Sequence record: MT764208.1
DNA length: 64,000 bases
Reading direction: 5' to 3' (one strand)
Source: Escherichia phage JEP8
A program made the translations under genes and the position numbers. The notes below the pieces were generated by a model. It did no database searches. It worked only from the letters and a program-made list of their open reading frames with translations, and had not been told where the DNA came from. This document shows positions 1-64,000 of this stretch, in pieces. The first letter of the stretch is position 1, and each line of letters opens with the position of its first letter.

Positions 1-886
1 ACGCTTTTTACCAGTCCAGAATCCACCGATACCCGCAGATTTCAATGGAGGACCAGCAATTGCCTCACGGTCCATAAACATCAAGTGCTCATAGTTGTTC
101 ATGTACTCGCATAACTCGCGATATCCCTCGTCGATAATAGGTTCCATTCGATGTTTACCGAAATTATCAAGGAAGTCAACAAGTTTTTCGGTATCGTCGA
201 AACGGTCTTCCCCACCAACCTTATCAATAACATTGTTAACCAGCACATAAACGGAGTCAGTATCACAATAACGAACATATGCAAAATCAGTTGTTCCGCA
301 AAGCTCGTTTAAGTATTCGTTAATCTTACGCTCAATCCACTGAATTGCAAGCTGACCGAACAGTGTGATCGCACTAGCGTTACGGAGATCATAAAAACGG
401 AATTTAGGATTCCCCAACGCACCATAAAGGGAGTTGATCAAAACTTTTCGAGAAAGCTGGTTTGTATTGCACAAGATCGACTCGTCTTTACATTCATCCA
501 GCAATTTCTCTAAGGCATCTTTACTTAATTCAGAAAGCATCGATTTAAACGCTTCGTCAAAGTCGTGACGCACTTCAACGCTATAGCTAATGGTTCCCCC
601 ATAAACATGATTTTCATCGTGTAGAATCGCTTTACAGAGTTCAGCATTGCGATCACATGCCAACATCATGTTTTTGTACTGCTTACGCTGATCGAATACC
701 TTTTTAATCTCAATCGGTACGATACCATGAATATCTTTTCGATACATCCATCCGTTAGGCGAGCAAGAATACTCATCACTAGGACGTGGTGCAGTTTTAT
801 TGATATACTCGTGCATCGGTGCAGCATCAAAAGATCCAGCGATTGTTTCCGGCGAAATGTTAACCTGACGGATGATTGATGGATAC
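1..886 (-). CDS. 43: DNA polymerase gp43, downstream (C-terminal) exon; 3' end lies beyond the window edge
   Basis: Minus-strand frame from 886 downward reads (G)-YPSIIRQVNISPETI..., continuing PolB motif A of T4 gp43 (FDLTSL|YPSII). In-frame TAA at 889-891 directly upstream and no in-frame ATG/GTG/TTG or RBS, so not an independent cistron. Window start reads ...PPLKSAGIGGFWTGKKR. Confidence 0.85.
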
Positions 887-2000
887 CATTATGTTCAGCG
901 CGGTTCGCTACTCCCGCGCCCGTTCTCTTGCGAACTGCTACATGTCACCATGTAGATCAGACTATATCACATTCTCATAGAGAATCCTGCCATTTCGAAT
1001 CGCTTGATTCTACTCTACTCGGTTCGTTACCCTTTCGATAGTCGTTGAACAACTGCATCTTTAAGCTCATTTTGATCAAACGGTGTTCTCTTACAGTACC
1101 CGCTATAATTCTTAGCAAAAGGTTTCTTCTTACCAAAGATCTCTTTTCCTGAATTATGTGCTTCAACAAGAAAATTCACCATTTCATCAAATGTGAAACT
1201 TGCAAATTTAGCATAAGTTTCATTACGTTTTGACATTATTTTACTCATAACTTCCGGTCGTTTAGACGCTGAATTTTCGCGTTTCTCGCCAGTATTAAAT
1301 GATACCAACTCACCGGAAACATATCTAGGATCATCACAACTAACTCTAAACCGATTTCCTTCATTATCCTTAACGATAACAGTATTCTTTAGCTTTTCTG
1401 CCATAGAATCAAGACCTTTTCGTATAGTGTCCTCATCAGCCCCGAAATATTTCTTTCCGCTCATATCGGTTCTGGCTTTTCCGGTCTTGTTTTCGGATAT
1501 TTTCAGTCTAACTTCCTCTCGCTTGGCTGGGTTATTGTCTCCAGCGAATGCATCTTTGGTTAACGCCTTCACTTTATCGTCATAAGATCCTCTAGAGATG
1601 AAAGCATATGCTCTCTTGCATTCACCGTTATTGAATATTAAGCACAATAACCGATGCGCCTCGACGTGGTCTTCAAACTTAAGCCTAACAAGATTCCATT
1701 TATCTAACCGATATTCAGGGAACATTGACTTCGGGCATATATGATGCACCTCGGAATATTCTTCACCCTGATACGGATTAGACACCAGTTTAATGTAGTC
1801 GTTTAATGCTTCCTCGTTATGTATTTCGTACTTTCTTAAAATGTCTTTCATCTCGCGCCTCCAATGTATATCAATATCTATATACATTATAAGACACGTT
1901 AGCTCAAAATGCAACTGCTGCTGATTGTCTCCTTAGAGATTTCCCAGCAATTAAGCAGGTTATTCGATCACTGTCACCAGTGAAAGCCCCATATCAGTTT
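887..2000 (-). mobile_element. Putative group I intron in gene 43 carrying an HNH homing endonuclease ORF
   Basis: Upstream exon ends ...ACU UCC CU (U at 2001); intervening sequence ends with G at 887; joining restores T-S-L-Y-P-S. GGGG at intron nt 11-14 can pair with exon CCCU (P1, G-U at splice site). P-like AAUUGCUGGGAAA and Q-like AAUCAGCAGC (UGCUG/CAGCA pairing), S-like GAUAUAGUC, and GNRA-capped hairpins (CACUG-GUGA-CAGUG; CUACAUG-GUGA-CAUGUAG). Confidence 0.6.
1027..1851 (-). CDS. HNH homing endonuclease (encoded inside the gene 43 intervening sequence)
   Basis: HNH motif EVHHICPKS...WNLVRL...EDHVEAH. ORF track 1027..1914 trimmed to the ATG at 1851 (MKDILRKYEIHNEE...), which has GGAGG 6 nt upstream. 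Confidence 0.8.
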   Translation of the reverse strand: MKDILRKYEIHNEEALNDYIKLVSNPYQGEEYSEVHHICPKSMFPEYRLDKWNLVRLKFEDHVEAHRLLCLIFNNGECKRAYAFISRGSYDDKVKALTKDAFAGDNNPAKREEVRLKISENKTGKARTDMSGKKYFGADEDTIRKGLDSMAEKLKNTVIVKDNEGNRFRVSCDDPRYVSGELVSFNTGEKRENSASKRPEVMSKIMSKRNETYAKFASFTFDEMVNFLVEAHNSGKEIFGKKKPFAKNYSGYCKRTPFDQNELKDAVVQRLSKG

Positions 2001-3202
2001 AGGGAAGTAAGGTCAAAGCTCATCATCCAACGGTAAGCATTCGGCACAGGTTCTTTTACAAATGCGCCTGGATAAGTCTGCTTAGGCTGTATCTTATTTT
2101 CCGGTACTACTTTACCCTCTGCTTTCAGAGATCCGAAGATAATAGCATCCCATACCTTCATCGGGTTATATACATGGTTAAACTTAATTTTCGCATAGAA
2201 ACATAGACTATACACAAGATCGATAAATCCACGCTTTTTATCAATCGCCAGCACACGGTCAACGTCGCCGATGTTATAATCGATGTAAAGTTGATGGTTG
2301 TCATCACGCAATTTCTTTAATGGACCATCATAATCAACCTTACCGATTCCTGTCTCATATTCAGCAACATAATCTAATGCATATGTTGGTTGAGTCGTAA
2401 AGCTAAATTTCTTGTACAGGTCAATATAATCAAGGCTTTCGATCCCCATGATCGTAAATGCTTCACGCTCGTTGCCAAAATCATCCTGTGAGATTCTGGA
2501 TTTAATCTTACCGCACGGGCTTAGACGGTTTGCCGTTCGACTTCCAAACTTATTCCCGATACGTTTAATGATATATGGAATATCGAATGTTTCTGTGTTC
2601 CAGCCAGTGAAACCAACGGGTCGGTTTTCCTCAAAGAATCGGATGTATTCTAACAGCAATTCATCTTCTGTGTCATAAACGTTATAAACAACGCGCTCCA
2701 CAATATCAGGTCGAAGAATAGACTTGCTTGCTTCCCAGATTTCACCGTTTTTTCCTTTCAAATCAAATACAAAGAAACGATCATGTAAGGAATCATAATG
2801 CGTAATTGCATCGATAGGATATTTCGCTTCTTCTGGTTTAGGAAATTCTGGGGCAGTGACCTCAATATCAACCCACGCTACACGGATTTTATTTCGGTCA
2901 TATCGAATCTCGCCTTTATATGTATCGGACAGATAGGAGATGATAAAATCATCCATCCCTAGTGCCTCTTGCCCCATTTCCCCCATCTTTTTACGCCATT
3001 TGTTGGCCTCGTTCATAGATGGGAATTTTTTAGCAATGCAAGGCTTGCCATAGATATCTTTATAATTCGTAACCATACCAGGCGCGGCATGATGAAATAA
3101 AGTTGGCGTATATTCAACGTAACGCTCTTGTTCTTGTCCAGCATCATCAATATAACGCTCGTAGATCTTATCACCCACTCGCTCACATGACAGAAAATAC
3201 AT
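2001..3202 (-). CDS. 43: DNA polymerase gp43, upstream (N-terminal) exon
   Basis: MYFLSCERVGDKIYERYIDD...DIEV...FDLTSL matches the T4 gp43 N-terminus and 3'-5' exonuclease region (DIEVT, YIDLY...). ATG at 3202 preceded by GGAGGA; the track start at 3232 is GTG. Frame stops with TGA (1994-1996) just past the proposed 5' splice site. Confidence 0.9.
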
Positions 3203-3234
3203 AATATAAACTCCTCCACTTACGAAAGACACTC

Positions 3235-3263
3235 ATTATAGGGGAATCGACTTGGTTTGTCAA
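3235..3263 (-). promoter_or_regulatory. sigma70-type early promoter upstream of gene 43 (TTGACA-N17-TATAAT)
   Basis: Minus strand: TTGACA (3263..3258), 17-nt spacer, TATAAT (3240..3235), then GGAGGA RBS and ATG at 3202. Confidence 0.6.
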
Positions 3264-3284
3264 TACCCCTATCCCATCAGTATC

Positions 3285-3647
3285 TTAGCGTCCGATCTGA
3301 TATTTCTCGATCAGAGTCCACTCTTCTTTCTGTTTGAAAGACAGTACACGGAAATTATTAACTTCGGTAGTTTCAAAATCACTATCAATTAGGGTACATA
3401 GATTCCACTGCGCCAGAAGTTTTGCAATGTTATTACGGCGTAATTCATCTTCCCACGTCATTTTAACACTACGACCATCTAATTTCAACAACTCCTTGAA
3501 ATGAACGATGTAATAGCGCCCTTTCTTCTGGAGAATATGACAAGACTGATACAGAGTCTTGTCTCGATTGTTGGCAATGCCGCAGCGGGTTAAAGTCTCC
3601 TTAATTTTAAGGAAGTTTTCAGGACTAATCAAATTAATTTCAATCAT
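3285..3647 (-). CDS. regA: Translational repressor RegA
   Basis: MIEINLISPENFLKIKETLTRCGIANNRDKTLYQSCHILQKKGRYYIVHFKE... closely matches T4 RegA; position between 62 and 43 as in T4. Confidence 0.9.
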   Translation of the reverse strand: MIEINLISPENFLKIKETLTRCGIANNRDKTLYQSCHILQKKGRYYIVHFKELLKLDGRSVKMTWEDELRRNNIAKLLAQWNLCTLIDSDFETTEVNNFRVLSFKQKEEWTLIEKYQIGR

Positions 3648-3648
3648 T

Positions 3649-4227
3649 TTACCACCTTTCTATAATCTTTTTAAGTCGTTTCCTTTCTGTCTGATTCTTA
3701 GTAACACCCGCCAAAAGTTCATCGGTCGCATACGGTTTAATGTGCTTCAATAACTTGTCCATATATCCCTTTTCATTAGCCAAATCGAGATAAAACCGGG
3801 CGTCATCCATATTTACACAATATGCTTTCGCCACTGCCGTTAAAACCAATTTTTGGTCCAATTCTTCTGTTAGTTTAGCCCATTTACCGTATCGTTTCCC
3901 CTTAGAAATACTCTGTAAGAGATAATCAAAATGCATTTGATCTGGGAGGCCATGACCGATTAAATTCATCACATACGCGCTATATAGACAATCTGCGTGC
4001 TGGGAAAGAGCGGTGTTAATCCATCTCTGGTTATATGCAGAATTGTTTCCCACATTAACGCGCTGTTTATCTAAGGTGATATGATCCATCAGAGCAAATA
4101 ATGCATTGTCGGTTTTCTCGGTGAACGTGTCCGCTAATTCAGACACCTTTTCCCAATCACGAGAGCGCCATGCAATTTCATGCTCGTTTAATTGTGTATC
4201 ATCTTCACCGAAAAATTGACCTAACAT
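3649..4227 (-). CDS. 62: Clamp loader small subunit gp62
   Basis: Size and position between 44 and regA; motifs NEHEIAW..DW, MNLIGHGL, KGKRYGKWAKL match T4 gp62. Confidence 0.85.
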   Translation of the reverse strand: MLGQFFGEDDTQLNEHEIAWRSRDWEKVSELADTFTEKTDNALFALMDHITLDKQRVNVGNNSAYNQRWINTALSQHADCLYSAYVMNLIGHGLPDQMHFDYLLQSISKGKRYGKWAKLTEELDQKLVLTAVAKAYCVNMDDARFYLDLANEKGYMDKLLKHIKPYATDELLAGVTKNQTERKRLKKIIERW

Positions 4228-5201
4228 TATACGAACTCCAATTCAACCATTAATTGCATTAACAAAAAGACAATGTGAATCTCTTTATCAGCCGCGTGCG
4301 CAAACATCTGATTATTTTCACCGATGATCTCAGTGAGACGAATAATCGACGCTGGCTTAACTTGAGTATACAACTCATTATAAAGTTTCTTGACAAATTG
4401 AGCGTATGTATTGGTATATCGTGGCGCAAGTTTACGCACATTAGCAAACTGTTTAGTTTTAAGTGCTTCCACTACATCGGTTACTTCGGTATTGCTACTT
4501 TCGATAACCATACTCAATACACCAGCATCAATTTTACCGTGTTTTGCGTAACGGTCCAAAAGTTTCATTACGCGCCGGAAATCTGGGAAGTTCTGCTTAA
4601 CCAGTTCCGCCAATACGCGCATTTCTTCTACTGGAACACCTTCTTTATCAAGAATTGCTTTACACCGGACGATCATTTCTTTCATCATGCGAAGCTGGTC
4701 ATCTTTAGTCGGAGATCCAAACGTGATTGGATCAAATCGAGATCTCAACGCTGGGATAATACCTTCTAGATCGTTTGCTGTGATAATGAAGGTCACATTG
4801 TTTGAGTATGCCTCGGAGAAACTACGCAAGTGTCTTTGAGCATCAGCCAGCCCTGCTCGGTCATACTCATCGATAATAACAACTTTGCCTTTTTCTCGTT
4901 TTTCTTCATCGAGTGATACACTCTGCGCAAAGCGTGTAATCTCATCTCGGATAAAGTCAATCTTACAATCTGCGCCGTTAACAAACAGATAATCAACACC
5001 CACATCTTCACAAAGCGCCTTAGCAACGGTTGTTTTACCAGTACCCGGCGATGGGCTATGCAGAATCATTGAAGGGATTCGGCCTTGTTTAACGATCTGC
5101 GCGAAGATCTTTTTATCTGCTTCCGGCAGAATACATTCAGAAATTGATTTCGGACGGTATTTCTGTTCCCACTGAAACTCATTTTCATTAACACTCAGCA
5201 T
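4227..5201 (-). CDS. 44: Clamp loader large subunit gp44 (AAA+ ATPase)
   Basis: Walker A SPSPGTGKTT, Walker B VVIIDEYD, EQKYRP N-terminal motif as in T4 gp44. Start set to ATG at 5201 (GAGAGGTG RBS). Confidence 0.9.
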   Translation of the reverse strand: MLSVNENEFQWEQKYRPKSISECILPEADKKIFAQIVKQGRIPSMILHSPSPGTGKTTVAKALCEDVGVDYLFVNGADCKIDFIRDEITRFAQSVSLDEEKREKGKVVIIDEYDRAGLADAQRHLRSFSEAYSNNVTFIITANDLEGIIPALRSRFDPITFGSPTKDDQLRMMKEMIVRCKAILDKEGVPVEEMRVLAELVKQNFPDFRRVMKLLDRYAKHGKIDAGVLSMVIESSNTEVTDVVEALKTKQFANVRKLAPRYTNTYAQFVKKLYNELYTQVKPASIIRLTEIIGENNQMFAHAADKEIHIVFLLMQLMVELEFV

Positions 5202-5265
5202 ATAATCACCTCTCACAAATTACATCATTAAAAAGGGGAGTATAATACTCCCCACAAACATTATA

Positions 5266-5952
5266 TTAGTCGGTGTAGCTGGAGTCAAGGTCACACGCGA
5301 TCATATAAGATACGGTTTCACTTGCCAGCCATACAGCCTTACGGCGAGTGAAGCTCAGTTTGTAATCACCGAAGTCAGTAGCAACCAGTTTCATGTTGTC
5401 TTTACGAATAAAGAAATGGAAGTCGGCGGTTCCGGTATATTCGCCCATGTCAAGACAAAACATCTCATTAGGATTGTTTTTGTCAATCTCTTCCCAGCCT
5501 TTGATCATCAGACGACCATCAATCGGTAGAAATTCAAGGCGGTCCACTTTAAGCTGATTGCTCATTTTCATAAGCTGTTTCAGATCGTCGTTGCTCAATT
5601 CGTAATCTACATCGCTTGCAGGTGGAGTAACTCGGCCTTTCGGTGATACGATAGCGGCAGCACTAGCACCAGGATAGTTAATTTTCAGTCGATCGTTAGA
5701 CACACGAATGTTTCCAGTGCGGTTATCAACCGTAATATCTGCTTCATCGCCTACCAGATTCAGAATACCCAAGAAAGAGTTAAGATCGTAAATCCCAATT
5801 TCGTGTTCCAGTTCTTGATTCAGAGTCGCTTCACCATATACAACGTTTGTCATGTTTTTGGTGATCAGCACATTTCCTTTTTTCAGGATGATACCTGGGT
5901 TAATAGCGGAAAAGTTTTTCAGGGTAGCAATGGTTTCTTTAGTCAGTTTCAT
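5266..5952 (-). CDS. 45: Sliding clamp gp45
   Basis: MKLTKETIATLKNFSAINPGIILK... matches T4 gp45 (MKLSKDTTALLKNFATINSGIMLK); 228 aa. Confidence 0.9.
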   Translation of the reverse strand: MKLTKETIATLKNFSAINPGIILKKGNVLITKNMTNVVYGEATLNQELEHEIGIYDLNSFLGILNLVGDEADITVDNRTGNIRVSNDRLKINYPGASAAAIVSPKGRVTPPASDVDYELSNDDLKQLMKMSNQLKVDRLEFLPIDGRLMIKGWEEIDKNNPNEMFCLDMGEYTGTADFHFFIRKDNMKLVATDFGDYKLSFTRRKAVWLASETVSYMIACDLDSSYTD

Positions 5953-5982
5953 CAAATCACCTTTATCATGTTAATCAATTAA

Positions 5983-6381
5983 TTACGGGTTCACTTCGTG
6001 CTCATTTTGAATCTTTAGCATTCTTTCGATAAATTTTTTCTCGGCTTCCTTATCGGATGAGTGAGTATACTTCAATCCAATGTAAGCTGTCAAGTATTGT
6101 TGCAGAGCATAGACAGTAACAGGATTCTTTGCGGTCTTTTTTCCGTCGAGATATACCAGATCACCACGAACATCAAACGCAAGTTTACGACGAATCACAT
6201 CATCAACAAATTTATCTAGGACAAAATACCACTCAATACACTCTATCCCGTGACGGTAGTTCATTACATCATTATCTTTGATATAATCAAACGGAATATG
6301 ACATAATTTACTATTTTGTAGGATGAATAGCATTTGTTCTTTTAAGCTCATACGTTTCATTCTATCACTTCCCATCAGCAA
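5983..6381 (-). CDS. Hypothetical protein at the rpbA position between 45 and 46
   Basis: 132-aa ORF; assignment by position and size only. Confidence 0.5.
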   Translation of the reverse strand: MLMGSDRMKRMSLKEQMLFILQNSKLCHIPFDYIKDNDVMNYRHGIECIEWYFVLDKFVDDVIRRKLAFDVRGDLVYLDGKKTAKNPVTVYALQQYLTAYIGLKYTHSSDKEAEKKFIERMLKIQNEHEVNP

Positions 6382-6757
6382 TTGCGATCAGACGAGTTAC
6401 TACTACGCTAGCGGCTTCAATCAGCAGTTCATCAGTGTCAATCTGATAACTTTTTTCGAGAATATCTTTACCTCGAATAGTTTTAGCGCCTTTAGCAATT
6501 GAATCATCGTAATACTTGCGCATTGCAGCGATCCATTCTTTTTGCACCATATCATCAATATGCGCGTACAGTTCAAAGCGTGCTTGCTGCGGGATAACCT
6601 TCATTTTAGCTTTCTCGCTTTCTGGCATTTGTAGTACCCACGCTTTACGGATCTTGTTCATTGCTCGGTCAAATTCGAGACTGGTTTTCTTGTTCTGAAT
6701 GTCTGCTACAGTAATTTTAGCCAGGTTTGCGGAAGTAGTCATAATATTAATCTCCAA
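6365..6757 (-). CDS. Hypothetical protein
   Basis: 130-aa ORF tiling with neighbours on the early-gene strand. Confidence 0.55.
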   Translation of the reverse strand: MEINIMTTSANLAKITVADIQNKKTSLEFDRAMNKIRKAWVLQMPESEKAKMKVIPQQARFELYAHIDDMVQKEWIAAMRKYYDDSIAKGAKTIRGKDILEKSYQIDTDELLIEAASVVVTRLIAIADGK

Positions 6758-6772
6758 AATAAAATCAGTATA

Positions 6773-7003
6773 TCACGTTCTAAAGTTTGTTGCAACCCCA
6801 GCATCAGGGTAATCAAGTTTATCAAATTTGGGGACCAGCATAAACTCATGATGACGACAAGACAACATTTTTGTTATGTCTTCATCGCTGTATATGCTGT
6901 TTTTCATATCCCCCATACTAACTACATATTCTTCACCGGAATATAGATTGATTAATGTATACAATTCTAACTCCGGCTGCGTTACTCTGTCAAATGTTAA
7001 CAT
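6773..7003 (-). CDS. Hypothetical small protein
   Basis: 76-aa ORF immediately upstream of gene 46. Confidence 0.45.
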   Translation of the reverse strand: MLTFDRVTQPELELYTLINLYSGEEYVVSMGDMKNSIYSDEDITKMLSCRHHEFMLVPKFDKLDYPDAGVATNFRT

Positions 7004-8687
7004 TCATTTCAGTGAATCGCCCACGTTTAACCATCTTGAGATGACGGCTAAAATCATCAGGGTTATGGTCACGATGGCTGATAATATACACGTTATCATC
7101 TAACTTGTCAATGATGGAATCAAGTGCTTTTACGCCTTGAACGTCAGTAGCCCCATCATAGATTTCATCGAGTACCAACAAAGAAATATTAGTACCAGAT
7201 ACTTTACCAGCAACATCACGCCATGTAAAGAGCATCGCAAGATCAATACGTGCTTTTTCGCCTTGACTGAATGATGTATACGAAAACGATTCACGCCCCC
7301 GTGATTTGATTGTTTCGTTAAACTCTTCATCTAACGTAAAGATATAATCCGCTTCCATGATCTCCAGATAATAAGCAATTCGATCATTGAAATATGGAAT
7401 ATATTTCTTGACGATAGACGCCTTAACACCGGAATCCTTCAACATTTCTGTTACAAATCCGCGATGATATTTTTCAAGAACTAGTTTTGATTTTTCATTG
7501 GTAATCTCTACCAGTTCGTGTTCCAGTTTAGCAAGTTCTTCGGAATTGTCAACCCTTTCTTTTTGTAATTCCTGAATTGCTTTCTGGATCTGTTTAGCCC
7601 GACCTACAGATGCCGTTAAATTAGCTCTCTGTGACTCTATAGCGCGTTTAATTTCCAAGACCTTAGTTTGTGCTGTCTGGAAAGAATTGGCTTTCTCTGC
7701 GTATTCTACGCGCTTCTCGTCAATCAGAGACAGCTTATGTTCTGCTTGTGCTTTTTGCTCGCGCACCGCTTGATCATTACCCTGAATGATCGGTTGTGTA
7801 CACGTAGGACAGACACCGCCTTTCTCGTGCATATGGATAACACGATCAAAGTTCTGGATCTGTGCCCCAATCTGTGCGATAGCCGTATTAATTTTAGCCA
7901 ATGCCGCGCTGGGATCTTCCGGCATAACAACAGCCAATAGCTCATCGGTCAAGCGAGTTTCTTCGGCTTTAAATGCTTTAGCCGATTCCACCTCTTTATC
8001 ATACATATTCTGTAAACGCTGGAGATTCTCGGCACTCGCCTTGCTAGCGTCTTCTATGTACTTTTTATGAGTGTTGATTTGTTGCTGAACGTGATTAGCT
8101 TTCATTTCCTGCATTTGGATATTCTGGGTAATCTCGCGCACATACGCTTTATTCAGTTTATCCATTTCGCCTAGCGTAGCAATATCAAGCAAATCCTCGA
8201 CCAGCTTACGGCGACCCGCTGCCGGAAGACTCATAAACGGAACATAACCCGCAGTGCCTAAAACAACAATCTGCTTAAAGCTGGCTAGGTTCATGCCTAT
8301 GATACCTTCAAAATATTCCTGAAAGTCTTTGGTGCTTGCGCTCTCATCGATCTTTTGACCGTCGCGATGCACTTCGAATACTTCCGGCTTTTGTCCACGT
8401 TTAATATAAAATTCTTTCCCGTCCAGTTCAAACCAGACTTCGACTAACAGTTTCTTTTTGTTGACGCTGTTAATCAATTGGCCTTTCTTGATACTACGAA
8501 ACGGTTTACCAAACAATACAAAGCAAAGCGCCTCGATCATTGTTGATTTACCAGCACCGTTAACACCAGTGATCAGTGTCTTTTTGAATCCGTCTAGCTG
8601 AATCTCAACAGGTTCAGCACCCACGCTCATTATATTTTGATAGCGCAAGGTTTTAAAATTTAACTTTGCCATTAAGCCACTCCGCAA
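6990..8687 (-). CDS. 46: Recombination endonuclease subunit gp46 (SbcC/Rad50-like ATPase)
   Basis: Walker A GVNGAGKST, zinc-hook CPTC, long central coiled coil, C-terminal signature and D-loop (LLVLDEIYDG); 565 aa as in T4 gp46. Confidence 0.9.
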   Translation of the reverse strand: MRSGLMAKLNFKTLRYQNIMSVGAEPVEIQLDGFKKTLITGVNGAGKSTMIEALCFVLFGKPFRSIKKGQLINSVNKKKLLVEVWFELDGKEFYIKRGQKPEVFEVHRDGQKIDESASTKDFQEYFEGIIGMNLASFKQIVVLGTAGYVPFMSLPAAGRRKLVEDLLDIATLGEMDKLNKAYVREITQNIQMQEMKANHVQQQINTHKKYIEDASKASAENLQRLQNMYDKEVESAKAFKAEETRLTDELLAVVMPEDPSAALAKINTAIAQIGAQIQNFDRVIHMHEKGGVCPTCTQPIIQGNDQAVREQKAQAEHKLSLIDEKRVEYAEKANSFQTAQTKVLEIKRAIESQRANLTASVGRAKQIQKAIQELQKERVDNSEELAKLEHELVEITNEKSKLVLEKYHRGFVTEMLKDSGVKASIVKKYIPYFNDRIAYYLEIMEADYIFTLDEEFNETIKSRGRESFSYTSFSQGEKARIDLAMLFTWRDVAGKVSGTNISLLVLDEIYDGATDVQGVKALDSIIDKLDDNVYIISHRDHNPDDFSRHLKMVKRGRFTEMNVNI

Positions 8688-8916
8688 TCACACATTCCAT
8701 AATATTAAATGCTAACACATCTTCATCAATGTTGTAAACACTTGCAGCCTTCACTTTAACTAGTGTGTCTCTGCGATCTGGCAACATGATCACATAATCC
8801 AGTGTCGCCGGATCATATGTCATAAAGGGATCAATGTAAATCCCTTTATTCAATGCCAGATATTCGCGAAGACCTTCTATAACCCTGTGTCTAAGGTAGG
8901 TCATCGATAGAATCAT
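8653..8916 (-). CDS. Hypothetical protein
   Basis: 87-aa ORF between 46 and 47. Confidence 0.5.
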   Translation of the reverse strand: MILSMTYLRHRVIEGLREYLALNKGIYIDPFMTYDPATLDYVIMLPDRRDTLVKVKAASVYNIDEDVLAFNIMECVIAEWLNGKVKF

Positions 8917-9509
8917 TTTAGTTTATGTTCCTCTAAAAATTCTTCAATTTCACCTTGCAGGTCTTCCGCTTGCTGTTCCAGAATATCGCGAAATTCACCT
9001 ACAGTCAAGCGGTGATCACATTTCACCAGTCTATGCGGGAGAATATACCCCTTGTACATTGTCTCTGACGCTTCCAGGAATACCCCGCTATGCATGACAG
9101 AGATCCAACCTGTTAGAGTCAATGGAGTATTCGGAAAATAATATTTGCTGGATTGTTTCCACTGGACGAAAGCACCATATACAATCGGATTATATTCACC
9201 AACCACACTCTTAATAATAGCTTCTACTTTGTCTTTTACAAATACGCCCATATCCATATTGATCATCAATTCTTGTGGATGTATCACTTTAAGATAACGA
9301 TGATAACCATCATCATAATACAGCTTAACCACTGGCTGACCCCACGTAGATGAAATATTCGCTTTCAGATAACCATAAATCGGATTCTTGTAATGTGATT
9401 GTTTTATCGTGTAGTTATGCAACAGCGTAATAAAATGTTGCATTACCAATTTATCTGGATCAGCCGCGACCATAGTCGTATTCATAATATGTTCCCCCTT
9501 CAATCTCAT
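8913..9509 (-). CDS. Hypothetical protein
   Basis: 198-aa ORF between 46 and 47. Confidence 0.55.
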   Translation of the reverse strand: MRLKGEHIMNTTMVAADPDKLVMQHFITLLHNYTIKQSHYKNPIYGYLKANISSTWGQPVVKLYYDDGYHRYLKVIHPQELMINMDMGVFVKDKVEAIIKSVVGEYNPIVYGAFVQWKQSSKYYFPNTPLTLTGWISVMHSGVFLEASETMYKGYILPHRLVKCDHRLTVGEFRDILEQQAEDLQGEIEEFLEEHKLK

Positions 9510-9777
9510 ATTGTTTCAGGTCTTCTAAAAGTTCATCCATTGCTTGTTTCAGCACATGACGCAGCGTAAAGTAATAGCTTTCATCAAATTCTATTTCATC
9601 GCGAGGAATAGAGCGAAACTTACACTTAACGGTAGTGTCAGTGAGTCGCTTTTCGAGCATCATCCGAACTTCTTCATGCTCTTTGGAATACCATACATCA
9701 ACGGAGATCCCCTTACGGCGAGCAAACATAGGCAACGCTGCATTAAATTCCATTACTTTTTGTGCAAGTGTTTTCAT
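9460..9777 (-). CDS. Hypothetical protein
   Basis: 105-aa ORF; start may be internal. Confidence 0.45.
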   Translation of the reverse strand: MKTLAQKVMEFNAALPMFARRKGISVDVWYSKEHEEVRMMLEKRLTDTTVKCKFRSIPRDEIEFDESYYFTLRHVLKQAMDELLEDLKQYEIEGGTYYEYDYGRG

Positions 9778-10025
9778 CGTACAGACTCCATAGACCCACG
9801 AGCAATAACATTCTGGGTAATATCAGCAACCTTACGGGATACGATGGTTGCTAGTTCCAGTCTAGTGATATTGTCTCGGTCGAAAGGAATTTCATCATGT
9901 GTCCACATCCCGTAATTAGAACGGAAGGATAGCATATGTTGACCATTCCGAACAACCTCAAAAACTCGGATCTTAGTAAACTTCTCTAAACTTGCGTTAA
10001 ATTCTTTCAGTGTGTCGGTAATCAT
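9774..10025 (-). CDS. Hypothetical protein
   Basis: 83-aa ORF directly upstream of gene 47. Confidence 0.5.
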   Translation of the reverse strand: MITDTLKEFNASLEKFTKIRVFEVVRNGQHMLSFRSNYGMWTHDEIPFDRDNITRLELATIVSRKVADITQNVIARGSMESVR

Positions 10026-10080
10026 AATAACCTCCCATCAATTTTTTAGAGAGTATAACGGGGATTTCTCCCCGCGTCAA

Positions 10081-11106
10081 CTAACTTTTTGCGCTATTTA
10101 CTTCGGCTAAAAGCTCATCGGAGATACGCTTAACTGCCGCAAGTTCTTCCGGTTCTAGGTTTTGTTCTTCCAGATATTCATAGACCATCTGAATAGTGCT
10201 TTTAACTTCAATAACACCTGTTTCCTGTGATGCGCTACTCTCCAGCTTATGGACCACTTTTAGCTTGTGTACAACGGCCTCTAACGCGCTTTCTAACTTA
10301 GTTAACCCATTATCAGCGACCGTTGCAATTAGGCGCACACTAAGCCCTTTAAAGCGTTCTACATCGATTTTATCATCTGACGGGTAAGTGATACGCACAT
10401 GATAAGTTTTGTCATTCTGGATAAACTCCTTTTTGTGTGTATCTGTATCGAATACCCAAAAACCACGCGGATCATTTTCGTCGCCAGCCGTTAGTGTGTA
10501 TGGTGTACCGATATACGTTACGTTACCGCCATCACTGATAGTATGAAAGTGACCGGAAAACACTTCACGGTATTTCTTGAGGAAGTCCGCGCTATAACCT
10601 TCGGATTTTAACCCTTTATAGAAATAGTAGCCGGACAATTCCCAATGGCCTACACAATATTCGCTGAATGAATTTTGAATAAACTCTAAAACCTCGGATT
10701 TATTGTCATCACAAAACCACGGGAACAGGTCGAATGATACCCCATCAAAGGTAACTGTTTCCGGCTTATCAATAACCTTAATGCAATCATACTGGCTTAA
10801 CACTTCGCGCGGTGCGTTAGGCTGGATCTTATTGCGTTTAAACATATCATGATTCCCGACCGTGATATAACAGGTGATTCCTGCCTCTTCCAGTAATGGG
10901 ATGACCTTAGTACGGTTAAATTTCATGGTTTCATGTGTGATAGCCTTGCGACAATCAAACCAATCCCCTGTTTGAATCCATATCTTAATACCATTTTCTT
11001 TAGAATAATCAACAGCTTTCTTGATCGTGTCTAAAATATACTCATGCACCCACGGATCATCGCCACCGATACCAGTATGCAGATCACCCAAAAGCAAAAT
11101 TTTCAT
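10081..11106 (-). CDS. 47: Recombination nuclease subunit gp47 (SbcD/Mre11-like phosphoesterase)
   Basis: MKILLLGDLHTG, GDWFD, GNHD, GHWEL...GHFH phosphoesterase motifs; near-collinear with T4 gp47. Confidence 0.9.
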   Translation of the reverse strand: MKILLLGDLHTGIGGDDPWVHEYILDTIKKAVDYSKENGIKIWIQTGDWFDCRKAITHETMKFNRTKVIPLLEEAGITCYITVGNHDMFKRNKIQPNAPREVLSQYDCIKVIDKPETVTFDGVSFDLFPWFCDDNKSEVLEFIQNSFSEYCVGHWELSGYYFYKGLKSEGYSADFLKKYREVFSGHFHTISDGGNVTYIGTPYTLTAGDENDPRGFWVFDTDTHKKEFIQNDKTYHVRITYPSDDKIDVERFKGLSVRLIATVADNGLTKLESALEAVVHKLKVVHKLESSASQETGVIEVKSTIQMVYEYLEEQNLEPEELAAVKRISDELLAEVNSAKS

Positions 11107-11150
11107 AGTCTCTTCCTCTCTTCGTTTTCGATGCTCTCACTATATCATAG

Positions 11151-11187
11151 AAAAATAAAAAGGGAAACCCCTTTCGGAGTCTCCCTT
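11151..11187 (-). terminator. Rho-independent terminator (10-bp stem, GAAA loop, U-run)
   Basis: Minus strand GGGAGACUCC-GAAA-GGGGUUUCCC followed by UUUUUAUUUUU. Confidence 0.55.
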
Positions 11188-11196
11188 ATAAAGCCA

Positions 11197-11484
11197 TTAC
11201 AGCATACTTAATACCGTTTGCCGTGTACTAATCCACATAGCAGAAAGCAGTTCTGGCGTGTGTGGCTGTTTGTAGATATCACGTAACTTTCCGATAGCGT
11301 AGATATACGCATCACGGTTATCATCGATGATAGCTTGTTCAGCCCACCGCTTAAGGCGTGCAATCTCTCGCGAGTTCTTACGCAAGATCTTTTCCGCTTT
11401 CTTAGCGGCTTTAGCCTCTAGTTCTGCTTGTACTTTGTCTACTTCATTCACTGCAATCTTGTCATGCTGTTCATCGTAAGTCAT
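11197..11484 (-). CDS. Hypothetical protein
   Basis: 95-aa ORF between 55 and 47. Confidence 0.5.
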   Translation of the reverse strand: MTYDEQHDKIAVNEVDKVQAELEAKAAKKAEKILRKNSREIARLKRWAEQAIIDDNRDAYIYAIGKLRDIYKQPHTPELLSAMWISTRQTVLSML

Positions 11485-11485
11485 G

Positions 11486-11719
11486 TTATTTTACCTCTGG
11501 GATATAATCAATTATTAAAGAAAATTCATCTTCTGATACATTATAGCTATGTGAGATTGTACCCGTCAAGACCTCAAGATCCGGTGATTTGATATTGCAC
11601 GGATCGATAATCACCGGAACGCCGCAATCTCTCAAAAATAATTTGGCGAAATACGGCACGAGGTCAGTTTCAAACTCTGCTTCTTCCAGCAAACGGGAAA
11701 TGTTAATTTTCAATCTCAT
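11486..11719 (-). CDS. Hypothetical protein
   Basis: 77-aa ORF between 55 and 47. Confidence 0.5.
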
Positions 11720-12236
11720 AAAATTGGTCCAGGCTAGGCAATTCCTCAGTCAATACATCTTCAACCTTTGGCGCTTTCGGTTTATTGACCGATTCCTCGT
11801 AGTTGTTGATTTTATCGTAAATGTCCTGTATGAATGCCTCATCAGCAATCTGGCACATATCAGCGTCGCGTTCGTCATATACATGATGCACAAAATATTT
11901 GTATTTTGCGGCTGTCGCTGTTCTCTCTTTTTTAATGCGCTGTACAAAAGCATTAAAGCACGCTTGCGTGATGTAAGCATGAGGATTTTTATACTTTGTC
12001 TCGTCAAAATTAATCAAACCCTTGACCGCCGCTTCGATTCCGTCGTCGATCATTTCTTCGCGCCATGTTTGACTATAACCAGAAAAGTTAAAACGACGTG
12101 ATAGATTTTTAGAGATTTGCATAATTGCTAGGCCGATTTGATCGCTCATTGGAACTTGCCGACCTTCTGCTGCAATTTGTTGTTTCCAACGGCAAATTTC
12201 TTCGTAAAGCTCTTTATTGTTTACATAATCAGACAC
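11703..12236 (-). CDS. 55: Late-transcription sigma factor gp55
   Basis: YVNNKEL...RFNFSGY...[28 protein letters not shown]...FIQDIYDK almost collinear with T4 gp55. Confidence 0.9.
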
Positions 12237-12276
12237 TTCGCACCCTCGCTATTATTTAGGAAATAACCCTTTCGGG

Positions 12277-13746
12277 CTATTCCCCATTACCATTATACTT
12301 TCTTTGCTTAGTTATCCACACTCTAACCATCTCTACTGATTCACCGTCAGACGGATCAAGAGTTTTTCCTTTTTTCTTCATGCGATACTTAAATCCGTTA
12401 AATCTTGCATTCTCTTGCTCGTTAAAGTCGAACATCTTTTTAAATGATTTTCTCCCTTTACGCTCACCACATTCTAGCGGAATCATTCGGTCTGTTATTA
12501 CATTGGCATTAGGTAGAAACGTTTTTAGATAATCCACCAACGCCCAATCAGGAACATATAGATTAACATTCTCCTTGCTCTCGTTGTCTCTCAGGTTACA
12601 ACGCAAACATAATTGAAATGCTGGTTCCAGATAATCAGACACATGACGCGCTTTCAAAAACTCGTTTGTCGGGAGATCACAACTATTAGCAAGACCTTTT
12701 AAAATATCAATCTCCCATCGTTGAGGGTTAAAGCTGAACATCACAGCAACATTTTTATGATGAATGTAAGAGTTAAGACCATAAGATCCGTAAGGTATCC
12801 GCTCACCAATACCATTTGTGCACGCTTCACGGTCCCGATTCACGGTATAAATGAAGTCATCGCCACATTCATTTTTAACCATATCAACAAGACGTTCAAA
12901 GGTATTGTTTGTTTCTGACTGGTGACGCGACCAGCGTTCGGAGTCAGTCATAAGGATGATGTTAACTCTATCTGTATTTTTATACTCTTTGAAATATAGT
13001 CTGGATTCTAGCGCACTCGGAACAAAATCGCAATTTGCATAGTATCGTAGATACTTCCCACTATATGTATCAAAGAGATTTGCACATGCTATCGTAACCT
13101 TTTTAAAGTCTCCCCACGTACCGTGTTTGTTATCGTTCAAGAAAACAATTTTCGACCCATTCTTCCGGTGTCCTTCGTTATGTTTTACCATAACGTTGAT
13201 TTTCTTCTCTAATAACGCCTCATAAAGCCCTCTAAGAGAAGAATCGATCATATCAGTACCATCCTTTGCACTTTCTATCTTTTCTTTGATAGCGGCCTTC
13301 TCAGAGTCTTTTAGAACTAAGTTCTGTAGGCATTCCGATTCGTCGGCGATTGGTTCGCAATGCTTCGTGATAAGTTCAAGATTAGACTTAAACGGATACT
13401 CATTAAATTCAACCAGTTGAGGAACTTCATCAATGTAAAGAGCATATTCACCAAACATTTTTGAACGTTCCATATTAGATAACGCTGTATGTGTAATGAA
13501 TATCACATCAGCACCGTCTTTAACTGATTGCATTATCGACGCTTGCACTGTCTTAAGGCTTCTTAGTCTTGTGCTATCGATCAAGACAGCACGACCGCCC
13601 ATTCTTTTAAACTTATTGTAAGATTGTTCACTTAAAACACGAGATGGCGAAGCAATAACCGCTTTTTCTTTTGTCTCTAGGACGTGGGAAAGTATAGCAT
13701 CAGTTTTCCCCGCCGCTGGCAATGCGATTAATGTTTCAATCTTCAT
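12277..13746 (-). CDS. Uncharacterised P-loop NTPase-domain protein (489 aa)
   Basis: N-terminal Walker A-like LPAAGKTD and Walker B-like LYIDEVPQ; no resemblance to T4 alpha-glucosyltransferase despite lying in the 47-55-nrdH interval. Confidence 0.6.
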   Translation of the reverse strand: MKIETLIALPAAGKTDAILSHVLETKEKAVIASPSRVLSEQSYNKFKRMGGRAVLIDSTRLRSLKTVQASIMQSVKDGADVIFITHTALSNMERSKMFGEYALYIDEVPQLVEFNEYPFKSNLELITKHCEPIADESECLQNLVLKDSEKAAIKEKIESAKDGTDMIDSSLRGLYEALLEKKINVMVKHNEGHRKNGSKIVFLNDNKHGTWGDFKKVTIACANLFDTYSGKYLRYYANCDFVPSALESRLYFKEYKNTDRVNIILMTDSERWSRHQSETNNTFERLVDMVKNECGDDFIYTVNRDREACTNGIGERIPYGSYGLNSYIHHKNVAVMFSFNPQRWEIDILKGLANSCDLPTNEFLKARHVSDYLEPAFQLCLRCNLRDNESKENVNLYVPDWALVDYLKTFLPNANVITDRMIPLECGERKGRKSFKKMFDFNEQENARFNGFKYRMKKKGKTLDPSDGESVEMVRVWITKQRKYNGNGE

Positions 13747-14051
13747 TAGAAACCCTTACGTCGTGCTTTCTGGCATTTCTTGATCATTTTATCAGAAATT
13801 TCGCGCTTAGGTGCAAGCTCTTTCACACCGAAAGCACTAATGCCAAATTCAGAGAGAATATATTCAACCAACAATTCACGCACACGCGCTTTACCGATAT
13901 TCACGCCGTTATTTTTCAGATATGTCTGGCCTTCGACTTGCATCAGATCTAAATCAGCGTCGGTAATATTGATTTCTTCCATGCGCCCAAATCGAGAGTA
14001 AACCATGTGTGCGATTGCATTGTGTACTAACATAATATATTCCTCACTCAA
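13746..14051 (-). CDS. Hypothetical protein
   Basis: 101-aa ORF. Confidence 0.5.
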   Translation of the reverse strand: MSEEYIMLVHNAIAHMVYSRFGRMEEINITDADLDLMQVEGQTYLKNNGVNIGKARVRELLVEYILSEFGISAFGVKELAPKREISDKMIKKCQKARRKGF

Positions 14052-14202
14052 GAATTACTTAATGATACTTACTTTACCAGATCCATGACAATGAGCGCAA
14101 CACCCATCACCACGTAATCCTGTTCCGTTACAGTGTTTACACTTCTTCAACGGTAAAGTCATTATAGCAAATAAAGCAATAATGAACACCGAAACTAAAT
14201 TC

Positions 14203-14472
14203 TCAATAATCATAAATCGCCCTCAGTTCTTTATAGCCTCCAATGTGCTCGTTGTCAATGAATATCTGGGGGTATACAAACCGGAGGCTCTTTGAGTTCA
14301 GCCTCCCCGCCAGTTCTTCAATCATATCACGGTCGGGAATAATGTCAACCCCGACCTGCTTGAATACTGGTTTAAGTGTATACGGAATACCCAGATCATC
14401 CAGTAGCTTCATTGCACTAATACAACCATAACAATGATAAGCCTCTTTAGGTATACCGTATATCTCGATCAT
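14203..14472 (-). CDS. Glutaredoxin-like protein (NrdH-like)
   Basis: CxxC motif (CYGC) near the N-terminus, ~89 aa, ...GGY C-terminal region; adjacent to the anaerobic RNR genes. Confidence 0.65.
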   Translation of the reverse strand: MIEIYGIPKEAYHCYGCISAMKLLDDLGIPYTLKPVFKQVGVDIIPDRDMIEELAGRLNSKSLRFVYPQIFIDNEHIGGYKELRAIYDY

Positions 14473-14945
14473 TTCTCAGCCTTTAATCTTTCTAGTTCTT
14501 CTTCCAGTTCCTTGATCCGTTGGTCACGTTCAAAGTCACGCTGTAACTTAGTGGCGAATACTCGTTTAAACTGATTGTAATCATCGATTTTAAACACTTC
14601 TTCTTCGCCATAGCGACGCACAGAAACTTCGTAGTTATTGAAGAATTGTTGCATCATTGCTTCGGATGATAGTTCTGCTGATACTACTTTAAAATATTGA
14701 TCTTCGGTAGGTGAAAACCAATTACAAGCATAAAGATAAACCTTTTCATTGTCTGGACACTGATAAGCCTTACCATCGATTTCAATCACAGAAACATATT
14801 CAGGTATACTGGATGAATCAATAGCTAAGACTTTAAACGCACGGTCCCCGATAAACTCGGAGATCACACGATTCGCATCACTGGTTGCAAATGCTTTACG
14901 CGCTTGTTCGTTTTTCCACTGATAGGTCATACCAACAACAAACAT
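14469..14945 (-). CDS. Hypothetical protein, WEVGKTY-domain paralog family
   Basis: VGMTYQWKNEQARKAF...IEIDGKAY...; C-terminal charged coiled coil (KELEEELERLKAEK). Confidence 0.6.
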   Translation of the reverse strand: MFVVGMTYQWKNEQARKAFATSDANRVISEFIGDRAFKVLAIDSSSIPEYVSVIEIDGKAYQCPDNEKVYLYACNWFSPTEDQYFKVVSAELSSEAMMQQFFNNYEVSVRRYGEEEVFKIDDYNQFKRVFATKLQRDFERDQRIKELEEELERLKAEK

Positions 14946-14946
14946 A

Positions 14947-15771
14947 TTACCAACCTCGCTCTTTACCGATCAAAAATTCAACTTCACGACGTTTAATATC
15001 TTCTTGAAGGTCTTTAATCTTCTGGCGATCTTGCATGATTTCGTCCATCTTGTCAAGTGCTGTAATGAAATCATCGAAACGTTCAAAGGTTTTACCTTCA
15101 TTTGCTTCGCCAAATTTAACCATTGTCAGGCCGTAACGACTACTAAACAGACGTTTCAACTGTCCAACGATCTTAGAATCAGTAGTGACGACTTCCAATT
15201 CTTCTACTTCTTGAAAGAATTTTCTATCAGAATCAATAAACCAGCTAATTCCTTTATGGTCTTTATCTTCGGTTGCACTCATTAGAGTATGGTCTTTACC
15301 ATCAATTTCAATTACATCAATTTGCCCACATGGACTAACCTTTTTAACAGTAAAAGGTCTATAATTTATTGCTCGTGCAATAACATAATTAAGGTTTGAT
15401 ACGTTTTCAGCATAATGGCAGAAGTCGGTCATAGCATTCGCATCTTTCCAAGTATAAGTTTTACCAACTTCCCATTTCTGGGGAACTTCTTCGACTTCAC
15501 GAAAGAATTTTCTATCGAATGGACTAAAGAAATATGTTGCAGTCCAAATGTCTTTTCCTGTAGCAGTTTTCGCCGTATGATAAACACCGTCTAGCTCTAT
15601 TGCATCAATCCAACCGTTACCCTCGATCTCGATGATGGTAAATGGCTTGTCACCAATAGCTGCACTAATATCGCTGTTAAGTGGAGAAAGAACACCTTCT
15701 CCGTTAGTAATAAACTCAGTTTTAGCGTTTTCGTCTTTCCAAGTGTAAGTTTTACCAATTTCCCATTTCAT
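14947..15771 (-). CDS. Hypothetical protein with two tandem WEVGKTY domains
   Basis: Two internal copies: WEIGKTYTWKDENAKTEF...IELDG...DRKFFREVEE and WEVGKTYTWKDANAMTDF...IEIDGK...DRKFFQEVEE. Confidence 0.65.
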   Translation of the reverse strand: MKWEIGKTYTWKDENAKTEFITNGEGVLSPLNSDISAAIGDKPFTIIEIEGNGWIDAIELDGVYHTAKTATGKDIWTATYFFSPFDRKFFREVEEVPQKWEVGKTYTWKDANAMTDFCHYAENVSNLNYVIARAINYRPFTVKKVSPCGQIDVIEIDGKDHTLMSATEDKDHKGISWFIDSDRKFFQEVEELEVVTTDSKIVGQLKRLFSSRYGLTMVKFGEANEGKTFERFDDFITALDKMDEIMQDRQKIKDLQEDIKRREVEFLIGKERGW

Positions 15772-15783
15772 AATATATTCCCC

Positions 15784-16284
15784 TTAACCGATTTTATCAA
15801 GTTCGTTTAATGCTTTCTCTGCTTCCTGTATAGCTTGCACTCTTTCCGGCATTTTGTCAAGAAAATCTTTCAACTCTTCAAAACTGGAGATATGACGCAA
15901 GGCATTAGCACCGATAGCCGCATGTGATTTGCATTCAAAGCGGATTTTATAATTATCCATAGCCAATTTGAGAAGATCAATTAGATCATGTTCATGACCA
16001 GGCAATAAAACTTCTTTGAAGCACGCTCGGTCGTCATCGGAAAACCATATATTATCACCAACATCGATAGAACTAATATAATCCCCTTCGTGATTATAGA
16101 TTGAACGTACATTACCCCAACGGTCTACCGTAGCGACAGTAAATGGTTTATCTAGATATGTAAACACACCATCAATATTAGGTTTTTGTTCGTAACGCCA
16201 ACAATCACGCAAAATACGCTTTTCGTCCTCACCAACCAACTTATATGTCTTCCCTTCTTCCCATTTCATAATATCATCTCTCAT
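15784..16284 (-). CDS. Hypothetical protein, WEVGKTY-domain paralog family
   Basis: WEEGKTYKLVGEDEK...; C-terminal helical region resembles that of 16274..16810. Confidence 0.6.
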   Translation of the reverse strand: MRDDIMKWEEGKTYKLVGEDEKRILRDCWRYEQKPNIDGVFTYLDKPFTVATVDRWGNVRSIYNHEGDYISSIDVGDNIWFSDDDRACFKEVLLPGHEHDLIDLLKLAMDNYKIRFECKSHAAIGANALRHISSFEELKDFLDKMPERVQAIQEAEKALNELDKIG

Positions 16285-16810
16285 TTTTGATACGTGATTC
16301 TAATTGGATCATACGGTCGCGCGTTTGCTTATATTCGCGGATAGCACCGATTCGGCTAGGCATACCATCCAGTACGCTCTTAATACCTTCTAGGGTAGTG
16401 ATTTTAGCAATGCTATTATGCAATCCTGTCTTATCGATCAACTGAATGTCGTAGGCTTCCATAAGCAGACCCAGACGTTCTAAAGTTAGGTCTTCTTCTT
16501 TTTCTTCCGATTCTGGAATCTTAGGTTCAATAGTAACTTCGGTAAAGAAACGACGCTCACCAGCCCAAAACCACACACCGGAACAGCCAATAGGGGATTC
16601 TTTTAACGTCATAGAGTCGAAATCACTACCAATAATAGTAATTTCTCTAACATCACCATCATCGTCAATGTCTTCTACCATAAACGGGCGACCAGCCAAC
16701 AAGTCCACAATACATCTGTTAATAGACGACGAAAATTTAGTCAGTTCGGCTTTCGACGCTTCGCATTCAATCTTGTAAGTTTTACCAACTTCCCATTCCA
16801 TAATAATCAC
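16274..16810 (-). CDS. Hypothetical protein, WEVGKTY-domain paralog family
   Basis: WEVGKTYKIECEASKAEL...RRFFTEV... Confidence 0.6.
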   Translation of the reverse strand: MIIMEWEVGKTYKIECEASKAELTKFSSSINRCIVDLLAGRPFMVEDIDDDGDVREITIIGSDFDSMTLKESPIGCSGVWFWAGERRFFTEVTIEPKIPESEEKEEDLTLERLGLLMEAYDIQLIDKTGLHNSIAKITTLEGIKSVLDGMPSRIGAIREYKQTRDRMIQLESRIKNER

Positions 16811-16811
16811 C

Positions 16812-17315
16812 TCAAATAATTTTCACTGGAATACTATTAACAATCTTGTATTGTACTTGATTGTCAGACCCCCGCCACGGCTTCTTCGTTGGCATATCTT
16901 TAATATAACGCCCATCGATGAACATGTCAACTGATTCTACAATTTTTCTTTGCTCATCATTCAATTGGTCAAGGGTATAACCGGACCATAGCCAAATATC
17001 TTTATTTGGCATCCATGATTTTACTTCATCGATGATCCGCTGTACACCCTTTAAATTGCGTTTATACAGTGGATCGCCACCTAAGAATGTTAGCCCCTGA
17101 ATAAAATCAGGACTAAGCAGATCCAGAATCAATCCCATTGTATCATCGGTGAATGGTTCCCCGTTCTTAGGATTGAGTATACTGGAATTAAAACAACCAT
17201 CACATGCGTGTGAACATCCGGTAACGTAAAGGGAGACTCTCACTCCCTCACCGTTAACCATATCACAATCTTTAATATCGGCATAGCGTAGTTTGCCGTA
17301 TGTATCAGAACTCAT
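16812..17315 (-). CDS. nrdG: Anaerobic ribonucleotide reductase activating protein NrdG (radical SAM)
   Basis: Radical-SAM cysteine triad CSHACDGC; ~167 aa. The ORF-track start is TTG, so the ATG at 17315 (MSSDTYGKL...) is used. Confidence 0.85.
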   Translation of the reverse strand: MSSDTYGKLRYADIKDCDMVNGEGVRVSLYVTGCSHACDGCFNSSILNPKNGEPFTDDTMGLILDLLSPDFIQGLTFLGGDPLYKRNLKGVQRIIDEVKSWMPNKDIWLWSGYTLDQLNDEQRKIVESVDMFIDGRYIKDMPTKKPWRGSDNQVQYKIVNSIPVKII

Positions 17316-17499
17316 ATTCAATTACCCCGAACTCGTTTACAATCTGCGCTTTATAGTAACCACCGCGAGATGCCAATAGATAAGCTGGTCTTAGGTATTC
17401 GTATTCACGGATTTCTACTTGTGCGTTTTCAGTTTCCCAAATCAGTAAAGTCCACATATTTGATTCTCCTGTAAAGTTGTATCTCGTCTTGATGAATAT

Positions 17500-17528
17500 A
17501 GTATAGGGGATCTCGCGATCCCCGTCAA
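17500..17528 (-). promoter_or_regulatory. sigma70-type early promoter cassette
   Basis: Minus strand TTGACG-N17-TATACT followed by the conserved ...AGGAGAAUCAAAU leader. Confidence 0.5.
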
Positions 17529-17532
17529 GAAT

Positions 17533-18060
17533 TTATTTTAAATTTTTTCGAATGTATTCAGACCATTCCTTCCCTGTCATTTCGGACCCGTTCTGGAAAC
17601 TGAAATATTCATAAGGCATCGAGTCAAGATAAAACAGGATCATACATCGCGCCATATAATACCAATCACGATTAAAGTAAACTACGTTATCACCAGTGCC
17701 ATCAACCCCTTTATCATAACCATCGCGGGTACGGGCTACCCATTGAATAGTATCAGTTTTCTCACGGATAGTAACAGGTTCCCAATATCCAGCACATCCA
17801 GCATGACCACACGAACAAGTAAGGAAGTATTGGCCTTTTGCTTTGTTGTCATCCCATTCACGATGGATTGGTTCGACCTCGTGAAACAGTACCAAACAAT
17901 CATGATTATGCAACACTGGCTTACCATCAATCAATGCATGGAATGTATACAAACGACCAGTAGACAAATAGCTATCCTCACGCTCAACCAGTTCAATAGC
18001 AATCTTTTTAGCTCGTTCTTTGTGTCGTTGTGCTTTACGCTTACGGTTTAATGATTTCAT
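17533..18060 (-). CDS. Hypothetical Cys-rich protein
   Basis: Contains CSCGHAGCAGYWE; start set to the ATG with GAGGTG RBS (MKSLNRKRK...). Confidence 0.55.
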   Translation of the reverse strand: MKSLNRKRKAQRHKERAKKIAIELVEREDSYLSTGRLYTFHALIDGKPVLHNHDCLVLFHEVEPIHREWDDNKAKGQYFLTCSCGHAGCAGYWEPVTIREKTDTIQWVARTRDGYDKGVDGTGDNVVYFNRDWYYMARCMILFYLDSMPYEYFSFQNGSEMTGKEWSEYIRKNLK

Positions 18061-18077
18061 ATTCACCTCACACATTA

Positions 18078-18620
18078 TCAAAGGTCGCGATATAGTACAT
18101 TATGAAAATGAGAACTTGCATTACCAATATTGTAGATAATAAATTCTTCATCCGGCGCTTGCGCTACAAATTGAGTATGAGCAACCGCCACAACCTTAAA
18201 AATACGATCCGTGATCTTGTGTTTAATTTCTGCCCCTACTTCCATAGGAACATATTCATTTGTTTCTGTTTCAGTCGCAAAACAGCCATCTTCTTCATAA
18301 GCACGAACAAATCGGTCGCAATCAGTACGCTTAACAAATTCAAGAGTATATAATTCTCGTGAATTGTCGGTATAGACCAATACAGAATTATTATGATAGC
18401 GAATCACATACAGGTTATTATCATCGTCAATTACGCAAAAGCTACGGATTCCTTCGCCTTGACTCCAGCAGATATTAACCACCGTTCCTCTAATAAAAAA
18501 ACTTTCCTTTAAATTAAAACTAGTCAATGTGCTAGCGTGCATTTTAACAACAACACCATCGCCAATTTCCAGTTTACGAAGTTTAACTTCTTTGCTCAGT
18601 ACACAAAACATCATCATCAT
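18078..18620 (-). CDS. Hypothetical protein
   Basis: 180-aa ORF with an upstream promoter cassette. Confidence 0.55.
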   Translation of the reverse strand: MMMMFCVLSKEVKLRKLEIGDGVVVKMHASTLTSFNLKESFFIRGTVVNICWSQGEGIRSFCVIDDDNNLYVIRYHNNSVLVYTDNSRELYTLEFVKRTDCDRFVRAYEEDGCFATETETNEYVPMEVGAEIKHKITDRIFKVVAVAHTQFVAQAPDEEFIIYNIGNASSHFHNVLYRDL

Positions 18621-18649
18621 GTTGTCCTCTCGTTGTTTTCGATGTGAGC

Positions 18650-18677
18650 ATTATACATTAGCTAATCAAGTTGTCAA
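18650..18677 (-). promoter_or_regulatory. sigma70-type early promoter (TTGACA-N16-TATAAT)
   Basis: Minus strand TTGACA (18677..18672) and TATAAT (18655..18650), then GCUCACAUCGAAAAC leader, RBS and ATG at 18620. Confidence 0.65.
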
Positions 18678-18683
18678 CACCCC

Positions 18684-18714
18684 AAAACGAAAAAGCCGAC
18701 CCTTTCGGATCGGC
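18684..18714 (-). terminator. Rho-independent terminator downstream of nrdD
   Basis: Minus strand AGCCGAUCC-GAAA-GGGUCGGCU hairpin followed by UUUUUCGUUUU. Confidence 0.65.
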
Positions 18715-18720
18715 TGAAAA

Positions 18721-20583
18721 TTACATGTGCTTAACGCGGTTTACCATCTCGGAGTGTTTCCCGTGGTTAAATGGACGCAGATCAACAGATCCAAGATATC
18801 CACTAACGCGACGGATAACATTCATCTTTTCCAGATTGTCATTGCCGCAATCAGGGCAAACAAAACCAGACTCGGTCGCTCTCATTTCCTTATTAGATCC
18901 ACATACATGACATACATCAGAAGGAGTATTAACACCGAAGTAGTGCAATTTATCCATTGCATAGTCTACTACAGTTTCAAGACCTTTCAGGTTGTTTTTC
19001 ATGTCTGGGAACTCAACATAAGAGATCATGCCACCGGACGCCAGCCAGTGATAATCTTTCTCAAAGTCGATTTTCTCAAATGGTGTGACTTTCCGGTCTA
19101 CGTCAAGGTGGAATGAGTTGGTGTACCAGTCTTTATCGGTAGCACCCTTAACAATACCAAATTGCTCTCTGTCCAGTCGATTAAATCGATAGCAAAGGCT
19201 CTCGGCTGGCGTACCGTAAAGACTAAACCCAAGTCCGGTTTCATCCTTCCATTTTTCAGTATAATGACGCAAGATCTTAAGAATATGTTTACCGTATCGC
19301 TGCGCATCTTCCGAATCAAACGGATGAACACCAAACAGGACGCTCAATACCTCATGTAAACCAATATATCCAAGAGAGATACTAGCGCGACCATCTTTCA
19401 ACACTTCCAAAATTTCATCGTTTTGATGAATACGGAAAAATGCACCTTCTGTATACAGCACCGGAGCAACATTGGCTTTAGCGCCTTTTAAAGCGTCTAC
19501 GCGACTCATGAGCGCATCAAAGCAAATAGGCATACGATTGGCTAGCTCTTGTTCGAATAGCTCAATTCTGCGCATTACAGACGCTTTACCAGCACGACGC
19601 GCGGCAATAAGGGCAATACGCGGAAGATTCAGAGTCACAACACCTAAGTTATTACGTCCGTCTAATACTTCTTCTCCTTTCTCATTATGCCACACACCCA
19701 GGAAGCTACGACAACCCATCGGGCTAACCGGAACACTAGATCCGGTGATACTACGGTTATTCTTCGCAGAGATATAATCAGGGTAAAGACGCTTACTAGA
19801 ACATTCCAATGCAAGTTGCTTAATGTCGTAGTTCGGATCTTCCGGTTTAAGGTTTAATCCTTCTTCTAAGAACATCACCAGCTTAGGAAACACCGGAGTG
19901 ATACCATCTTTACCTAAACCTTTAGTTCGAACGTTCAGGATCGCTTTCTGAATCAGTTTTTCTTCCCAGCTAGTACCCATACCAAAGGTTAAAGTCACAA
20001 AAGGCGTTTGACCGTTGGTGGAGAACAAAGTGTTGATTTCATATTCCAACGCTTGATACCCGTCTAAAGTTTCTTTTTCTGTCTTCTCTTGTGCATAGAG
20101 AGTATCAGCTTTGATTCCGTAGGTTTCGGCATCAGCAAGGTGTTTATGATATGTTTTCTCAACATACGGTGCTAACACCTGATCGATGTTTGCGATTGTG
20201 GTCCCTCCATATTGATGACTTGCCACCTGTGCGATAATTTGAGCGGTCACAGCACATGCAACACCGATCGATTTAGGACTTTCGATTTGTGCGCTACCCA
20301 ATTTAAAACCATTCTCTAACATGTCTTTGAGATTAACAAGACAGCAGTTAGTAAACGGCATAGCGGGTGCATAATCCATATCATGATAATGAATATCACC
20401 GTCTACATGCGCTTTATAGATGTGCTCAGGTAACACGGTTTTAGCAATCTGTTTAGACACAGCACCAGCAATCAGATCTCGACGTGTCGGGAATGTTCGC
20501 GCGTCTTTGTTCGCGTTCTCTTTACTTACTTCGTTTTCTTTACCCGTTGCGATCTCTGTAATGTCTTTGATTAGTTTTTCCAT
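18721..20583 (-). CDS. nrdD: Anaerobic ribonucleoside-triphosphate reductase NrdD (glycyl radical enzyme)
   Basis: 620 aa; C-terminal glycyl-radical motif RVSGYLG and C-terminal Zn-ribbon cysteines (CHVCG...CPDCG); uninterrupted. Confidence 0.9.
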   Translation of the reverse strand: MEKLIKDITEIATGKENEVSKENANKDARTFPTRRDLIAGAVSKQIAKTVLPEHIYKAHVDGDIHYHDMDYAPAMPFTNCCLVNLKDMLENGFKLGSAQIESPKSIGVACAVTAQIIAQVASHQYGGTTIANIDQVLAPYVEKTYHKHLADAETYGIKADTLYAQEKTEKETLDGYQALEYEINTLFSTNGQTPFVTLTFGMGTSWEEKLIQKAILNVRTKGLGKDGITPVFPKLVMFLEEGLNLKPEDPNYDIKQLALECSSKRLYPDYISAKNNRSITGSSVPVSPMGCRSFLGVWHNEKGEEVLDGRNNLGVVTLNLPRIALIAARRAGKASVMRRIELFEQELANRMPICFDALMSRVDALKGAKANVAPVLYTEGAFFRIHQNDEILEVLKDGRASISLGYIGLHEVLSVLFGVHPFDSEDAQRYGKHILKILRHYTEKWKDETGLGFSLYGTPAESLCYRFNRLDREQFGIVKGATDKDWYTNSFHLDVDRKVTPFEKIDFEKDYHWLASGGMISYVEFPDMKNNLKGLETVVDYAMDKLHYFGVNTPSDVCHVCGSNKEMRATESGFVCPDCGNDNLEKMNVIRRVSGYLGSVDLRPFNHGKHSEMVNRVKHM

Positions 20584-20629
20584 TGTATCACCTATGAAAA
20601 AGCGGGATTTTCTCCCGCTCGTTGATAGT

Positions 20630-21124
20630 TTATTTTACCAGTTCTGCTAATTCTTTTTCTTTAGCTTCCAGTTCAGCTTTAAGCTGTTTAATCTCTTGTC
20701 GCTTCTTATTAGCGGCTTCCTGCTTACTATTGCGGATAATCTGATCTAGATACAACTCCCAATCCTGAATATTTTTGATAATATAACCGTCAACATTAAT
20801 TGGTCGGATATTTAGTACAGCTTCCAGTTTAGTCGCAAAAACTTTAATTGCTGGTGTGAAGTATTCATATTCGTTATCTTCAAACCAATAACCTAGACTT
20901 GCATTCTCAATACGAAGACGAAGTTCAAGATCAAGGTCTTTATCTTCGGTGTAAAGATCTTGCACATGCCCCATCGAACTAACAACAACTTTAAAACGAA
21001 TTTTATCAACACCACCAAACACATCAGTAAGGATACCAGCAATTGAGCTATTAGCGCAAGATTGGTCGCTGAATGCGTCAAGGTTTTCTTTAGTTACAGT
21101 ATACCAAACATCTTGTACCCACAT
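20630..21124 (-). CDS. Hypothetical protein, related to the WEVGKTY-family C-terminal region
   Basis: KVFATKLEAV resembles KRVFATKLQRDF of 14469..14945; C-terminal coiled coil. ATG preceded by the GAGGATTATATT leader. Confidence 0.55.
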   Translation of the reverse strand: MWVQDVWYTVTKENLDAFSDQSCANSSIAGILTDVFGGVDKIRFKVVVSSMGHVQDLYTEDKDLDLELRLRIENASLGYWFEDNEYEYFTPAIKVFATKLEAVLNIRPINVDGYIIKNIQDWELYLDQIIRNSKQEAANKKRQEIKQLKAELEAKEKELAELVK

Positions 21125-21153
21125 AATATAATCCTCTCGTTGTTAAGTGGGAG

Positions 21154-21181
21154 TATTATAGCATACTCCCTTCGCATGTCA
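21154..21181 (-). promoter_or_regulatory. sigma70-type early promoter (TTGACA-N16-TATAAT)
   Basis: Minus strand TTGACA (21181..21176), TATAAT (21159..21154), then GAGGATTATATT-ATG leader. Confidence 0.6.
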
Positions 21182-22357
21182 AGCACTAACTTTTTTCTTT
21201 ACTGCTTTCACCTTCTGGCGAATTGCTCGAATCTCTTCGATCTCTTTTTCAGTCTCTTTAACAATTTCTTTGCGATTCTGAATATCTGTATCGAGATTAT
21301 CATCAAGTTTAGGCAGCATGTCAATCAAGAACTTTTTAAAGTCTTTCAGGTTTCGGATAACAGCACCTTCACCCATTACCGCCACCCCTACACCATCCGG
21401 CAGATCACCAAACAGCTTAACCAGTTCAGACAGATGATCATGATCTTCTAGTGCTTCTTCCGGTTCAGATGGCAGTTCAACAAAGTTATAACGTTCATCA
21501 TTGCTGATCAAGTGATACCAGCAAAGCCCAAAAGATTTAGGAGTATATTCTACACCATCAACTTCAACCGCGTCAACACTTCCGAAAGAATCTACTTTAG
21601 TTGCCTTAAATCCGTGTTCCAGCTTTTGAACAATTTCAATAACATGACTGGATACGGTTTCCGTATTAAACCAATGAGGCAAATTATGTGGATTTGGCTT
21701 GTAGCGTTCGCCTACTTTAAATCTCTGACCACGCTCTTGCATACGGACATATTCAACTCGCGTGATTTCCGCGAAGTATTCAAATTCGCCACCGTCAAAC
21801 ACACAAGCCCATTGATCACAAAAACGATCTGCCTTAACAGTTTCACCTTTCGCGGTGATCATGGTAGCTGATCCGTGCAATTCTTCTTCAACTAAAAAGC
21901 CATATTCGACAAAATCAACAAGTTTCATAGCTTCTTTGTGATCTGGATCATGCTCTCCCCAGAATCGCTTAAATTCTTGCAAACCTTCTGGGGTAAACGA
22001 ATAACATTTACCTTTTTCAAAGTAAGTCGGCATTGCATCCTCTTTCTTGTTCATCGCTTCGTATGCCTCTTTTGAGATGCGTTTAAAGTATTTACGCTCA
22101 TTGTGCATAATCATAGTAGCCCAATAATCAACAATATCATTAGCGGAATAAACTACATCTCCAGCTTCAATAGTAATAACATGACCGTGGTCATCTTTTT
22201 CTAATACTTTAAAGCCCTTTTCTACGATTTCAGCAACCCGAATATGACCACGGCGCGAAGCATCGGTCAGAATAATTGAATAGCGAGAAAAGTCTAGAAA
22301 CTCATCTTTACCACCTTCACGGAATGCATAGTAATGACCTTCAAAGAATTTAGCCAT
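21179..22357 (-). CDS. Hypothetical protein (392 aa) with repeated domains of the paralog family
   Basis: Shares ERKYFKRISK..., GFKVLEKDD... and a C-terminal ...NLKDFKKFLIDM helical region with 22414..22980. Confidence 0.6.
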   Translation of the reverse strand: MAKFFEGHYYAFREGGKDEFLDFSRYSIILTDASRRGHIRVAEIVEKGFKVLEKDDHGHVITIEAGDVVYSANDIVDYWATMIMHNERKYFKRISKEAYEAMNKKEDAMPTYFEKGKCYSFTPEGLQEFKRFWGEHDPDHKEAMKLVDFVEYGFLVEEELHGSATMITAKGETVKADRFCDQWACVFDGGEFEYFAEITRVEYVRMQERGQRFKVGERYKPNPHNLPHWFNTETVSSHVIEIVQKLEHGFKATKVDSFGSVDAVEVDGVEYTPKSFGLCWYHLISNDERYNFVELPSEPEEALEDHDHLSELVKLFGDLPDGVGVAVMGEGAVIRNLKDFKKFLIDMLPKLDDNLDTDIQNRKEIVKETEKEIEEIRAIRQKVKAVKKKVSA

Positions 22358-22413
22358 AATATAATCCTCTCGTTGTTTAGATGTGAGTATCTTACTACTC
22401 CCGTTTCATCATG

Positions 22414-22980
22414 TCAAGCGTTAAATGACTTTTGGATCTCTTTCAGTTCAGCTACTTTATCGGCGCTGAATTTAGCGTAGGTATCATGTCGAATAATTTC
22501 ACTTTCAAGAAAGGTTTCCAGCCGAGATCTATTTTCAATAAGGAACTCTTTCAGGTCTTCCGCGTTCTTGATAAAGATTTTATTGTCAGTAATGTCATCT
22601 TCAATCGCAAAGGAGATAGAGCGAACTTTACCAAACAAGTTAATCAGATCTTCCAGAGATTCTTCTTTCTTAACTGGTTTCATTTCTTCAAACTGCTTTT
22701 TAGTGATGCGTTTAAAGTATTTGCGCTCGCTTGCATCAATCATGATTGACGCACCCTCATAATCATGAGTTTCTACCAAATACACTTTACCCATAACATT
22801 AACCGTAAGAACTTTAAAGCCCCTGTGAAGCACACCATACAGGAACTTGTTATGTTGTGGATAGCGTTTAACAAATTCCTCTGCGGACTCAGCATTACGG
22901 AAAGTGTAATAACGACCTCGTTCAAAAACAGCATCATTTGAAGACTTAGCTGGATACAATTTATACGTTTTCTGTACCAT
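22414..22980 (-). CDS. Hypothetical protein, paralog of 21179..22357
   Basis: ASERKYFKRITKKQFEEM, GFKVLTVNVMGKV, ...NAEDLKEFLIEN. Start set to the ATG with GAGGA RBS (MVQKTYKLY...). Confidence 0.6.
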   Translation of the reverse strand: MVQKTYKLYPAKSSNDAVFERGRYYTFRNAESAEEFVKRYPQHNKFLYGVLHRGFKVLTVNVMGKVYLVETHDYEGASIMIDASERKYFKRITKKQFEEMKPVKKEESLEDLINLFGKVRSISFAIEDDITDNKIFIKNAEDLKEFLIENRSRLETFLESEIIRHDTYAKFSADKVAELKEIQKSFNA

Positions 22981-22994
22981 AATATAATCCTCTA

Positions 22995-23267
22995 TCATTT
23001 CACTAATTGAACAGCACGGAACAGAATGCGCTCACACGGAAGCAGCATAAATTCCCAACGCGGATCAAAGTCTTTAGCGGTGTATGTTTTCCCATCAACC
23101 GAGATTTCACTTACATAACCAACAGGTGACACTTTAAGAACAGTAAATCCATTCTTGATGACTTCGTAGGTATCTTTCACTCCTTCGTATTCATCATCTA
23201 AGAAGTCTTTACGTGCTTGCTCAGATTTAAAAACATAGGCAACACCGGATTTAAACATCTTACGCAT
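22995..23267 (-). CDS. Hypothetical protein, WEVGKTY-family single-domain member
   Basis: VAYVFKSEQARKDF...GFTVLKV...ISVDGKTY; start set to the ATG with AAGGAGAA RBS. Confidence 0.55.
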   Translation of the reverse strand: MRKMFKSGVAYVFKSEQARKDFLDDEYEGVKDTYEVIKNGFTVLKVSPVGYVSEISVDGKTYTAKDFDPRWEFMLLPCERILFRAVQLVK

Positions 23268-23330
23268 TGTTGATTCTCCTTCTTGATTAGATGGGAGCAT
23301 TTTACTACTCCCATTTCTTATTGTCAACTA

Positions 23331-23804
23331 CTATCTTAAACTTTTTATGAATTGTTTCTTATACTTCTTCGTGATCTCTTCTCTTGTATCAGCGTCGCAG
23401 TAATCGAAACCTTCTGCGTCCATAATAGCAACCATCTCCGCGCGGGTCAAGCGTGAAAATAGTTTTACTTTATCAACGGCATATTGAGGATGTAAATGAT
23501 TGTTGGTGTAGTCTCCTTTGATGTAATTAACATAGTTTGTAGCCCAAACAACGAAATCAGCACCTAAAGCACCAACACCAAACCGCTTAAAGTCTCCGGT
23601 CAACGATCCTTCTAGGCGGTTGCAACACGAATGAAGCAATCCCCTTACGCGGCCTTGCCCTTTCCCATCTAGATCATGATCATGGTCAAGATGGTTTTTG
23701 CTCATATCCTCAAAAAGTGGCAATTGACAAAGGGGGCAAATGCCCCCCTGTTTTTCGAATAGTTCTTGTTTGTACTCTTTAGCACTCTTAGCAGTCAGTA
23801 ACAT
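23331..23804 (-). CDS. 49: Endonuclease VII (Holliday junction resolvase) gp49
   Basis: MLLTAKSAKEYKQ...CPLCQ...HLDHDH...GLLHSCCN matches T4 endonuclease VII; ATG at 23804 with GGAGGGTG RBS. Confidence 0.85.
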   Translation of the reverse strand: MLLTAKSAKEYKQELFEKQGGICPLCQLPLFEDMSKNHLDHDHDLDGKGQGRVRGLLHSCCNRLEGSLTGDFKRFGVGALGADFVVWATNYVNYIKGDYTNNHLHPQYAVDKVKLFSRLTRAEMVAIMDAEGFDYCDADTREEITKKYKKQFIKSLR

Positions 23805-23828
23805 AAATTCACCCTCCAAAGAAGGTAT

Positions 23829-24110
23829 TTAACCATTAATCTTGTTTTTGACTACAAAGGATCTGAACTCATCAAAACCACCTATATAATCACCATTATA
23901 GAAAATCTGCGGCATGGTGGCAATAACTTCTACCCCTGAGCGATCCTGAATGTCGGCAATGATAGAATCAATCTTTACCGGACGACCGTTTTCGTCTACA
24001 CCATCATTAACCGGAATGTAGATGTAAGGGATCTTACGCGATTCACAAAGGCGCTTTGCATTCTGGCAATACTTACAGTTGTAACCTTCAAAACCAAAAA
24101 TTTCTACCAT
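23829..24110 (-). CDS. nrdC: Thioredoxin/glutaredoxin NrdC-like
   Basis: CKYCQNAKRL...MPQIF..GDYIGGFDE pattern as in T4 NrdC; ~93 aa. Confidence 0.8.
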   Translation of the reverse strand: MVEIFGFEGYNCKYCQNAKRLCESRKIPYIYIPVNDGVDENGRPVKIDSIIADIQDRSGVEVIATMPQIFYNGDYIGGFDEFRSFVVKNKING

Positions 24111-24118
24111 GTTATACC

Positions 24119-24931
24119 TCAATCTACGTTAGTTACATAAACTTCTTGCGTATCAGAAGACTTACCACCTGAACGATCTAGGCAATAGGTCTTATTCAAC
24201 AGGACGCAGTTTAAATCATTCCGCTTGATAAAGTCAAGGAGATGATCATTTACCTTTCCCTTATGATGTGTGACATTACTGATACCAAACTGAAAACCAC
24301 GCGCCATAATAGATTCTACCCACTGATAGAATTTAATCTCTTCCTCGTTACTCCAGAACTTATTGTATTCCGCAGAAGTGATAAGGTACGGCGGGTCCAA
24401 ATAAACGAAATCACCTGGCAAGATCTCGATCTCGTCATAGCGACCAGACGTAAAACTGATTCGACCGTCTTTGTTTTCTTCCTTAAAATTCAGGACACGC
24501 TCTACCGCGTTTTCGTTAAAAGTCCGGCGACCAAAATTAGCATTAAATTCTCCCTTTCGGTTATGGCGGTTAATGTTGCTAAAACTGTGCTGAATCAACA
24601 CAAACAGAGATAGCGGATCTGGATTCTCGTTATACTTCTTACGGAATATCATGTAAGCGTCTTTATCATCACGAGACAAATCATTTTCGGCAATAATACG
24701 CTTGATCGTAGAAACCGGATCAGGACACTCGTCAATCGCTTTGTACGCGTCAATTAAGCGGTGATCATAGTCATTAGCCAGCACATCACCTTCGACGTAC
24801 AGAGACACGCTCAAGCCGCCACAGAAGGCATCAACAAAGCGGTTATAGCGCTTAGGGAAATACTTACTAACACCGGGCAATAGCTTTTCCTTATTGCCAG
24901 TATAGGGAATTAAACCTAATGCTTTCTTCAT
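24119..24931 (-). CDS. dam: DNA adenine methyltransferase (Dam, alpha-class)
   Basis: N-terminal YTGNK, motif I FVDAFCGGLSVS, catalytic DPPY (FVYLDPPYLITSAEYNKFW); near-collinear with T4 Dam. Confidence 0.9.
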   Translation of the reverse strand: MKKALGLIPYTGNKEKLLPGVSKYFPKRYNRFVDAFCGGLSVSLYVEGDVLANDYDHRLIDAYKAIDECPDPVSTIKRIIAENDLSRDDKDAYMIFRKKYNENPDPLSLFVLIQHSFSNINRHNRKGEFNANFGRRTFNENAVERVLNFKEENKDGRISFTSGRYDEIEILPGDFVYLDPPYLITSAEYNKFWSNEEEIKFYQWVESIMARGFQFGISNVTHHKGKVNDHLLDFIKRNDLNCVLLNKTYCLDRSGGKSSDTQEVYVTNVD

Positions 24932-25362
24932 TATCCCTTCCTCAAATAAGTTCGCTCAATCTCTACCAGTTCGAAAAAATCTTGCCAGTCGCAAGGAAAA
25001 TTGCAGTTTCCGAAATGATCCTCTTTGTAAAGTTCTTTACCGGATGGCAGCTTAATATCTGTTACGCTGTAGTATCCGCAACAATCGCAATCACCATCTG
25101 TATATTCTGTTTTGGTAGGAATATCCATCATTGCCAGATACAAAGGTACATCGTCTTGCTCAAAGTTCATGTAACCTTCATGGTCGAATGAAACAAAGTT
25201 ATCATCGCCACCGAAAGGGATATAATGGTCATAATCGGTTACAGGTTGACCGTGCAATTCCCATTCTACAATTTTAACATTACCGCTAAACTTGATGCCC
25301 ATAATTTCAACAAGAAAATGAGTATCGTCAATGTAAATCTTACTAGGAGTTGGATAACCCAT
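24931..25362 (-). CDS. Hypothetical protein (Cys-rich C-terminal region)
   Basis: 143-aa ORF; DGDCDCCGYY...CNFPCDW. Confidence 0.55.
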   Translation of the reverse strand: MGYPTPSKIYIDDTHFLVEIMGIKFSGNVKIVEWELHGQPVTDYDHYIPFGGDDNFVSFDHEGYMNFEQDDVPLYLAMMDIPTKTEYTDGDCDCCGYYSVTDIKLPSGKELYKEDHFGNCNFPCDWQDFFELVEIERTYLRKG

Positions 25363-25372
25363 TATATAATCC

Positions 25373-25669
25373 TCATATCTCAGAGAATAGAATCTCTGTT
25401 AGCTTCACTGACTGCTCTCTGAATGTTAGCGTATACTCGAAAGGAAAGTCAACACCCAACTTCAAAAGAGAATAGCCTACCGCCTCTTTATGCTTATCGG
25501 TTAGGGCGATCCTAACCAATTCCCGTTGAATCTCTTTAGGCGGTGAATGGATAGTAACACGGGTATCATGTAATGTCCAGTCACCATTTCGAATTAAGAT
25601 TAACGGTTTATCATCATTGAAGATCACCGACCCCTTTCCGGTCGGTGAATGTTTTATATTAATCATCAA
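25373..25669 (-). CDS. Hypothetical protein
   Basis: 98-aa ORF. Confidence 0.5.
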   Translation of the reverse strand: MMINIKHSPTGKGSVIFNDDKPLILIRNGDWTLHDTRVTIHSPPKEIQRELVRIALTDKHKEAVGYSLLKLGVDFPFEYTLTFREQSVKLTEILFSEI

Positions 25670-25880
25670 ATTCTAAGAAATATTCTGGAACGATATAACC
25701 GTTAAAGTCATTGCACTTATAAAAATGTGGTGCATTCAATGCTGGATGAGCATTAGTAAAGAGTTTACCCTCTAGAAACAGAATGTAATTAATCGGTCTA
25801 ATACCGACAGAATCAGGATCTAAACCTTTTTCTTTCAGTTCAGCCAGCGTTAAAACTCGTCCAGATCGTAACTTAGCCAT
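25659..25880 (-). CDS. Hypothetical protein
   Basis: 73-aa ORF. Confidence 0.45.
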   Translation of the reverse strand: MAKLRSGRVLTLAELKEKGLDPDSVGIRPINYILFLEGKLFTNAHPALNAPHFYKCNDFNGYIVPEYFLEFDD

Positions 25881-26166
25881 GATTTACCCCCAATTCATCA
25901 AGATTATGTCGCAGCATTTCAGAGTATTTTTCTACTTCCTTGATCTTAGTGTGGATCTCCACGATCTCATCTTCACTATCAGATAGTTTAATGGCAATCG
26001 CGAGCGTGCTTTTACCAGCTTTCATAGTCTCTTTCCGTTCAACCAATAGATCCGCGTGTTTCAATAGCAATTCTTCACGTCGAACATAAGCGACGGTCAA
26101 AGCCTCATCAGCGATTTCTAAAGCATTTTCAGCGACACCAACAACCATTTTACGAGTAGACAGCAT
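25873..26166 (-). CDS. Hypothetical protein
   Basis: 97-aa ORF. Confidence 0.5.
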   Translation of the reverse strand: MLSTRKMVVGVAENALEIADEALTVAYVRREELLLKHADLLVERKETMKAGKSTLAIAIKLSDSEDEIVEIHTKIKEVEKYSEMLRHNLDELGVNHG

Positions 26167-26180
26167 AAATTCACCTCACA

Positions 26181-26489
26181 TTATTTCACGTTAACGCCGT
26201 CATCAATCCAGCCGACGCTATTTTGTTTAACAGTTTTACCATAGGATGCATACTTAATCAAGCATGGTTTAACATCATTATCAAATCTTCCTAAACGTAC
26301 TCCCAAATCAGGAATATCCATGTATGCGGCTTTATATCCCCATGTGCCGTATTCAGAATCAATCTCAACCGGACGGCCTTTAAAAGCATACACTACACCG
26401 TGACGGTCAACGATAACATAGCGATAGCCAGCCGGAAGATACACAGTTTCGCCGTAAACTTTAACTGGAGTAGCAGAAGAGATAAACAT
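26181..26489 (-). CDS. Hypothetical protein
   Basis: Start set to the ATG (MFISSATPVKVYG...) preceded by GAGGATTATATT. Confidence 0.55.
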   Translation of the reverse strand: MFISSATPVKVYGETVYLPAGYRYVIVDRHGVVYAFKGRPVEIDSEYGTWGYKAAYMDIPDLGVRLGRFDNDVKPCLIKYASYGKTVKQNSVGWIDDGVNVK

Positions 26490-26523
26490 AATATAATCCT
26501 CACATCGTTCATTTGATGCGGTC

Positions 26524-26552
26524 ATTATATGATAACCGCATTTTCATGTCAA
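26524..26552 (-). promoter_or_regulatory. sigma70-type early promoter (TTGACA-N17-TATAAT)
   Basis: Minus strand TTGACA (26552..26547) and TATAAT (26529..26524). Confidence 0.6.
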
Positions 26553-26559
26553 CAGTTTT

Positions 26560-26869
26560 TTAAAAATCTTCTTCCGGTTTATATCGACCGTCATCGACTG
26601 GTTTTGGACTGAATCCTTTATGCGTGCGCGGCTTCGCTTCCGGTTTACCAGCAATCATCAAACCAAAACATTTCAGCCCCTTATAACACATAACAATATC
26701 AACCACGGTCCACGTTATAGGCCATACGATTGCAGCAATACAAAATGCTCCTGTATCGACCTCTTTGGTGTCCTTGTCGAATCTGGCGTACAAGCAGAAT
26801 ACTAGATACGAGATCATTGCACCAGTAGTCCAGATATAAAGCACATTAACAATATCTTGTGTTGTCACA
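26560..26869 (-). CDS. Hypothetical membrane protein
   Basis: Hydrophobic segments; probable GTG start at 26869 with AGGAGG 5 nt upstream. Confidence 0.5.
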
Positions 26870-26878
26870 TTATCCTCC

Positions 26879-27157
26879 TTACATGTCTTGCAGTGCATAA
26901 AAGCATTTTTCTTCATAGTCATAGAAAATGTCAAAGTATGCTTTTTCCACATACTCGCCATTAATCCAAGCGGCAGTAACAATCAGAGTGGTCCAGTTAG
27001 ATCCGCTCTCAACGGTAAAGGTTTTAATACCCAGCTTCGCTGCCAAGTCGAACGCAAACCGGACGCAACCACGGCAGGAAGTGATATTGGAAGTTTTGAT
27101 TTTAAAGCCACCGCGAGTTTTAGAAATTTCTACTTTAGCGAAAGACAGGTTGCTCAT
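26879..27157 (-). CDS. Hypothetical protein
   Basis: Start at the ATG with AAGGAGAATCAAA leader (MSNLSFAKVEI...). Confidence 0.55.
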   Translation of the reverse strand: MSNLSFAKVEISKTRGGFKIKTSNITSCRGCVRFAFDLAAKLGIKTFTVESGSNWTTLIVTAAWINGEYVEKAYFDIFYDYEEKCFYALQDM

Positions 27158-27199
27158 TTTGATTCTCCTTAAGAAAGTGTGTTTCGTTTTGATGTGTGT

Positions 27200-27228
27200 A
27201 GTATAGGGGATCACCGATCCCCTGTCAA
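27200..27228 (-). promoter_or_regulatory. sigma70-type early promoter cassette (TTGACA-N17-TATACT)
   Basis: Minus strand TTGACA (27228..27223), TATACT (27205..27200), then the ...CAUCAAAACGAAACAC... leader. Confidence 0.55.
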
Positions 27229-27236
27229 CAACTTTT

Positions 27237-27500
27237 TTATGATTTTAGTGAATTAACCACCACATCAAAATGATGTACAGAGTACACCTTATTAAACACA
27301 TATTCATCGTGTTTAGGAATCGCCCCTAATCGCTCTATTTCGCTCGCTAACACGATAAAACGTTTATCCGGTGCATTTACCTTATATGCTTCAACAACGC
27401 ACGGAAAACGCGTTTTAGCGAGTTCGGGATAGTTTTCTGACTCCATCAGGACAATGAATACCCTATTACATTGATTGTAGAATCCGGTTTTTGATTTCAT
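27237..27500 (-). CDS. Hypothetical protein
   Basis: Start trimmed to an internal ATG to limit overlap with the upstream ORF; start uncertain. Confidence 0.45.
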   Translation of the reverse strand: MKSKTGFYNQCNRVFIVLMESENYPELAKTRFPCVVEAYKVNAPDKRFIVLASEIERLGAIPKHDEYVFNKVYSVHHFDVVVNSLKS

Positions 27501-27807
27501 CAAGTTTTCTTCTCTGTGAAATTCGTGCAATCTTCCTTTCATGATTTCGTTGGTTCTTGTCTTCACAGTTTACCCACTCAACAAGGTCTTTACCTAACTC
27601 GAAAGCCCATTCTCGGTCCTGCTTTACGTTTTGTAGGTATGGACTTTCCGACACTCGAAGAAGTGATCTTGTCGTAACAAGAATGATCTCAGGAATGTTC
27701 GGATGTTCCTTTCCATATACAATAGGACGCGAGTCACTATCAATACCCTGTAAGAAGGTGTATCCTGAATCACTTAGAATCATATACTTTTTCATTTCAC
27801 ACATCAC
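27466..27807 (-). CDS. Hypothetical protein
   Basis: 113-aa ORF. Confidence 0.5.
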   Translation of the reverse strand: MMCEMKKYMILSDSGYTFLQGIDSDSRPIVYGKEHPNIPEIILVTTRSLLRVSESPYLQNVKQDREWAFELGKDLVEWVNCEDKNQRNHERKIARISQRRKLDEIKNRILQSM

Positions 27808-28061
27808 AGTTTCCTCAACCAGTTATTAAAGCGAGCAAACCATGACGCTTTTCGTGCTTCTTTTACTTTATGTGCACGCAAACCACTGAAACACCATTCA
27901 TAATCATCACTGAAATATGATTCAACAGGAACACCCGCATTTCGTAGTTCTCTGGTCTTTATCATGAATCCTTGACATAAGGGGCGACCTTCAACAATGA
28001 TAGGAAGTTTAACTTTTTCCATGAAAGTATACCCAGCACGGTCAATAATTTCAATTTTCAT
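27804..28061 (-). CDS. Hypothetical protein
   Basis: 85-aa ORF. Confidence 0.5.
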   Translation of the reverse strand: MKIEIIDRAGYTFMEKVKLPIIVEGRPLCQGFMIKTRELRNAGVPVESYFSDDYEWCFSGLRAHKVKEARKASWFARFNNWLRKL

Positions 28062-28305
28062 TTACATTATCTCCATAGATCTTTCCATCAATATCAATTT
28101 CACCAGCACGAACATCTAGGATAAGATGCGGTAGGTGAATGCAGTTTTCCCACCCTACTCGCTTCATTTCTGAAACAGTGACGTAAGCCCACCCGTTCGC
28201 TGTAATAAAGTCTACTTCAACCTTGAGAGGAAAGCAAGACTTTTCTATGTCTTCAAATCCGATAATGTGTTTTGTCGTTGAATATGGAATATATCCGGTG
28301 ATCAT
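28051..28305 (-). CDS. Hypothetical protein
   Basis: 84-aa ORF. Confidence 0.5.
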   Translation of the reverse strand: MITGYIPYSTTKHIIGFEDIEKSCFPLKVEVDFITANGWAYVTVSEMKRVGWENCIHLPHLILDVRAGEIDIDGKIYGDNVNEN

Positions 28306-28736
28306 TTTGTGATCTCCTTATACTCAACACACCATAAGCGGGTAGCCCATGATAAACGCTCATAACGCTGGCAGAAATCGGACCATAGATATTGTGTACC
28401 GTCTTGCATGGTTGAAATATGCGTTTTCTCACCTACTTTCACGAAAGAAGTATTCGATTTTGTGATCTCGACCGGAGTATATCCGAAAGCGGGTTCCAAG
28501 CCAACATCTGAACTAAATGCCAATTTAACAGAATTTGTTTTTCTGACCGCTGTCCGGTTTCCTTCTGGGTACAGCACAGCAGGTTTAGCGCCTAAGCGGA
28601 TAAACTCAGTGTTTTTAATAAACAGAATATCATGATAACCGTCATATTCCGACACTTCCATAGTAACAGGAAAATCGACATGTTCTAAACCTGGTAGATC
28701 TCGCATATCATGAAAGGTCGCCATCAACTTTTTCAT
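28302..28736 (-). CDS. Hypothetical protein
   Basis: Start at the ATG with GAGGA RBS (MKKLMATFHD...). Confidence 0.5.
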   Translation of the reverse strand: MKKLMATFHDMRDLPGLEHVDFPVTMEVSEYDGYHDILFIKNTEFIRLGAKPAVLYPEGNRTAVRKTNSVKLAFSSDVGLEPAFGYTPVEITKSNTSFVKVGEKTHISTMQDGTQYLWSDFCQRYERLSWATRLWCVEYKEITK

Positions 28737-28746
28737 TCTATATTCC

Positions 28747-28944
28747 TCACTCTTCTGTTTCATTTCTTTTATATGGTACTATAACAGGATTAATACAGCA
28801 AGCACCAATTACGTTATGAGCACCACAATTTAAGCATTTATAATCATGGAACTTATTAAGGAATCGACCAAACTCATAACCGACTAGCGCCGCATGTACT
28901 TGAGTCTCGATCTCATCCATATCAGCCAATGTTTTAACCTTCAT
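28747..28944 (-). CDS. Hypothetical small Cys-containing protein
   Basis: Start at the ATG preceded by GAGGATTATATT (MKVKTLADM...); CxxC...CC pattern. Confidence 0.5.
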   Translation of the reverse strand: MKVKTLADMDEIETQVHAALVGYEFGRFLNKFHDYKCLNCGAHNVIGACCINPVIVPYKRNETEE

Positions 28945-28954
28945 AATATAATCC

Positions 28955-29245
28955 TCAAATTGTAGTTTTGCGAAGATGGTCATTACATGCTTTTAATGCA
29001 TCGGTCGCGGTGTCATAGCGAGTATTATCATAGCACCAATAACCATCTGTCAACTGATAAATTAATCCATCCTTTTTAGCTTCGATGAAAGACAATTCTT
29101 TGAAAGTTTCTACTTTCTTTGCTGATACTCCACGGTCACGTCGCTTATACAGTTTAGCTAAAATGCGTTCAGCTTGTTCCTCTTTATCTCCAGACAGATC
29201 CCAGATGATGTTTCGGATATGCTTGATTAATTGTTCAGTGGTCAT
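28955..29245 (-). CDS. Hypothetical protein
   Basis: 96-aa ORF downstream of a promoter cassette. Confidence 0.55.
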   Translation of the reverse strand: MTTEQLIKHIRNIIWDLSGDKEEQAERILAKLYKRRDRGVSAKKVETFKELSFIEAKKDGLIYQLTDGYWCYDNTRYDTATDALKACNDHLRKTTI

Positions 29246-29274
29246 CTTTGATTCTCCTTAGTTGGTATGCGTGC

Positions 29275-29302
29275 ATTATAGCATTGTGATTATCTTTGTC
29301 AA
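29275..29302 (-). promoter_or_regulatory. sigma70-type early promoter (TTGACA-N16-TATAAT)
   Basis: Minus strand TTGACA (29302..29297), TATAAT (29280..29275), then GCACGCAUACCAACUAAGGAGAAUCAAAG-AUG. Confidence 0.65.
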
Positions 29303-29307
29303 CACCC

Positions 29308-29340
29308 AAAAACAAAAAAGGCTACCCCGAAGGATAGCCC
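29308..29340 (-). terminator. Rho-independent terminator downstream of the gp38-like gene
   Basis: Minus strand GGGCUAUCC-UUCG-GGGUAGCC hairpin followed by UUUUUUGUUUUU. Confidence 0.65.
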
Positions 29341-29346
29341 ATAAAA

Positions 29347-30126
29347 TTACACGCGAGCACCGTAGATCGTGCCTACTTTATCCCAGCGAGGGGCATTGCC
29401 AGTAACAGCCTTACCAGCCGCTCCGCCATTATATTCCGATCCCCGTCCACGGATATTACATTTACCACCAGCGCCACCAGCATCACCACCGTTACCGCCA
29501 TTATATACACCGTTGACAGACCCTTTACCTGGCGCGGAAATAGTACCAGCAGTAGCACCCTGTTCCATTTTAGCAGACCCACCAGCAGCGCCAAATGGAC
29601 GACCGCCGCCACCTCCAAAAGTCAATTTCATTTGTGGAAAAGGAGACCAGTATCCTCCGCCACCACCACCACCGCCACCGCAAATAGCGCCGTTATTTGT
29701 GATGCGTAAGCGTGTGCCTATACCGTTGTTAATTGCATTACCACCAGCACCACCAGCGGAGTTATTGCCACCATTACCACCACGCCCCCAAACATGAACA
29801 CCTGCATTAATGATCAATGTTACATATTCGTTTGTTAACGAGCTAGGGAAGTCAAGACAAGGAACGCCAGTAGATTGGGAAACAATATTACCCGTGATAG
29901 TAATTACTACCGGAGTAGATCCTTGTGCTTTCATCCAGTTAATAAGAGTGTCTTTATTGTAAGAGTTACTAGCACCAATGCTATAATGAATCTCTTTAGA
30001 GCGTCCGACCATTGCCGACATATACGCCGGACGACCTAAGCGTACAGCTTGCATTGCGGCGCTCATCCACCGTTGACCAGTCTCGGACACCGCAGATGAT
30101 CCTACCCATCCAGAAGATATTGCCAT
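29347..30126 (-). CDS. gp38-like glycine-rich receptor-binding adhesin (T2-type)
   Basis: N-terminal WVGSSAVSETGQRWM...NTLINWMKAQG, GRGGNGGNNS, poly-Gly run GGGGGGGGG, GGGGGRPFG and C-terminal ...TIYGARV match the T2/T6-type gp38 adhesin as recalled; 259 aa. Confidence 0.75.
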   Translation of the reverse strand: MAISSGWVGSSAVSETGQRWMSAAMQAVRLGRPAYMSAMVGRSKEIHYSIGASNSYNKDTLINWMKAQGSTPVVITITGNIVSQSTGVPCLDFPSSLTNEYVTLIINAGVHVWGRGGNGGNNSAGGAGGNAINNGIGTRLRITNNGAICGGGGGGGGGYWSPFPQMKLTFGGGGGRPFGAAGGSAKMEQGATAGTISAPGKGSVNGVYNGGNGGDAGGAGGKCNIRGRGSEYNGGAAGKAVTGNAPRWDKVGTIYGARV

Positions 30127-30138
30127 AAAATTTCCTCA

Positions 30139-30162
30139 CAAGAAAAGCCCCAATTAAGGGGC
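30139..30162 (-). terminator. Hairpin/terminator between the 73-aa ORF and the gp38-like gene
   Basis: Minus strand GCCCC-UUAAUU-GGGGC followed by UUUUCUU. Confidence 0.45.
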
Positions 30163-30180
30163 ATTGATTGATAATATTAC

Positions 30181-30402
30181 TTAGATGACCTCTGCTTCAC
30201 CATCCAGGAAGAAAGACCATGTTTTGTTAGGATAGCGAAGCGCCCATGATTCAGCAGTTTTAACACCAGCTTCGAACAATTGACGGCTGGTTACTTTAGC
30301 CATACCATCTTCGATGGCAACGTTTTCAATAATCATCGGGTACTTAGCGCCACGCATGAAACCGAAACCAGCGGAAGATTTGATAATTTTAACAGTTGCC
30401 AT
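30181..30402 (-). CDS. Hypothetical protein (73 aa), co-transcribed upstream of the gp38-like gene
   Basis: ATG preceded by the AGGAGAATCAAAA leader and a promoter cassette. Confidence 0.55.
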   Translation of the reverse strand: MATVKIIKSSAGFGFMRGAKYPMIIENVAIEDGMAKVTSRQLFEAGVKTAESWALRYPNKTWSFFLDGEAEVI

Positions 30403-30443
30403 TTTTGATTCTCCTAGAAAGTGTATCTCGTTTCGATGTGTGT

Positions 30444-30473
30444 ATTATGCAATAACACCGGAACGCTGTCAAC
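30444..30473 (-). promoter_or_regulatory. sigma70-type early promoter (TTGACA-N18-CATAAT)
   Basis: Minus strand TTGACA (30473..30468) and CATAAT (30449..30444), then the ACACACAUCGAAACGAG leader. Confidence 0.6.
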
Positions 30474-30490
30474 ACTTTCTAAGAAAAATT

Positions 30491-30775
30491 TTAAACTAAT
30501 CGAATGTAGCCCAAAATTTCAGCACTTTTAGCCAGATCTAAAATTTCCCATTCAAGATCGCCGTAGTCATAATTTGCAACCATCAACTGACCATTTTTCA
30601 TGCAGCAATCATGAGAGAAAATTTGCCCCGCATAAACTACGATAGTGATAAACTTTCCTGATTCTGGCGGTGTGGAAGACAAAGCGACCATATGACCATT
30701 CAGCTTAGTCACCAGTGATGGAACAATAAAATTCGGGCTTACCTTAATACCGTTAAATTCGTTTGTGTCTTTCAT
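30491..30775 (-). CDS. Hypothetical protein
   Basis: 94-aa ORF. Confidence 0.5.
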   Translation of the reverse strand: MKDTNEFNGIKVSPNFIVPSLVTKLNGHMVALSSTPPESGKFITIVVYAGQIFSHDCCMKNGQLMVANYDYGDLEWEILDLAKSAEILGYIRLV

Positions 30776-31122
30776 GCCAGACCTCGCAAAACACTAATAG
30801 CATAATCATGCTGGTTATTCATAATATCAATTGCATTGTGATAACGAGCTAAACCATCAAGGATAAATTCTTGTTTATCCTGTTTCAGTTTGGTATCACG
30901 CGCAGCCATAAGAGCATCGAGAACAGGTCCAAAGTGATTATCTAATTCATCTTCGGTTGCAATGTTTCCTATTGCCTCGTCGATCCGTGATTCTAATGCT
31001 TGCTTTTCGTTGATCACTTGCTGGGTATATTCCAACACATCAAGAATATCGCGGGTAACGTCGCCGTGATAAGGTATTCCCGCATGAAGATGATCAATTA
31101 ATCGCTGAATATCGATGTTCAT
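30772..31122 (-). CDS. Hypothetical protein
   Basis: 116-aa ORF. Confidence 0.5.
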   Translation of the reverse strand: MNIDIQRLIDHLHAGIPYHGDVTRDILDVLEYTQQVINEKQALESRIDEAIGNIATEDELDNHFGPVLDALMAARDTKLKQDKQEFILDGLARYHNAIDIMNNQHDYAISVLRGLA

Positions 31123-31457
31123 TTGTAACCCTCCTCTGAAAGCACATCCCAGATCGTTGAGTCAAGGTGCATTAAATTCCACATAATAGAGTCATAACTA
31201 CCGAAGCCAGAAGTAAAAATTACATCACACTGGCGATAGGTCTTATGAAAATCGGTGGCTGTCTCTGCATCAATCGGCATATCGTCACCAGAAAGCACCA
31301 GACATTTAAGAATCATAACTCTGTTAGCCGTTGGCGCTTGCTTAGTCTTTTCAGCATATTTTTCGATGATCCGTTTTGCCTTTTCTTCTTTGATACGTCC
31401 AGACCAAATCCGGTTTCGGTATTGATTCATAATAATTTCAATCACATCATTTTGCAT
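31119..31457 (-). CDS. Hypothetical protein
   Basis: 112-aa ORF. Confidence 0.5.
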   Translation of the reverse strand: MQNDVIEIIMNQYRNRIWSGRIKEEKAKRIIEKYAEKTKQAPTANRVMILKCLVLSGDDMPIDAETATDFHKTYRQCDVIFTSGFGSYDSIMWNLMHLDSTIWDVLSEEGYK

Positions 31458-31656
31458 TCTTCACGGTCTCCATAATTGTTTTGTAAGCCAGTTTAAGATG
31501 ATCACCGAAAAACTTTGCAGTGTTACCCTTCGGATCGCGGAGCATGGTTTCTACGATCTCATCGGCAGTAACAATTTCTCCTTTCTTTGCTGCATGTTCT
31601 ACCATATACTTCAAAGTTTCTTCGGAAGCAAGTGCTGCGGCTACTGGATTAATCAT
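31447..31656 (-). CDS. Hypothetical protein
   Basis: 69-aa ORF downstream of a promoter cassette. Confidence 0.5.
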   Translation of the reverse strand: MINPVAAALASEETLKYMVEHAAKKGEIVTADEIVETMLRDPKGNTAKFFGDHLKLAYKTIMETVKNAK

Positions 31657-31685
31657 TTTGATTCTCCTTTGTTGTCGATGTATGC

Positions 31686-31714
31686 ATTATGCTATACCCT
31701 ATTCCGGTTGTCAA
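31686..31714 (-). promoter_or_regulatory. sigma70-type early promoter (TTGACA-N17-CATAAT)
   Basis: Minus strand TTGACA (31714..31709) and CATAAT (31691..31686). Confidence 0.6.
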
Positions 31715-31720
31715 CACCTA

Positions 31721-31750
31721 AAAACGAAAAAGCCACCCTTTCGGATGGCT
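31721..31750 (-). terminator. Rho-independent terminator
   Basis: Minus strand AGCCAUCC-GAAA-GGGUGGCU followed by UUUUUCGUUUUU. Confidence 0.6.
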
Positions 31751-31983
31751 TTTGATTATATTTTATTCTAATCCATTTGTATAGTAGTGTTTGAATCGAC
31801 CTTTGCTAAACTCGTTAAACATAGTAACCAATTTACCACCACTTTCCAATGATAGCACTTCCTCGTCTTAGACGGGTCTTCCGATTCGGCAGTAATTGAA
31901 CACGCGAAAGTATGAGGAAGCCAAATAGTTGTGTTAATGCTAGTATTCTTTTACTTCTGGTATGCATCCCACAGTGACTAACA

Positions 31984-32382
31984 TTAAGCCAGTCGAGTGA
32001 GTTTATAAATTGTTTTAAAGCATAGAGCTTTGATATCGTCTAAAACGCTCTGTAACGAGCTATCAACATCATTATAAATCTCACTAGCCATTTGCGTTAA
32101 CTCTTGCAAATAGGCAATTTCGCTCATCTCCTTGCGGACGACCAACGTTGGCTGATAACGACCAGTGATCCCAATATTGGTTTCAGTGAAATCATCAACC
32201 AATTCTTGCATTTCAAGATAGAACTCTTCTAGAGCCTTATGTTTTGCATAAGATCCAGGACCAGTTACTCCAAAATGCGCAGAATGCATATAAGTAACAC
32301 TCATCAGACATTCACCGATAAAGCGGTCAACTTTATTAGCTTTCCCCTCTTCGGACGTCTTTAGAAAATCAATGAATTTCAT
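31984..32382 (-). CDS. Hypothetical protein, possibly ferritin/Dps-like four-helix bundle (weak)
   Basis: Start trimmed to MKFIDFLK...; motif HSAHFGVTGPGSYAKHKALEEFY loosely resembles Dps helix A/B region. Confidence 0.4.
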   Translation of the reverse strand: MKFIDFLKTSEEGKANKVDRFIGECLMSVTYMHSAHFGVTGPGSYAKHKALEEFYLEMQELVDDFTETNIGITGRYQPTLVVRKEMSEIAYLQELTQMASEIYNDVDSSLQSVLDDIKALCFKTIYKLTRLA

Positions 32383-32671
32383 GTTCTTTATTCTCCATAT
32401 TATGCAACATAACAAACTGTTGTGCGGCATATTCCCCCATAATAAAACACTGCTTAGAATCCATACATTTACTACGAGCATACATCTTCATAATATGGGC
32501 ATGAAATTTCTGGCTGGTTTCAATGGAAGGAGATATTTTGTTTACATATACTATCATTGCACCGTCGAAATAATCAGTAAAGTCACCAGTTGGATCATAT
32601 TGATCAGCACTGACGCTTCCGACCGCAGTAAAGCATATTGCCGCTGTTAGAGTTTTACGAATAAATGACAT
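32369..32671 (-). CDS. Hypothetical secreted/periplasmic protein
   Basis: N-terminal signal-peptide-like MSFIRKTLTAAICFTAVGSVSA. Confidence 0.5.
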   Translation of the reverse strand: MSFIRKTLTAAICFTAVGSVSADQYDPTGDFTDYFDGAMIVYVNKISPSIETSQKFHAHIMKMYARSKCMDSKQCFIMGEYAAQQFVMLHNMENKEHEIH

Positions 32672-32740
32672 AAGTCATTCCCCCAGATTTAAAAATATTC
32701 AGTTATATTTATAATCTGGGGCTTTATTTATGATTAACTC

Positions 32741-33337
32741 TTAGTTGGTAGTACCATCAATAAAATGTTTACGGCACACAGAAACATATTTATCCTCTGC
32801 ACCAACTTCGATTTGAGCACCATCGCGAATAACATTACCCTCTTTATCTACACGAAGGACCATTGTTGCTTTCTTGCCACAATGACAAATACCCTTCATT
32901 TCGACCAGTTTATCAGCAAATGCCATTAATGCCGCAGATCCTTCAAATAGATTGCCCTGAAAGTCAGTGCGAAGGCCATAGCACAGTACAGGGATATTTG
33001 CATCATCAACAAGCGCACACAAGCCTAAAACATGCTCTTTAGTCATAAATTGGGCTTCATCTACAAAAACTGCATCTGGACGCCATCGATCCGGTCTACG
33101 CTTACCTAACGATTCACGATAAACCAAGTCGAAAAGATCATCCGATTTAGTGAAGGTGATCGCTGGAGCACTTAGGCCAATTCGGGAAACAACTTCACTT
33201 TCTGAATCTCGATTATCAATCGCTGGCTTAAGAATTAATACTCGCATATCACGTTCGGTATAGTTATAAGCACTTTGTAACAGGGAAGTTGATTTGCCAG
33301 CGTTCATAGATGCATAGTAGAAATATAATTGCGCCAT
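32741..33337 (-). CDS. tk: Thymidine kinase
   Basis: P-loop MNAGKST near the N-terminus, DEAQF, and C-terminal Zn-binding cysteines (C..C...C..H); 198 aa. Confidence 0.9.
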   Translation of the reverse strand: MAQLYFYYASMNAGKSTSLLQSAYNYTERDMRVLILKPAIDNRDSESEVVSRIGLSAPAITFTKSDDLFDLVYRESLGKRRPDRWRPDAVFVDEAQFMTKEHVLGLCALVDDANIPVLCYGLRTDFQGNLFEGSAALMAFADKLVEMKGICHCGKKATMVLRVDKEGNVIRDGAQIEVGAEDKYVSVCRKHFIDGTTN

Positions 33338-33630
33338 TAATTAATCTCCAAAAATCCAGCAAGACCTAAACCGATATAAACCCAGATACAAAGGAAAAAG
33401 AAGCAAACACCCATAGCAAAGATAAATCCGCGTAGTGTCTTTGGATAACCTACCCAATATTCCCGACCATCTTCTAACCGGATCAGCTTATTTCCTTGAG
33501 AGTCCATATCAATTACAACATGTTTATTTCTGGATTGTAACAGATACTGCTTGACAATCTCAATACCCGCCATAATAACAATAACGAAAATAAAAGTCCA
33601 CACAACAAGATTAATGATAGTCTCAAGCAT
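33337..33630 (-). CDS. Hypothetical membrane protein
   Basis: Two hydrophobic segments. Confidence 0.5.
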   Translation of the reverse strand: MLETIINLVVWTFIFVIVIMAGIEIVKQYLLQSRNKHVVIDMDSQGNKLIRLEDGREYWVGYPKTLRGFIFAMGVCFFFLCIWVYIGLGLAGFLEIN

Positions 33631-33865
33631 TTTCTATCACCTCCACCCAATCAGGTGTTTCCTGAAAGACTCCTTCGCCTTCATGATGGTCGCAACCTTT
33701 ATTGCTGCAATACATCCACCAATCCCACATTCCCCACGGTAAACGATGCATATCGTCGTTACAGCAAGTGAAGATGATAGGCCAACCACATCTACCACAA
33801 CGGCAGTTTTCCTTCATGTGAGCGGTATTAGGCTTCTTCATAGATGACTCCAATATAATCGACAT
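33623..33865 (-). CDS. Hypothetical Zn-ribbon-like protein
   Basis: CRCGRCGW...CCND...CSNKGCDHH. Confidence 0.5.
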   Translation of the reverse strand: MSIILESSMKKPNTAHMKENCRCGRCGWPIIFTCCNDDMHRLPWGMWDWWMYCSNKGCDHHEGEGVFQETPDWVEVIENA

Positions 33866-34068
33866 TTACATTTAGGGCAATGCGGTTCTTTAATATAATA
33901 CCCGTCTGTCTTCGGAACACTAACAGGAGCGGTTTTTATATTGTATTCAGTGAAACAACGAAAACAAGTTACGTTTTCTACAGACTGACGTTTCACCCAA
34001 TCACCGGAATATAGATCATTTTTATTTGTCATATTCAACCACCACAATGTTAATGTCTGGAGTAGCAA
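33838..34068 (-). CDS. Hypothetical Zn-ribbon-like protein
   Basis: CFRCF...CPKCKC. Confidence 0.45.
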   Translation of the reverse strand: MLLQTLTLWWLNMTNKNDLYSGDWVKRQSVENVTCFRCFTEYNIKTAPVSVPKTDGYYIKEPHCPKCKCRLYWSHL

Positions 34069-34477
34069 TATTAATGATCTCTTCTACACATTCCCACTCA
34101 AGGCCACCGATACCGCAACCGATTTTAGGAATATAGAAAGGCTGTATAGCACCCTCAAAAACATCATTGAGAGACTCAAATCCTTTCAGGATAGCACCAT
34201 ATTCAGCATTTGGACCCGGTCGGAATTGGGTATAGAGATTCACCCCGCACCAGTTATAACCATTAACTTGATGCGTCCAGATACTAAACCCACCCAACTT
34301 TTCTACCTTACCGCGAGAAGTTTGCTTGTCAATCTCTAACGCTTGCGGGAACTCTTTCGCGATCTTCGCAGCAATACCAGCGCCCATAGTATGAAAACAA
34401 TTACAACCATGAATTAAATGACCGTTTCCTTGTTTAAACAGGGCGATGAGATCGCCCTTTACAGTATCAATAATCAT
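34022..34477 (-). CDS. Macro-domain protein (TARG1/OARD1-like ADP-ribose-processing fold)
   Basis: GDLIAL...HGCNCFHTMGAGIAAKIAKEFP...PKIGCGIGGLEWECVEEII resembles the TARG1-type macro domain pattern. Confidence 0.6.
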   Translation of the reverse strand: MIIDTVKGDLIALFKQGNGHLIHGCNCFHTMGAGIAAKIAKEFPQALEIDKQTSRGKVEKLGGFSIWTHQVNGYNWCGVNLYTQFRPGPNAEYGAILKGFESLNDVFEGAIQPFYIPKIGCGIGGLEWECVEEIINIATPDINIVVVEYDK

Positions 34478-34492
34478 AATATAAACCTCTCA

Positions 34493-34852
34493 TTAGTCAC
34501 GGGAAGACAACCCAGCCATAAAACGGCTTAACAGTGTGTCGCGATAAGCAAAGCATAATTGCTTATCAGGGGCAGTATCACACAGGTTGCGTTTTGTTTT
34601 AGCAAAGCTGGCAATACTCAGATCCCATGCTCGATTTTTTCGTTTTTCGTCTCGACCTTGTTTATATGCTTCATCAAGTTCGAGCGCGATAAAATCACTA
34701 CACATGTTATCATCATCACAGAAAGTTTTAATGATCTTTTTGTTGATCTCAAATCCTTTGTATTCGAACTTTGGATAAGGGCGCTCATTACTAGCAAGCG
34801 CACCAGCCGAGAACATCATAACAATCATAGCAATTATTGTCAACTTTTTCAT
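34493..34852 (-). CDS. Hypothetical secreted protein
   Basis: Signal peptide MKKLTIIAMIVMMFSAGALA. Confidence 0.5.
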   Translation of the reverse strand: MKKLTIIAMIVMMFSAGALASNERPYPKFEYKGFEINKKIIKTFCDDDNMCSDFIALELDEAYKQGRDEKRKNRAWDLSIASFAKTKRNLCDTAPDKQLCFAYRDTLLSRFMAGLSSRD

Positions 34853-34859
34853 ATATTCC

Positions 34860-35450
34860 TCAATAGCGTTTAGTCTTAAGAATGCCTTTACTCTTTAGAT
34901 GGTTAGCCTTTTTTAGTACGTCATCAGCATAACCTAATCCGGCTTTATAGTTCCATCCAGCATTGTAAGAAGCTAGCGCGAGTCTGATATTACCGTTTCG
35001 AATATCCAGCCAGTATGCTAACTCATCCATCGCGTAGAATGCAGAAACCTCGCGATTCATGATAAAGTTGATAGTCTGGCGATCACTCATTTTAACACCG
35101 CGCTTTGCATTTTTCGCTTTCACCGTTTTAAGGTAATTTTGAAATAATCCATAAGCATGATGATTTTTCTTTGGTGCTAAGTTTGCACCCGCGCTTGATT
35201 CTTGCCATGCGATACCCGCCAGGATGTGACCTAAACCCTTTCCGTTATAGCGAATATTCGGATGGTACTTTTTCAACTTACCGCTTTTCTCGAATTGCTC
35301 GCCGTATTGATAGGCGAAATGTAAATTATCTAGTTGGTGTGCTGTAAAGTTGTCTATCGGCGCTTTTTTGATCGGTGCGCTAGTCGATGCGTGTGTAGCA
35401 CCAACGGCTAGTGACAGACTCAATACTATCGCTTTTAGAACTTTTAACAT
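34860..35450 (-). CDS. Secreted lytic transglycosylase (SLT)-domain protein
   Basis: Signal peptide MLKVLKAIVLSLSLAVGATHA; SLT-like motifs IAWQESS and AYGLFQ. Confidence 0.6.
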   Translation of the reverse strand: MLKVLKAIVLSLSLAVGATHASTSAPIKKAPIDNFTAHQLDNLHFAYQYGEQFEKSGKLKKYHPNIRYNGKGLGHILAGIAWQESSAGANLAPKKNHHAYGLFQNYLKTVKAKNAKRGVKMSDRQTINFIMNREVSAFYAMDELAYWLDIRNGNIRLALASYNAGWNYKAGLGYADDVLKKANHLKSKGILKTKRY

Positions 35451-35535
35451 TAATTTCTCCTGTTTGGCTTAACTTTCTGATTTCATAATATAGCCCTATC
35501 ACCAGAAAGTCAAGCATTAACTCAACCAATTTCCA

Positions 35536-35958
35536 TTATTGGTCTACCTTCAAAACAACCGCCGACATTTTACCCGCCAGTCGTTTTGGATTCTCTATAA
35601 TCATTCGGCAGCATAGACCGTGATATGGCTTACCCTCTTCGATTAGATCTACTGTCATCCCGATCCACATGTTACCGTCAGTAATTTCTAATCGATTAGG
35701 TCGGTCTTCCATTTTCAGGAAGTCGAAGATCTCCGGCAAACGAGTTTCTATCTTATTGAATAGTTCCATTGTCTTATGTTCATCGATATGACGATCGGTT
35801 AGACGGTCGATCATATGCGGACTAAAGCGAATGAAAATATACTCGCCGTAACCATCATTCAAGCACTTTTCTTTGATCTGCGCATTGGTTTTGCGCATTT
35901 CGGTTTCGAAGAATCTACGCAGCTTACTACGGCGAACATGTACGTTAATTGTTTCCAT
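35536..35958 (-). CDS. regB: Endoribonuclease RegB
   Basis: From the internal Met: METINVHVRRSKLRRFFE...RLEITDGNMWIGMTV...CRMIIENPKRLAGKMSAVVLK matches T4 RegB. Confidence 0.8.
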   Translation of the reverse strand: METINVHVRRSKLRRFFETEMRKTNAQIKEKCLNDGYGEYIFIRFSPHMIDRLTDRHIDEHKTMELFNKIETRLPEIFDFLKMEDRPNRLEITDGNMWIGMTVDLIEEGKPYHGLCCRMIIENPKRLAGKMSAVVLKVDQ

Positions 35959-35962
35959 TTTA

Positions 35963-36298
35963 TTATCCTTTCTTAAACAAATTGCGAAGCCAGTATACAA
36001 ACGGGATTTCTTTAAACTTGAACTTGTCAATAGTTAATTCTTTAGTAGCAAGATGAATACCATAAGCATCATGTGTAACTATATGCCATTTTCTATAGTC
36101 CAAATGTGAACAACCGTCTGGATCTAGGTTAATAAGAGTTTCTCGCTCACTAGGATTATTTTTCCACAATTTTGTAATAGGATCGCACATAATTCGACCT
36201 AGCGTACCATGAATAATCTCACAACGGTAAAGTTTTCCAGCAGTGAGATAGGCGCACCCGTCATAGTCGGTATAAACAAACACTTCTTTAACACTCAT
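35963..36298 (-). CDS. Hypothetical protein, DGxCSHL small-paralog family
   Basis: DPDGCSHLDYRKWHIV; start at the ATG with AGGAGTATTAAA leader (the ORF-track start overlaps the promoter). Confidence 0.5.
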   Translation of the reverse strand: MSVKEVFVYTDYDGCAYLTAGKLYRCEIIHGTLGRIMCDPITKLWKNNPSERETLINLDPDGCSHLDYRKWHIVTHDAYGIHLATKELTIDKFKFKEIPFVYWLRNLFKKG

Positions 36299-36319
36299 TT
36301 TAATACTCCTTTGTTTCGA

Positions 36320-36355
36320 TGGGGGTATATTACTACCCCCGATCATGTGTGTCAA
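36320..36355 (-). promoter_or_regulatory. sigma70-type early promoter cassette (TTGACA-N17-TAATAT)
   Basis: Minus strand TTGACA (36355..36350) followed by TAATAT and the CCCAUCGAAACAAAGGAG leader. Confidence 0.5.
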
Positions 36356-36616
36356 CTACTTTTTCAAGATTTTTTTGATCACATTCCAAAGACCTTTATT
36401 CTCAGGTTGTTTTGGTTCTTCGATCAGTGTCCATGTTCGACCGTCTAAGTGTGCACAATTTTTAAGACAAATAAAAATCTGGTGTCCCTTATCATCACGG
36501 ATATAACCACTATTCGCAAATCTTTCATGTGGTGTATATTCATACAGTGTATTTGGTGTAATATACTTGCGGTTACTATAAGGTGTCATCACATACATCA
36601 TGGTACTAACTCCCAT
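36356..36616 (-). CDS. Hypothetical protein, DGxCSHL small-paralog family
   Basis: GYIRDDKGHQIFICLKNCAHLDGRTWTL. Confidence 0.5.
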   Translation of the reverse strand: MGVSTMMYVMTPYSNRKYITPNTLYEYTPHERFANSGYIRDDKGHQIFICLKNCAHLDGRTWTLIEEPKQPENKGLWNVIKKILKK

Positions 36617-36792
36617 TTATCACCGCGAAGATGAGAACATCCACCATCAAGAAGGATCGTAATACGAAACCCCGCATCATCTTCAATATACCCGATAGTC
36701 GGTGGATGTTCGTCGTCTCGTGCCGGGGTAAAATCATACATCTTCCCCGGTGTGATATCATTGCCTTTATTGCTATTGGTATAAACTTGCAT
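36598..36792 (-). CDS. Hypothetical protein, DGxCSHL small-paralog family
   Basis: GYIEDDAGFRITILLDGGCSHLRGDKWEL. Confidence 0.5.
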   Translation of the reverse strand: MQVYTNSNKGNDITPGKMYDFTPARDDEHPPTIGYIEDDAGFRITILLDGGCSHLRGDKWELVP

Positions 36793-36813
36793 TTTCTTAA
36801 TCTCCTATATTAA

Positions 36814-37512
36814 CTAACCACGGGTATAGTGTTCCAGAACAACTGTCAGATGAATATATTCTAATAGATCTTTCCAAAAGTCAACATCTGGTTCTTCCGG
36901 CATACCGTTTTTCTTTGCCTCTTCACGAGCGAGTTTAACACGCTCGTAGAGATCTTTCAATTCTTCCCGCACATTATCAAAGGTTCTTTCTCCTAACTTA
37001 CACGCTAAAATCGAAGAACGTCTCGCGAGCGGGAATTGTATATCACCTGTCTGATAGATTTCAAGTAGCTGATAACCAACACGCAGAGCATGAGAAAGAT
37101 CTTTCCAGTTACTGAAATACTTTTCAGATTTGGCTACCTGTTTCTTGAGATAACCAGACAAACCCCACATACCAACATGATAGAATTTATCGCGATGTGT
37201 TCGGATGTATTCCCATTCTCTGGAGGATTCAACCAACATGTTACTAGGCGCGTGCACCATGTCAATAGCACCGATATCGCCTTTACATGCCAGATTGATA
37301 AACCGTTTTAGACTGAACATATTAACGTCAATATCGTCTTTGGTGTTCTTGATACCTTGACCGCTAGTGCTTTGGTCATAGTGTTCTTTCATCGATCCTA
37401 AGATAATTTCTTTCGCAGTCGGAACAAAGATACCACGATAATCTTTATCGGAATTTTCAGTATCAAGGCCGTATAAGTGAGACCCGAAGACCATTTTAAC
37501 CATTGTATGCAT
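36814..37512 (-). CDS. Nucleotidyltransferase-fold protein (Pol-beta superfamily)
   Basis: N-terminal FGSHLYGLDTENSDKDYRGIFV (GS...D.D signature of Pol-beta-type NTases) with a helical C-terminal region; ATG with GAGGGT RBS. Confidence 0.6.
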   Translation of the reverse strand: MHTMVKMVFGSHLYGLDTENSDKDYRGIFVPTAKEIILGSMKEHYDQSTSGQGIKNTKDDIDVNMFSLKRFINLACKGDIGAIDMVHAPSNMLVESSREWEYIRTHRDKFYHVGMWGLSGYLKKQVAKSEKYFSNWKDLSHALRVGYQLLEIYQTGDIQFPLARRSSILACKLGERTFDNVREELKDLYERVKLAREEAKKNGMPEEPDVDFWKDLLEYIHLTVVLEHYTRG

Positions 37513-37598
37513 AATTAAACCCTCAGTTGATTAAGAGATTGCATCATACCATCATAAAAATAAAAAGCCAACCCTTTTCGGATTGGCTTGATGAAAAA

Positions 37599-38015
37599 TT
37601 AGAGAGATTCGGTAAAGGTACGAGCGATAACATCACGTTGCTGGTCTGGAGTCAGACTATTGAAGCGCACTGCGTAACCAGAAACGCGAATTGTAAGCTG
37701 CGGGTACTTCTCAGGATGTTCAACAGCGTCCAGCAACATTTCTCGTAACAATACATTAACATTCAAATGCTGACCACCTTCGACAACCGGAGCACCATTA
37801 TCTACAATGACAGGACGGAAGCTAGTTGTGTGCAGTGCCAGCGAATCGACGTCTTCTGCGGTGATCACATGGTCTTCTGCGAAAGTTTTACTAACAATTA
37901 CTTTAGCACCGATCAGTGCTTTCGGTTCGGATACCAGAATCATAGGCGCGAAGTGTCCACCAATAATAGTACCTTTATGCTCACCTTTCATGATTTGAAT
38001 TGCTTTAAATTCCAT
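37599..38015 (-). CDS. Autonomous glycyl radical cofactor (GrcA/YfiD-like)
   Basis: C-terminal [61 protein letters not shown] nearly matches E. coli YfiD, including the RVSGY glycyl-radical motif. Confidence 0.85.
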
Positions 38016-38150
38016 AATTCACCTCTTATAGATCAGGACGTTCGTCATTAACTTTTCCAACCAAAACACCATAGAGTTTATCAGGTTGGACTTTACGATT
38101 CTTTTTAATTGTAGCACGAAATCGACGAGCTACGCTATCTTTATTTTTCA

Positions 38151-38636
38151 TTAGTTGATACCTAAGCCAATGAAAATAGGTTGGTCTTCTACATTACCCA
38201 TCCCAACACTAAGTCGATTCACTTCTAAAAACTGCAATACGCTGTCAGTAAATCCGCGCATGGTAGTATCTAGGATAAAAATTGTTTTGTCAAGACTACG
38301 ACCTCGCCATGTGATCGGATTCAGGAAAGTTCGGATCGACGTACAATCTACATTTGAAATATTTACATTTTCACCGCGACCGCGATCTCGGATCGTTTTG
38401 GCATGTTCCCGCGTCGTTGAAACGATAAAGACACTATAGCCTTTTCTAGTATAATGGTCATATAACTTGATTGTAGCGTCTGTATGCCCTGTCTGACGTC
38501 CTAAATTGATTGAGACGATGGAATCTAGGTCATCAGCAAAATTGCGTCGCTTACGACGTTCTATGATGCCATTTACGGCAGATACACACGCAGCATAAAT
38601 CAAATCTTTACTTTCTAATTTTACATCAATATTCAT
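38151..38636 (-). CDS. Hypothetical protein
   Basis: 161-aa ORF. Confidence 0.5.
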   Translation of the reverse strand: MNIDVKLESKDLIYAACVSAVNGIIERRKRRNFADDLDSIVSINLGRQTGHTDATIKLYDHYTRKGYSVFIVSTTREHAKTIRDRGRGENVNISNVDCTSIRTFLNPITWRGRSLDKTIFILDTTMRGFTDSVLQFLEVNRLSVGMGNVEDQPIFIGLGIN

Positions 38637-38698
38637 GGTAAAGTCTCCAGTGAACGGGGAGAGATCCTTAGATTGTCTCCCCGTTGATGGTTAATATT

Positions 38699-39088
38699 TT
38701 ATTTTGGATCTGGGTATTTGCTGTGTGGTAATTGTAGATGAGGACCATCTTTAAAACTAGTCCAATCCCCACCCCATTCAACAGGAACACCCAATTCTCG
38801 ACCAGCTTGTTTAAATGCATCAGCGATCATGCGGTAATATTTCATGTTCCATGTATCTTTATCTTTCGGATACGCTACAACGTCAACCGCGAAACCGTGA
38901 AGATGACGAGATTTCATAGTCTTAGATTTACCTTCCGCAACATATTTCTTTTGCGTTTCTAGACTACGCACACCTTCCGTAATACCAAAATCGACCGGAG
39001 TCAGTTCTAATGCACGATGAACGACTTTTACCAGGTCTGGATGTACACCAACAAGCCGATCTTTGCTTCTTTGAGATAATCTAAACAT
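38699..39088 (-). CDS. Peptidase M15-type endolysin (probable L-alanyl-D-glutamate endopeptidase)
   Basis: Zn-binding pattern SRHLHGFAVDV ... DGPH typical of M15 cell-wall peptidases; occupies the locus where T4 has lysozyme e; GGGGGTGA RBS. Confidence 0.7.
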   Translation of the reverse strand: MFRLSQRSKDRLVGVHPDLVKVVHRALELTPVDFGITEGVRSLETQKKYVAEGKSKTMKSRHLHGFAVDVVAYPKDKDTWNMKYYRMIADAFKQAGRELGVPVEWGGDWTSFKDGPHLQLPHSKYPDPK

Positions 39089-39116
39089 TATTCACCCCCT
39101 TTGTGAGTGATAATAT

Positions 39117-39308
39117 TTAGATTCCTGCAATCCTGCATAGAGTTCTTGTATTAGCACCAATCAGGATAGCATTGACTACAACCATTCCCCAATCAACCCA
39201 CGGATTATTATAAATGCTAAATCCGTTTGTTATGCCAAATACAAGCATTCCGGTACACATACTCAGAGCAATAATCAACATCACGGTAAAACCAAATGCA
39301 AATTTCAT
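39117..39308 (-). CDS. Small hydrophobic membrane protein (holin/lysis-accessory candidate)
   Basis: 63 aa, two predicted TM segments; immediately upstream of the endolysin. Confidence 0.5.
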   Translation of the reverse strand: MKFAFGFTVMLIIALSMCTGMLVFGITNGFSIYNNPWVDWGMVVVNAILIGANTRTLCRIAGI

Positions 39309-39309
39309 A

Positions 39310-39527
39310 TTATTTTCCTTTTCTCTGTTTACGTTTATAAAAGTAATACATTACCTCATCGCGTCCGGTGATCCAACATGCTAGGGCAGTAAACAGGTTT
39401 ACAATTCCCAACACACCTACTGACGCGGCGCTGTCAACAGACATAGGAACAGTAAAGGCCATAGCTAACATAGCAATGCCACAAATGACATTAAGCACCA
39501 TTATAATAAGACCGAAGAAAACCATTG
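39310..39527 (-). CDS. Small hydrophobic membrane protein
   Basis: Start set to the ATG with GGAGGA RBS (MVFFGLIIMVLNV...). Confidence 0.5.
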
Positions 39528-39529
39528 TC

Positions 39530-39707
39530 AATCCTCCCAAATAAGAAAACCAACAATCACGCCAGTGATAAGACATGATGCGCCGCTAATAAGACAACCA
39601 GCACCAAGTGATTCCCACCAGATCAGAGAAGCGACAATAACGCAAATTCCCCAGACTACCGCAATCACAACATAGGCAAGGGTCGCCCAAAACATATATT
39701 TGTTCAT
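39530..39707 (-). CDS. Small hydrophobic membrane protein (59 aa, below ORF-track cutoff)
   Basis: Manual translation MNKYMFWATLAYVVIAVVWGICVIVASLIWWESLGAGCLISGASCLITGVIVGFLIWED. Confidence 0.4.
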
Positions 39708-39892
39708 AATAAACCCAACTCACCAAACAAATAAGAAAAAAGCCATATCAACAGAAACGAGGCAATTGATCCGACAAGCAAAATGATATTAGAGAATCCA
39801 CCGTCTACCCAGGCAACAAAACAGAATACGCTAGTATAGAAGCATAAACCCATTACAAAGCATACTATAAGCAACCATAGATAAAACGTCAT
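39704..39892 (-). CDS. Small hydrophobic membrane protein
   Basis: 62 aa, hydrophobic. Confidence 0.5.
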   Translation of the reverse strand: MTFYLWLLIVCFVMGLCFYTSVFCFVAWVDGGFSNIILLVGSIASFLLIWLFSYLFGELGLL

Positions 39893-40114
39893 AGAAAGTC
39901 CTCCAGCGAGATAAATTAGTGCGGGTAGTGGAATGTACTACCCGCTTTGTTAATCAACGCAGAGCTTCTTCTAGCGCGATCCCAAACCATCCACAAACAA
40001 CGCCCATACAGACAGCTACAAGAAGATTCATTCTCTCTTTAGGGATCATTGCAATCATAACAACAACCATACAGAAAGCCATTACCATTGATGTTAACAT
40101 TTGTTCAACCATTA

Positions 40115-40453
40115 TCACACCTTTAAAGTCATAGACGCATAAACATTAATGCCAGGCCAGTTAGGATCGCAATTATACTCAACATCCCACAAATAAAGCG
40201 GTTTAGATGTATCAGCCAAGTTTTTAAAATCTTCTACCCACATTTCAAGGCTATATGATGGATAAACTAGGCTATCATATCCGCCGTAACGTTGGCCTAC
40301 TGGTCGGTCAGTAAAAACTACCTCAAGATCCGGTAATTCTTTTTCAAGGATAACCGCCAGCGCATAAATCAGACGGTCTTCCTTGTTACGCTGCCGAAGG
40401 ACCGTTGTCAGTTGGTTTTTCTGGTTCACTAGCAAGCACCTCCACATTTTCAC
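40115..40453 (-). CDS. Hypothetical protein (start uncertain)
   Basis: 112-aa ORF overlapping the upstream ORF by ~68 nt. Confidence 0.4.
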   Translation of the reverse strand: MKMWRCLLVNQKNQLTTVLRQRNKEDRLIYALAVILEKELPDLEVVFTDRPVGQRYGGYDSLVYPSYSLEMWVEDFKNLADTSKPLYLWDVEYNCDPNWPGINVYASMTLKV

Positions 40454-40706
40454 AGAATGAAATTTTCACAGACACAATTTTACCATAAGTGAAGAATGAA
40501 TATACATTATCGATATATTCAACGTCACCTACAATCACATCAAACTGCGGATCAGCAACCGCCGCAACATATTCTACCAGTTCATCAAGAGAATGCAACT
40601 TAATTTCATCAATTCGGCTGTATTTGGTTGCATCTTTGATTTTAAAACCACGTTCTTTCAGCTTATCAATTAGAATTTCACGCGGAGTTTCAAACAGTTT
40701 GCTCAT
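40386..40706 (-). CDS. Hypothetical protein
   Basis: 106-aa ORF. Confidence 0.5.
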   Translation of the reverse strand: MSKLFETPREILIDKLKERGFKIKDATKYSRIDEIKLHSLDELVEYVAAVADPQFDVIVGDVEYIDNVYSFFTYGKIVSVKISFCENVEVLASEPEKPTDNGPSAA

Positions 40707-40727
40707 AATATAATCCTCACATTAAAT

Positions 40728-40928
40728 CTAAAATTTGTTAACGACGAATTGCATAATTAGACTAATCATAAACATTGCAAACCAAGTATAAATGCAACAG
40801 ATAAAAGCTACATACAATTCAATCTGGTCAGAGAATACACCGGGTAAAAGCATTAGCAAAATAACAACAGTAAAGACGCTAGCGATACCCGCAACAAAAC
40901 CAATATCATTTTTACTAATCGTCATCAA
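40728..40928 (-). CDS. Small hydrophobic membrane protein
   Basis: 66 aa. Confidence 0.45.
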   Translation of the reverse strand: MMTISKNDIGFVAGIASVFTVVILLMLLPGVFSDQIELYVAFICCIYTWFAMFMISLIMQFVVNKF

Positions 40929-41122
40929 GTCACCGTTTTGTAAAGAAACACAATAAAATCCAAGACAAGAAAGACAGTGTAAATGATCATCGTCAAGACA
41001 GTAAACACTGTCAAATTTTCATCGTTAGTTAATTCATAGTCGCCCATCCATACAATAACAAGATATAGCATTGAAAGAATGGAAGCACCTACTAAGTTAA
41101 AAAACATATTCTTTAGCGTCAT
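40925..41122 (-). CDS. Small hydrophobic membrane protein
   Basis: 65 aa. Confidence 0.45.
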   Translation of the reverse strand: MTLKNMFFNLVGASILSMLYLVIVWMGDYELTNDENLTVFTVLTMIIYTVFLVLDFIVFLYKTVT

Positions 41123-41123
41123 G

Positions 41124-41306
41124 TTAACAATCCTCGCGGCTTAAGTCAACAGCAATTGCATACAGAATAATGAATATACTAGCAGATCCGAGAATCAATG
41201 CACCGTCACATTTTGAAACTCGCTCATCAAAATGCAACATTATCCATCCGAGGATGTTAAAGGCGCACACCGCGCCTATGTTATCTAACCAATTAATCTT
41301 TTTCAT
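41124..41306 (-). CDS. Small hydrophobic membrane protein
   Basis: 60 aa. Confidence 0.45.
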   Translation of the reverse strand: MKKINWLDNIGAVCAFNILGWIMLHFDERVSKCDGALILGSASIFIILYAIAVDLSREDC

Positions 41307-41314
41307 AATATACC

Positions 41315-41641
41315 TTAGAAAGAAACAGTTTTCAAGAAATCCAGATTTTCAGTACCGAATACAGAAAAGTAGTGTTTTCCTTTTTCGGTTTTAGAGAAAG
41401 CGATTGTCTTCTCTACATGGTGACGGAAGCCAGACAGACGATCACCCAGGTCAAGGCGGCAAGCGTAAGTAGTGCCGTTTTCGAAAGTAACCTCGATTTG
41501 AGTTTTGTCGTATTCGCTTTCATAGGCTTTTGCTGCCGCTTCCAGTGCTTTACGCTCGAAGTCTTCGAAGTGGAATACTTCGTTTGCGTTAGCGAATACA
41601 GAAGATTCAGAGAAGATAACTTTAACAGATACTGGTTTCAT
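41315..41641 (-). CDS. Hypothetical protein
   Basis: 108-aa ORF downstream of a promoter cassette. Confidence 0.55.
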   Translation of the reverse strand: MKPVSVKVIFSESSVFANANEVFHFEDFERKALEAAAKAYESEYDKTQIEVTFENGTTYACRLDLGDRLSGFRHHVEKTIAFSKTEKGKHYFSVFGTENLDFLKTVSF

Positions 41642-41682
41642 TTGATACTCCTTAGTAGTTCGTGTTTCGTTTCGATGGGTGT

Positions 41683-41711
41683 ATTATGCTATACACCCTC
41701 TCGTGTGTCAA
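41683..41711 (-). promoter_or_regulatory. sigma70-type early promoter (TTGACA-N17-CATAAT)
   Basis: Minus strand TTGACA (41711..41706) and CATAAT (41688..41683), then the ACACCCAUCGAAACGAAACAC leader. Confidence 0.6.
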
Positions 41712-41719
41712 CAACTTTT

Positions 41720-41908
41720 TTAGTCTTTTTTCATAATTTCTAGAGCAGTTTCTACAGCACCTTTCCAACCCTCCCACATAATGGACATAGTAATGAAGTT
41801 AAAGCACCCGCAGGAATCAGCCTTTTTAGAAATAAACCATTCTGCAAACTCTTCGCTCATACCATGCTCTTTAGCGGATTCGCGTAATTGTTCAATTTGG
41901 TCTTCCAT
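41720..41908 (-). CDS. Hypothetical protein
   Basis: 62-aa ORF. Confidence 0.45.
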   Translation of the reverse strand: MEDQIEQLRESAKEHGMSEEFAEWFISKKADSCGCFNFITMSIMWEGWKGAVETALEIMKKD

Positions 41909-41917
41909 AGTATCACC

Positions 41918-42118
41918 TCAACACTTAACGTTATTCAAACGATTTTGAAAGTACATATAGCAAGCATAATTTTGTTTTGGCTGTACCGTATCAGATAAGC
42001 ACGCTTTTACAGCCTCGCGGTCCGATGGGTCTACGCCCTCAGCGTTAAGCAATGCTAAGATCTGATAATAGCGTACTCTCAGTTGCGTTAATGGTTTCTC
42101 TCCCATAAAACCCTCCAA
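41918..42118 (-). CDS. Hypothetical protein
   Basis: 66-aa ORF. Confidence 0.45.
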   Translation of the reverse strand: MEGFMGEKPLTQLRVRYYQILALLNAEGVDPSDREAVKACLSDTVQPKQNYACYMYFQNRLNNVKC

Positions 42119-42346
42119 TTAAAGTTGTTCTGCAATGTATGCGGTGCATTTACGGAGTTTAGCCATCGCACCACCTTTCATGTCGCTTGCACCTACAAGG
42201 TTCATAATCTCTAAGCGGTCAGCCGGATTCAGTCTAGTAGCCCAGATCTGGTTAGCCAGTTCCATTTTACCCATCTGCGGTTCCATCTCTAACAGTTCGC
42301 GCTCAAATTCGATAATTTCTTTTGCTGCGTCTTTAAAGTTAATCAT
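42119..42346 (-). CDS. Hypothetical protein
   Basis: 75-aa ORF. Confidence 0.5.
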   Translation of the reverse strand: MINFKDAAKEIIEFERELLEMEPQMGKMELANQIWATRLNPADRLEIMNLVGASDMKGGAMAKLRKCTAYIAEQL

Positions 42347-42412
42347 TTTGGTCCTCCCGTTTCGTTGATGGTTATATTGTAGGGGAGTTATCCTCCCCTG
42401 TCAACACTTTTA

Positions 42413-42598
42413 TCAGAAATATGCAATATAGTTTGCCAGTCCTACAGAGTCATCATTCGGCATTGCTTTTACTGCCAGTTCAAACCCTGCTTCAACTTTC
42501 TGTTTAGCGGATTCTTCGTTATAACCCCAGATTACCAGAATAGCTACTACGTTTTCTTTGCTTACTGCTTTAAGTGCTTTAGTGATGCGACGTGCCAT
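42413..42598 (-). CDS. Hypothetical protein
   Basis: 61-aa ORF downstream of a promoter cassette. Confidence 0.5.
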   Translation of the reverse strand: MARRITKALKAVSKENVVAILVIWGYNEESAKQKVEAGFELAVKAMPNDDSVGLANYIAYF

Positions 42599-42644
42599 AA
42601 TTTGATTCTCCGTTTAAGAAAGTGTGTTTCGTTTCGATGGGTGT

Positions 42645-42673
42645 ATTATGCTATAGGCCGGATCTGGTGTCAA
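42645..42673 (-). promoter_or_regulatory. sigma70-type early promoter (TTGACA-N17-CATAAT)
   Basis: Minus strand TTGACA (42673..42668) and CATAAT (42650..42645), then the CAUCGAAACGAAACAC leader. Confidence 0.6.
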
Positions 42674-42700
42674 CAACTTTTTTAAAAAAATTTTAGGCAA

Positions 42701-42725
42701 TAAAAAAGCCACTCCGAAGAGTGGC
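42701..42725 (-). terminator. Rho-independent terminator
   Basis: Minus strand GCCACUC-UUCG-GAGUGGC followed by UUUUUUAUU. Confidence 0.65.
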
Positions 42726-42876
42726 TTATAGGGAAGGTAGCGAATCTTCCTTGTCTCCAACCTGCTAGCGGACTAGCAAGTGAATGCTTTAGCGTACCGG
42801 ATCGCCCACATACGCTGTAATAAATGCGGCTAGGTGACGTCCAAATCATTCTAACCGCGCTGTCTTTAGTTCACTA

Positions 42877-43095
42877 TTATTTATATCGCTTTCTCTCGCG
42901 ACGTTTTTGATCTTCTTCCTTGATAGAGTTAAATGCATCAAAAAGACACATGACACTGATAATGAACATAACCGTATTTTCTACGATATCCCACGGCTTC
43001 GCATCAGTACAGATCCCCCAAACGGTAAGAAATGCAAATAAGGCAGAAGAGATCACAAGCATGATACTTGCTAAGATATAAAAAGTCATTTTCAT
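42877..43095 (-). CDS. Small membrane protein
   Basis: 72 aa, hydrophobic N-terminus, basic C-terminal tail. Confidence 0.5.
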   Translation of the reverse strand: MKMTFYILASIMLVISSALFAFLTVWGICTDAKPWDIVENTVMFIISVMCLFDAFNSIKEEDQKRRERKRYK

Positions 43096-43286
43096 GGTTT
43101 TACCTCAATTCTTCGATATTCATCACACATCCACGCAGTAAGCAAGAATCCCAACACATAAGCAACAAAATACGTTAATGCTTCTTCTGGTTCGGTGCTA
43201 TGCGCCATCATCAGACCAGCGAGAAAGGTCTTAACAATTACATTTAAAATAATTAGCCACGCAAATAATTTCATCGTTTGCCCCAT
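43092..43286 (-). CDS. Small membrane protein
   Basis: 64 aa. Confidence 0.45.
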   Translation of the reverse strand: MGQTMKLFAWLIILNVIVKTFLAGLMMAHSTEPEEALTYFVAYVLGFLLTAWMCDEYRRIEVKP

Positions 43287-43510
43287 TTCGGACGAGTCTG
43301 TTCAAACTTATACATTACGTAACAATCTCGAATCATCCACGTAACAAGAGCACCAGTCAACACAGACAACACACAGAAGAAGTAAAACGGTCCGGTTGCA
43401 TTATCAACATGAGCAAGCCATGTAAAGAAAACACATGCAAGGAATGTAAAGAACATCATAAAGCACAAAAAAGCGAAATATTTTATACTACTCATATCGC
43501 CACCATACAA
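43271..43510 (-). CDS. Small membrane protein
   Basis: 79 aa. Confidence 0.45.
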   Translation of the reverse strand: MYGGDMSSIKYFAFLCFMMFFTFLACVFFTWLAHVDNATGPFYFFCVLSVLTGALVTWMIRDCYVMYKFEQTRPKWGKR

Positions 43511-43598
43511 CAGATCATAAGAAAACCCAACGCAATAAGAATTGCATCAAATTTAGTGAACTCCGGTCCACCTATCAACATCATTCGTTCCTGTTCAG

Positions 43599-43798
43599 TC
43601 ATAGATCACAGATCCATCTAAAAGCACCACATACAGCGATCAGGAGTGTAGGAACACTTGAGAAGAAAACCAACGTACAAAAATCATCTAGTGTAATACC
43701 GGAATAACTACCGACTGCAATCACACCGATGATCAGACACAGAAAGAAAACAAATGCAATCAGAAACAAAGTATTGCTAAACAGTTTAGTGATCATTA
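43599..43798 (-). CDS. Small membrane protein
   Basis: Start set to the ATG with GGGGTG RBS (MITKLFSNTLFL...). Confidence 0.45.
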
Positions 43799-43989
43799 GA
43801 CACCCCACGACGATCAATTTCAAAAACTTTTTTATCATCAACGAAGCATGTCACAACTGCCTCGTTGACTTCCGCAAATTGTTGTGTTACCCACTTAAGG
43901 TCAGATCGAAACAATGTTCTATTAATAACAAATGTTTTACCGCTCTTATCCTTACCCATAAATTTTGCTTTAACCATATCCAATTCCAT
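43786..43989 (-). CDS. Hypothetical protein
   Basis: 67-aa ORF. Confidence 0.45.
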   Translation of the reverse strand: MELDMVKAKFMGKDKSGKTFVINRTLFRSDLKWVTQQFAEVNEAVVTCFVDDKKVFEIDRRGVSNDH

Positions 43990-44000
43990 ATTATCACCTT

Positions 44001-44159
44001 ATTTGCTAATCGCTAAACCTAATCCGAAGAGAGCACCCGAGGCTACAGTATACCCGAAAGTTTCAAAGGCAGTAAAGACATCTAAGCCACCAGCTAACAG
44101 AGTTGCAGTAAACAGAGTACCAGCTACGAACATAAAAGTTTTACCGATAAATTTCATTT
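44001..44159 (-). CDS. Small membrane protein (52 aa, below ORF-track cutoff)
   Basis: Manual translation MKFIGKTFMFVAGTLFTATLLAGGLDVFTAFETFGYTVASGALFGLGLAISK; preceded by the AAGGAGAATCAAAAA leader. Confidence 0.4.
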
Positions 44160-44189
44160 TTTGATTCTCCTTTCGTTTCGTTTCGATGG

Positions 44190-44222
44190 GAGTATCTTAC
44201 TACCCCCGTTTCATGTTGTCAA
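44190..44222 (-). promoter_or_regulatory. sigma70-type early promoter cassette (TTGACA-N17-TAAGAT)
   Basis: Minus strand TTGACA (44222..44217) followed by TAAGAT and the CCCAUCGAAACGAAACGAAAGGAG leader. Confidence 0.5.
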
Positions 44223-44228
44223 CTATTT

Positions 44229-44603
44229 TTAAGAATATTTTACTTCGTCTACAATGTCTTTCATGACATTGATTTCCATTCCGGTCAGAACACGTTGGAA
44301 CATGTGCTGCACATACGCTTTCAGATATTCATTTGATGGCTTGCTATCGAAAGTCTTTTTAGTGTAGTAGTCATCACCGAAAGCTACTGTAATTACATTT
44401 TCGTCGTCGTTCCAAGCGATATAAGCAAATTTGCCGTTATCCCAGAAGCGAGCACTAATTGCTACTTTTGTTGAATCGAATCCTACTTCGCTGTGAGATT
44501 CAAGAACTACTTGCGTGCCAGTTTCTTTATGAATGTAGTAGCGGGATACTAAGTCAAAGTTACGGGTGTAGTGACATTCGAATTTATCTTTAAACATCAT
44601 CAT
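44229..44603 (-). CDS. Hypothetical protein
   Basis: 124-aa ORF. Confidence 0.55.
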   Translation of the reverse strand: MMMFKDKFECHYTRNFDLVSRYYIHKETGTQVVLESHSEVGFDSTKVAISARFWDNGKFAYIAWNDDENVITVAFGDDYYTKKTFDSKPSNEYLKAYVQHMFQRVLTGMEINVMKDIVDEVKYS

Positions 44604-44637
44604 TTTTTGATTCTCCTAAGTGTGTTTCGATGTGTGC

Positions 44638-44666
44638 ATTATGCTATAGTCGTTTATGGTTGTCAA
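44638..44666 (-). promoter_or_regulatory. sigma70-type early promoter (TTGACA-N17-CATAAT)
   Basis: Minus strand TTGACA (44666..44661) and CATAAT (44643..44638). Confidence 0.6.
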
Positions 44667-44672
44667 CACATA

Positions 44673-44702
44673 AAAACAAAAAACCCCGAAAAATTTTCGG
44701 GG
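44673..44702 (-). terminator. Rho-independent terminator
   Basis: Minus strand CCCCGAAAA-UUUUUCGGGG hairpin followed by a U-run. Confidence 0.6.
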
Positions 44703-44709
44703 TATAAAA

Positions 44710-45180
44710 TTACAGTTTGGTCGTCCACTCCAGGTCTAGATCTTCGACATACTCATGAGATCGGACAATCTCTAAATCGAACTCTAGGTCAGTGCCAAAT
44801 TTACGCGCACCAACATCATAAGAAAGCGTGATATGCGGTACATATTCAGGATAATCCCACGTCGCACCTAAAGCAGTTCCGATATCGTGTCTGAATTGCA
44901 TGTAGTCGCTTTCAAATGCCAGCACAAGTGCATTAGTACCGGATTGAGTTTCAAACACTTTAAGATGACACAGAGAGCCTAAGAACTTTTCCCCTTCTTC
45001 TGGGATAAACGGAACATAGACACGAGAATATAAGATAGTGCTATGCAGTTTATCACGAGGAACGGCATTAGGCAGATCGTAGAACTCCTGCAATTTTTCA
45101 ATGCGGTCTAGTGTATCCTCAGTGAATTTAACAGCCGCATATGTACCTTTAACGGATTCTCGAAACGGGGTCATAATCAA
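44710..45180 (-). CDS. 2H phosphoesterase at the gene 57B position (Acb1-like cyclic-oligonucleotide phosphodiesterase candidate)
   Basis: Two H-x-[TS]-x motifs (HSTILYS and HITLSY) ~80 aa apart, the 2H/LigT-fold signature; directly upstream of 57A. Confidence 0.65.
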   Translation of the reverse strand: MIMTPFRESVKGTYAAVKFTEDTLDRIEKLQEFYDLPNAVPRDKLHSTILYSRVYVPFIPEEGEKFLGSLCHLKVFETQSGTNALVLAFESDYMQFRHDIGTALGATWDYPEYVPHITLSYDVGARKFGTDLEFDLEIVRSHEYVEDLDLEWTTKL

Positions 45181-45443
45181 GCCTCCGTGATCAGTTCTAC
45201 TTCCTCTTTATCGTCTTCCGCTGCTTCGTCTTTAGGGAGAAGTGCTTTCACTTCTTCGACAATAGCATCAAGGGAAACAGTGCCGTTTTCGTCTGGCTGA
45301 ATACCCAGAATGCGTACCAGTTCCATCAATACACGCTCACGATCTTTCAGTTGGCCTTCTAAGAATGCGGCCTTTTCTTGAGTGTCAAACAGACGTACTT
45401 TCAGGACATTAATCATTTGTTCATGCTGATTGGACATATTCAC
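45177..45443 (-). CDS. 57A: Tail-fibre assembly chaperone gp57A
   Basis: 88-aa acidic coiled-coil protein ...LMELVRILGI...AIVEEVKALL...EDDKEE resembling T4 gp57A; position before gene 1. Confidence 0.75.
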   Translation of the reverse strand: MNMSNQHEQMINVLKVRLFDTQEKAAFLEGQLKDRERVLMELVRILGIQPDENGTVSLDAIVEEVKALLPKDEAAEDDKEEVELITEA

Positions 45444-45469
45444 ATCTCCTACTTGTTGATAACTTTTTA

Positions 45470-46126
45470 TTAAATGTTCGCGAGAATCGCGCTTTCAAAT
45501 TCTTCTAATGTGCCATTATTTATAATGATGGTTTCACCGTCAATAGGCAAAATTCCTTTTTCGGTGGAGTGAGTCGATACAATACCAGTATCACGCTGAA
45601 TATGCAACACCTTAGCACCCATAGCACGCATGAGAGCAATTTCAATAGGCTGACGCACATCAACCACTACAAAATACCCTTCTTCATTTTTGCGCTTCAT
45701 AAACTCATCCACAAAGAGATTACACCAATAAAGCGGATTGATCAAGTTAACCATTATATCAGTACCGAGAGTGGTTAACATGAGACGAATAGACCAGACG
45801 TTATTATGTTTTTCGCCGATCTCATTAACAACCTTGTAAATCTCAGCCAGACGATCACAAGTAAAGGAGCTACCGCCATACTTCGAATCTAGCATAAGCA
45901 GACACTGAATAAACCACTTATGCGCGGTATAGGTATCAATACCTAGATCGGCTTCTCTGTCACGCCCTAACCCGTCAAAGTCAAGATAAGTCAGACCTAA
46001 GTCTGGTTGACATTCGCATAAGATTTCTTTGATCGGTGCTGCCAGTTGATAACTGTGTCCATCAATGATTAACGCGGCAGTGTCTTTTCCTACTCGCTTT
46101 TTACCACAAAGTGCAATCAATTTCAT
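45470..46126 (-). CDS. 1: dNMP kinase gp1
   Basis: P-loop CGKKRVGKDT at the N-terminus; ...WSIRLMLTTLGTDIMVN...VLHIQRD... matches T4 gp1. Confidence 0.85.
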   Translation of the reverse strand: MKLIALCGKKRVGKDTAALIIDGHSYQLAAPIKEILCECQPDLGLTYLDFDGLGRDREADLGIDTYTAHKWFIQCLLMLDSKYGGSSFTCDRLAEIYKVVNEIGEKHNNVWSIRLMLTTLGTDIMVNLINPLYWCNLFVDEFMKRKNEEGYFVVVDVRQPIEIALMRAMGAKVLHIQRDTGIVSTHSTEKGILPIDGETIIINNGTLEEFESAILANI

Positions 46127-46141
46127 TATATAAGCCTCTTA

Positions 46142-46732
46142 TTATTTTCTAAAAACAGGGTGCATAGCTTTAATACCTTCCACCCGCTGACGATCCGCCG
46201 CCTGAATTGCTGGGCGAGGAACGATCAGTTGACCATCACGTTCAATGCTCATTGTTTTAAAGGGAAGAATTGCAGTACACACCAGAGATTCATGCATATC
46301 ATCGGTGTATGTTAACTCAAGTTCCCCCAATTGTGAACACCAACAACCATAAAAGTTAAAGGTGCAAACAATGTTACGGCGTTCATTGTCCATCATGTGG
46401 ACTTGAACGGCTTCCGGCATTGAATCCTTCCACGCTGTGGAGTTACCGTTATTGTAGTCTACTATAGAAAGCATCCATGTGTAAAGGTTTAGATAGCTTT
46501 CCAAATGCTCATCGACAATAAACCGGACTACCAACGGGTCAAACTCCACATGACTAGACGGATAATCAGCAACCGCCAAACCATATTGACCAGCAACTTG
46601 CTTAGTCGGTGGAATGGTTATAGCAGGAAGTGTAACACCTTGAGCATTTAAAGTAAAGCCTTTTGTTAGCTGTCCATCTGGAATATTGATCTGCCAGTTA
46701 CTAGGGTTAGCATAGTTAAAGAGATTAGACAT
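46142..46732 (-). CDS. 3: Tail completion / sheath stabiliser gp3 (by position)
   Basis: 196-aa ORF between genes 1 and 2; assignment mainly by synteny. Confidence 0.55.
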   Translation of the reverse strand: MSNLFNYANPSNWQINIPDGQLTKGFTLNAQGVTLPAITIPPTKQVAGQYGLAVADYPSSHVEFDPLVVRFIVDEHLESYLNLYTWMLSIVDYNNGNSTAWKDSMPEAVQVHMMDNERRNIVCTFNFYGCWCSQLGELELTYTDDMHESLVCTAILPFKTMSIERDGQLIVPRPAIQAADRQRVEGIKAMHPVFRK

Positions 46733-46921
46733 TACTGATTCCTCAAATGAAAATATTTATTAACAATTGTCGCTTTGCGACGTGCCGTAGGCACTGACTA
46801 ATTTTTAACCGAAACAAATTTTTATTATTCTAAAGATCTTTCTTCGTTTTGGTTATGTTTTAACCAATAACTATATTTTTATACAGTAATAAATAAAACG
46901 GGTACTATACGAGGACTTCTT

Positions 46922-47176
46922 ATGACAGAAGACATTTTGTTAAAACTCTATGATCGTTTGGATAACGAATTAGCAACATTGCGGGGTGAAGTTCTCTATT
47001 TGTCTAAATGCAATACAGATCTGCTTAAGCAGATTGCAGAAAGGGATGATCAAATAAAATCCCTTTCAGGTGCATTACGTGATCGCGACAAGGCATTAGA
47101 GATTTTACAGCGTGTTACCAATAAGGAAGAATTAAAAGACTTCTTACATGGTTATGCTCATGCCATCGATCTATAA
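46922..47176 (+). CDS. Hypothetical coiled-coil protein on the opposite strand between genes 3 and 2
   Basis: 84-aa ORF with GAGGA-like RBS, AAUAAAUA element upstream, and a hairpin terminator immediately downstream. Confidence 0.45.
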   Translation: MTEDILLKLYDRLDNELATLRGEVLYLSKCNTDLLKQIAERDDQIKSLSGALRDRDKALEILQRVTNKEELKDFLHGYAHAIDL

Positions 47177-47204
47177 TAAAAAAGCCCGTCATTGACGGGC
47201 TTAA
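47177..47204. terminator. Bidirectional hairpin terminator
   Basis: GCCCGUCA-UUGA-CGGGC flanked by A-run (5') and U-rich (3'); lies between the stop codons of the plus-strand 84-aa ORF and minus-strand gene 2. Confidence 0.6.
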
Positions 47205-47206
47205 TC

Positions 47207-48028
47207 TTATGCATCCTTCCAAACTTTCCTTGCGTCGTATTTCTTGCCTTTTGACATAAACTGATATGTAGGCATATAGATAATATTGCTCCAGTCTTTC
47301 GGGCTAATCTCAACAAGTTTTGTTTTAATGTGTCCCGGTAGATATGCTTTGATCATATGGTCACTACCACGCATACCTTTTACATCGCTCCATTTGATTT
47401 TTAAGCGTGTTTTATTGCTCAAGGTAGGAGTAGATGCATATTGCTTTAAAAGTGCCTCTAAAAACTGCTGACGGGCTTTAGGAGTTACATAGTGTAAGTT
47501 AAGACCCAACATTACAGTATTACCCGCCTTTGTCTTAGAATCACCCAGACAAATGATCAGCGGGAAAACATCCCAATATGGCAAAGTGTCTTTATACTTC
47601 GCATCATACATAAAGGTATAGATTCGCCCTACTTGCGGTTTTACAATCTGGTGTCCCTTTATTCCCGCTTTTATTGTTTTAGTAAACCACTCCTGTGATT
47701 TTTCTTTAGGGCGACTCTTTGATACAGCACGCATAGACGCACGAAAATCATTAATCATCATCATTGCGCGTTGCTGCTTATTGAGACCCTTTGCGCCTTT
47801 CCCTTTTAGTTTTTCAACTTCTATTGCTGTTTTAATTTCGCTGGCATAACGAGACATACTTTTAGTGAAAGTCGCATAGGCTATTCCCTTAGAATCTGCA
47901 AATGCTTTAGCTGTCATGCCTTTGGCTTTTGCTTTCGCAAATTCTACACCCAATTCGACCCACTGTTTAGACTTTCGTTTTTGGGGAGACGGCTTTTCGT
48001 CTTCGGTGATTATTTCAAATACGCTCAT
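47207..48028 (-). CDS. 2: DNA end-protector protein gp2
   Basis: 273 aa (T4 gp2 is ~274 aa); basic N-terminal region; position between 4 and 3; GAGGATAATATT-ATG leader. Confidence 0.7.
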   Translation of the reverse strand: MSVFEIITEDEKPSPQKRKSKQWVELGVEFAKAKAKGMTAKAFADSKGIAYATFTKSMSRYASEIKTAIEVEKLKGKGAKGLNKQQRAMMMINDFRASMRAVSKSRPKEKSQEWFTKTIKAGIKGHQIVKPQVGRIYTFMYDAKYKDTLPYWDVFPLIICLGDSKTKAGNTVMLGLNLHYVTPKARQQFLEALLKQYASTPTLSNKTRLKIKWSDVKGMRGSDHMIKAYLPGHIKTKLVEISPKDWSNIIYMPTYQFMSKGKKYDARKVWKDA

Positions 48029-48039
48029 AATATTATCCT

Positions 48040-48516
48040 CTATTTGTTAAGCCCTTTAAAGCCAAACACTTTCTTTAATGCATGTTCGGTTATGATCTTA
48101 AACTCCATGTTATGCTTTTGGCACAAATCAACCGCAGCTTTCCACTTTTCCGTGTTTACAGTATATGTGTAACACTCTTGCATGTATCTTTGCTTAGTCT
48201 TAGTGGTTATTCTTTTTGGCCTTTCCGGTGGCCGTGTCTCTTTTGCCGGTTTAACTTCCCACAAGAACTCTTTACCATCTACAAATTTCACCCAAAAATC
48301 CATATGATACTTTCTGGATCGTTTATCTGCGCTAGACCAGTAAGGTATAATCACACACTCAGAGTTCCATTTAGACACGCTAGGACTACGGTCCAAAAAT
48401 TTCATTATGTGCAATTCCCAGCTTGATCTATAAGTGATTTTATGCAAGTTGTTTCCTTTGTACTTCTCAGGATTTTCTGGCTTGAACTTGCCCTTATAAG
48501 TGTTAGATCCTCCCAT
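48040..48516 (-). CDS. 4: Head completion protein gp4
   Basis: 158 aa; position between 53 and 2 on the opposite strand to 53. Confidence 0.7.
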   Translation of the reverse strand: MGGSNTYKGKFKPENPEKYKGNNLHKITYRSSWELHIMKFLDRSPSVSKWNSECVIIPYWSSADKRSRKYHMDFWVKFVDGKEFLWEVKPAKETRPPERPKRITTKTKQRYMQECYTYTVNTEKWKAAVDLCQKHNMEFKIITEHALKKVFGFKGLNK

Positions 48517-48531
48517 TTTAGCACCCTTTAT

Positions 48532-48539
48532 TATAAATA
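48532..48539 (+). promoter_or_regulatory. T4-type late promoter core TATAAATA upstream of gene 53
   Basis: Exact TATAAATA 33 nt upstream of the gene 53 ATG. Confidence 0.6.
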
Positions 48540-48571
48540 CATAATACTATTTATCAATTGAGGGTGCTAAA

Positions 48572-49126
48572 ATGCTCTTTTCTTTCTTCCCTGCCATTGA
48601 ATACAACGGCAAGATGATTACTGACATTGTGCGCAATTACCGCGCATATTTCAACGCAATAATTTCTGATTATAACATACAAACATATTACATTCAAGGT
48701 AGTCCACGACCGGAACAAGTTGCATATGAAGTATACGGAAACCAACAACTTTATTGGATCTTGCTGATGCTTAATGACGTATACGATCCGTTCCATGACT
48801 GGATCACCGATCAAGAGACAGCATATGAATCAGCCGAACAACGATATGCAAACGTAGGAGGAAATCAAGTATTATACCACGTTGATATTGACGGAAACAA
48901 GTATTGGAATCTTACCGAATATCCGAAAGGATCAAGCAATTGGTATGATAAAGGGGATATTCATCATCGTCATTTGCAGTTTCAAGGTGCATTATCGGCG
49001 GTAGACACACTGGAAGATGCGATCCTCCGCAATGAGGAACGACGCAAGATCAAGATCATAGATCCTACACAAATTAAACAATTTATTAACGCATTCATTC
49101 GAGAAATGGAAAAGGCTGATGTGTAA
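48572..49126 (+). CDS. 53: Baseplate wedge protein gp53
   Basis: ...QTYYIQGSPRPEQVAYEVYGNQQLYWILLMLNDVYDP...WYDKGD...GALSAVDT... matches T4 gp53. Confidence 0.9.
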   Translation: MLFSFFPAIEYNGKMITDIVRNYRAYFNAIISDYNIQTYYIQGSPRPEQVAYEVYGNQQLYWILLMLNDVYDPFHDWITDQETAYESAEQRYANVGGNQVLYHVDIDGNKYWNLTEYPKGSSNWYDKGDIHHRHLQFQGALSAVDTLEDAILRNEERRKIKIIDPTQIKQFINAFIREMEKADV

Positions 49127-49137
49127 GGTGATTAATT

Positions 49138-50937
49138 ATGCTAATGTTTAATAACTCCGTTAAATGGTTTACCGGAATTGTAGAAAACAGGGAAGACCCA
49201 TTAATGCTGGGGCGTGTTCAGGTTAGGATTCATGGTATACATCCCTCGCTATCCGCGCACGGTGACATTCAAGGTCTTCCAACCGAAGATCTATTATGGA
49301 TTACGCCAGTACAAGATATTACAAGCGCGGCGATCTCCGGTATAGGTCAAAGCCCTACTGGTATTGTTGAAGGTTCAATGGTATTTGGTTTGGCTTTAGA
49401 TGAACGTTATTTAAACTGCGTTATTCTTGGTACTATTGCCGGACAATATACAGAGAAACCACTCACTACAGAAGGTTTTTGCGACCCTTCTGGTGCATAT
49501 CCTCGTTATATTGGTAATGATGTTAATATTCTTGCTCGTGGCGGTATTAACCCAGAAACCGGGCAAACAACAAAACCTGATAGTGTCTATATTCGAGATG
49601 AAAACACTGGAGTTGCAGTAAATCCAGACGACGAGCCATTAGACCAAATTCCGGTTGATGATAATCCTGATTTTACAATAGAAAAAATGCTGCGGGGCGA
49701 TGAGGGATATCGCGAGAAATGGTATCTTGATTCAGAAGGATATCCGACAATAGGCATCGGGCATTTGATCATTTATAAGAAAACCAGTGATCTTGATATT
49801 ATCAATAATGAACTTTCTAAGCTGGTAGGGCGTGAAGTTACAAACGGAAGACTTACCGCCGAAGAAGTTAGTAAAGTATTTGCCGACGATATAGAAAAGA
49901 CTCGTCGTGATATGCGCAAACATCCACGAATTGCACCTGTCTATAATAAATGTAATGCCTCACGTCGTATGGCATTAGAAAATATGGCGTTTCAAATGGG
50001 TGTTGGTGGATTGGGTAAATTTAAGAATAGTCTTGCTGCGATGTTAGCGGAAGAATGGAAACAAGCCTATGATGGATTACGTCAATCGGTATGGGCTAAC
50101 CAAACTCCAGGACGATCCAGCCGTGTTTCTAAAATTATTCTTACTGGCAACTTAGAATCATATGGCGTAATTGCTCCAAAGAAAGAGGAATCAATTTCTG
50201 ATGATCCGCGAGCACGTTTGAGAAATGCCCGTATTGCTGCCTATAAGACGCAGAGAGCAGAAGAAGACCCAGAAGCACCGTTTACCCCACAAGACACACG
50301 AATCATGTTTAAAGAGCCTAAGAGTTCGTATTCTGCAAGGTATCCTTATAACCATGTGTACGAGTCAGAGAGCGGTCATATTATCGAGATTGATGATACT
50401 CCTTCTCATGAGCGATATCATCGTAAACATCCTTCGGGTACATTTGAAGAAACCAGACCGGACGGAACGAGGGTAGAAAAGATTGAAGGCGATGATTATC
50501 TGATCGTTAAACAAGGCCGGAAAGTAAACGTTAAGGGTAATTTGCAAGTTGTTGTTGAAGGTGACGCGCAAGTTTATTATATGGGTAATGTGATGCAAAC
50601 CGTTGATGGTAACGTCACTGAATTTATTCGTGGTAATGTTAATCAGACCGTTGAAGGTACTGCTAACATGCATGTTGTAGGTGATGTTACCGCTCAGCTT
50701 GACGCTAATTTGACGGCTAACGTCAAGGGTAATGCTGAATTAATGATCGAGGGTAACACTACCGAAACAATTAAAGGTAACTATGATTTAACCGTTGAGG
50801 GTAATTTTAATATGACCGTCAATGGCACTAAATCAGATCAGGTTAATGGTGACTGGTCCCGTAATTGTGGTGCAAGCGTTAAAGATATTGCATCTGGTAC
50901 AGTTAAAATTGATGGTAGCCGTATTGATCTTGGGTGA
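49138..50937 (+). CDS. 5: Baseplate hub / tail lysozyme gp5
   Basis: N-terminal OB-fold region, central T4-lysozyme-like domain (EGYPTIGIGHL...NMAFQMG...WANQTP), C-terminal beta-helix repeats (VxGNxxxxVEG...). Confidence 0.9.
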   Translation: MLMFNNSVKWFTGIVENREDPLMLGRVQVRIHGIHPSLSAHGDIQGLPTEDLLWITPVQDITSAAISGIGQSPTGIVEGSMVFGLALDERYLNCVILGTIAGQYTEKPLTTEGFCDPSGAYPRYIGNDVNILARGGINPETGQTTKPDSVYIRDENTGVAVNPDDEPLDQIPVDDNPDFTIEKMLRGDEGYREKWYLDSEGYPTIGIGHLIIYKKTSDLDIINNELSKLVGREVTNGRLTAEEVSKVFADDIEKTRRDMRKHPRIAPVYNKCNASRRMALENMAFQMGVGGLGKFKNSLAAMLAEEWKQAYDGLRQSVWANQTPGRSSRVSKIILTGNLESYGVIAPKKEESISDDPRARLRNARIAAYKTQRAEEDPEAPFTPQDTRIMFKEPKSSYSARYPYNHVYESESGHIIEIDDTPSHERYHRKHPSGTFEETRPDGTRVEKIEGDDYLIVKQGRKVNVKGNLQVVVEGDAQVYYMGNVMQTVDGNVTEFIRGNVNQTVEGTANMHVVGDVTAQLDANLTANVKGNAELMIEGNTTETIKGNYDLTVEGNFNMTVNGTKSDQVNGDWSRNCGASVKDIASGTVKIDGSRIDLG

Positions 50938-50945
50938 GGTAACTA

Positions 50946-51512
50946 ATGGTTGAAATTCTTCCGATGAGTTCAAAATTGGAGGATATCAGCGAGCGAGAAA
51001 TCTTTGAGGTGGTGTTCTCTTATAAAGCAACGCCACCGGATGCAAATACCACATACACGATTAAAGAGTTTAAGATCAGCGAGTATCGCCCTAATAAGGG
51101 CGTTACCGTTGAAGAAACTAAAATATCTGGTGAGTATCGGGATAGTTTTTCGCTTGGCACGGATTCTCTTAAATATATAACGAAAGATAGAATTAAAAAA
51201 TCTGCCGGAAGTTTTGATGATTTACCAGATCCAACTACCGCAGATCTATATTATTTTAACGCTCCTACACGTCTACAGGAGGTTTATACTTATAAAGTCA
51301 CCCTAACCTATATCCAATCTGTTTCAGAGTCTTCTGGTGGTTCTGGTGAAGGAAATAGTGGTGGTTCCAATAGCCGAGAGGGTGCTGGTGAAACTAATCC
51401 GCCTCCGGTAGTAACCGAACACACAATAGAGAAAGTTTATACTCAAACCGTTTTTGGAAATTGGGATGTGTGGTCGCAGCAACTAAGAGATTATGTACAT
51501 AGGGGTGTTTAA
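50946..51512 (+). CDS. Hypothetical protein at the gene 5.1 position
   Basis: 188-aa ORF directly after gene 5. Confidence 0.6.
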   Translation: MVEILPMSSKLEDISEREIFEVVFSYKATPPDANTTYTIKEFKISEYRPNKGVTVEETKISGEYRDSFSLGTDSLKYITKDRIKKSAGSFDDLPDPTTADLYYFNAPTRLQEVYTYKVTLTYIQSVSESSGGSGEGNSGGSNSREGAGETNPPPVVTEHTIEKVYTQTVFGNWDVWSQQLRDYVHRGV

Positions 51513-51578
51513 TGGCTGGCGGGTGTCGATGCCCCGCCGTCATAAATAGTTATATAATGATTTAATATGAGGTGTTTT

Positions 51579-52319
51579 ATGATTAAAGTGCATGACGATT
51601 TCAAAGAACTTTATAATGTATGCTCTGAACGTTTTTATTATGATGAAACGAGCGGAACAATTAGACGAAAATATGATTGTAAGAGCAATCATTATAAAGC
51701 GGGTGATGTAGTAGGATATAAAAGAAAACAAAAAAGAACAAATAGTGAAGATGATGTGTGCTATCTGTTTACTAAGATTGATGGAGTTTCTTATTCAATT
51801 CAACAAATTGTCTTCTTGCTTACCGACGGATATATACCAAATTGCATCGATCATATTAACAGAGACACACTAGATAATCACCGTGAAAATCTTCGTGATG
51901 CATCGCGAAGCGGAAATGCTCGCAATAAGTGCAAAGTATATAAAAATGGTTTCGCCTCTTCCGATTACATTGGTGTGTCTAAGCGGGGTTCTGGATTTAG
52001 GTGTCGTATTAGAATAAACCATGTTATTGCATATGATGAAACGTTCGAAAATGAAACATCTGCTGCATATGCATATAACGTAGAATGTATAAAATTAGGT
52101 GTCAGTGAGTATACCAACTTTAATAAATTTGAAGACGAAGAATCTGTTAGGAAACTTTACGAAAAAGAGAAAGAAAATAAAGAGTTTCAAGAATATTGGA
52201 AGGGAACACATAAACAGGGTAAAAGATGGGGTGCTAAAGTTAAGAGTGTGCGTTTGGGTACATTCGAAACAAGGGAAGAAGCTAGACTAGCTATAATTCG
52301 CTACAAAGAGGGGTTTTGA
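51579..52319 (+). CDS. HNH homing endonuclease with two AP2-like DNA-binding domains
   Basis: HNH motif [18 protein letters not shown]; AP2-like segments [38 protein letters not shown] and [35 protein letters not shown]. Start at the second ATG (GAGGTG RBS). Confidence 0.8.
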
Positions 52320-52612
52320 TGGCTGGTTTATCATATGACAAAGCAAAAACTACTGGACATGGTAATTACGGTCCGACAATAATTAATGCAACTCAATCTA
52401 AGGTATTTGTTGAGGGTATCCCTGTATTAGTCGAAGGAGACCCAATTACACCACACACAAAAACAACAAAGCCTTATGATACACACGGGGGAACTACGGT
52501 CGCCAGTACCCCGAAAGTATTTGTTACCGGAAAGAAAGCAATTCAAATGGCAGATCGTATTAGCTGTGGCGATACCGTCGCTATGGCATCACCGAAGGTA
52601 TTCATAAAATGA
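52316..52612 (+). CDS. 5.4: PAAR-repeat spike-tip protein gp5.4
   Basis: 98 aa; position before gene 6; PAAR-like repeated beta-strand motifs ([19 protein letters not shown]...[10 protein letters not shown]...KVFIK). Confidence 0.8.
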
Positions 52613-54513
52613 CAAAGCAAAAGATTACACAAATTCCTGATATTTTTAATGCTGCTACATTCGATGAAATTAAAAGCGCATTAACAGACTGGATGAGAAA
52701 CCAGGAAGAATTTAAAGATTTTGATTTTAATGGTGCTGGTATTAACGTATTGATGGACTTGCTCGCATATAACACTCTGTATATTCAGCAATTCGCTAAC
52801 GCCGCGCTATATGAATCTTTTATCAGAACTGCAATTAAGCGTAGTTCAGTTGTTCAAGCCGCGCAAGATTTAGGATATTTGCCAGCAAGTAAAACTAGTG
52901 CATCGACTACAATTATGTTGCACGTAACACATCCTCGAAATCCGGCAAGTATTCGAATCCCACGAGGAACTAAATTTATTGCAAGTGTGGACCGCCAGAC
53001 GTCTTATACGTTTGTTACTACAGAAGACGTTGTGAGCGTTTTAGGTTCAAATGGTTTATATACGCCTATGCTTAAAGTCGCGCAAGGTCGTATTGTTCGT
53101 ACAGAAATGTTATTTGATCCGAAGAAACAAATTCTGATCCGCGATCCAGATATTGACCGCGCTCAGGTTAAGTTGTGGGTAGACGGTGCTGAATGGAAAG
53201 ACTGGACGCGAGAAAGTATTGTTAATGCAACTGGCGCTAGTAATATTTTCTATATGCGTGAAACCGTAGACGGTCATACCGAAATCTTCTTTGGTGAAGG
53301 TGAATCAACTTTATCTGCTGCTGGCGGTGCACTGGAAGCAAATTATATTGGTGGACTTAAGCCGTCAACTGGTGCTAATATCGTAATTGAATATATTAGC
53401 ACTAAAGGCGCGGAAGCAAACGGATCTGTCAATTTCACATACGCGGATACCCTTGCATCTATCTCTATTGTTAAAATTATTGAGAATCCGACAAATGATC
53501 GTGATTATGTCGGTGCAGATGGTGGTGGTGATCCTGAATCAATCGAACGTATTCGTGAACTTGCTCCGGTAATGCGTGAATCTCAGCGTCGTTGTGTTAC
53601 TGCTTCCGACTATGAGGCTTTTGTGTCTAGCCGTTTTGGTAGTATTGTTCAGGCGGTACAATGTTTCACCGACCGAGAAAAACCGGGTTATGCTTTTGTT
53701 GCGGTTAAGCCTAAATCTGGCTTGCGCTTGACAACTGTTCAAAAAGAAGATATGCGGGATTATCTGGCAAAATATAATCTTGCCCCTATCACGCCGAGCA
53801 TCATTGACCCTAACTATCTGTATATTAAACAGAATATTAAAGTTTCCTATTCAATCAATGACTTGTCAGAATCAGAGCAGTGGTTGCGCGGTGCGGTTAT
53901 TGATCAGATTGATGCATATTATACCGACGAAGTGGAAATTTTTAACCAGACCTTTAGTAAGTCTAAAATGCTTGCGCGTATTGACAAAGCTGATGTATCT
54001 GTGATAGGTTCTAGTGCAGAAATCGAGATGGTGCGAGAGATCGACAACTTCTATAAAGCACCGATGGCTGGAATCAAGTTTTTAAACCAGTATAAGAGCG
54101 GAATCAAGTCTAGTTCATTCAACTTCGAAAAGGACGACAAGCAATATCCGATCCATTATGTAAGTACAGAAATGAACAAAGAATCCGGTTTAGCTAAATT
54201 GCTGGTTGGACCTTTCCCTGTTGGTTCTGCAATCGCTTTACCGCACTATTCCGGCACTGATTTTGATAAAGAGGTTATCGACGGTGCAGACCTATACTTT
54301 GAGGTTGGAGAGGTTCAGCATTATGAAGACCTTATTTCATGGGATCTGGGTAAACTGAATATCAATAGCGATCGCTTTACGGGTTCATATATTGAGTTGA
54401 CAGCTAAACCGATTGCTGATAACATCTTTACTAAAGACGGTTCTTTGATCGTGTTTGAAAACGATCTCCGTCCTCAGTACACAACTATTAGTCTGGAGGC
54501 AATTGCTCAATGA
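52609..54513 (+). CDS. 6: Baseplate wedge protein gp6
   Basis: 634 aa, position and size as T4 gp6; N-terminal ...[27 protein letters not shown]. Confidence 0.85.
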
Positions 54514-57500
54514 TTAAAGCGCCTAGTGTAACTAGCTTGACAATAGAAAAATTGTCTGCTAATCAGGCGTATATCACATGGGATGACGTAGGCGAAAACT
54601 TCTTTTATTTTGTGGAGTTAGCCGAAACCAGAACACGAGACGGGGAGATCATCCCCGTCGATGAGTTAAGCTGGGTAAACCTGGGATATACTGCCGAACA
54701 AAACTGGTTTGAGGATAAAAACCTTTTTCCAGAATATTATTACAAATTTCGTGTAGCAGTAGCCGCAGAAGGATTTGAACAAAGTAAATGGATTGAAACC
54801 GAAGAGTTTCAGACATTTAAAACAAACGCATATAATTTTTCTATGATGCGAGAGTTCAACCTTGCAAACGAGTTTGTTAAGCAAAAGTTTACATATGATA
54901 ATCGTGATTATATTAAATTCAATACTGATTTAATTCAAGCATCATTGATGAAGGAAGATTTTGTCTTTAGTCCTGAATATGCAAACATGACAAATATCTC
55001 AAACTACATTGTAGTTGATGAGAACTTTCATGAAATACAGGATCACATAGAAAAAGTTTGTATTGATATAAACCGCACTATGTTAGCGGAAATGAACGGT
55101 GTTTTGTACCTTTTCGAACGGTTCCAGCCGATCGTGAAAGTGTCAAATGATAAAGGTCAATCATGGAAAGCATACAAGGCTTTTAATGACCGTGTAGGAA
55201 ATCCGGTTTCCCGCACATGCGTTTATCAGTCTAAAACCACTACTTACGTTTTAGGATATGACCGAATCTTTTACGGACGACAAGCTAGAGATACTCGATG
55301 GAGCGCGGACGATGTTCGATTTAGTGATGATACGATCACTTTTGCAAAGGTTGGTGACGAGAACGATTTAGGCTTTGACGTTGAGGTCTTTGGTGTGTTT
55401 TCCAGATTAACAGGGGACACCACAAAATACGCCGAAGCTATGGCGTGCAGTGATGACTATTTGTGGGTTGGTGCTAAAGATGTTATTCGCCGGATTCGTC
55501 TTAAGAATACTCCAGTTGATACCGTACAGGGTTCGCCTACGTTTGGCGAAAAAATATTCGACCCTGATGTTATCCGAGTAACAGGAAATGATAAAGCTGT
55601 CATTCAGAAAATGGATGTGATCGACGGTAAATTGCTTGTGTTTGTTACTGGTGAAGTTAAACAGCGTTATCAAGATCCAACTAAACCAGAAAACGTTGTT
55701 CCGTCAGATGATGCGGGTGTATACTTAATCGAGAGTGATGGTCTGTCTTTTCAGAGAGTATTTGGCAACACTCCGCAGGAAAGGGAATATATTCAGCATG
55801 GGTTCAGTAATATGTCAACCAATGGTGATGAGGTGTTCATAAGCCATTATAATCATCACTTCGAAAGCATTTTACCTGATCCAGAAACTGCCGCGAAATA
55901 TGAATTAAGCGAAGCCGTAAAATATTCTCAGGAGCCAACTTATCTAACTGATAAGAAAATACATCAAACTACTTTCAGAGCAAGTTATGATGATTTGCGT
56001 ATCTGGGAGTTAGGACCGCAAGCGTATTATAATGAGGCTGATTATACATGGATGCGTCGAAACGGTGTTCGTGTGTGGATCACAAATGATAATCGCCCGT
56101 TGGTTGTTTATCCAGAGGTTATCTATACTCAAGAAGTTGATACGTCTGGCATTCTTGACCAAAATAGGGTTAACCGAGAAGTTTATGATAAGGGGACCGT
56201 GACCTGTTATCTGAACAATGTTAAATTTGAAGGATTCAAACAATATGCATCCGGTGTAATGTTCCATAAAAACACGGGAGAGATCATAGGATTCTATCAA
56301 TTTAATTACCGTGTTCGTGATCAAGTTGGTGTATACTGGAAGCCAACAAATGTAGCATTTGTTGCTGAATTGCAAAATCAGGTTCGAGAGGTTCCCTGGG
56401 TTCCGGTTCACTACGATCGAGAGCAAGATCCAGATTTGCGACCTTTACTGAATAAGATGACACCGGATAGCTTTTTACTTGAGAACGAAAATTTCAGAAA
56501 ATTCTCTGAATATTATCTGCAATTCTTAAGTGATGGTTCAGGAACATATTATAATAAACTAAAAAATCTGATTAAAAACAAATATCCACGCGAGCAAGAT
56601 GCATATGAGTATCTTTGGTCAGAAATGAACAAACGAAACATCTATGCAGACAAAAACAAGCGAGATGCGGTAGTAAGATTCTTTGAATCCCGCAAATCAG
56701 ATTTTTATTCCACTAAGGGCGTGGAGGCTTCTTATAAGTTCCTGTTTAAGTTACTGTATAATGAAGATGTGGAAATTGAGGTTGAATCGCAAGCCGGACT
56801 AGAGTATGATATTGTCGTTAGTTCAACGAACATTGACGAGGATATCGTAGGTCGCACGATCTATACTCAAACCGGACGGGCTAACGTGACGTATCTTGAA
56901 AGGGAATATGAAGGTGGTCGCCTACGCTGGCGAGTAACCATTCATAACCTGATCGGGCGGTTCGAAGAAGGTCAAGTGATCAAATCAGAGAAAACAGCGT
57001 TTGAAGGGATGATCCTTGTTGGTGTACGTGGTAAAGAGTTGTTGAGTAGTTCAATCGACTATATCAACCGCTCACGAAGCCAATACACCATGAAGATTAA
57101 AAGTGCATTGCCAGTTTCTCGCTATGCAAATGATGTAATGCGATTCGTTCATCCTGTCGGCTTTGGGTTTATCGGTGTTACCCTGCTTACGATGTTCATT
57201 AACAGCGGGTTAAGCATGAAACACACAGAGACGATAATTCAATCTCTAAAAAATTATAAGTTTGACAGCGGATTGCCTAGCGTGTATCCTGATCGGGTGG
57301 CAGACCTTGACGTTGACGGAAACATTAAGAAAGACCCGCTTACCGGAAAAGCATTATACTTAACGTCACCGACAATGGGCGAAGAGTTCCCCGTTCCTCC
57401 TGAATATGATCAGGAGAACAGCGAATTGTTCCACGGACTTAAAGCAAGCGAACGAAGATTTGCAATGAGTCCACTGTTTGACCAGTCGGCGGTAACATTC

Positions 57501-57596
57501 TCTATGTTCCGTGAACTTGTAGATAAACGGTTGAAGGATAATATAGGGAATCCACGAGATCCGAAGAATCCGACACAGAGGAAAATTAATGGCTAA
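54510..57596 (+). CDS. 7: Baseplate wedge protein gp7
   Basis: 1028 aa (T4 gp7 ~1032 aa), between 6 and 8. Confidence 0.85.
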   Translation: MIKAPSVTSLTIEKLSANQAYITWDDVGENFFYFVELAETRTRDGEIIPVDELSWVNLGYTAEQNWFEDKNLFPEYYYKFRVAVAAEGFEQSKWIETEEFQTFKTNAYNFSMMREFNLANEFVKQKFTYDNRDYIKFNTDLIQASLMKEDFVFSPEYANMTNISNYIVVDENFHEIQDHIEKVCIDINRTMLAEMNGVLYLFERFQPIVKVSNDKGQSWKAYKAFNDRVGNPVSRTCVYQSKTTTYVLGYDRIFYGRQARDTRWSADDVRFSDDTITFAKVGDENDLGFDVEVFGVFSRLTGDTTKYAEAMACSDDYLWVGAKDVIRRIRLKNTPVDTVQGSPTFGEKIFDPDVIRVTGNDKAVIQKMDVIDGKLLVFVTGEVKQRYQDPTKPENVVPSDDAGVYLIESDGLSFQRVFGNTPQEREYIQHGFSNMSTNGDEVFISHYNHHFESILPDPETAAKYELSEAVKYSQEPTYLTDKKIHQTTFRASYDDLRIWELGPQAYYNEADYTWMRRNGVRVWITNDNRPLVVYPEVIYTQEVDTSGILDQNRVNREVYDKGTVTCYLNNVKFEGFKQYASGVMFHKNTGEIIGFYQFNYRVRDQVGVYWKPTNVAFVAELQNQVREVPWVPVHYDREQDPDLRPLLNKMTPDSFLLENENFRKFSEYYLQFLSDGSGTYYNKLKNLIKNKYPREQDAYEYLWSEMNKRNIYADKNKRDAVVRFFESRKSDFYSTKGVEASYKFLFKLLYNEDVEIEVESQAGLEYDIVVSSTNIDEDIVGRTIYTQTGRANVTYLEREYEGGRLRWRVTIHNLIGRFEEGQVIKSEKTAFEGMILVGVRGKELLSSSIDYINRSRSQYTMKIKSALPVSRYANDVMRFVHPVGFGFIGVTLLTMFINSGLSMKHTETIIQSLKNYKFDSGLPSVYPDRVADLDVDGNIKKDPLTGKALYLTSPTMGEEFPVPPEYDQENSELFHGLKASERRFAMSPLFDQSAVTFSMFRELVDKRLKDNIGNPRDPKNPTQRKING

Positions 57597-58584
57597 TGAA
57601 AATAGTGTGATCTATCGCTCAATAATTACTAGTAAATTTAGAACGGAAAAACTTCTGAATTTCTATAATTCTGTAGGCGATGAGGCAAATCAAATTACAA
57701 TTTATGGAACGTTTGGACGTTCGGAGCCGTGGTCAGAAAACGAAAAAGAGGTGGGCTTTGCCCCACCTTATCCGACCGATTCAACGGCTGGCGTTGTTGA
57801 TATGTGGACCCATATGATGGGGGCGGTTAAGATTAACAAATCACTTCTTGATGCGGTTATCCCTCGTAAAGATTGGGGTGATACCGGACAGGATAACCCG
57901 CGCACGTTCTTTATCAATGACGTTGTTGTTGTAAACTCAGCACCATATAACCGTACAGATGTTGGTAGCGGTTGGATGGTGTATCGAGTGACAGATGTTC
58001 CTGATCGCGGTTATTGTTCTATTTCAAGCATTGACGCAAAAGTAGAGTGTTTGAAATTGGGTGGAAAATGGACCCCTACGCATGAATCAATCGCGCCACC
58101 AGTAGGGAAAGGCGATTCTATTGATATGGGTGACGGATATCGTTGGGAATATTTGTACACAATTCCACCTGATGCGGCGATCAACCGTTGCACCAATGAA
58201 CATATTGTTGTACCGTTCCCCGATGAACTGCGACAAGATCCGGCGCGTTGGGGCTATGACAATGTGATCACCTGGTATAATGACTATAATCTGCTTTATC
58301 GGCTGAAAGTAGTAACTTTGCGTTTTCAGGCTTATATGGACTCTGCGCAATTCCCAACTACCGCGTTAGTGGGTAATACTGGTTTCCGTCAGTTAAGCAT
58401 TATCCTTAACCCATTGGAAAAGAAAGCACGCCCTAGCGATCCAGACGTTAAAGCGGTTAAAGATCAGTACCGTCCGCAAGACTTAGAGCCACACTCAGGA
58501 GAAATGATCTACATGGAAAACCGACAACCTATCGTTCGGTCATTAGATCAAACAGAACTTGTTTCTGTATTGTTTGAGTTCTAA
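57589..58584 (+). CDS. 8: Baseplate wedge protein gp8
   Basis: 331 aa (T4 gp8 ~334 aa), between 7 and 9. Confidence 0.85.
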   Translation: MANENSVIYRSIITSKFRTEKLLNFYNSVGDEANQITIYGTFGRSEPWSENEKEVGFAPPYPTDSTAGVVDMWTHMMGAVKINKSLLDAVIPRKDWGDTGQDNPRTFFINDVVVVNSAPYNRTDVGSGWMVYRVTDVPDRGYCSISSIDAKVECLKLGGKWTPTHESIAPPVGKGDSIDMGDGYRWEYLYTIPPDAAINRCTNEHIVVPFPDELRQDPARWGYDNVITWYNDYNLLYRLKVVTLRFQAYMDSAQFPTTALVGNTGFRQLSIILNPLEKKARPSDPDVKAVKDQYRPQDLEPHSGEMIYMENRQPIVRSLDQTELVSVLFEF

Positions 58585-58596
58585 GTGTATGATTTA

Positions 58597-58634
58597 AAAG
58601 CCAATTCGAGAGAGTTGGCTTTTCTGTTTTTGGT
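58597..58634 (+). terminator. Rho-independent terminator after gene 8
   Basis: GCCAAUUC-GAGAGA-GUUGGC hairpin followed by UUUUCUGUUUUU. Confidence 0.65.
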
Positions 58635-58635
58635 G

Positions 58636-58664
58636 TTGACAATCTTGTCTGGTAAAGGTATAAT
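58636..58664 (+). promoter_or_regulatory. sigma70-type promoter (TTGACA-N17-TATAAT) inside the late baseplate cluster
   Basis: TTGACA (58636..58641), TATAAT (58659..58664), then GCUCACAUCUAAACAACGGAGGAUAAAUU-AUG, the same cassette leader type as the minus-strand early promoters. Confidence 0.7.
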
Positions 58665-58693
58665 GCTCACATCTAAACAACGGAGGATAAATT

Positions 58694-58927
58694 ATGGCAC
58701 GTCGTAAATTTACAGATAATTGTGAAGCAATTCAGGTATCCCCTTGCGGTTGGGATGTGATCGCGAACGGTGAAAAGATCGGAGAGATCATCGATCATAC
58801 TCATTCATCATTAGCCGATTACACCGATGAACTATGGGAGGGTATCAACTTCATGAATGACACTAAACGATTCAAGACTATCGACGAAGCTATCTATTTT
58901 GTGTATAATCCAACTTTCGGTATGTGA
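58694..58927 (+). CDS. Hypothetical protein (inserted module between genes 8 and 9)
   Basis: 77-aa ORF with GGAGGA RBS directly after the promoter. Confidence 0.55.
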   Translation: MARRKFTDNCEAIQVSPCGWDVIANGEKIGEIIDHTHSSLADYTDELWEGINFMNDTKRFKTIDEAIYFVYNPTFGM

Positions 58928-58938
58928 GGAACTAGAAA

Positions 58939-59271
58939 ATGGCACGCGTAAATATTAAATTGCATTACACAATGAATAAAGCTAAGTTCCCAATGCAAAA
59001 GCATTACTATGGTCTACGTGCACAAGATCCTAAACTCTATGGTACTCATTGGTTTTGTAAACATGATAACCAATGGCACACATACGAAGAAATGCACGAG
59101 ATGATGAAACAGGGTATTGAATTTAGTTATTCTAATTATGACCATCGTATAACTTGCATTCGAAAATTGAAACGATGGATTCGTAAGAATCCGCAATTTA
59201 AAAACTTTGTGTTCTTTATGTCTCATGTTTATTTGGGGCATAGCGTTACCGTCACAGCAAAGGTTAAATAA
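58939..59271 (+). CDS. Hypothetical protein (inserted module)
   Basis: 110-aa ORF with GAGGAA RBS; His/Cys-containing. Confidence 0.55.
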   Translation: MARVNIKLHYTMNKAKFPMQKHYYGLRAQDPKLYGTHWFCKHDNQWHTYEEMHEMMKQGIEFSYSNYDHRITCIRKLKRWIRKNPQFKNFVFFMSHVYLGHSVTVTAKVK

Positions 59272-60110
59272 TGGCACGACTTTCTAAACAAGAACAAAAA
59301 TTACACGACCGAGCAATGGAGTTGATTAATTCAGATCGCCCATTGACATATGAAGAAAAAGAATTTTGCTATAATAACTATCATGGCGATGGGCTAGGTG
59401 GTTCCGGTGCATTCTTTACCCCAGAAGGGCTTGCATGGGATTTTACCATCGATGCACATTGCACAGGAAAAGTATTGGATCTTTGTGCTGGGATCGGTCG
59501 CTTATCTTTTTGTATGTTACATCGTTGTAAGCCAGAAAAGATCGTATGCGTCGAACTCAATCCAGAATTTGCGCGGATTGGCAAGCGACTATTACCGGAA
59601 GCAGAATGGATCACCAGCGATGTATTCGAATTTGAGTCAAACGAAAAATTCGATGTTGTAATTAGCAATCCACCTTTCGGGAAAATCAATACAACCGACA
59701 CAAAGGATGTATTTGAGTACACTGGCGGCGAATTTGAATTTAAGGTTATGACGCTAGGGCAAAAGTTTGCCGATGTTGGCTATTTTATTGTTCCTGTGGG
59801 TTCCGCTGGTTTTGCTTATTCCGGCAGACCTTATTATGACGGGACCATGAAGTCTAATAAATATCTAAAATGGAGCAAACAAACTGGTTTGGTGACTTAT
59901 GCCGGATGTGGGATCGATACATCAATCTATCGCGATGAATGGCACAGTACCAACGTTTTAACAGAAGTGGTTGAGGTTCGGTATTACGAGAAAGAAGCCG
60001 TAGAAGCGCCTAAATCGCGTCCTAACGAACAAATAGAAGAAAGTAAGGAGATTACCTTACCGAAACAGGAAAGCGAGTCTGGGACGCTCTCAGATTTGTT
60101 TGACATTTAA
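59271..60110 (+). CDS. SAM-dependent methyltransferase with NPPF motif (gamma-class amino-MTase fold; DNA N6-adenine/N4-cytosine or RNA/protein target unresolved)
   Basis: Motif I VLDLCAGIGRLS, acidic loop VCVELNPE, motif IV VISNPPFG, in the order I then IV. Confidence 0.7.
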   Translation: MARLSKQEQKLHDRAMELINSDRPLTYEEKEFCYNNYHGDGLGGSGAFFTPEGLAWDFTIDAHCTGKVLDLCAGIGRLSFCMLHRCKPEKIVCVELNPEFARIGKRLLPEAEWITSDVFEFESNEKFDVVISNPPFGKINTTDTKDVFEYTGGEFEFKVMTLGQKFADVGYFIVPVGSAGFAYSGRPYYDGTMKSNKYLKWSKQTGLVTYAGCGIDTSIYRDEWHSTNVLTEVVEVRYYEKEAVEAPKSRPNEQIEESKEITLPKQESESGTLSDLFDI

Positions 60111-60140
60111 TTATAAGCCGTCCTTGTGGGCGGCTTTTTT

Positions 60141-60148
60141 GTATGTAT
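60141..60148 (+). promoter_or_regulatory. T4-type late promoter core TATAAATA upstream of gene 9
   Basis: Exact TATAAATA 37 nt upstream of the gene 9 ATG, after a weak hairpin plus T-run that closes the inserted module. Confidence 0.55.
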
Positions 60149-60185
60149 TTTATAAATAATACATCATAACATGAGGAATTAAACA

Positions 60186-61040
60186 ATGGCACAAGTTCCA
60201 AAGAAAAGAATAGACACAGGTACTGTCGGCAATCCATCGACTGGCGATATCTTATATGATGGCGGCAATAAAATTAACGATAACTTTGATTCAATATATG
60301 ACGCATTTGCTGATCAGCGGTTTAAAGACGTAGACCACGGTGTGGGAAGAATGGTTATTCATGCAACCGGATACTATCAGAAGCATCCACGTCAAAGCTA
60401 CGCTGGTTCCGCTGTTGAGATTGGGAGTCTACACGATATCGATACAACTCAAGGCGCACTTATTGCTATTCTACCTAAAGCAAAGGTCGGCGAGGGTGTT
60501 GTATTCATAAATAGTAACGGTAGCCTTTCAACGACGACACCGCTCAATATTCGAACTCAAGCAGGTGATTCTATTAGCGGTTATTCCGGTGATGCTACAA
60601 TAACACAACCATTTTCAAAAGTCACTGTTTGGTGTACTGCCGTTGAAGGTAGTCGCGTAACGTGGCGATTGGGTATCGAAAGTATGTTTACCGATACAAC
60701 AACGCCATTAGATAAAACAGTTAACGTAACTGGAGTAGCAACAAACGTTGCTATTGCCGCAAAAACAGAATACGTTTCCATCAAATTATTAACTACCGCT
60801 AGCAATACATCCGGTTCAAAAATGCGTTCAAGTGAAACGCTACTGATGATTGATTCTAAAGCCGGAAAAGTTTATGCGACGGAATATGCAGTTTTGCAGA
60901 AGACAGAAGATGAACTATACACGGTTCGTTATTTCATCGGTTCCGGCGATAAAGTATATGCAGAGTATAAGGCTACTGGCGAAAATATTCGTTTAGCAGT
61001 TAAAGCCGTAGACACTATTAAAATCGGGGTTGCTACATGA
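60186..61040 (+). CDS. 9: Baseplate wedge / long-tail-fibre connector gp9
   Basis: PKKRIDTGTVGNPSTGDILYDGGNKINDNFDSIYDAFADQR...HATGYYQKH... closely matches the T4 gp9 N-terminus. Confidence 0.9.
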   Translation: MAQVPKKRIDTGTVGNPSTGDILYDGGNKINDNFDSIYDAFADQRFKDVDHGVGRMVIHATGYYQKHPRQSYAGSAVEIGSLHDIDTTQGALIAILPKAKVGEGVVFINSNGSLSTTTPLNIRTQAGDSISGYSGDATITQPFSKVTVWCTAVEGSRVTWRLGIESMFTDTTTPLDKTVNVTGVATNVAIAAKTEYVSIKLLTTASNTSGSKMRSSETLLMIDSKAGKVYATEYAVLQKTEDELYTVRYFIGSGDKVYAEYKATGENIRLAVKAVDTIKIGVAT

Positions 61041-62839
61041 AACAATTAATTAATATCGGTAACGTTGTTGATGACGGTACAGGTGATTATCTAAGAAAAG
61101 GTGGTCAAAAGATTAATGACAACTTTTCTGAACTTTATAATAAGCTGGGGGATGGTGATATCCCTCATGCATCCGGCGCATGGAAAACTCACACACAACC
61201 AGTATTAAAACCAAATTTTGGTGATGCATGGGCGATTAATACAACGAACAACGCTGTTTCTGTTGAATTGCCTAAAGGAAGCGCGAGTGATTATAATAAA
61301 ACAATTAAACTTCGTGATGTTTGGCGCTCATGGGCTGCACATAACGTAACGTTGAAGCCAGCACAAGGTGATACCATTAAGGGATCTCCAATCGACCGTG
61401 AGTTGTATAAAGATTTCATGGATGTTGAATTGGTTTATTGTGCGCCTGGACGTTGGGAATATGTCGAAAATAAACGAGTAGATACTATCACCACTTCCGA
61501 TTTAAGCACAGTCGCCAAAGAAGTTTATATTGCAACCGAAGGACAAACAGACTTCCCCAATGTGTTTGGTTCCAATACTTACAATATTCGAAATGTTGAA
61601 GTGTATTATCGCGGTAACTTGCTTTATTATGGCAAGGATTTAACCGATGATTCTAACTATGGTTCAATCGGTGAAAACGGTGATATTGTTCCGCTGGACG
61701 GTAAAAGCATTAAATTACGCTTCCCTTGTTCGGCTGGTGATACCATTCAAATCATCACTTATATGGACGGTATCGCATCTTTCCGGTCAAGCTATATTAC
61801 TCATACAATCCGCGTTTATGAAACAGGAATGACCACTTTGGAATCCATCCCTGGTGAAGTTTGGGTTGGTGAACTGGCTAATAAGAAAGAATTTACTAAT
61901 GCGGAATTAGGCGTAAGTAAGAGAGATCTTATTAATCCAAATTCATTTGAATTGCTGATCAACGGCACACAAATGATTAAAGCGGGTGATGCTGATTTAC
62001 CTTCCTTTATTTGTGAAGGCGCTGACGGTGAAACGGAAGAAACCTGCGTACTTGCTGGCGGTCAATGGGTGGAATCTGGGGAAGATTATTCATTGATGTT
62101 CGACGAAAACAGCGTGGTGACTGGTATTAAATTATCTAAAGCACTAGATAACCGAGATACTATCACAATTCGCTGGTTTAATAATGATATCGGAACATTA
62201 ATGGAATGGGACGGTGTAGGCGGTATTAAAGAAAAAGCAGATAAAATCTATCTTAATAACGAAGATGAAGTTACTCTGACAAATCGAATTGAATATACCG
62301 ATTTCCAGAATCCAAGCCAAGCAACTAAACGCCCAATGGAAGATTATACAGGTCGTGTGATGGATATCTATTCCATATTCGATATTTTCTATCCTATAGG
62401 CACAATTTATGAAAATGCGCATAACCCAGCTAACCCAGCGACATATATGGGATTTGGTACATGGGTACGTTATGCAGAAAAAGAATTTTTAGTTGGTTGG
62501 TCTTCTGACGCAAGCGATCAAAACTTCGCACTAAACAACAACGATCTTGATACACATGGTCAACCTACACACACCGCAGGTGGTAACGGTGGTGATGTTG
62601 CATACCAGATCAAGAAAAATATGATTCCTGAATTACAGAGCGACGTTCGAGTTCTTGTAAAAGATGATAACGGAAATATTATCATTGGTGGTTGTCAGGT
62701 AGACCCTGATGCAGTAGGTCCAGCGTTTACCAAATATCGCGAAGATAATGTTAAAGTTAATCAGGGAAATACCGACCCATCAATGATTGGTATTCTTCCT
62801 CCATACAGAACTGTCTATCGTTGGCTAAGGGTAGGTTAA
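61037..62839 (+). CDS. 10: Baseplate wedge protein gp10
   Basis: 600 aa (T4 gp10 ~602 aa); N-terminal IGNVVDDGTGDYLRKGGQKINDNF motif shared with gp9. Confidence 0.85.
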   Translation: MKQLINIGNVVDDGTGDYLRKGGQKINDNFSELYNKLGDGDIPHASGAWKTHTQPVLKPNFGDAWAINTTNNAVSVELPKGSASDYNKTIKLRDVWRSWAAHNVTLKPAQGDTIKGSPIDRELYKDFMDVELVYCAPGRWEYVENKRVDTITTSDLSTVAKEVYIATEGQTDFPNVFGSNTYNIRNVEVYYRGNLLYYGKDLTDDSNYGSIGENGDIVPLDGKSIKLRFPCSAGDTIQIITYMDGIASFRSSYITHTIRVYETGMTTLESIPGEVWVGELANKKEFTNAELGVSKRDLINPNSFELLINGTQMIKAGDADLPSFICEGADGETEETCVLAGGQWVESGEDYSLMFDENSVVTGIKLSKALDNRDTITIRWFNNDIGTLMEWDGVGGIKEKADKIYLNNEDEVTLTNRIEYTDFQNPSQATKRPMEDYTGRVMDIYSIFDIFYPIGTIYENAHNPANPATYMGFGTWVRYAEKEFLVGWSSDASDQNFALNNNDLDTHGQPTHTAGGNGGDVAYQIKKNMIPELQSDVRVLVKDDNGNIIIGGCQVDPDAVGPAFTKYREDNVKVNQGNTDPSMIGILPPYRTVYRWLRVG

Positions 62840-62840
62840 T

Positions 62841-63485
62841 ATGATTTCGAAAACACGTTCAAAAGCTAGTGTATTTTCCAGCGATGCGGCGTTTATTTCA
62901 TACGATCCAGGATCGAAAGATCCTGTTATCGGTGGTTCTCGTCCTATTGGTGGTGTTAATGTCGATCAATCAAGAAAAGGTTCCTATGTAAGCAACGTTC
63001 AATCTGCAATTGATGACCTTTATTCATTGTCAATGATCCGAATTGGTGATGTGTTGGTTACAACCAACTCAACTCCACCACAAGCCGCAGGACAGATTGA
63101 AACTCTGTCATTTTCTGGTTCTGTTAACAATCAGCATAATCCAGACGCAAACAAAGTATTAATTGATGTTTTGGGTTATCCATTTATTGTTGATGTTGGG
63201 TCTTCCGGTGTTTCTCTATGTGAAAAAGTAACGGAAAAATTTACCGAACTAATGAATAAAAACATTATGTTCAAAGAAGTAAAAAGAAAAGGAAGTAGCA
63301 ACGACCAATTAGAAATTCATTATATCGATTCTCTTGAACATCCACCAACCGATATTAACAAGTACGGAATTACAATTACAGGAAATGTTGATTCTCCTGC
63401 TCGTGTTGGTTATGGTTCATGGTCTCGAATGGGTACAGAAGAGAAATTTGGAACTACCCTATATTATTTCAAACGTATTGCATAA
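62841..63485 (+). CDS. 11: Baseplate wedge protein gp11
   Basis: 214 aa (T4 gp11 ~219 aa), between 10 and 12. Confidence 0.8.
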   Translation: MISKTRSKASVFSSDAAFISYDPGSKDPVIGGSRPIGGVNVDQSRKGSYVSNVQSAIDDLYSLSMIRIGDVLVTTNSTPPQAAGQIETLSFSGSVNNQHNPDANKVLIDVLGYPFIVDVGSSGVSLCEKVTEKFTELMNKNIMFKEVKRKGSSNDQLEIHYIDSLEHPPTDINKYGITITGNVDSPARVGYGSWSRMGTEEKFGTTLYYFKRIA

Positions 63486-63496
63486 GGTGATGTATA

Positions 63497-64000
63497 ATGG
63501 CAAACAATACTATTAACCATGTAAAAGACGATGCTCAATACGTCAAGTTTAACCCTGTAAATGATTGGCCTCAAAGCATTACCAACGTACAAGCGGCTTT
63601 AGCCGCTATTAATGGCTTTGCCGTAAATGGATTACCAGACGCTACGGAAGATACAGCCGGGATCGCTGCAATCGCAACTCAGGAAGAAGTAAACGACGGG
63701 ACAGTAGACAATAAGATCGTGACTCCAAAAACACTGGCTGTTAAAATGTCACGTCCAGATGCCACAAAAGAAGTAAAAGGCATTACCCGATTTGCCACGA
63801 TGGAAGAATCGCTGCAAGAGAGCAACGAGAACATGGCAATCGGTCCAGACACACTAAACCATTACTTCACCACTAAAAAGGCGTCAGAGAGCGTTCAGGG
63901 GACTATTAAGATATGTTCTCTTGAGGCGGCAAAGATTGGCAGTGATGACACAATGGCAGTAACACCGAAAAAGATGCACACTGCCATTGCACAGATTGTA
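63497..64000 (+). CDS. 12: Short tail fibre protein gp12 (N-terminal part; continues beyond the window)
   Basis: MANNTINHVKDDAQYVKFNPVNDWPQSITNVQAALAAINGFAVNGLPDATEDTAGIAAIATQEEVNDGT... resembles the T4 gp12 N-terminus. Confidence 0.85.
   Translation, partial: MANNTINHVKDDAQYVKFNPVNDWPQSITNVQAALAAINGFAVNGLPDATEDTAGIAAIATQEEVNDGTVDNKIVTPKTLAVKMSRPDATKEVKGITRFATMEESLQESNENMAIGPDTLNHYFTTKKASESVQGTIKICSLEAAKIGSDDTMAVTPKKMHTAIAQIV

Follow-up and report, generated by a model that had tools for sequence, protein, structure and literature searches.

Within the 64,000 nucleotides of Escherichia phage JEP8 (MT764208.1) that we analyzed, hereafter the window, an RB49-like coliphage of the genus Krischvirus (RB49/Phi1 group) was found to carry a segment between the baseplate genes 8 and 9. 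The segment runs from the gene 8 stop through a hairpin terminator, a perfect sigma70 promoter, three plus-strand genes for proteins of 77 aa, 110 aa and a 279-aa methyltransferase, and a second hairpin terminator to TATAAATA and gene 9. A first-pass annotation had placed a hairpin, a promoter, three genes, methyltransferase motifs and a late promoter core between genes 8 and 9, and all of these are present in the sequence. Gene 8, upstream of the segment, is a late gene. The features are as follows.

57589..58584, plus strand: gene 8, baseplate wedge subunit, 331 aa (Pfam Phage-Gp8, 2.4e-143; PHROG baseplate wedge subunit)
58596..58691, plus strand: PeSL element, one of the ~100-bp repeats of this genome, made up of a terminator hairpin, the sigma70 promoter, the leader and a Shine-Dalgarno
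58596..58634, plus strand: intrinsic-terminator-like hairpin with T-rich tail, 12-bp stem at 58596-58623; GEC-3S has a terminator annotated at this site
58636..58664, plus strand: sigma70 early promoter TTGACA-N17-TATAAT, 12/12 consensus; a promoter is annotated here in GEC-3S
58682..58687, plus strand: Shine-Dalgarno GGAGGA, read from the sequence, 6 nt 5' of the first ATG (58694)
58694..58927, plus strand: orf77, 77 aa, starts MARRKF, ORFan (phrog_16603, unknown function)
58939..59271, plus strand: orf110, 110 aa, starts MARVNI, ORFan (phrog_12630, unknown function)
59271..60110, plus strand: methyltransferase, 279 aa, starts MARLSK; core aa 1-238 with N6-adenine methyltransferase fold
59472-59498, plus strand: methyltransferase motif I VLDLCAGIG, aa 68-76, the SAM motif
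59667-59678, plus strand: methyltransferase motif IV NPPF, aa 133-136
59985..60083, plus strand: acidic low-complexity linker, aa 239-271, predicted disordered, varying between strains
60084..60107, plus strand: octapeptide TLSDLFDI, putative gp45 sliding-clamp-binding tail resembling the gp43 tail
60115..60142, plus strand: terminator hairpin (60115-60136) with T-run, -15.9 kcal/mol, z -4.1; annotated in GEC-3S
60151..60158, plus strand: TATAAATA, putative T4-type late promoter core for gene 9, 27 nt before its ATG
60186..61040, plus strand: gene 9, baseplate wedge/tail fibre connector, 284 aa (Pfam T4_gp9_10_N, 1.4e-40)
5269..5952, minus strand: gene 45, sliding clamp and presumed partner of the methyltransferase tail (tblastn with Phi1 gp45: 99.6% identity over 228 aa)

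The 5' part of the segment belongs to the PeSL class of cassettes described for RB49 and Phi1, which combine a sigma70 promoter with a stem-loop; their promoter and terminator activities were tested, and the promoters proved active (PMC2839356). The promoter is the sole 12/12 consensus match within 54-64 kb, and its AT-rich upstream region reads TTTTCTGTTTTTGGTG. The hairpin after gene 8 folds at -15.8 kcal/mol (z = -4.2; 0/200 shuffles as stable), with its 12-bp stem just 5' of the -35 box, one of the five published PeSL placements, and it is predicted to act as a terminator. Upon searching the window for the promoter joined to the GCTCACATC leader with up to three mismatches, we obtained 8 copies against 0.00 expected; the other seven all lie on the minus strand, making the gene 8-9 copy the only plus-strand one found there. 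The ~95-nt unit of hairpin, promoter and leader is 79% identical over 95 nt to 18622-18715 and 75% identical over 99 nt to 31658-31753, both on the minus strand. Hence, the earlier proposal of an early-type cassette sharing its leader with minus-strand cassettes is borne out by the eight copies and the PeSL alignments.

Like other PeSLs (Arbiol et al. 2010, PMC2839356; Comeau et al. 2014, PMC4122927), the gene 8-9 copy has a sigma70 promoter, a stem-loop terminator, a Shine-Dalgarno and a start codon, is similar to other copies over ~100 bp, and occupies an intergenic site before an ORFan, here orf77. A few PeSLs sit within virion modules beside genes of unknown function, and there is published evidence that they are mobile and shuffle modules (PMC2839356). 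This copy differs in lying inside the baseplate cluster at a position that is fixed across the lineage instead of variable, with only the ORFs right behind the promoter varying. The class of cassette and the annotation of a methyltransferase in it are already public and, the cassette being textbook for RB49/Phi1 phages, the segment adds one well-documented, fixed PeSL copy.

At the 3' end, the second hairpin is conserved in the diverged metagenomic relatives L009, L012 and L013, and the position of TATAAATA after it is kept in four diverged lineages, these three included; taken by itself, the octamer is no commoner in the window than chance predicts (5 copies vs 6.35 expected). A late core before gene 9 had been reported at 60141-60148; the core is there, but it occupies 60151-60158.

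Of the 59 records that matched, 57 contained the whole segment, with 95-99% identity, and it is carried by all 58 Krischvirus records. L009, L012 and L013, whose methyltransferases are 65-68% identical, keep the order gp8-hairpin-promoter-methyltransferase-hairpin-TATAAATA-gp9. Elsewhere genes 8 and 9 are adjacent, with gaps of 63 nt in T4, 10 nt in RB16 and 9 nt in Tulanevirus, and we found no Krischvirus-like genome in which they are adjacent with a single or no PeSL at the junction. Because the methyltransferase is universal at this junction within the genus and retained in sister lineages at 65-68% identity, the arrangement is old and lineage-specific and does not reflect a recent insertion. 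The first-pass annotation had read the segment as a mobile regulatory cassette placed between genes 8 and 9, and had named a comparison of this junction in relatives as its test. The PeSL type and the choice of a site at which T4, RB16 and Tulanevirus have adjacent genes agree with that reading, while the recent or variable character of the insertion does not, the arrangement being ancestral within the lineage. The recent arrival, on a mobile cassette, of a methyltransferase expressed early among the late structural genes would fit the published PeSL-mediated shuffling (PMC2839356), the absence of the insert from T4, RB16 and Tulanevirus with the methyltransferase located elsewhere in other genera, and a variable small-ORF slot common to phage FV3; against its universality in the genus and the same flanking signals in such diverged sisters, however, we consider it very improbable. 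The segment is thus fixed between late genes 8 and 9 in the Krischvirus lineage, and the event that brought it there is ancient.

Variable behaviour is limited to the two small ORFs, whose slot holds 0, 1 or 2 ORFs, exists in two alleles and is also shared with FV3, an rV5-like phage. The product of orf77 is 77% identical in amino acids to the C-terminal part of FV3 ORF023; it forms a single cluster among 5.8 billion proteins and is split in two in the RB49 record. For orf110, we found five clusters in the same protein set and two alleles in the genus, the encoded protein being 73% identical to the GEC-3S/RB49 allele between flanking genes of 100% and 98.6% identity. Its Cys and His residues are invariant in the alignment, and its AF2 model, at pLDDT 62, is unusable for a fold search. 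Neither protein had matches in Pfam, NCBIfam or PADLOC. A conserved operon of three genes was considered and rejected: by tblastn, the small ORFs upstream of the methyltransferase in RB16 and KP27 have no similarity to orf77 or orf110, and the methyltransferase alone is shared. We likewise treat the MAR starts of the three proteins as a translation-start preference and not a signal, MA[KR]L[ST]K being the conserved N-terminus of the methyltransferase family and gp9 beginning MAQ.

The 279-aa protein shows the motif order of gamma-type N6-adenine methyltransferases, with motif X GAFFTP (aa 46-51) followed by DLCAGIG (aa 70-76) and then NPPF. In family alignments GAFFTP, CAGIG and NPPFG are invariant across a diverse set of more than 20 members, with and without a tail, indicating that methyltransferase activity is under selection. 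Its AF2 model (pLDDT 84.7, with a disordered tail) adopts a class I Rossmann fold closest to N6-adenine enzymes. The earlier claim of a SAM methyltransferase is therefore upheld by the motifs VLDLCAGIG and NPPF and by the modeled fold, and its substrate is probably DNA. In the fold comparison, however, the scores of the rRNA enzymes METTL5 and PH1948 equal those of DNA methyltransferases, so that the fold alone cannot separate DNA from rRNA m6A enzymes. The best PADLOC matches are DNA methyltransferases, and PHROG likewise groups the protein with them.

An enzyme acting on RNA or protein, be it a PrmC/HemK-type glutamine, an RsmC-type m2G or a METTL5-like rRNA m6A methyltransferase, could serve the phage to change the translation machinery of its host soon after infection. 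Several GenBank records indeed name the gene 'release factor glutamine methyltransferase', the RB49 note reads 'similar to rRNA guanine-N2-methyltransferase', and the best single Pfam match is MTS. Yet the PrmC/HemK match reached 37.6 bits against a TIGR03534 cut-off of 199.1 (residues 64-137 only), and that to RsmC, the 16S rRNA m2G1207 enzyme, 29.2 bits against an NF007023 cut-off of 295 (residues 59-142 only), both far under the threshold and spanning just the common Rossmann core; the curated cut-offs that the protein does reach are those of generic Pfam MTS, Methyltransf_25 and Eco57I only. With the PADLOC and PHROG groupings also pointing to DNA, we attach little credence to an RNA or protein substrate. 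These results correct public annotations of the gene as PrmC or as RsmC-like, as well as the statement that there are 'no other methyltransferases' in KP15/KP27-type phages.

With the gamma-class N6-adenine DNA methyltransferases (M.TaqI, HsdM of Type I systems, the Eco57I/MmeI family and mad2 of MADS), the protein shares the succession of [FY]xTP, glycine-rich motif I and NPPF on a Rossmann fold. It differs from them in its very small size (a 238-aa core, with a region of ~100 aa after NPPF) and in having neither a large target-recognition domain nor a separate specificity (S) subunit. A restriction-modification system or defence island was rejected, as the gene is flanked only by the two ORFans and by baseplate genes; with no cognate nuclease gene adjoining, the enzyme is an orphan methyltransferase, and it resembles phage orphans such as T4 Dam in this as well as in being carried by mobile elements. 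Published data on related phages also touch on modification. HPLC-MS of Krischvirus TB34 gave no detectable modified nucleosides, but only cytosine derivatives are discussed and adenine is never mentioned (PMC13390438), so that this result is uninformative on adenine methylation. KP15 and KP27 differ in restriction resistance (PMC5219037); as both carry a family member, resistance in KP27 does not go together with having the gene.

We found the most informative feature of the methyltransferase at its C-terminus, where the first-pass annotation had seen the enzyme but missed a tail resembling that of the DNA polymerase. The protein ends in TLSDLFDI and Phi1 gp43 in SLTDLFDI, a match that spans just 8 residues. 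When 547 ORFs were compared with the gp43 tail, only gp43 itself (8/8) and the methyltransferase (6/8) exceeded 3/8 identity. Over its final 40 aa, gp43 shows no difference among 57 Krischvirus records, and the methyltransferase copies of the genus show substitutions in the linker with an invariant tail; in the AF2 model, aa 251-273 have a pLDDT below 50. In T4, the gp43 tail and a loop of the DNA ligase bind gp45 (PMC6212786), the Kd of the ligase peptide being about 10 uM, and the tails of gp43, gp55 and gp33, which are hydrophobic and acidic and sit on variable linkers, are interchangeable (PMC2988020). Named ligands of gp45 are the clamp loader, gp43, gp55, gp33 and DNA ligase, with RNase H proposed (PMC2988020, PMC6212786). 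The methyltransferase shares with these partners in T4-type phages (gp43 SLDFLFG, the gp55 and gp33 tails, the ligase loop GLDFLFD) a short motif, both hydrophobic and acidic, at the very end of the chain, preceded by a variable unstructured linker, and its tail is nearly identical to that of the cognate gp43; the difference is that the bearer here is a methyltransferase, whose binding to gp45 is predicted. By analogy with the published gp43 and ligase peptides, we infer that the octapeptide is a putative gp45-binding tail. Such a near-copy of the polymerase tail points to an enzyme carried along by the replication clamp, which would let it methylate DNA as it is made.

Diverged lineages carry comparable tails. 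The L009 methyltransferase ends in TLDFVDF, matching the T4 gp45-binding motif LDFLF, and NLFTF in the RB16 enzyme fits the pattern [ST]Lxx[FL] of RB16's own gp43, gp55 and gp33 tails, although RB16 gp43 (SLNTLFGDDW) does not end in quite the sequence of the RB16/KP27-type tail, LFTFTIE. Linker length and sequence differ between lineages while the motif is kept. The L009, L012 and L013 contigs are short and lack gene 43, and co-variation of tail and gp43 therefore lies outside their scope; an IMG/VR query with the single protein returned only close Krischvirus relatives.

The tail might alternatively be neutral, left behind when a short stretch recombined with the end of gene 43, or it might bind some other partner, on an ordinary orphan DNA methyltransferase that is free in solution like T4 Dam. 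The last 27 nt of the methyltransferase gene are identical to the gene 43 end at 21 of 27 positions, and judging by the Krischvirus copy alone a short sequence transfer without function is therefore possible. The last 12 nt (TTTGACATTTAA) equal the end of gene 43 and contain TTGACA, a hexamer that in gene 43 serves as -35 box to the PeSL that follows, itself known as a substrate of recombination. Furthermore, family members without a tail exist in phages (AS-zj, GAP32 and phiM12) and in enterobacterial elements, indicating that tethering is not essential to the family. Diverged lineages, however, kept the tail through synonymous codon changes (TTG/TTA/CTG, ATT/ATC, TTT/TTC) while the linker was rebuilt, and independent lineages carry clamp-type motifs that match the type of element, as described below. 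Since different clamp motifs match element type, a neutral remnant would not have given this pattern, and we regard the free enzyme as improbable, if still to be reckoned with.

A second alternative accepts the clamp contact and makes methyl transfer secondary: the protein would chiefly sit on gp45 (in relatives, on the beta clamp) and might in this way modulate replication or the clamp-dependent switch to late transcription, or inhibit host replication. Its tail mimics gp43 more closely than do the tails of gp55 or gp33 (TNTLDI), gp45 is also an activator of late transcription (PMC2988020), and some toxins, SocB among them, work by way of a clamp motif (PMC9690074). A mere competitor would nevertheless have no need of a conserved core of 238 aa or of catalytic and SAM motifs that are invariant in more than 20 members whether tailed or tail-less, and we hold a regulatory main role to be most doubtful.

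Returning to a clamp-tethered methyltransferase, we found that the tails of the wider family vary with the elements that carry them. The pattern Q[LIVMFA]x[LIVMF][FL] occurs in the last 14 aa of 27 of 93 members, where 0.6 were expected, and [LMIF]F in 51 of 93 (6.7 expected). Among IMG/VR loci, 32 had beta-type tails (contig median 50 kb), 12 had gp45-type tails (median 165 kb) and 24 had none. Tail type tracks the kind of element: tails of the form Qxx[LIM][FW], which relaxes the beta-clamp motif QL[SD]LF, were found on mid-sized viral contigs, a lambdoid prophage, a plasmid-like contig and an ICE-like contig, and gp45-type tails in T4-like phages. The gene follows directly on the O/P genes in the lambdoid prophage and lies beside replication genes (41-61) in RB16 and KP27; a clamp tail and such neighbours make sense only for an enzyme that acts on DNA, which again argues against an RNA or protein substrate. 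The plasmid-like contig carries ParAB and a relaxase, and the ICE-like contig a relaxase and an integrase.

The beta clamp is bound through a C-terminal QL(S/D)LF by Pol II, IV and V, MutS and others (PMC9690074), and many family members on the prophage, the plasmid-like and ICE-like contigs and the mid-sized viral contigs end similarly in QLSLF, QLDLFG.AA or QASLFGDAA, whereas the methyltransferase of the window has a gp45-type tail. No methyltransferase appears among the beta-clamp partners in that review (PMC9690074) or in the literature that we searched, and a full-text search, in which coverage of subscription journals was thin so that absence is not proof, gave no prior description of a clamp-binding phage or bacterial methyltransferase. 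The example of a methyltransferase bound to a clamp that the review cites is Dnmt1-PCNA (PMC9690074), likewise a DNA methyltransferase with a clamp-interaction motif, through which newly replicated DNA is preferentially methylated, as we propose for the phage enzyme. Dnmt1, however, is a C5-cytosine enzyme of an unrelated class, in contrast to the N6-adenine phage enzyme, its motif is a PIP box in the N-terminal region and not a C-terminal tail, and its purpose is the maintenance of epigenetic marks, where that of the phage enzyme is presumably protection from restriction. We lean, with some reserve, toward the view that phages, plasmids and integrative elements carry one widespread family of small N6-adenine DNA methyltransferases, each tethered to the sliding clamp by a C-terminal peptide that would have evolved to suit the clamp replicating its element. 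Tails like QL[SD]LF would serve on the host beta clamp, and those like gp43 on the gp45 of T4-type phages. Such a family would be a prokaryotic counterpart of Dnmt1-PCNA, with the Krischvirus copy as its clearest example.

For the segment itself, we consider it probable that it constitutes a self-contained early transcription unit of the PeSL type, fixed in the lineage, that supplies a clamp-tethered DNA adenine methyltransferase. The hairpin 3' of gene 8 would stop transcription leaving that gene, the consensus sigma70 promoter would drive the two ORFans and the methyltransferase, presumably early in infection, the second hairpin would close the early unit, and TATAAATA would restart transcription for gene 9. 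The enzyme may then dock via TLSDLFDI on gp45 clamps at or behind the replication forks and methylate adenines, presumably within a target sequence of its own, in newly made phage DNA, and methylation coupled to replication in this way would protect against restriction.

What is new here is a methyltransferase with a polymerase-like tail, which matters more than the cassette that carries it. If the tail binds the clamp, methylation in phages and mobile elements would be coupled directly to DNA synthesis, which bears on the puzzle of how a fast-replicating phage or an incoming plasmid protects its DNA before restriction cutting; if the family reading is true, nascent DNA of mobile elements would be methylated at the fork before host restriction enzymes act. 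Confirmation would extend the tool-belts of gp45 and the beta clamp by a new class of client, turn tail type into a simple sequence rule for guessing the clamp that an uncultured element uses, and offer a natural scaffold for replication-targeted DNA labelling. For the genus, the earlier count of two methyltransferases, this enzyme and Dam, is too low, as Phi1 has a third annotated DNA methyltransferase, ORF189, which lies outside the window.

The window belongs to Krischvirus, in the RB49/Phi1/JSE group, with PHB13 as the closest record (99.1%), and the segment between baseplate genes 8 and 9 contains the genes, first hairpin, promoter and open reading frames (ORFs) that the first-pass annotation had described. 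Only TATAAATA had been placed 10 nt too far to the left. The features are as follows.

5269-5952, minus strand: gp45 (sliding clamp) gene, in the window with the methyltransferase
57589-58584, plus strand: gene 8 (Pfam Phage-Gp8, 2e-143)
58596-58623, plus strand: first hairpin, 12-bp stem and T-rich tail (-15.8 kcal/mol, z = -4.2)
58636-58664, plus strand: sigma70 promoter TTGACA-N17-TATAAT, sole 12/12 match in 10 kb
3' of the 58636-58664 promoter, plus strand: leader GCTCACATC and GGAGGA, read in the sequence
58694-58927, plus strand: orf77, ORF of 77 aa
58939-59271, plus strand: orf110, ORF of 110 aa
59271-60110, plus strand: methyltransferase (MTase), ORF of 279 aa
60115-60136, plus strand: second hairpin with T-run (-15.9 kcal/mol, z = -4.1)
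60151-60158, plus strand: TATAAATA, 5' of gene 9
60186-61040, plus strand: gene 9 (Pfam T4_gp9_10_N, 1e-40)

None of 200 shuffles was as stable as the first hairpin. The promoter and leader pattern occurs in 8 copies in the window versus 0 expected, the other seven on the minus strand, and the ~95-nt hairpin-promoter-leader unit at 8/9 aligned to 18622-18715 (79%) and 31658-31753 (75%). This unit is the promoter-early stem-loop (PeSL) described for RB49 and Phi1, whose genomes hold ~50 copies each with promoters and terminators active by experiment; the copies lie mostly in hyperplastic regions, with "a few" in virion modules beside genes of unknown function, and were proposed as mediators of module shuffling (PMC2839356). 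As the GEC-3S record also has the promoter of this locus annotated between two terminators, the regulatory cassette was already known.

Relative to other T4-type phages, the segment is an insertion: the gap between genes 8 and 9 measures 63 nt in T4, 9 nt in Tulanevirus 60AhydR15PP and 10 nt in RB16, while homologous MTases are found in the early replication cluster (genes 41-61) of RB16 and KP27 and in an ORFan region of Aeromonas AS-zj. Within the lineage, the position of the MTase at the 8/9 junction is fixed and ancestral. Upon comparing the junction in relatives, we found the whole 3.4-kb stretch in 57 of 59 matching records, and three diverged metagenomic lineages (L009, L012 and L013), with MTases 65-68% identical, keep the order gene 8 stop, hairpin, sigma70 promoter, MTase, hairpin, TATAAATA, gene 9. 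The slot between promoter and MTase is variable: it lacks ORFs in both L009 and L012, contains another ORF (154 aa) in L013, and holds orf77 and orf110 in Krischvirus. Hence, the earlier notion of a mobile cassette applies to the small ORFs and to the deep history of the segment, but not to the MTase at this junction.

Both small ORFs are true ORFans. Two orf110 alleles, 73% identical in amino acids, occur in Krischvirus, while across the same comparison orf77 is 100% and the MTase 98.6% identical, the neighbors of orf110 reaching 98-100%; the divergence is bounded almost exactly by the gene. The orf77-orf110 pair (ORF023/024) is also present in Vequintavirus FV3, in an FV3-specific island among rV5-like genes, at 71% nucleotide and 77% and 60-71% amino-acid identity. 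In orf110 (window 58939-59271; L001 1840-2169; L023 3773-4102), residues C40, H42, H47, H69, C73, H96 and H101 are invariant and may together bind a metal. The orf77 homologue of the original RB49 record AY343333 (L002 1595-1841) is in two pieces, ORF140w/141w, through either a frameshift or a sequencing error; a more recent RB49 record, OZ035808, has 97% identity to the window-type region.

The N6-adenine chemistry of the MTase is well supported. It matches Pfam (generic MTS 1e-9, Methyltransf_25, Eco57I 4e-6) and PHROG 3820 "DNA methyltransferase" (2e-117), and its best PADLOC matches are DNA methyltransferases (MADS mad2, 4.8e-17; Type II MTases). GAFFTP, CAGIG and NPPFG are invariant in the alignments, and their order is that of gamma-type N6-adenine enzymes. 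In the AlphaFold model, residues 1-245 are confident (mean pLDDT 84.7) and residues 251-279 disordered. By fold, the MTase is as close to rRNA m6A enzymes as to those acting on DNA, and it is because of the clamp-type tail and its family-wide pattern that we favor DNA over RNA as substrate. The PrmC and RsmC labels of some records were rejected (37.6 bits against a curated cut-off of 199, and 29.2 against 295). Phi1 carries an annotated "DNA methyltransferase", ORF189 (238 aa; NC_009821 117297-118013, outside the window), for which we detected no relationship to the 8/9 MTase; with Dam (minus strand, window 24122-24931) included, predicted methyltransferases in the genus thus number three or more rather than the two counted initially.

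In T4-type phages, the C-terminus of the DNA polymerase gp43 is the element that binds the gp45 sliding clamp. The MTase ends in ...ESESGTLSDLFDI and Phi1 gp43 in ...EKVASLTDLFDI, and the last 40 gp43 residues are identical in 57 Krischvirus records (39/40 in PHB13). Scanning ~160 kb of Krischvirus sequence (547 ORFs, minimum length 50 aa) for C-terminal octapeptide identity, we found only gp43 itself (8/8) and the MTase (6/8, both mismatches Ser/Thr swaps) above 3/8. T4 gp43 EKASLDFLFG and the ligase loop GLDFLFD bind gp45, the ligase peptide with a Kd of about 10 uM (PMC6212786), and gp55 and gp33 have similar tails, on flexible linkers that vary, for which the gp43 tail can be substituted (PMC2988020). 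The MTase has exactly this architecture. Substitutions among Krischvirus copies pile up in the linker, with TLSDLFDI invariant, and the diverged lineages have rebuilt linkers and end in TLTDLFDI, SLSMFDI and TLDFVDFSEI, the last in agreement with the T4 LDFLF motif. Tail residues common to these lineages use differing synonymous codons, so selection acts on the peptide, not the DNA. RB16- and KP27-type MTases end in [ND]LFTFTIE, which fits RB16's own partner tails (gp43 SLNTLF, gp55 TLEMF, gp33 TLDDF).

The motif is short, and 12 nt, TTTGACATTTAA, are common to the 3' ends of the MTase gene and gene 43, where TTGACA is also the -35 box of the next PeSL. The last gene 43 codons, TTT GAC ATT TAA, hold this TTGACA, with TATAAT 16 nt further (Phi1, L014 about 30-75; RB49 and GEC-3S records at the 3' end of gene 43); annotation makes the hexamer the -35 box of the PeSL promoter that follows. 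The clamp-binding tail therefore overlaps a recombination-prone promoter element, which could be a route for copying the tail into other genes. Gp8 ends in LVSVLFEF (window 58561-58584), hydrophobic and acidic with a superficial likeness to clamp tails, which is probably chance in a structural protein and a warning that motifs so short call for experimental support.

The MTase family comprises 729 representatives at E below 1e-3, of which 93 whose tails run to 9 residues or more were compared with shuffled tails. Q[LIVMFA]x[LIVMF][FL] occurred in the last 14 residues of 27/93 (shuffles: mean 0.6, maximum 4) and [LMIF]F in 51/93 versus 6.7 expected. The stricter Q[LIVM]x[LM]F, present in 16 tails and exactly C-terminal in 10 of them, is the bacterial beta-clamp motif QL(S/D)LF (PMC9690074). 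The 80 IMG/VR loci divided according to element: 32 had beta-type tails (QLSLFDAA, QLDLFGMAA, QASLFGDAA and similar; contig median 50 kb), 12 had gp45-type, gp43-like tails (median 165 kb), and 24, mostly ~30-kb enterobacterial elements, had none. Beta-type members include one in a lambdoid prophage directly 3' of replication genes O and P (QQLDLFGEAA), one on a plasmid-like contig encoding ParAB and a relaxase (QLSLFA), and one on an ICE-like contig that carries relaxase and integrase genes (QLTLF). The tail is absent from the copies in enterobacterial chromosomes and from those of AS-zj, GAP32 and phiM12. Lineages thus differ in clamp-type motif, each suited to the clamp expected for its element.

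The closest relatives outside the lineage (53-61% amino-acid identity) are tail-less copies (L006-L008 8001-8717, on Citrobacter freundii chromosomes; L037-L058) at the extreme edge of enterobacterial viral contigs or islands of ~30 kb. They adjoin yliH/GSDH in C. freundii, and an HNH gene and a gene of transposase/integrase type (rve) lie close by. Other T4-like phage enzymes are farther from the Krischvirus MTase (44-50%). In Dickeya phage JA33 (L029 401-1550), P0126 and P0132, a second C-terminal domain of ~140 aa, ending ...YIGIEQ.P... and resembling part of another MTase, stands in place of the clamp tail.

The best-supported reading makes the MTase an orphan N6-adenine DNA methyltransferase, expressed early and docked on the sliding clamp; we infer its binding to the clamp, its DNA target and sequence specificity, its timing and its biological role. 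So docked, it would methylate DNA just after replication, with escape from host restriction as the most plausible purpose. The reading is tempered mainly by the shortness of the motif, the 12 nt in common with gene 43, the equal likeness of the fold to rRNA enzymes and the tail-less members of the family. Public records and papers already include the cassette and the MTase gene, and a full-text literature search, with subscription journals mostly outside its coverage, returned no phage or bacterial methyltransferase described as having a clamp-binding tail; eukaryotic Dnmt1-PCNA is the only MTase-clamp example in a clamp review (PMC9690074).

KP27 DNA is reported to resist EcoRI, NsiI, SnaBI and EcoRII via an "unknown modification", in a study that found no further methyltransferases (PMC5219037), yet KP27_035 (L004 4001-4777) and KP15 gp027 are members of the clamp-tailed MTase family, with the tail DLFTFTIE. 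Krischvirus SAP reportedly carries hmC and glucosyl-hmC while TB34, 99.96% identical, carries none; no known pathway genes account for this contrast, and adenine was outside the scope of the TB34 nucleoside study (PMC13390438). As far as we have seen, this cytosine modification is unrelated to the 8/9 locus. Finally, gene 43 (window 1-3232, minus strand) is interrupted relative to Phi1 by an insert of ~1.1 kb at about 886-1999, residues 1-401 mapping to 3202-2000 and residues 402-696 to 885-1. A 295-aa HNH homing endonuclease (1027-1914; phrog_12434, 3.5e-131) is encoded by the insert; as the upstream ORF stops at 1994, the polymerase would appear to be split or intron-bearing.
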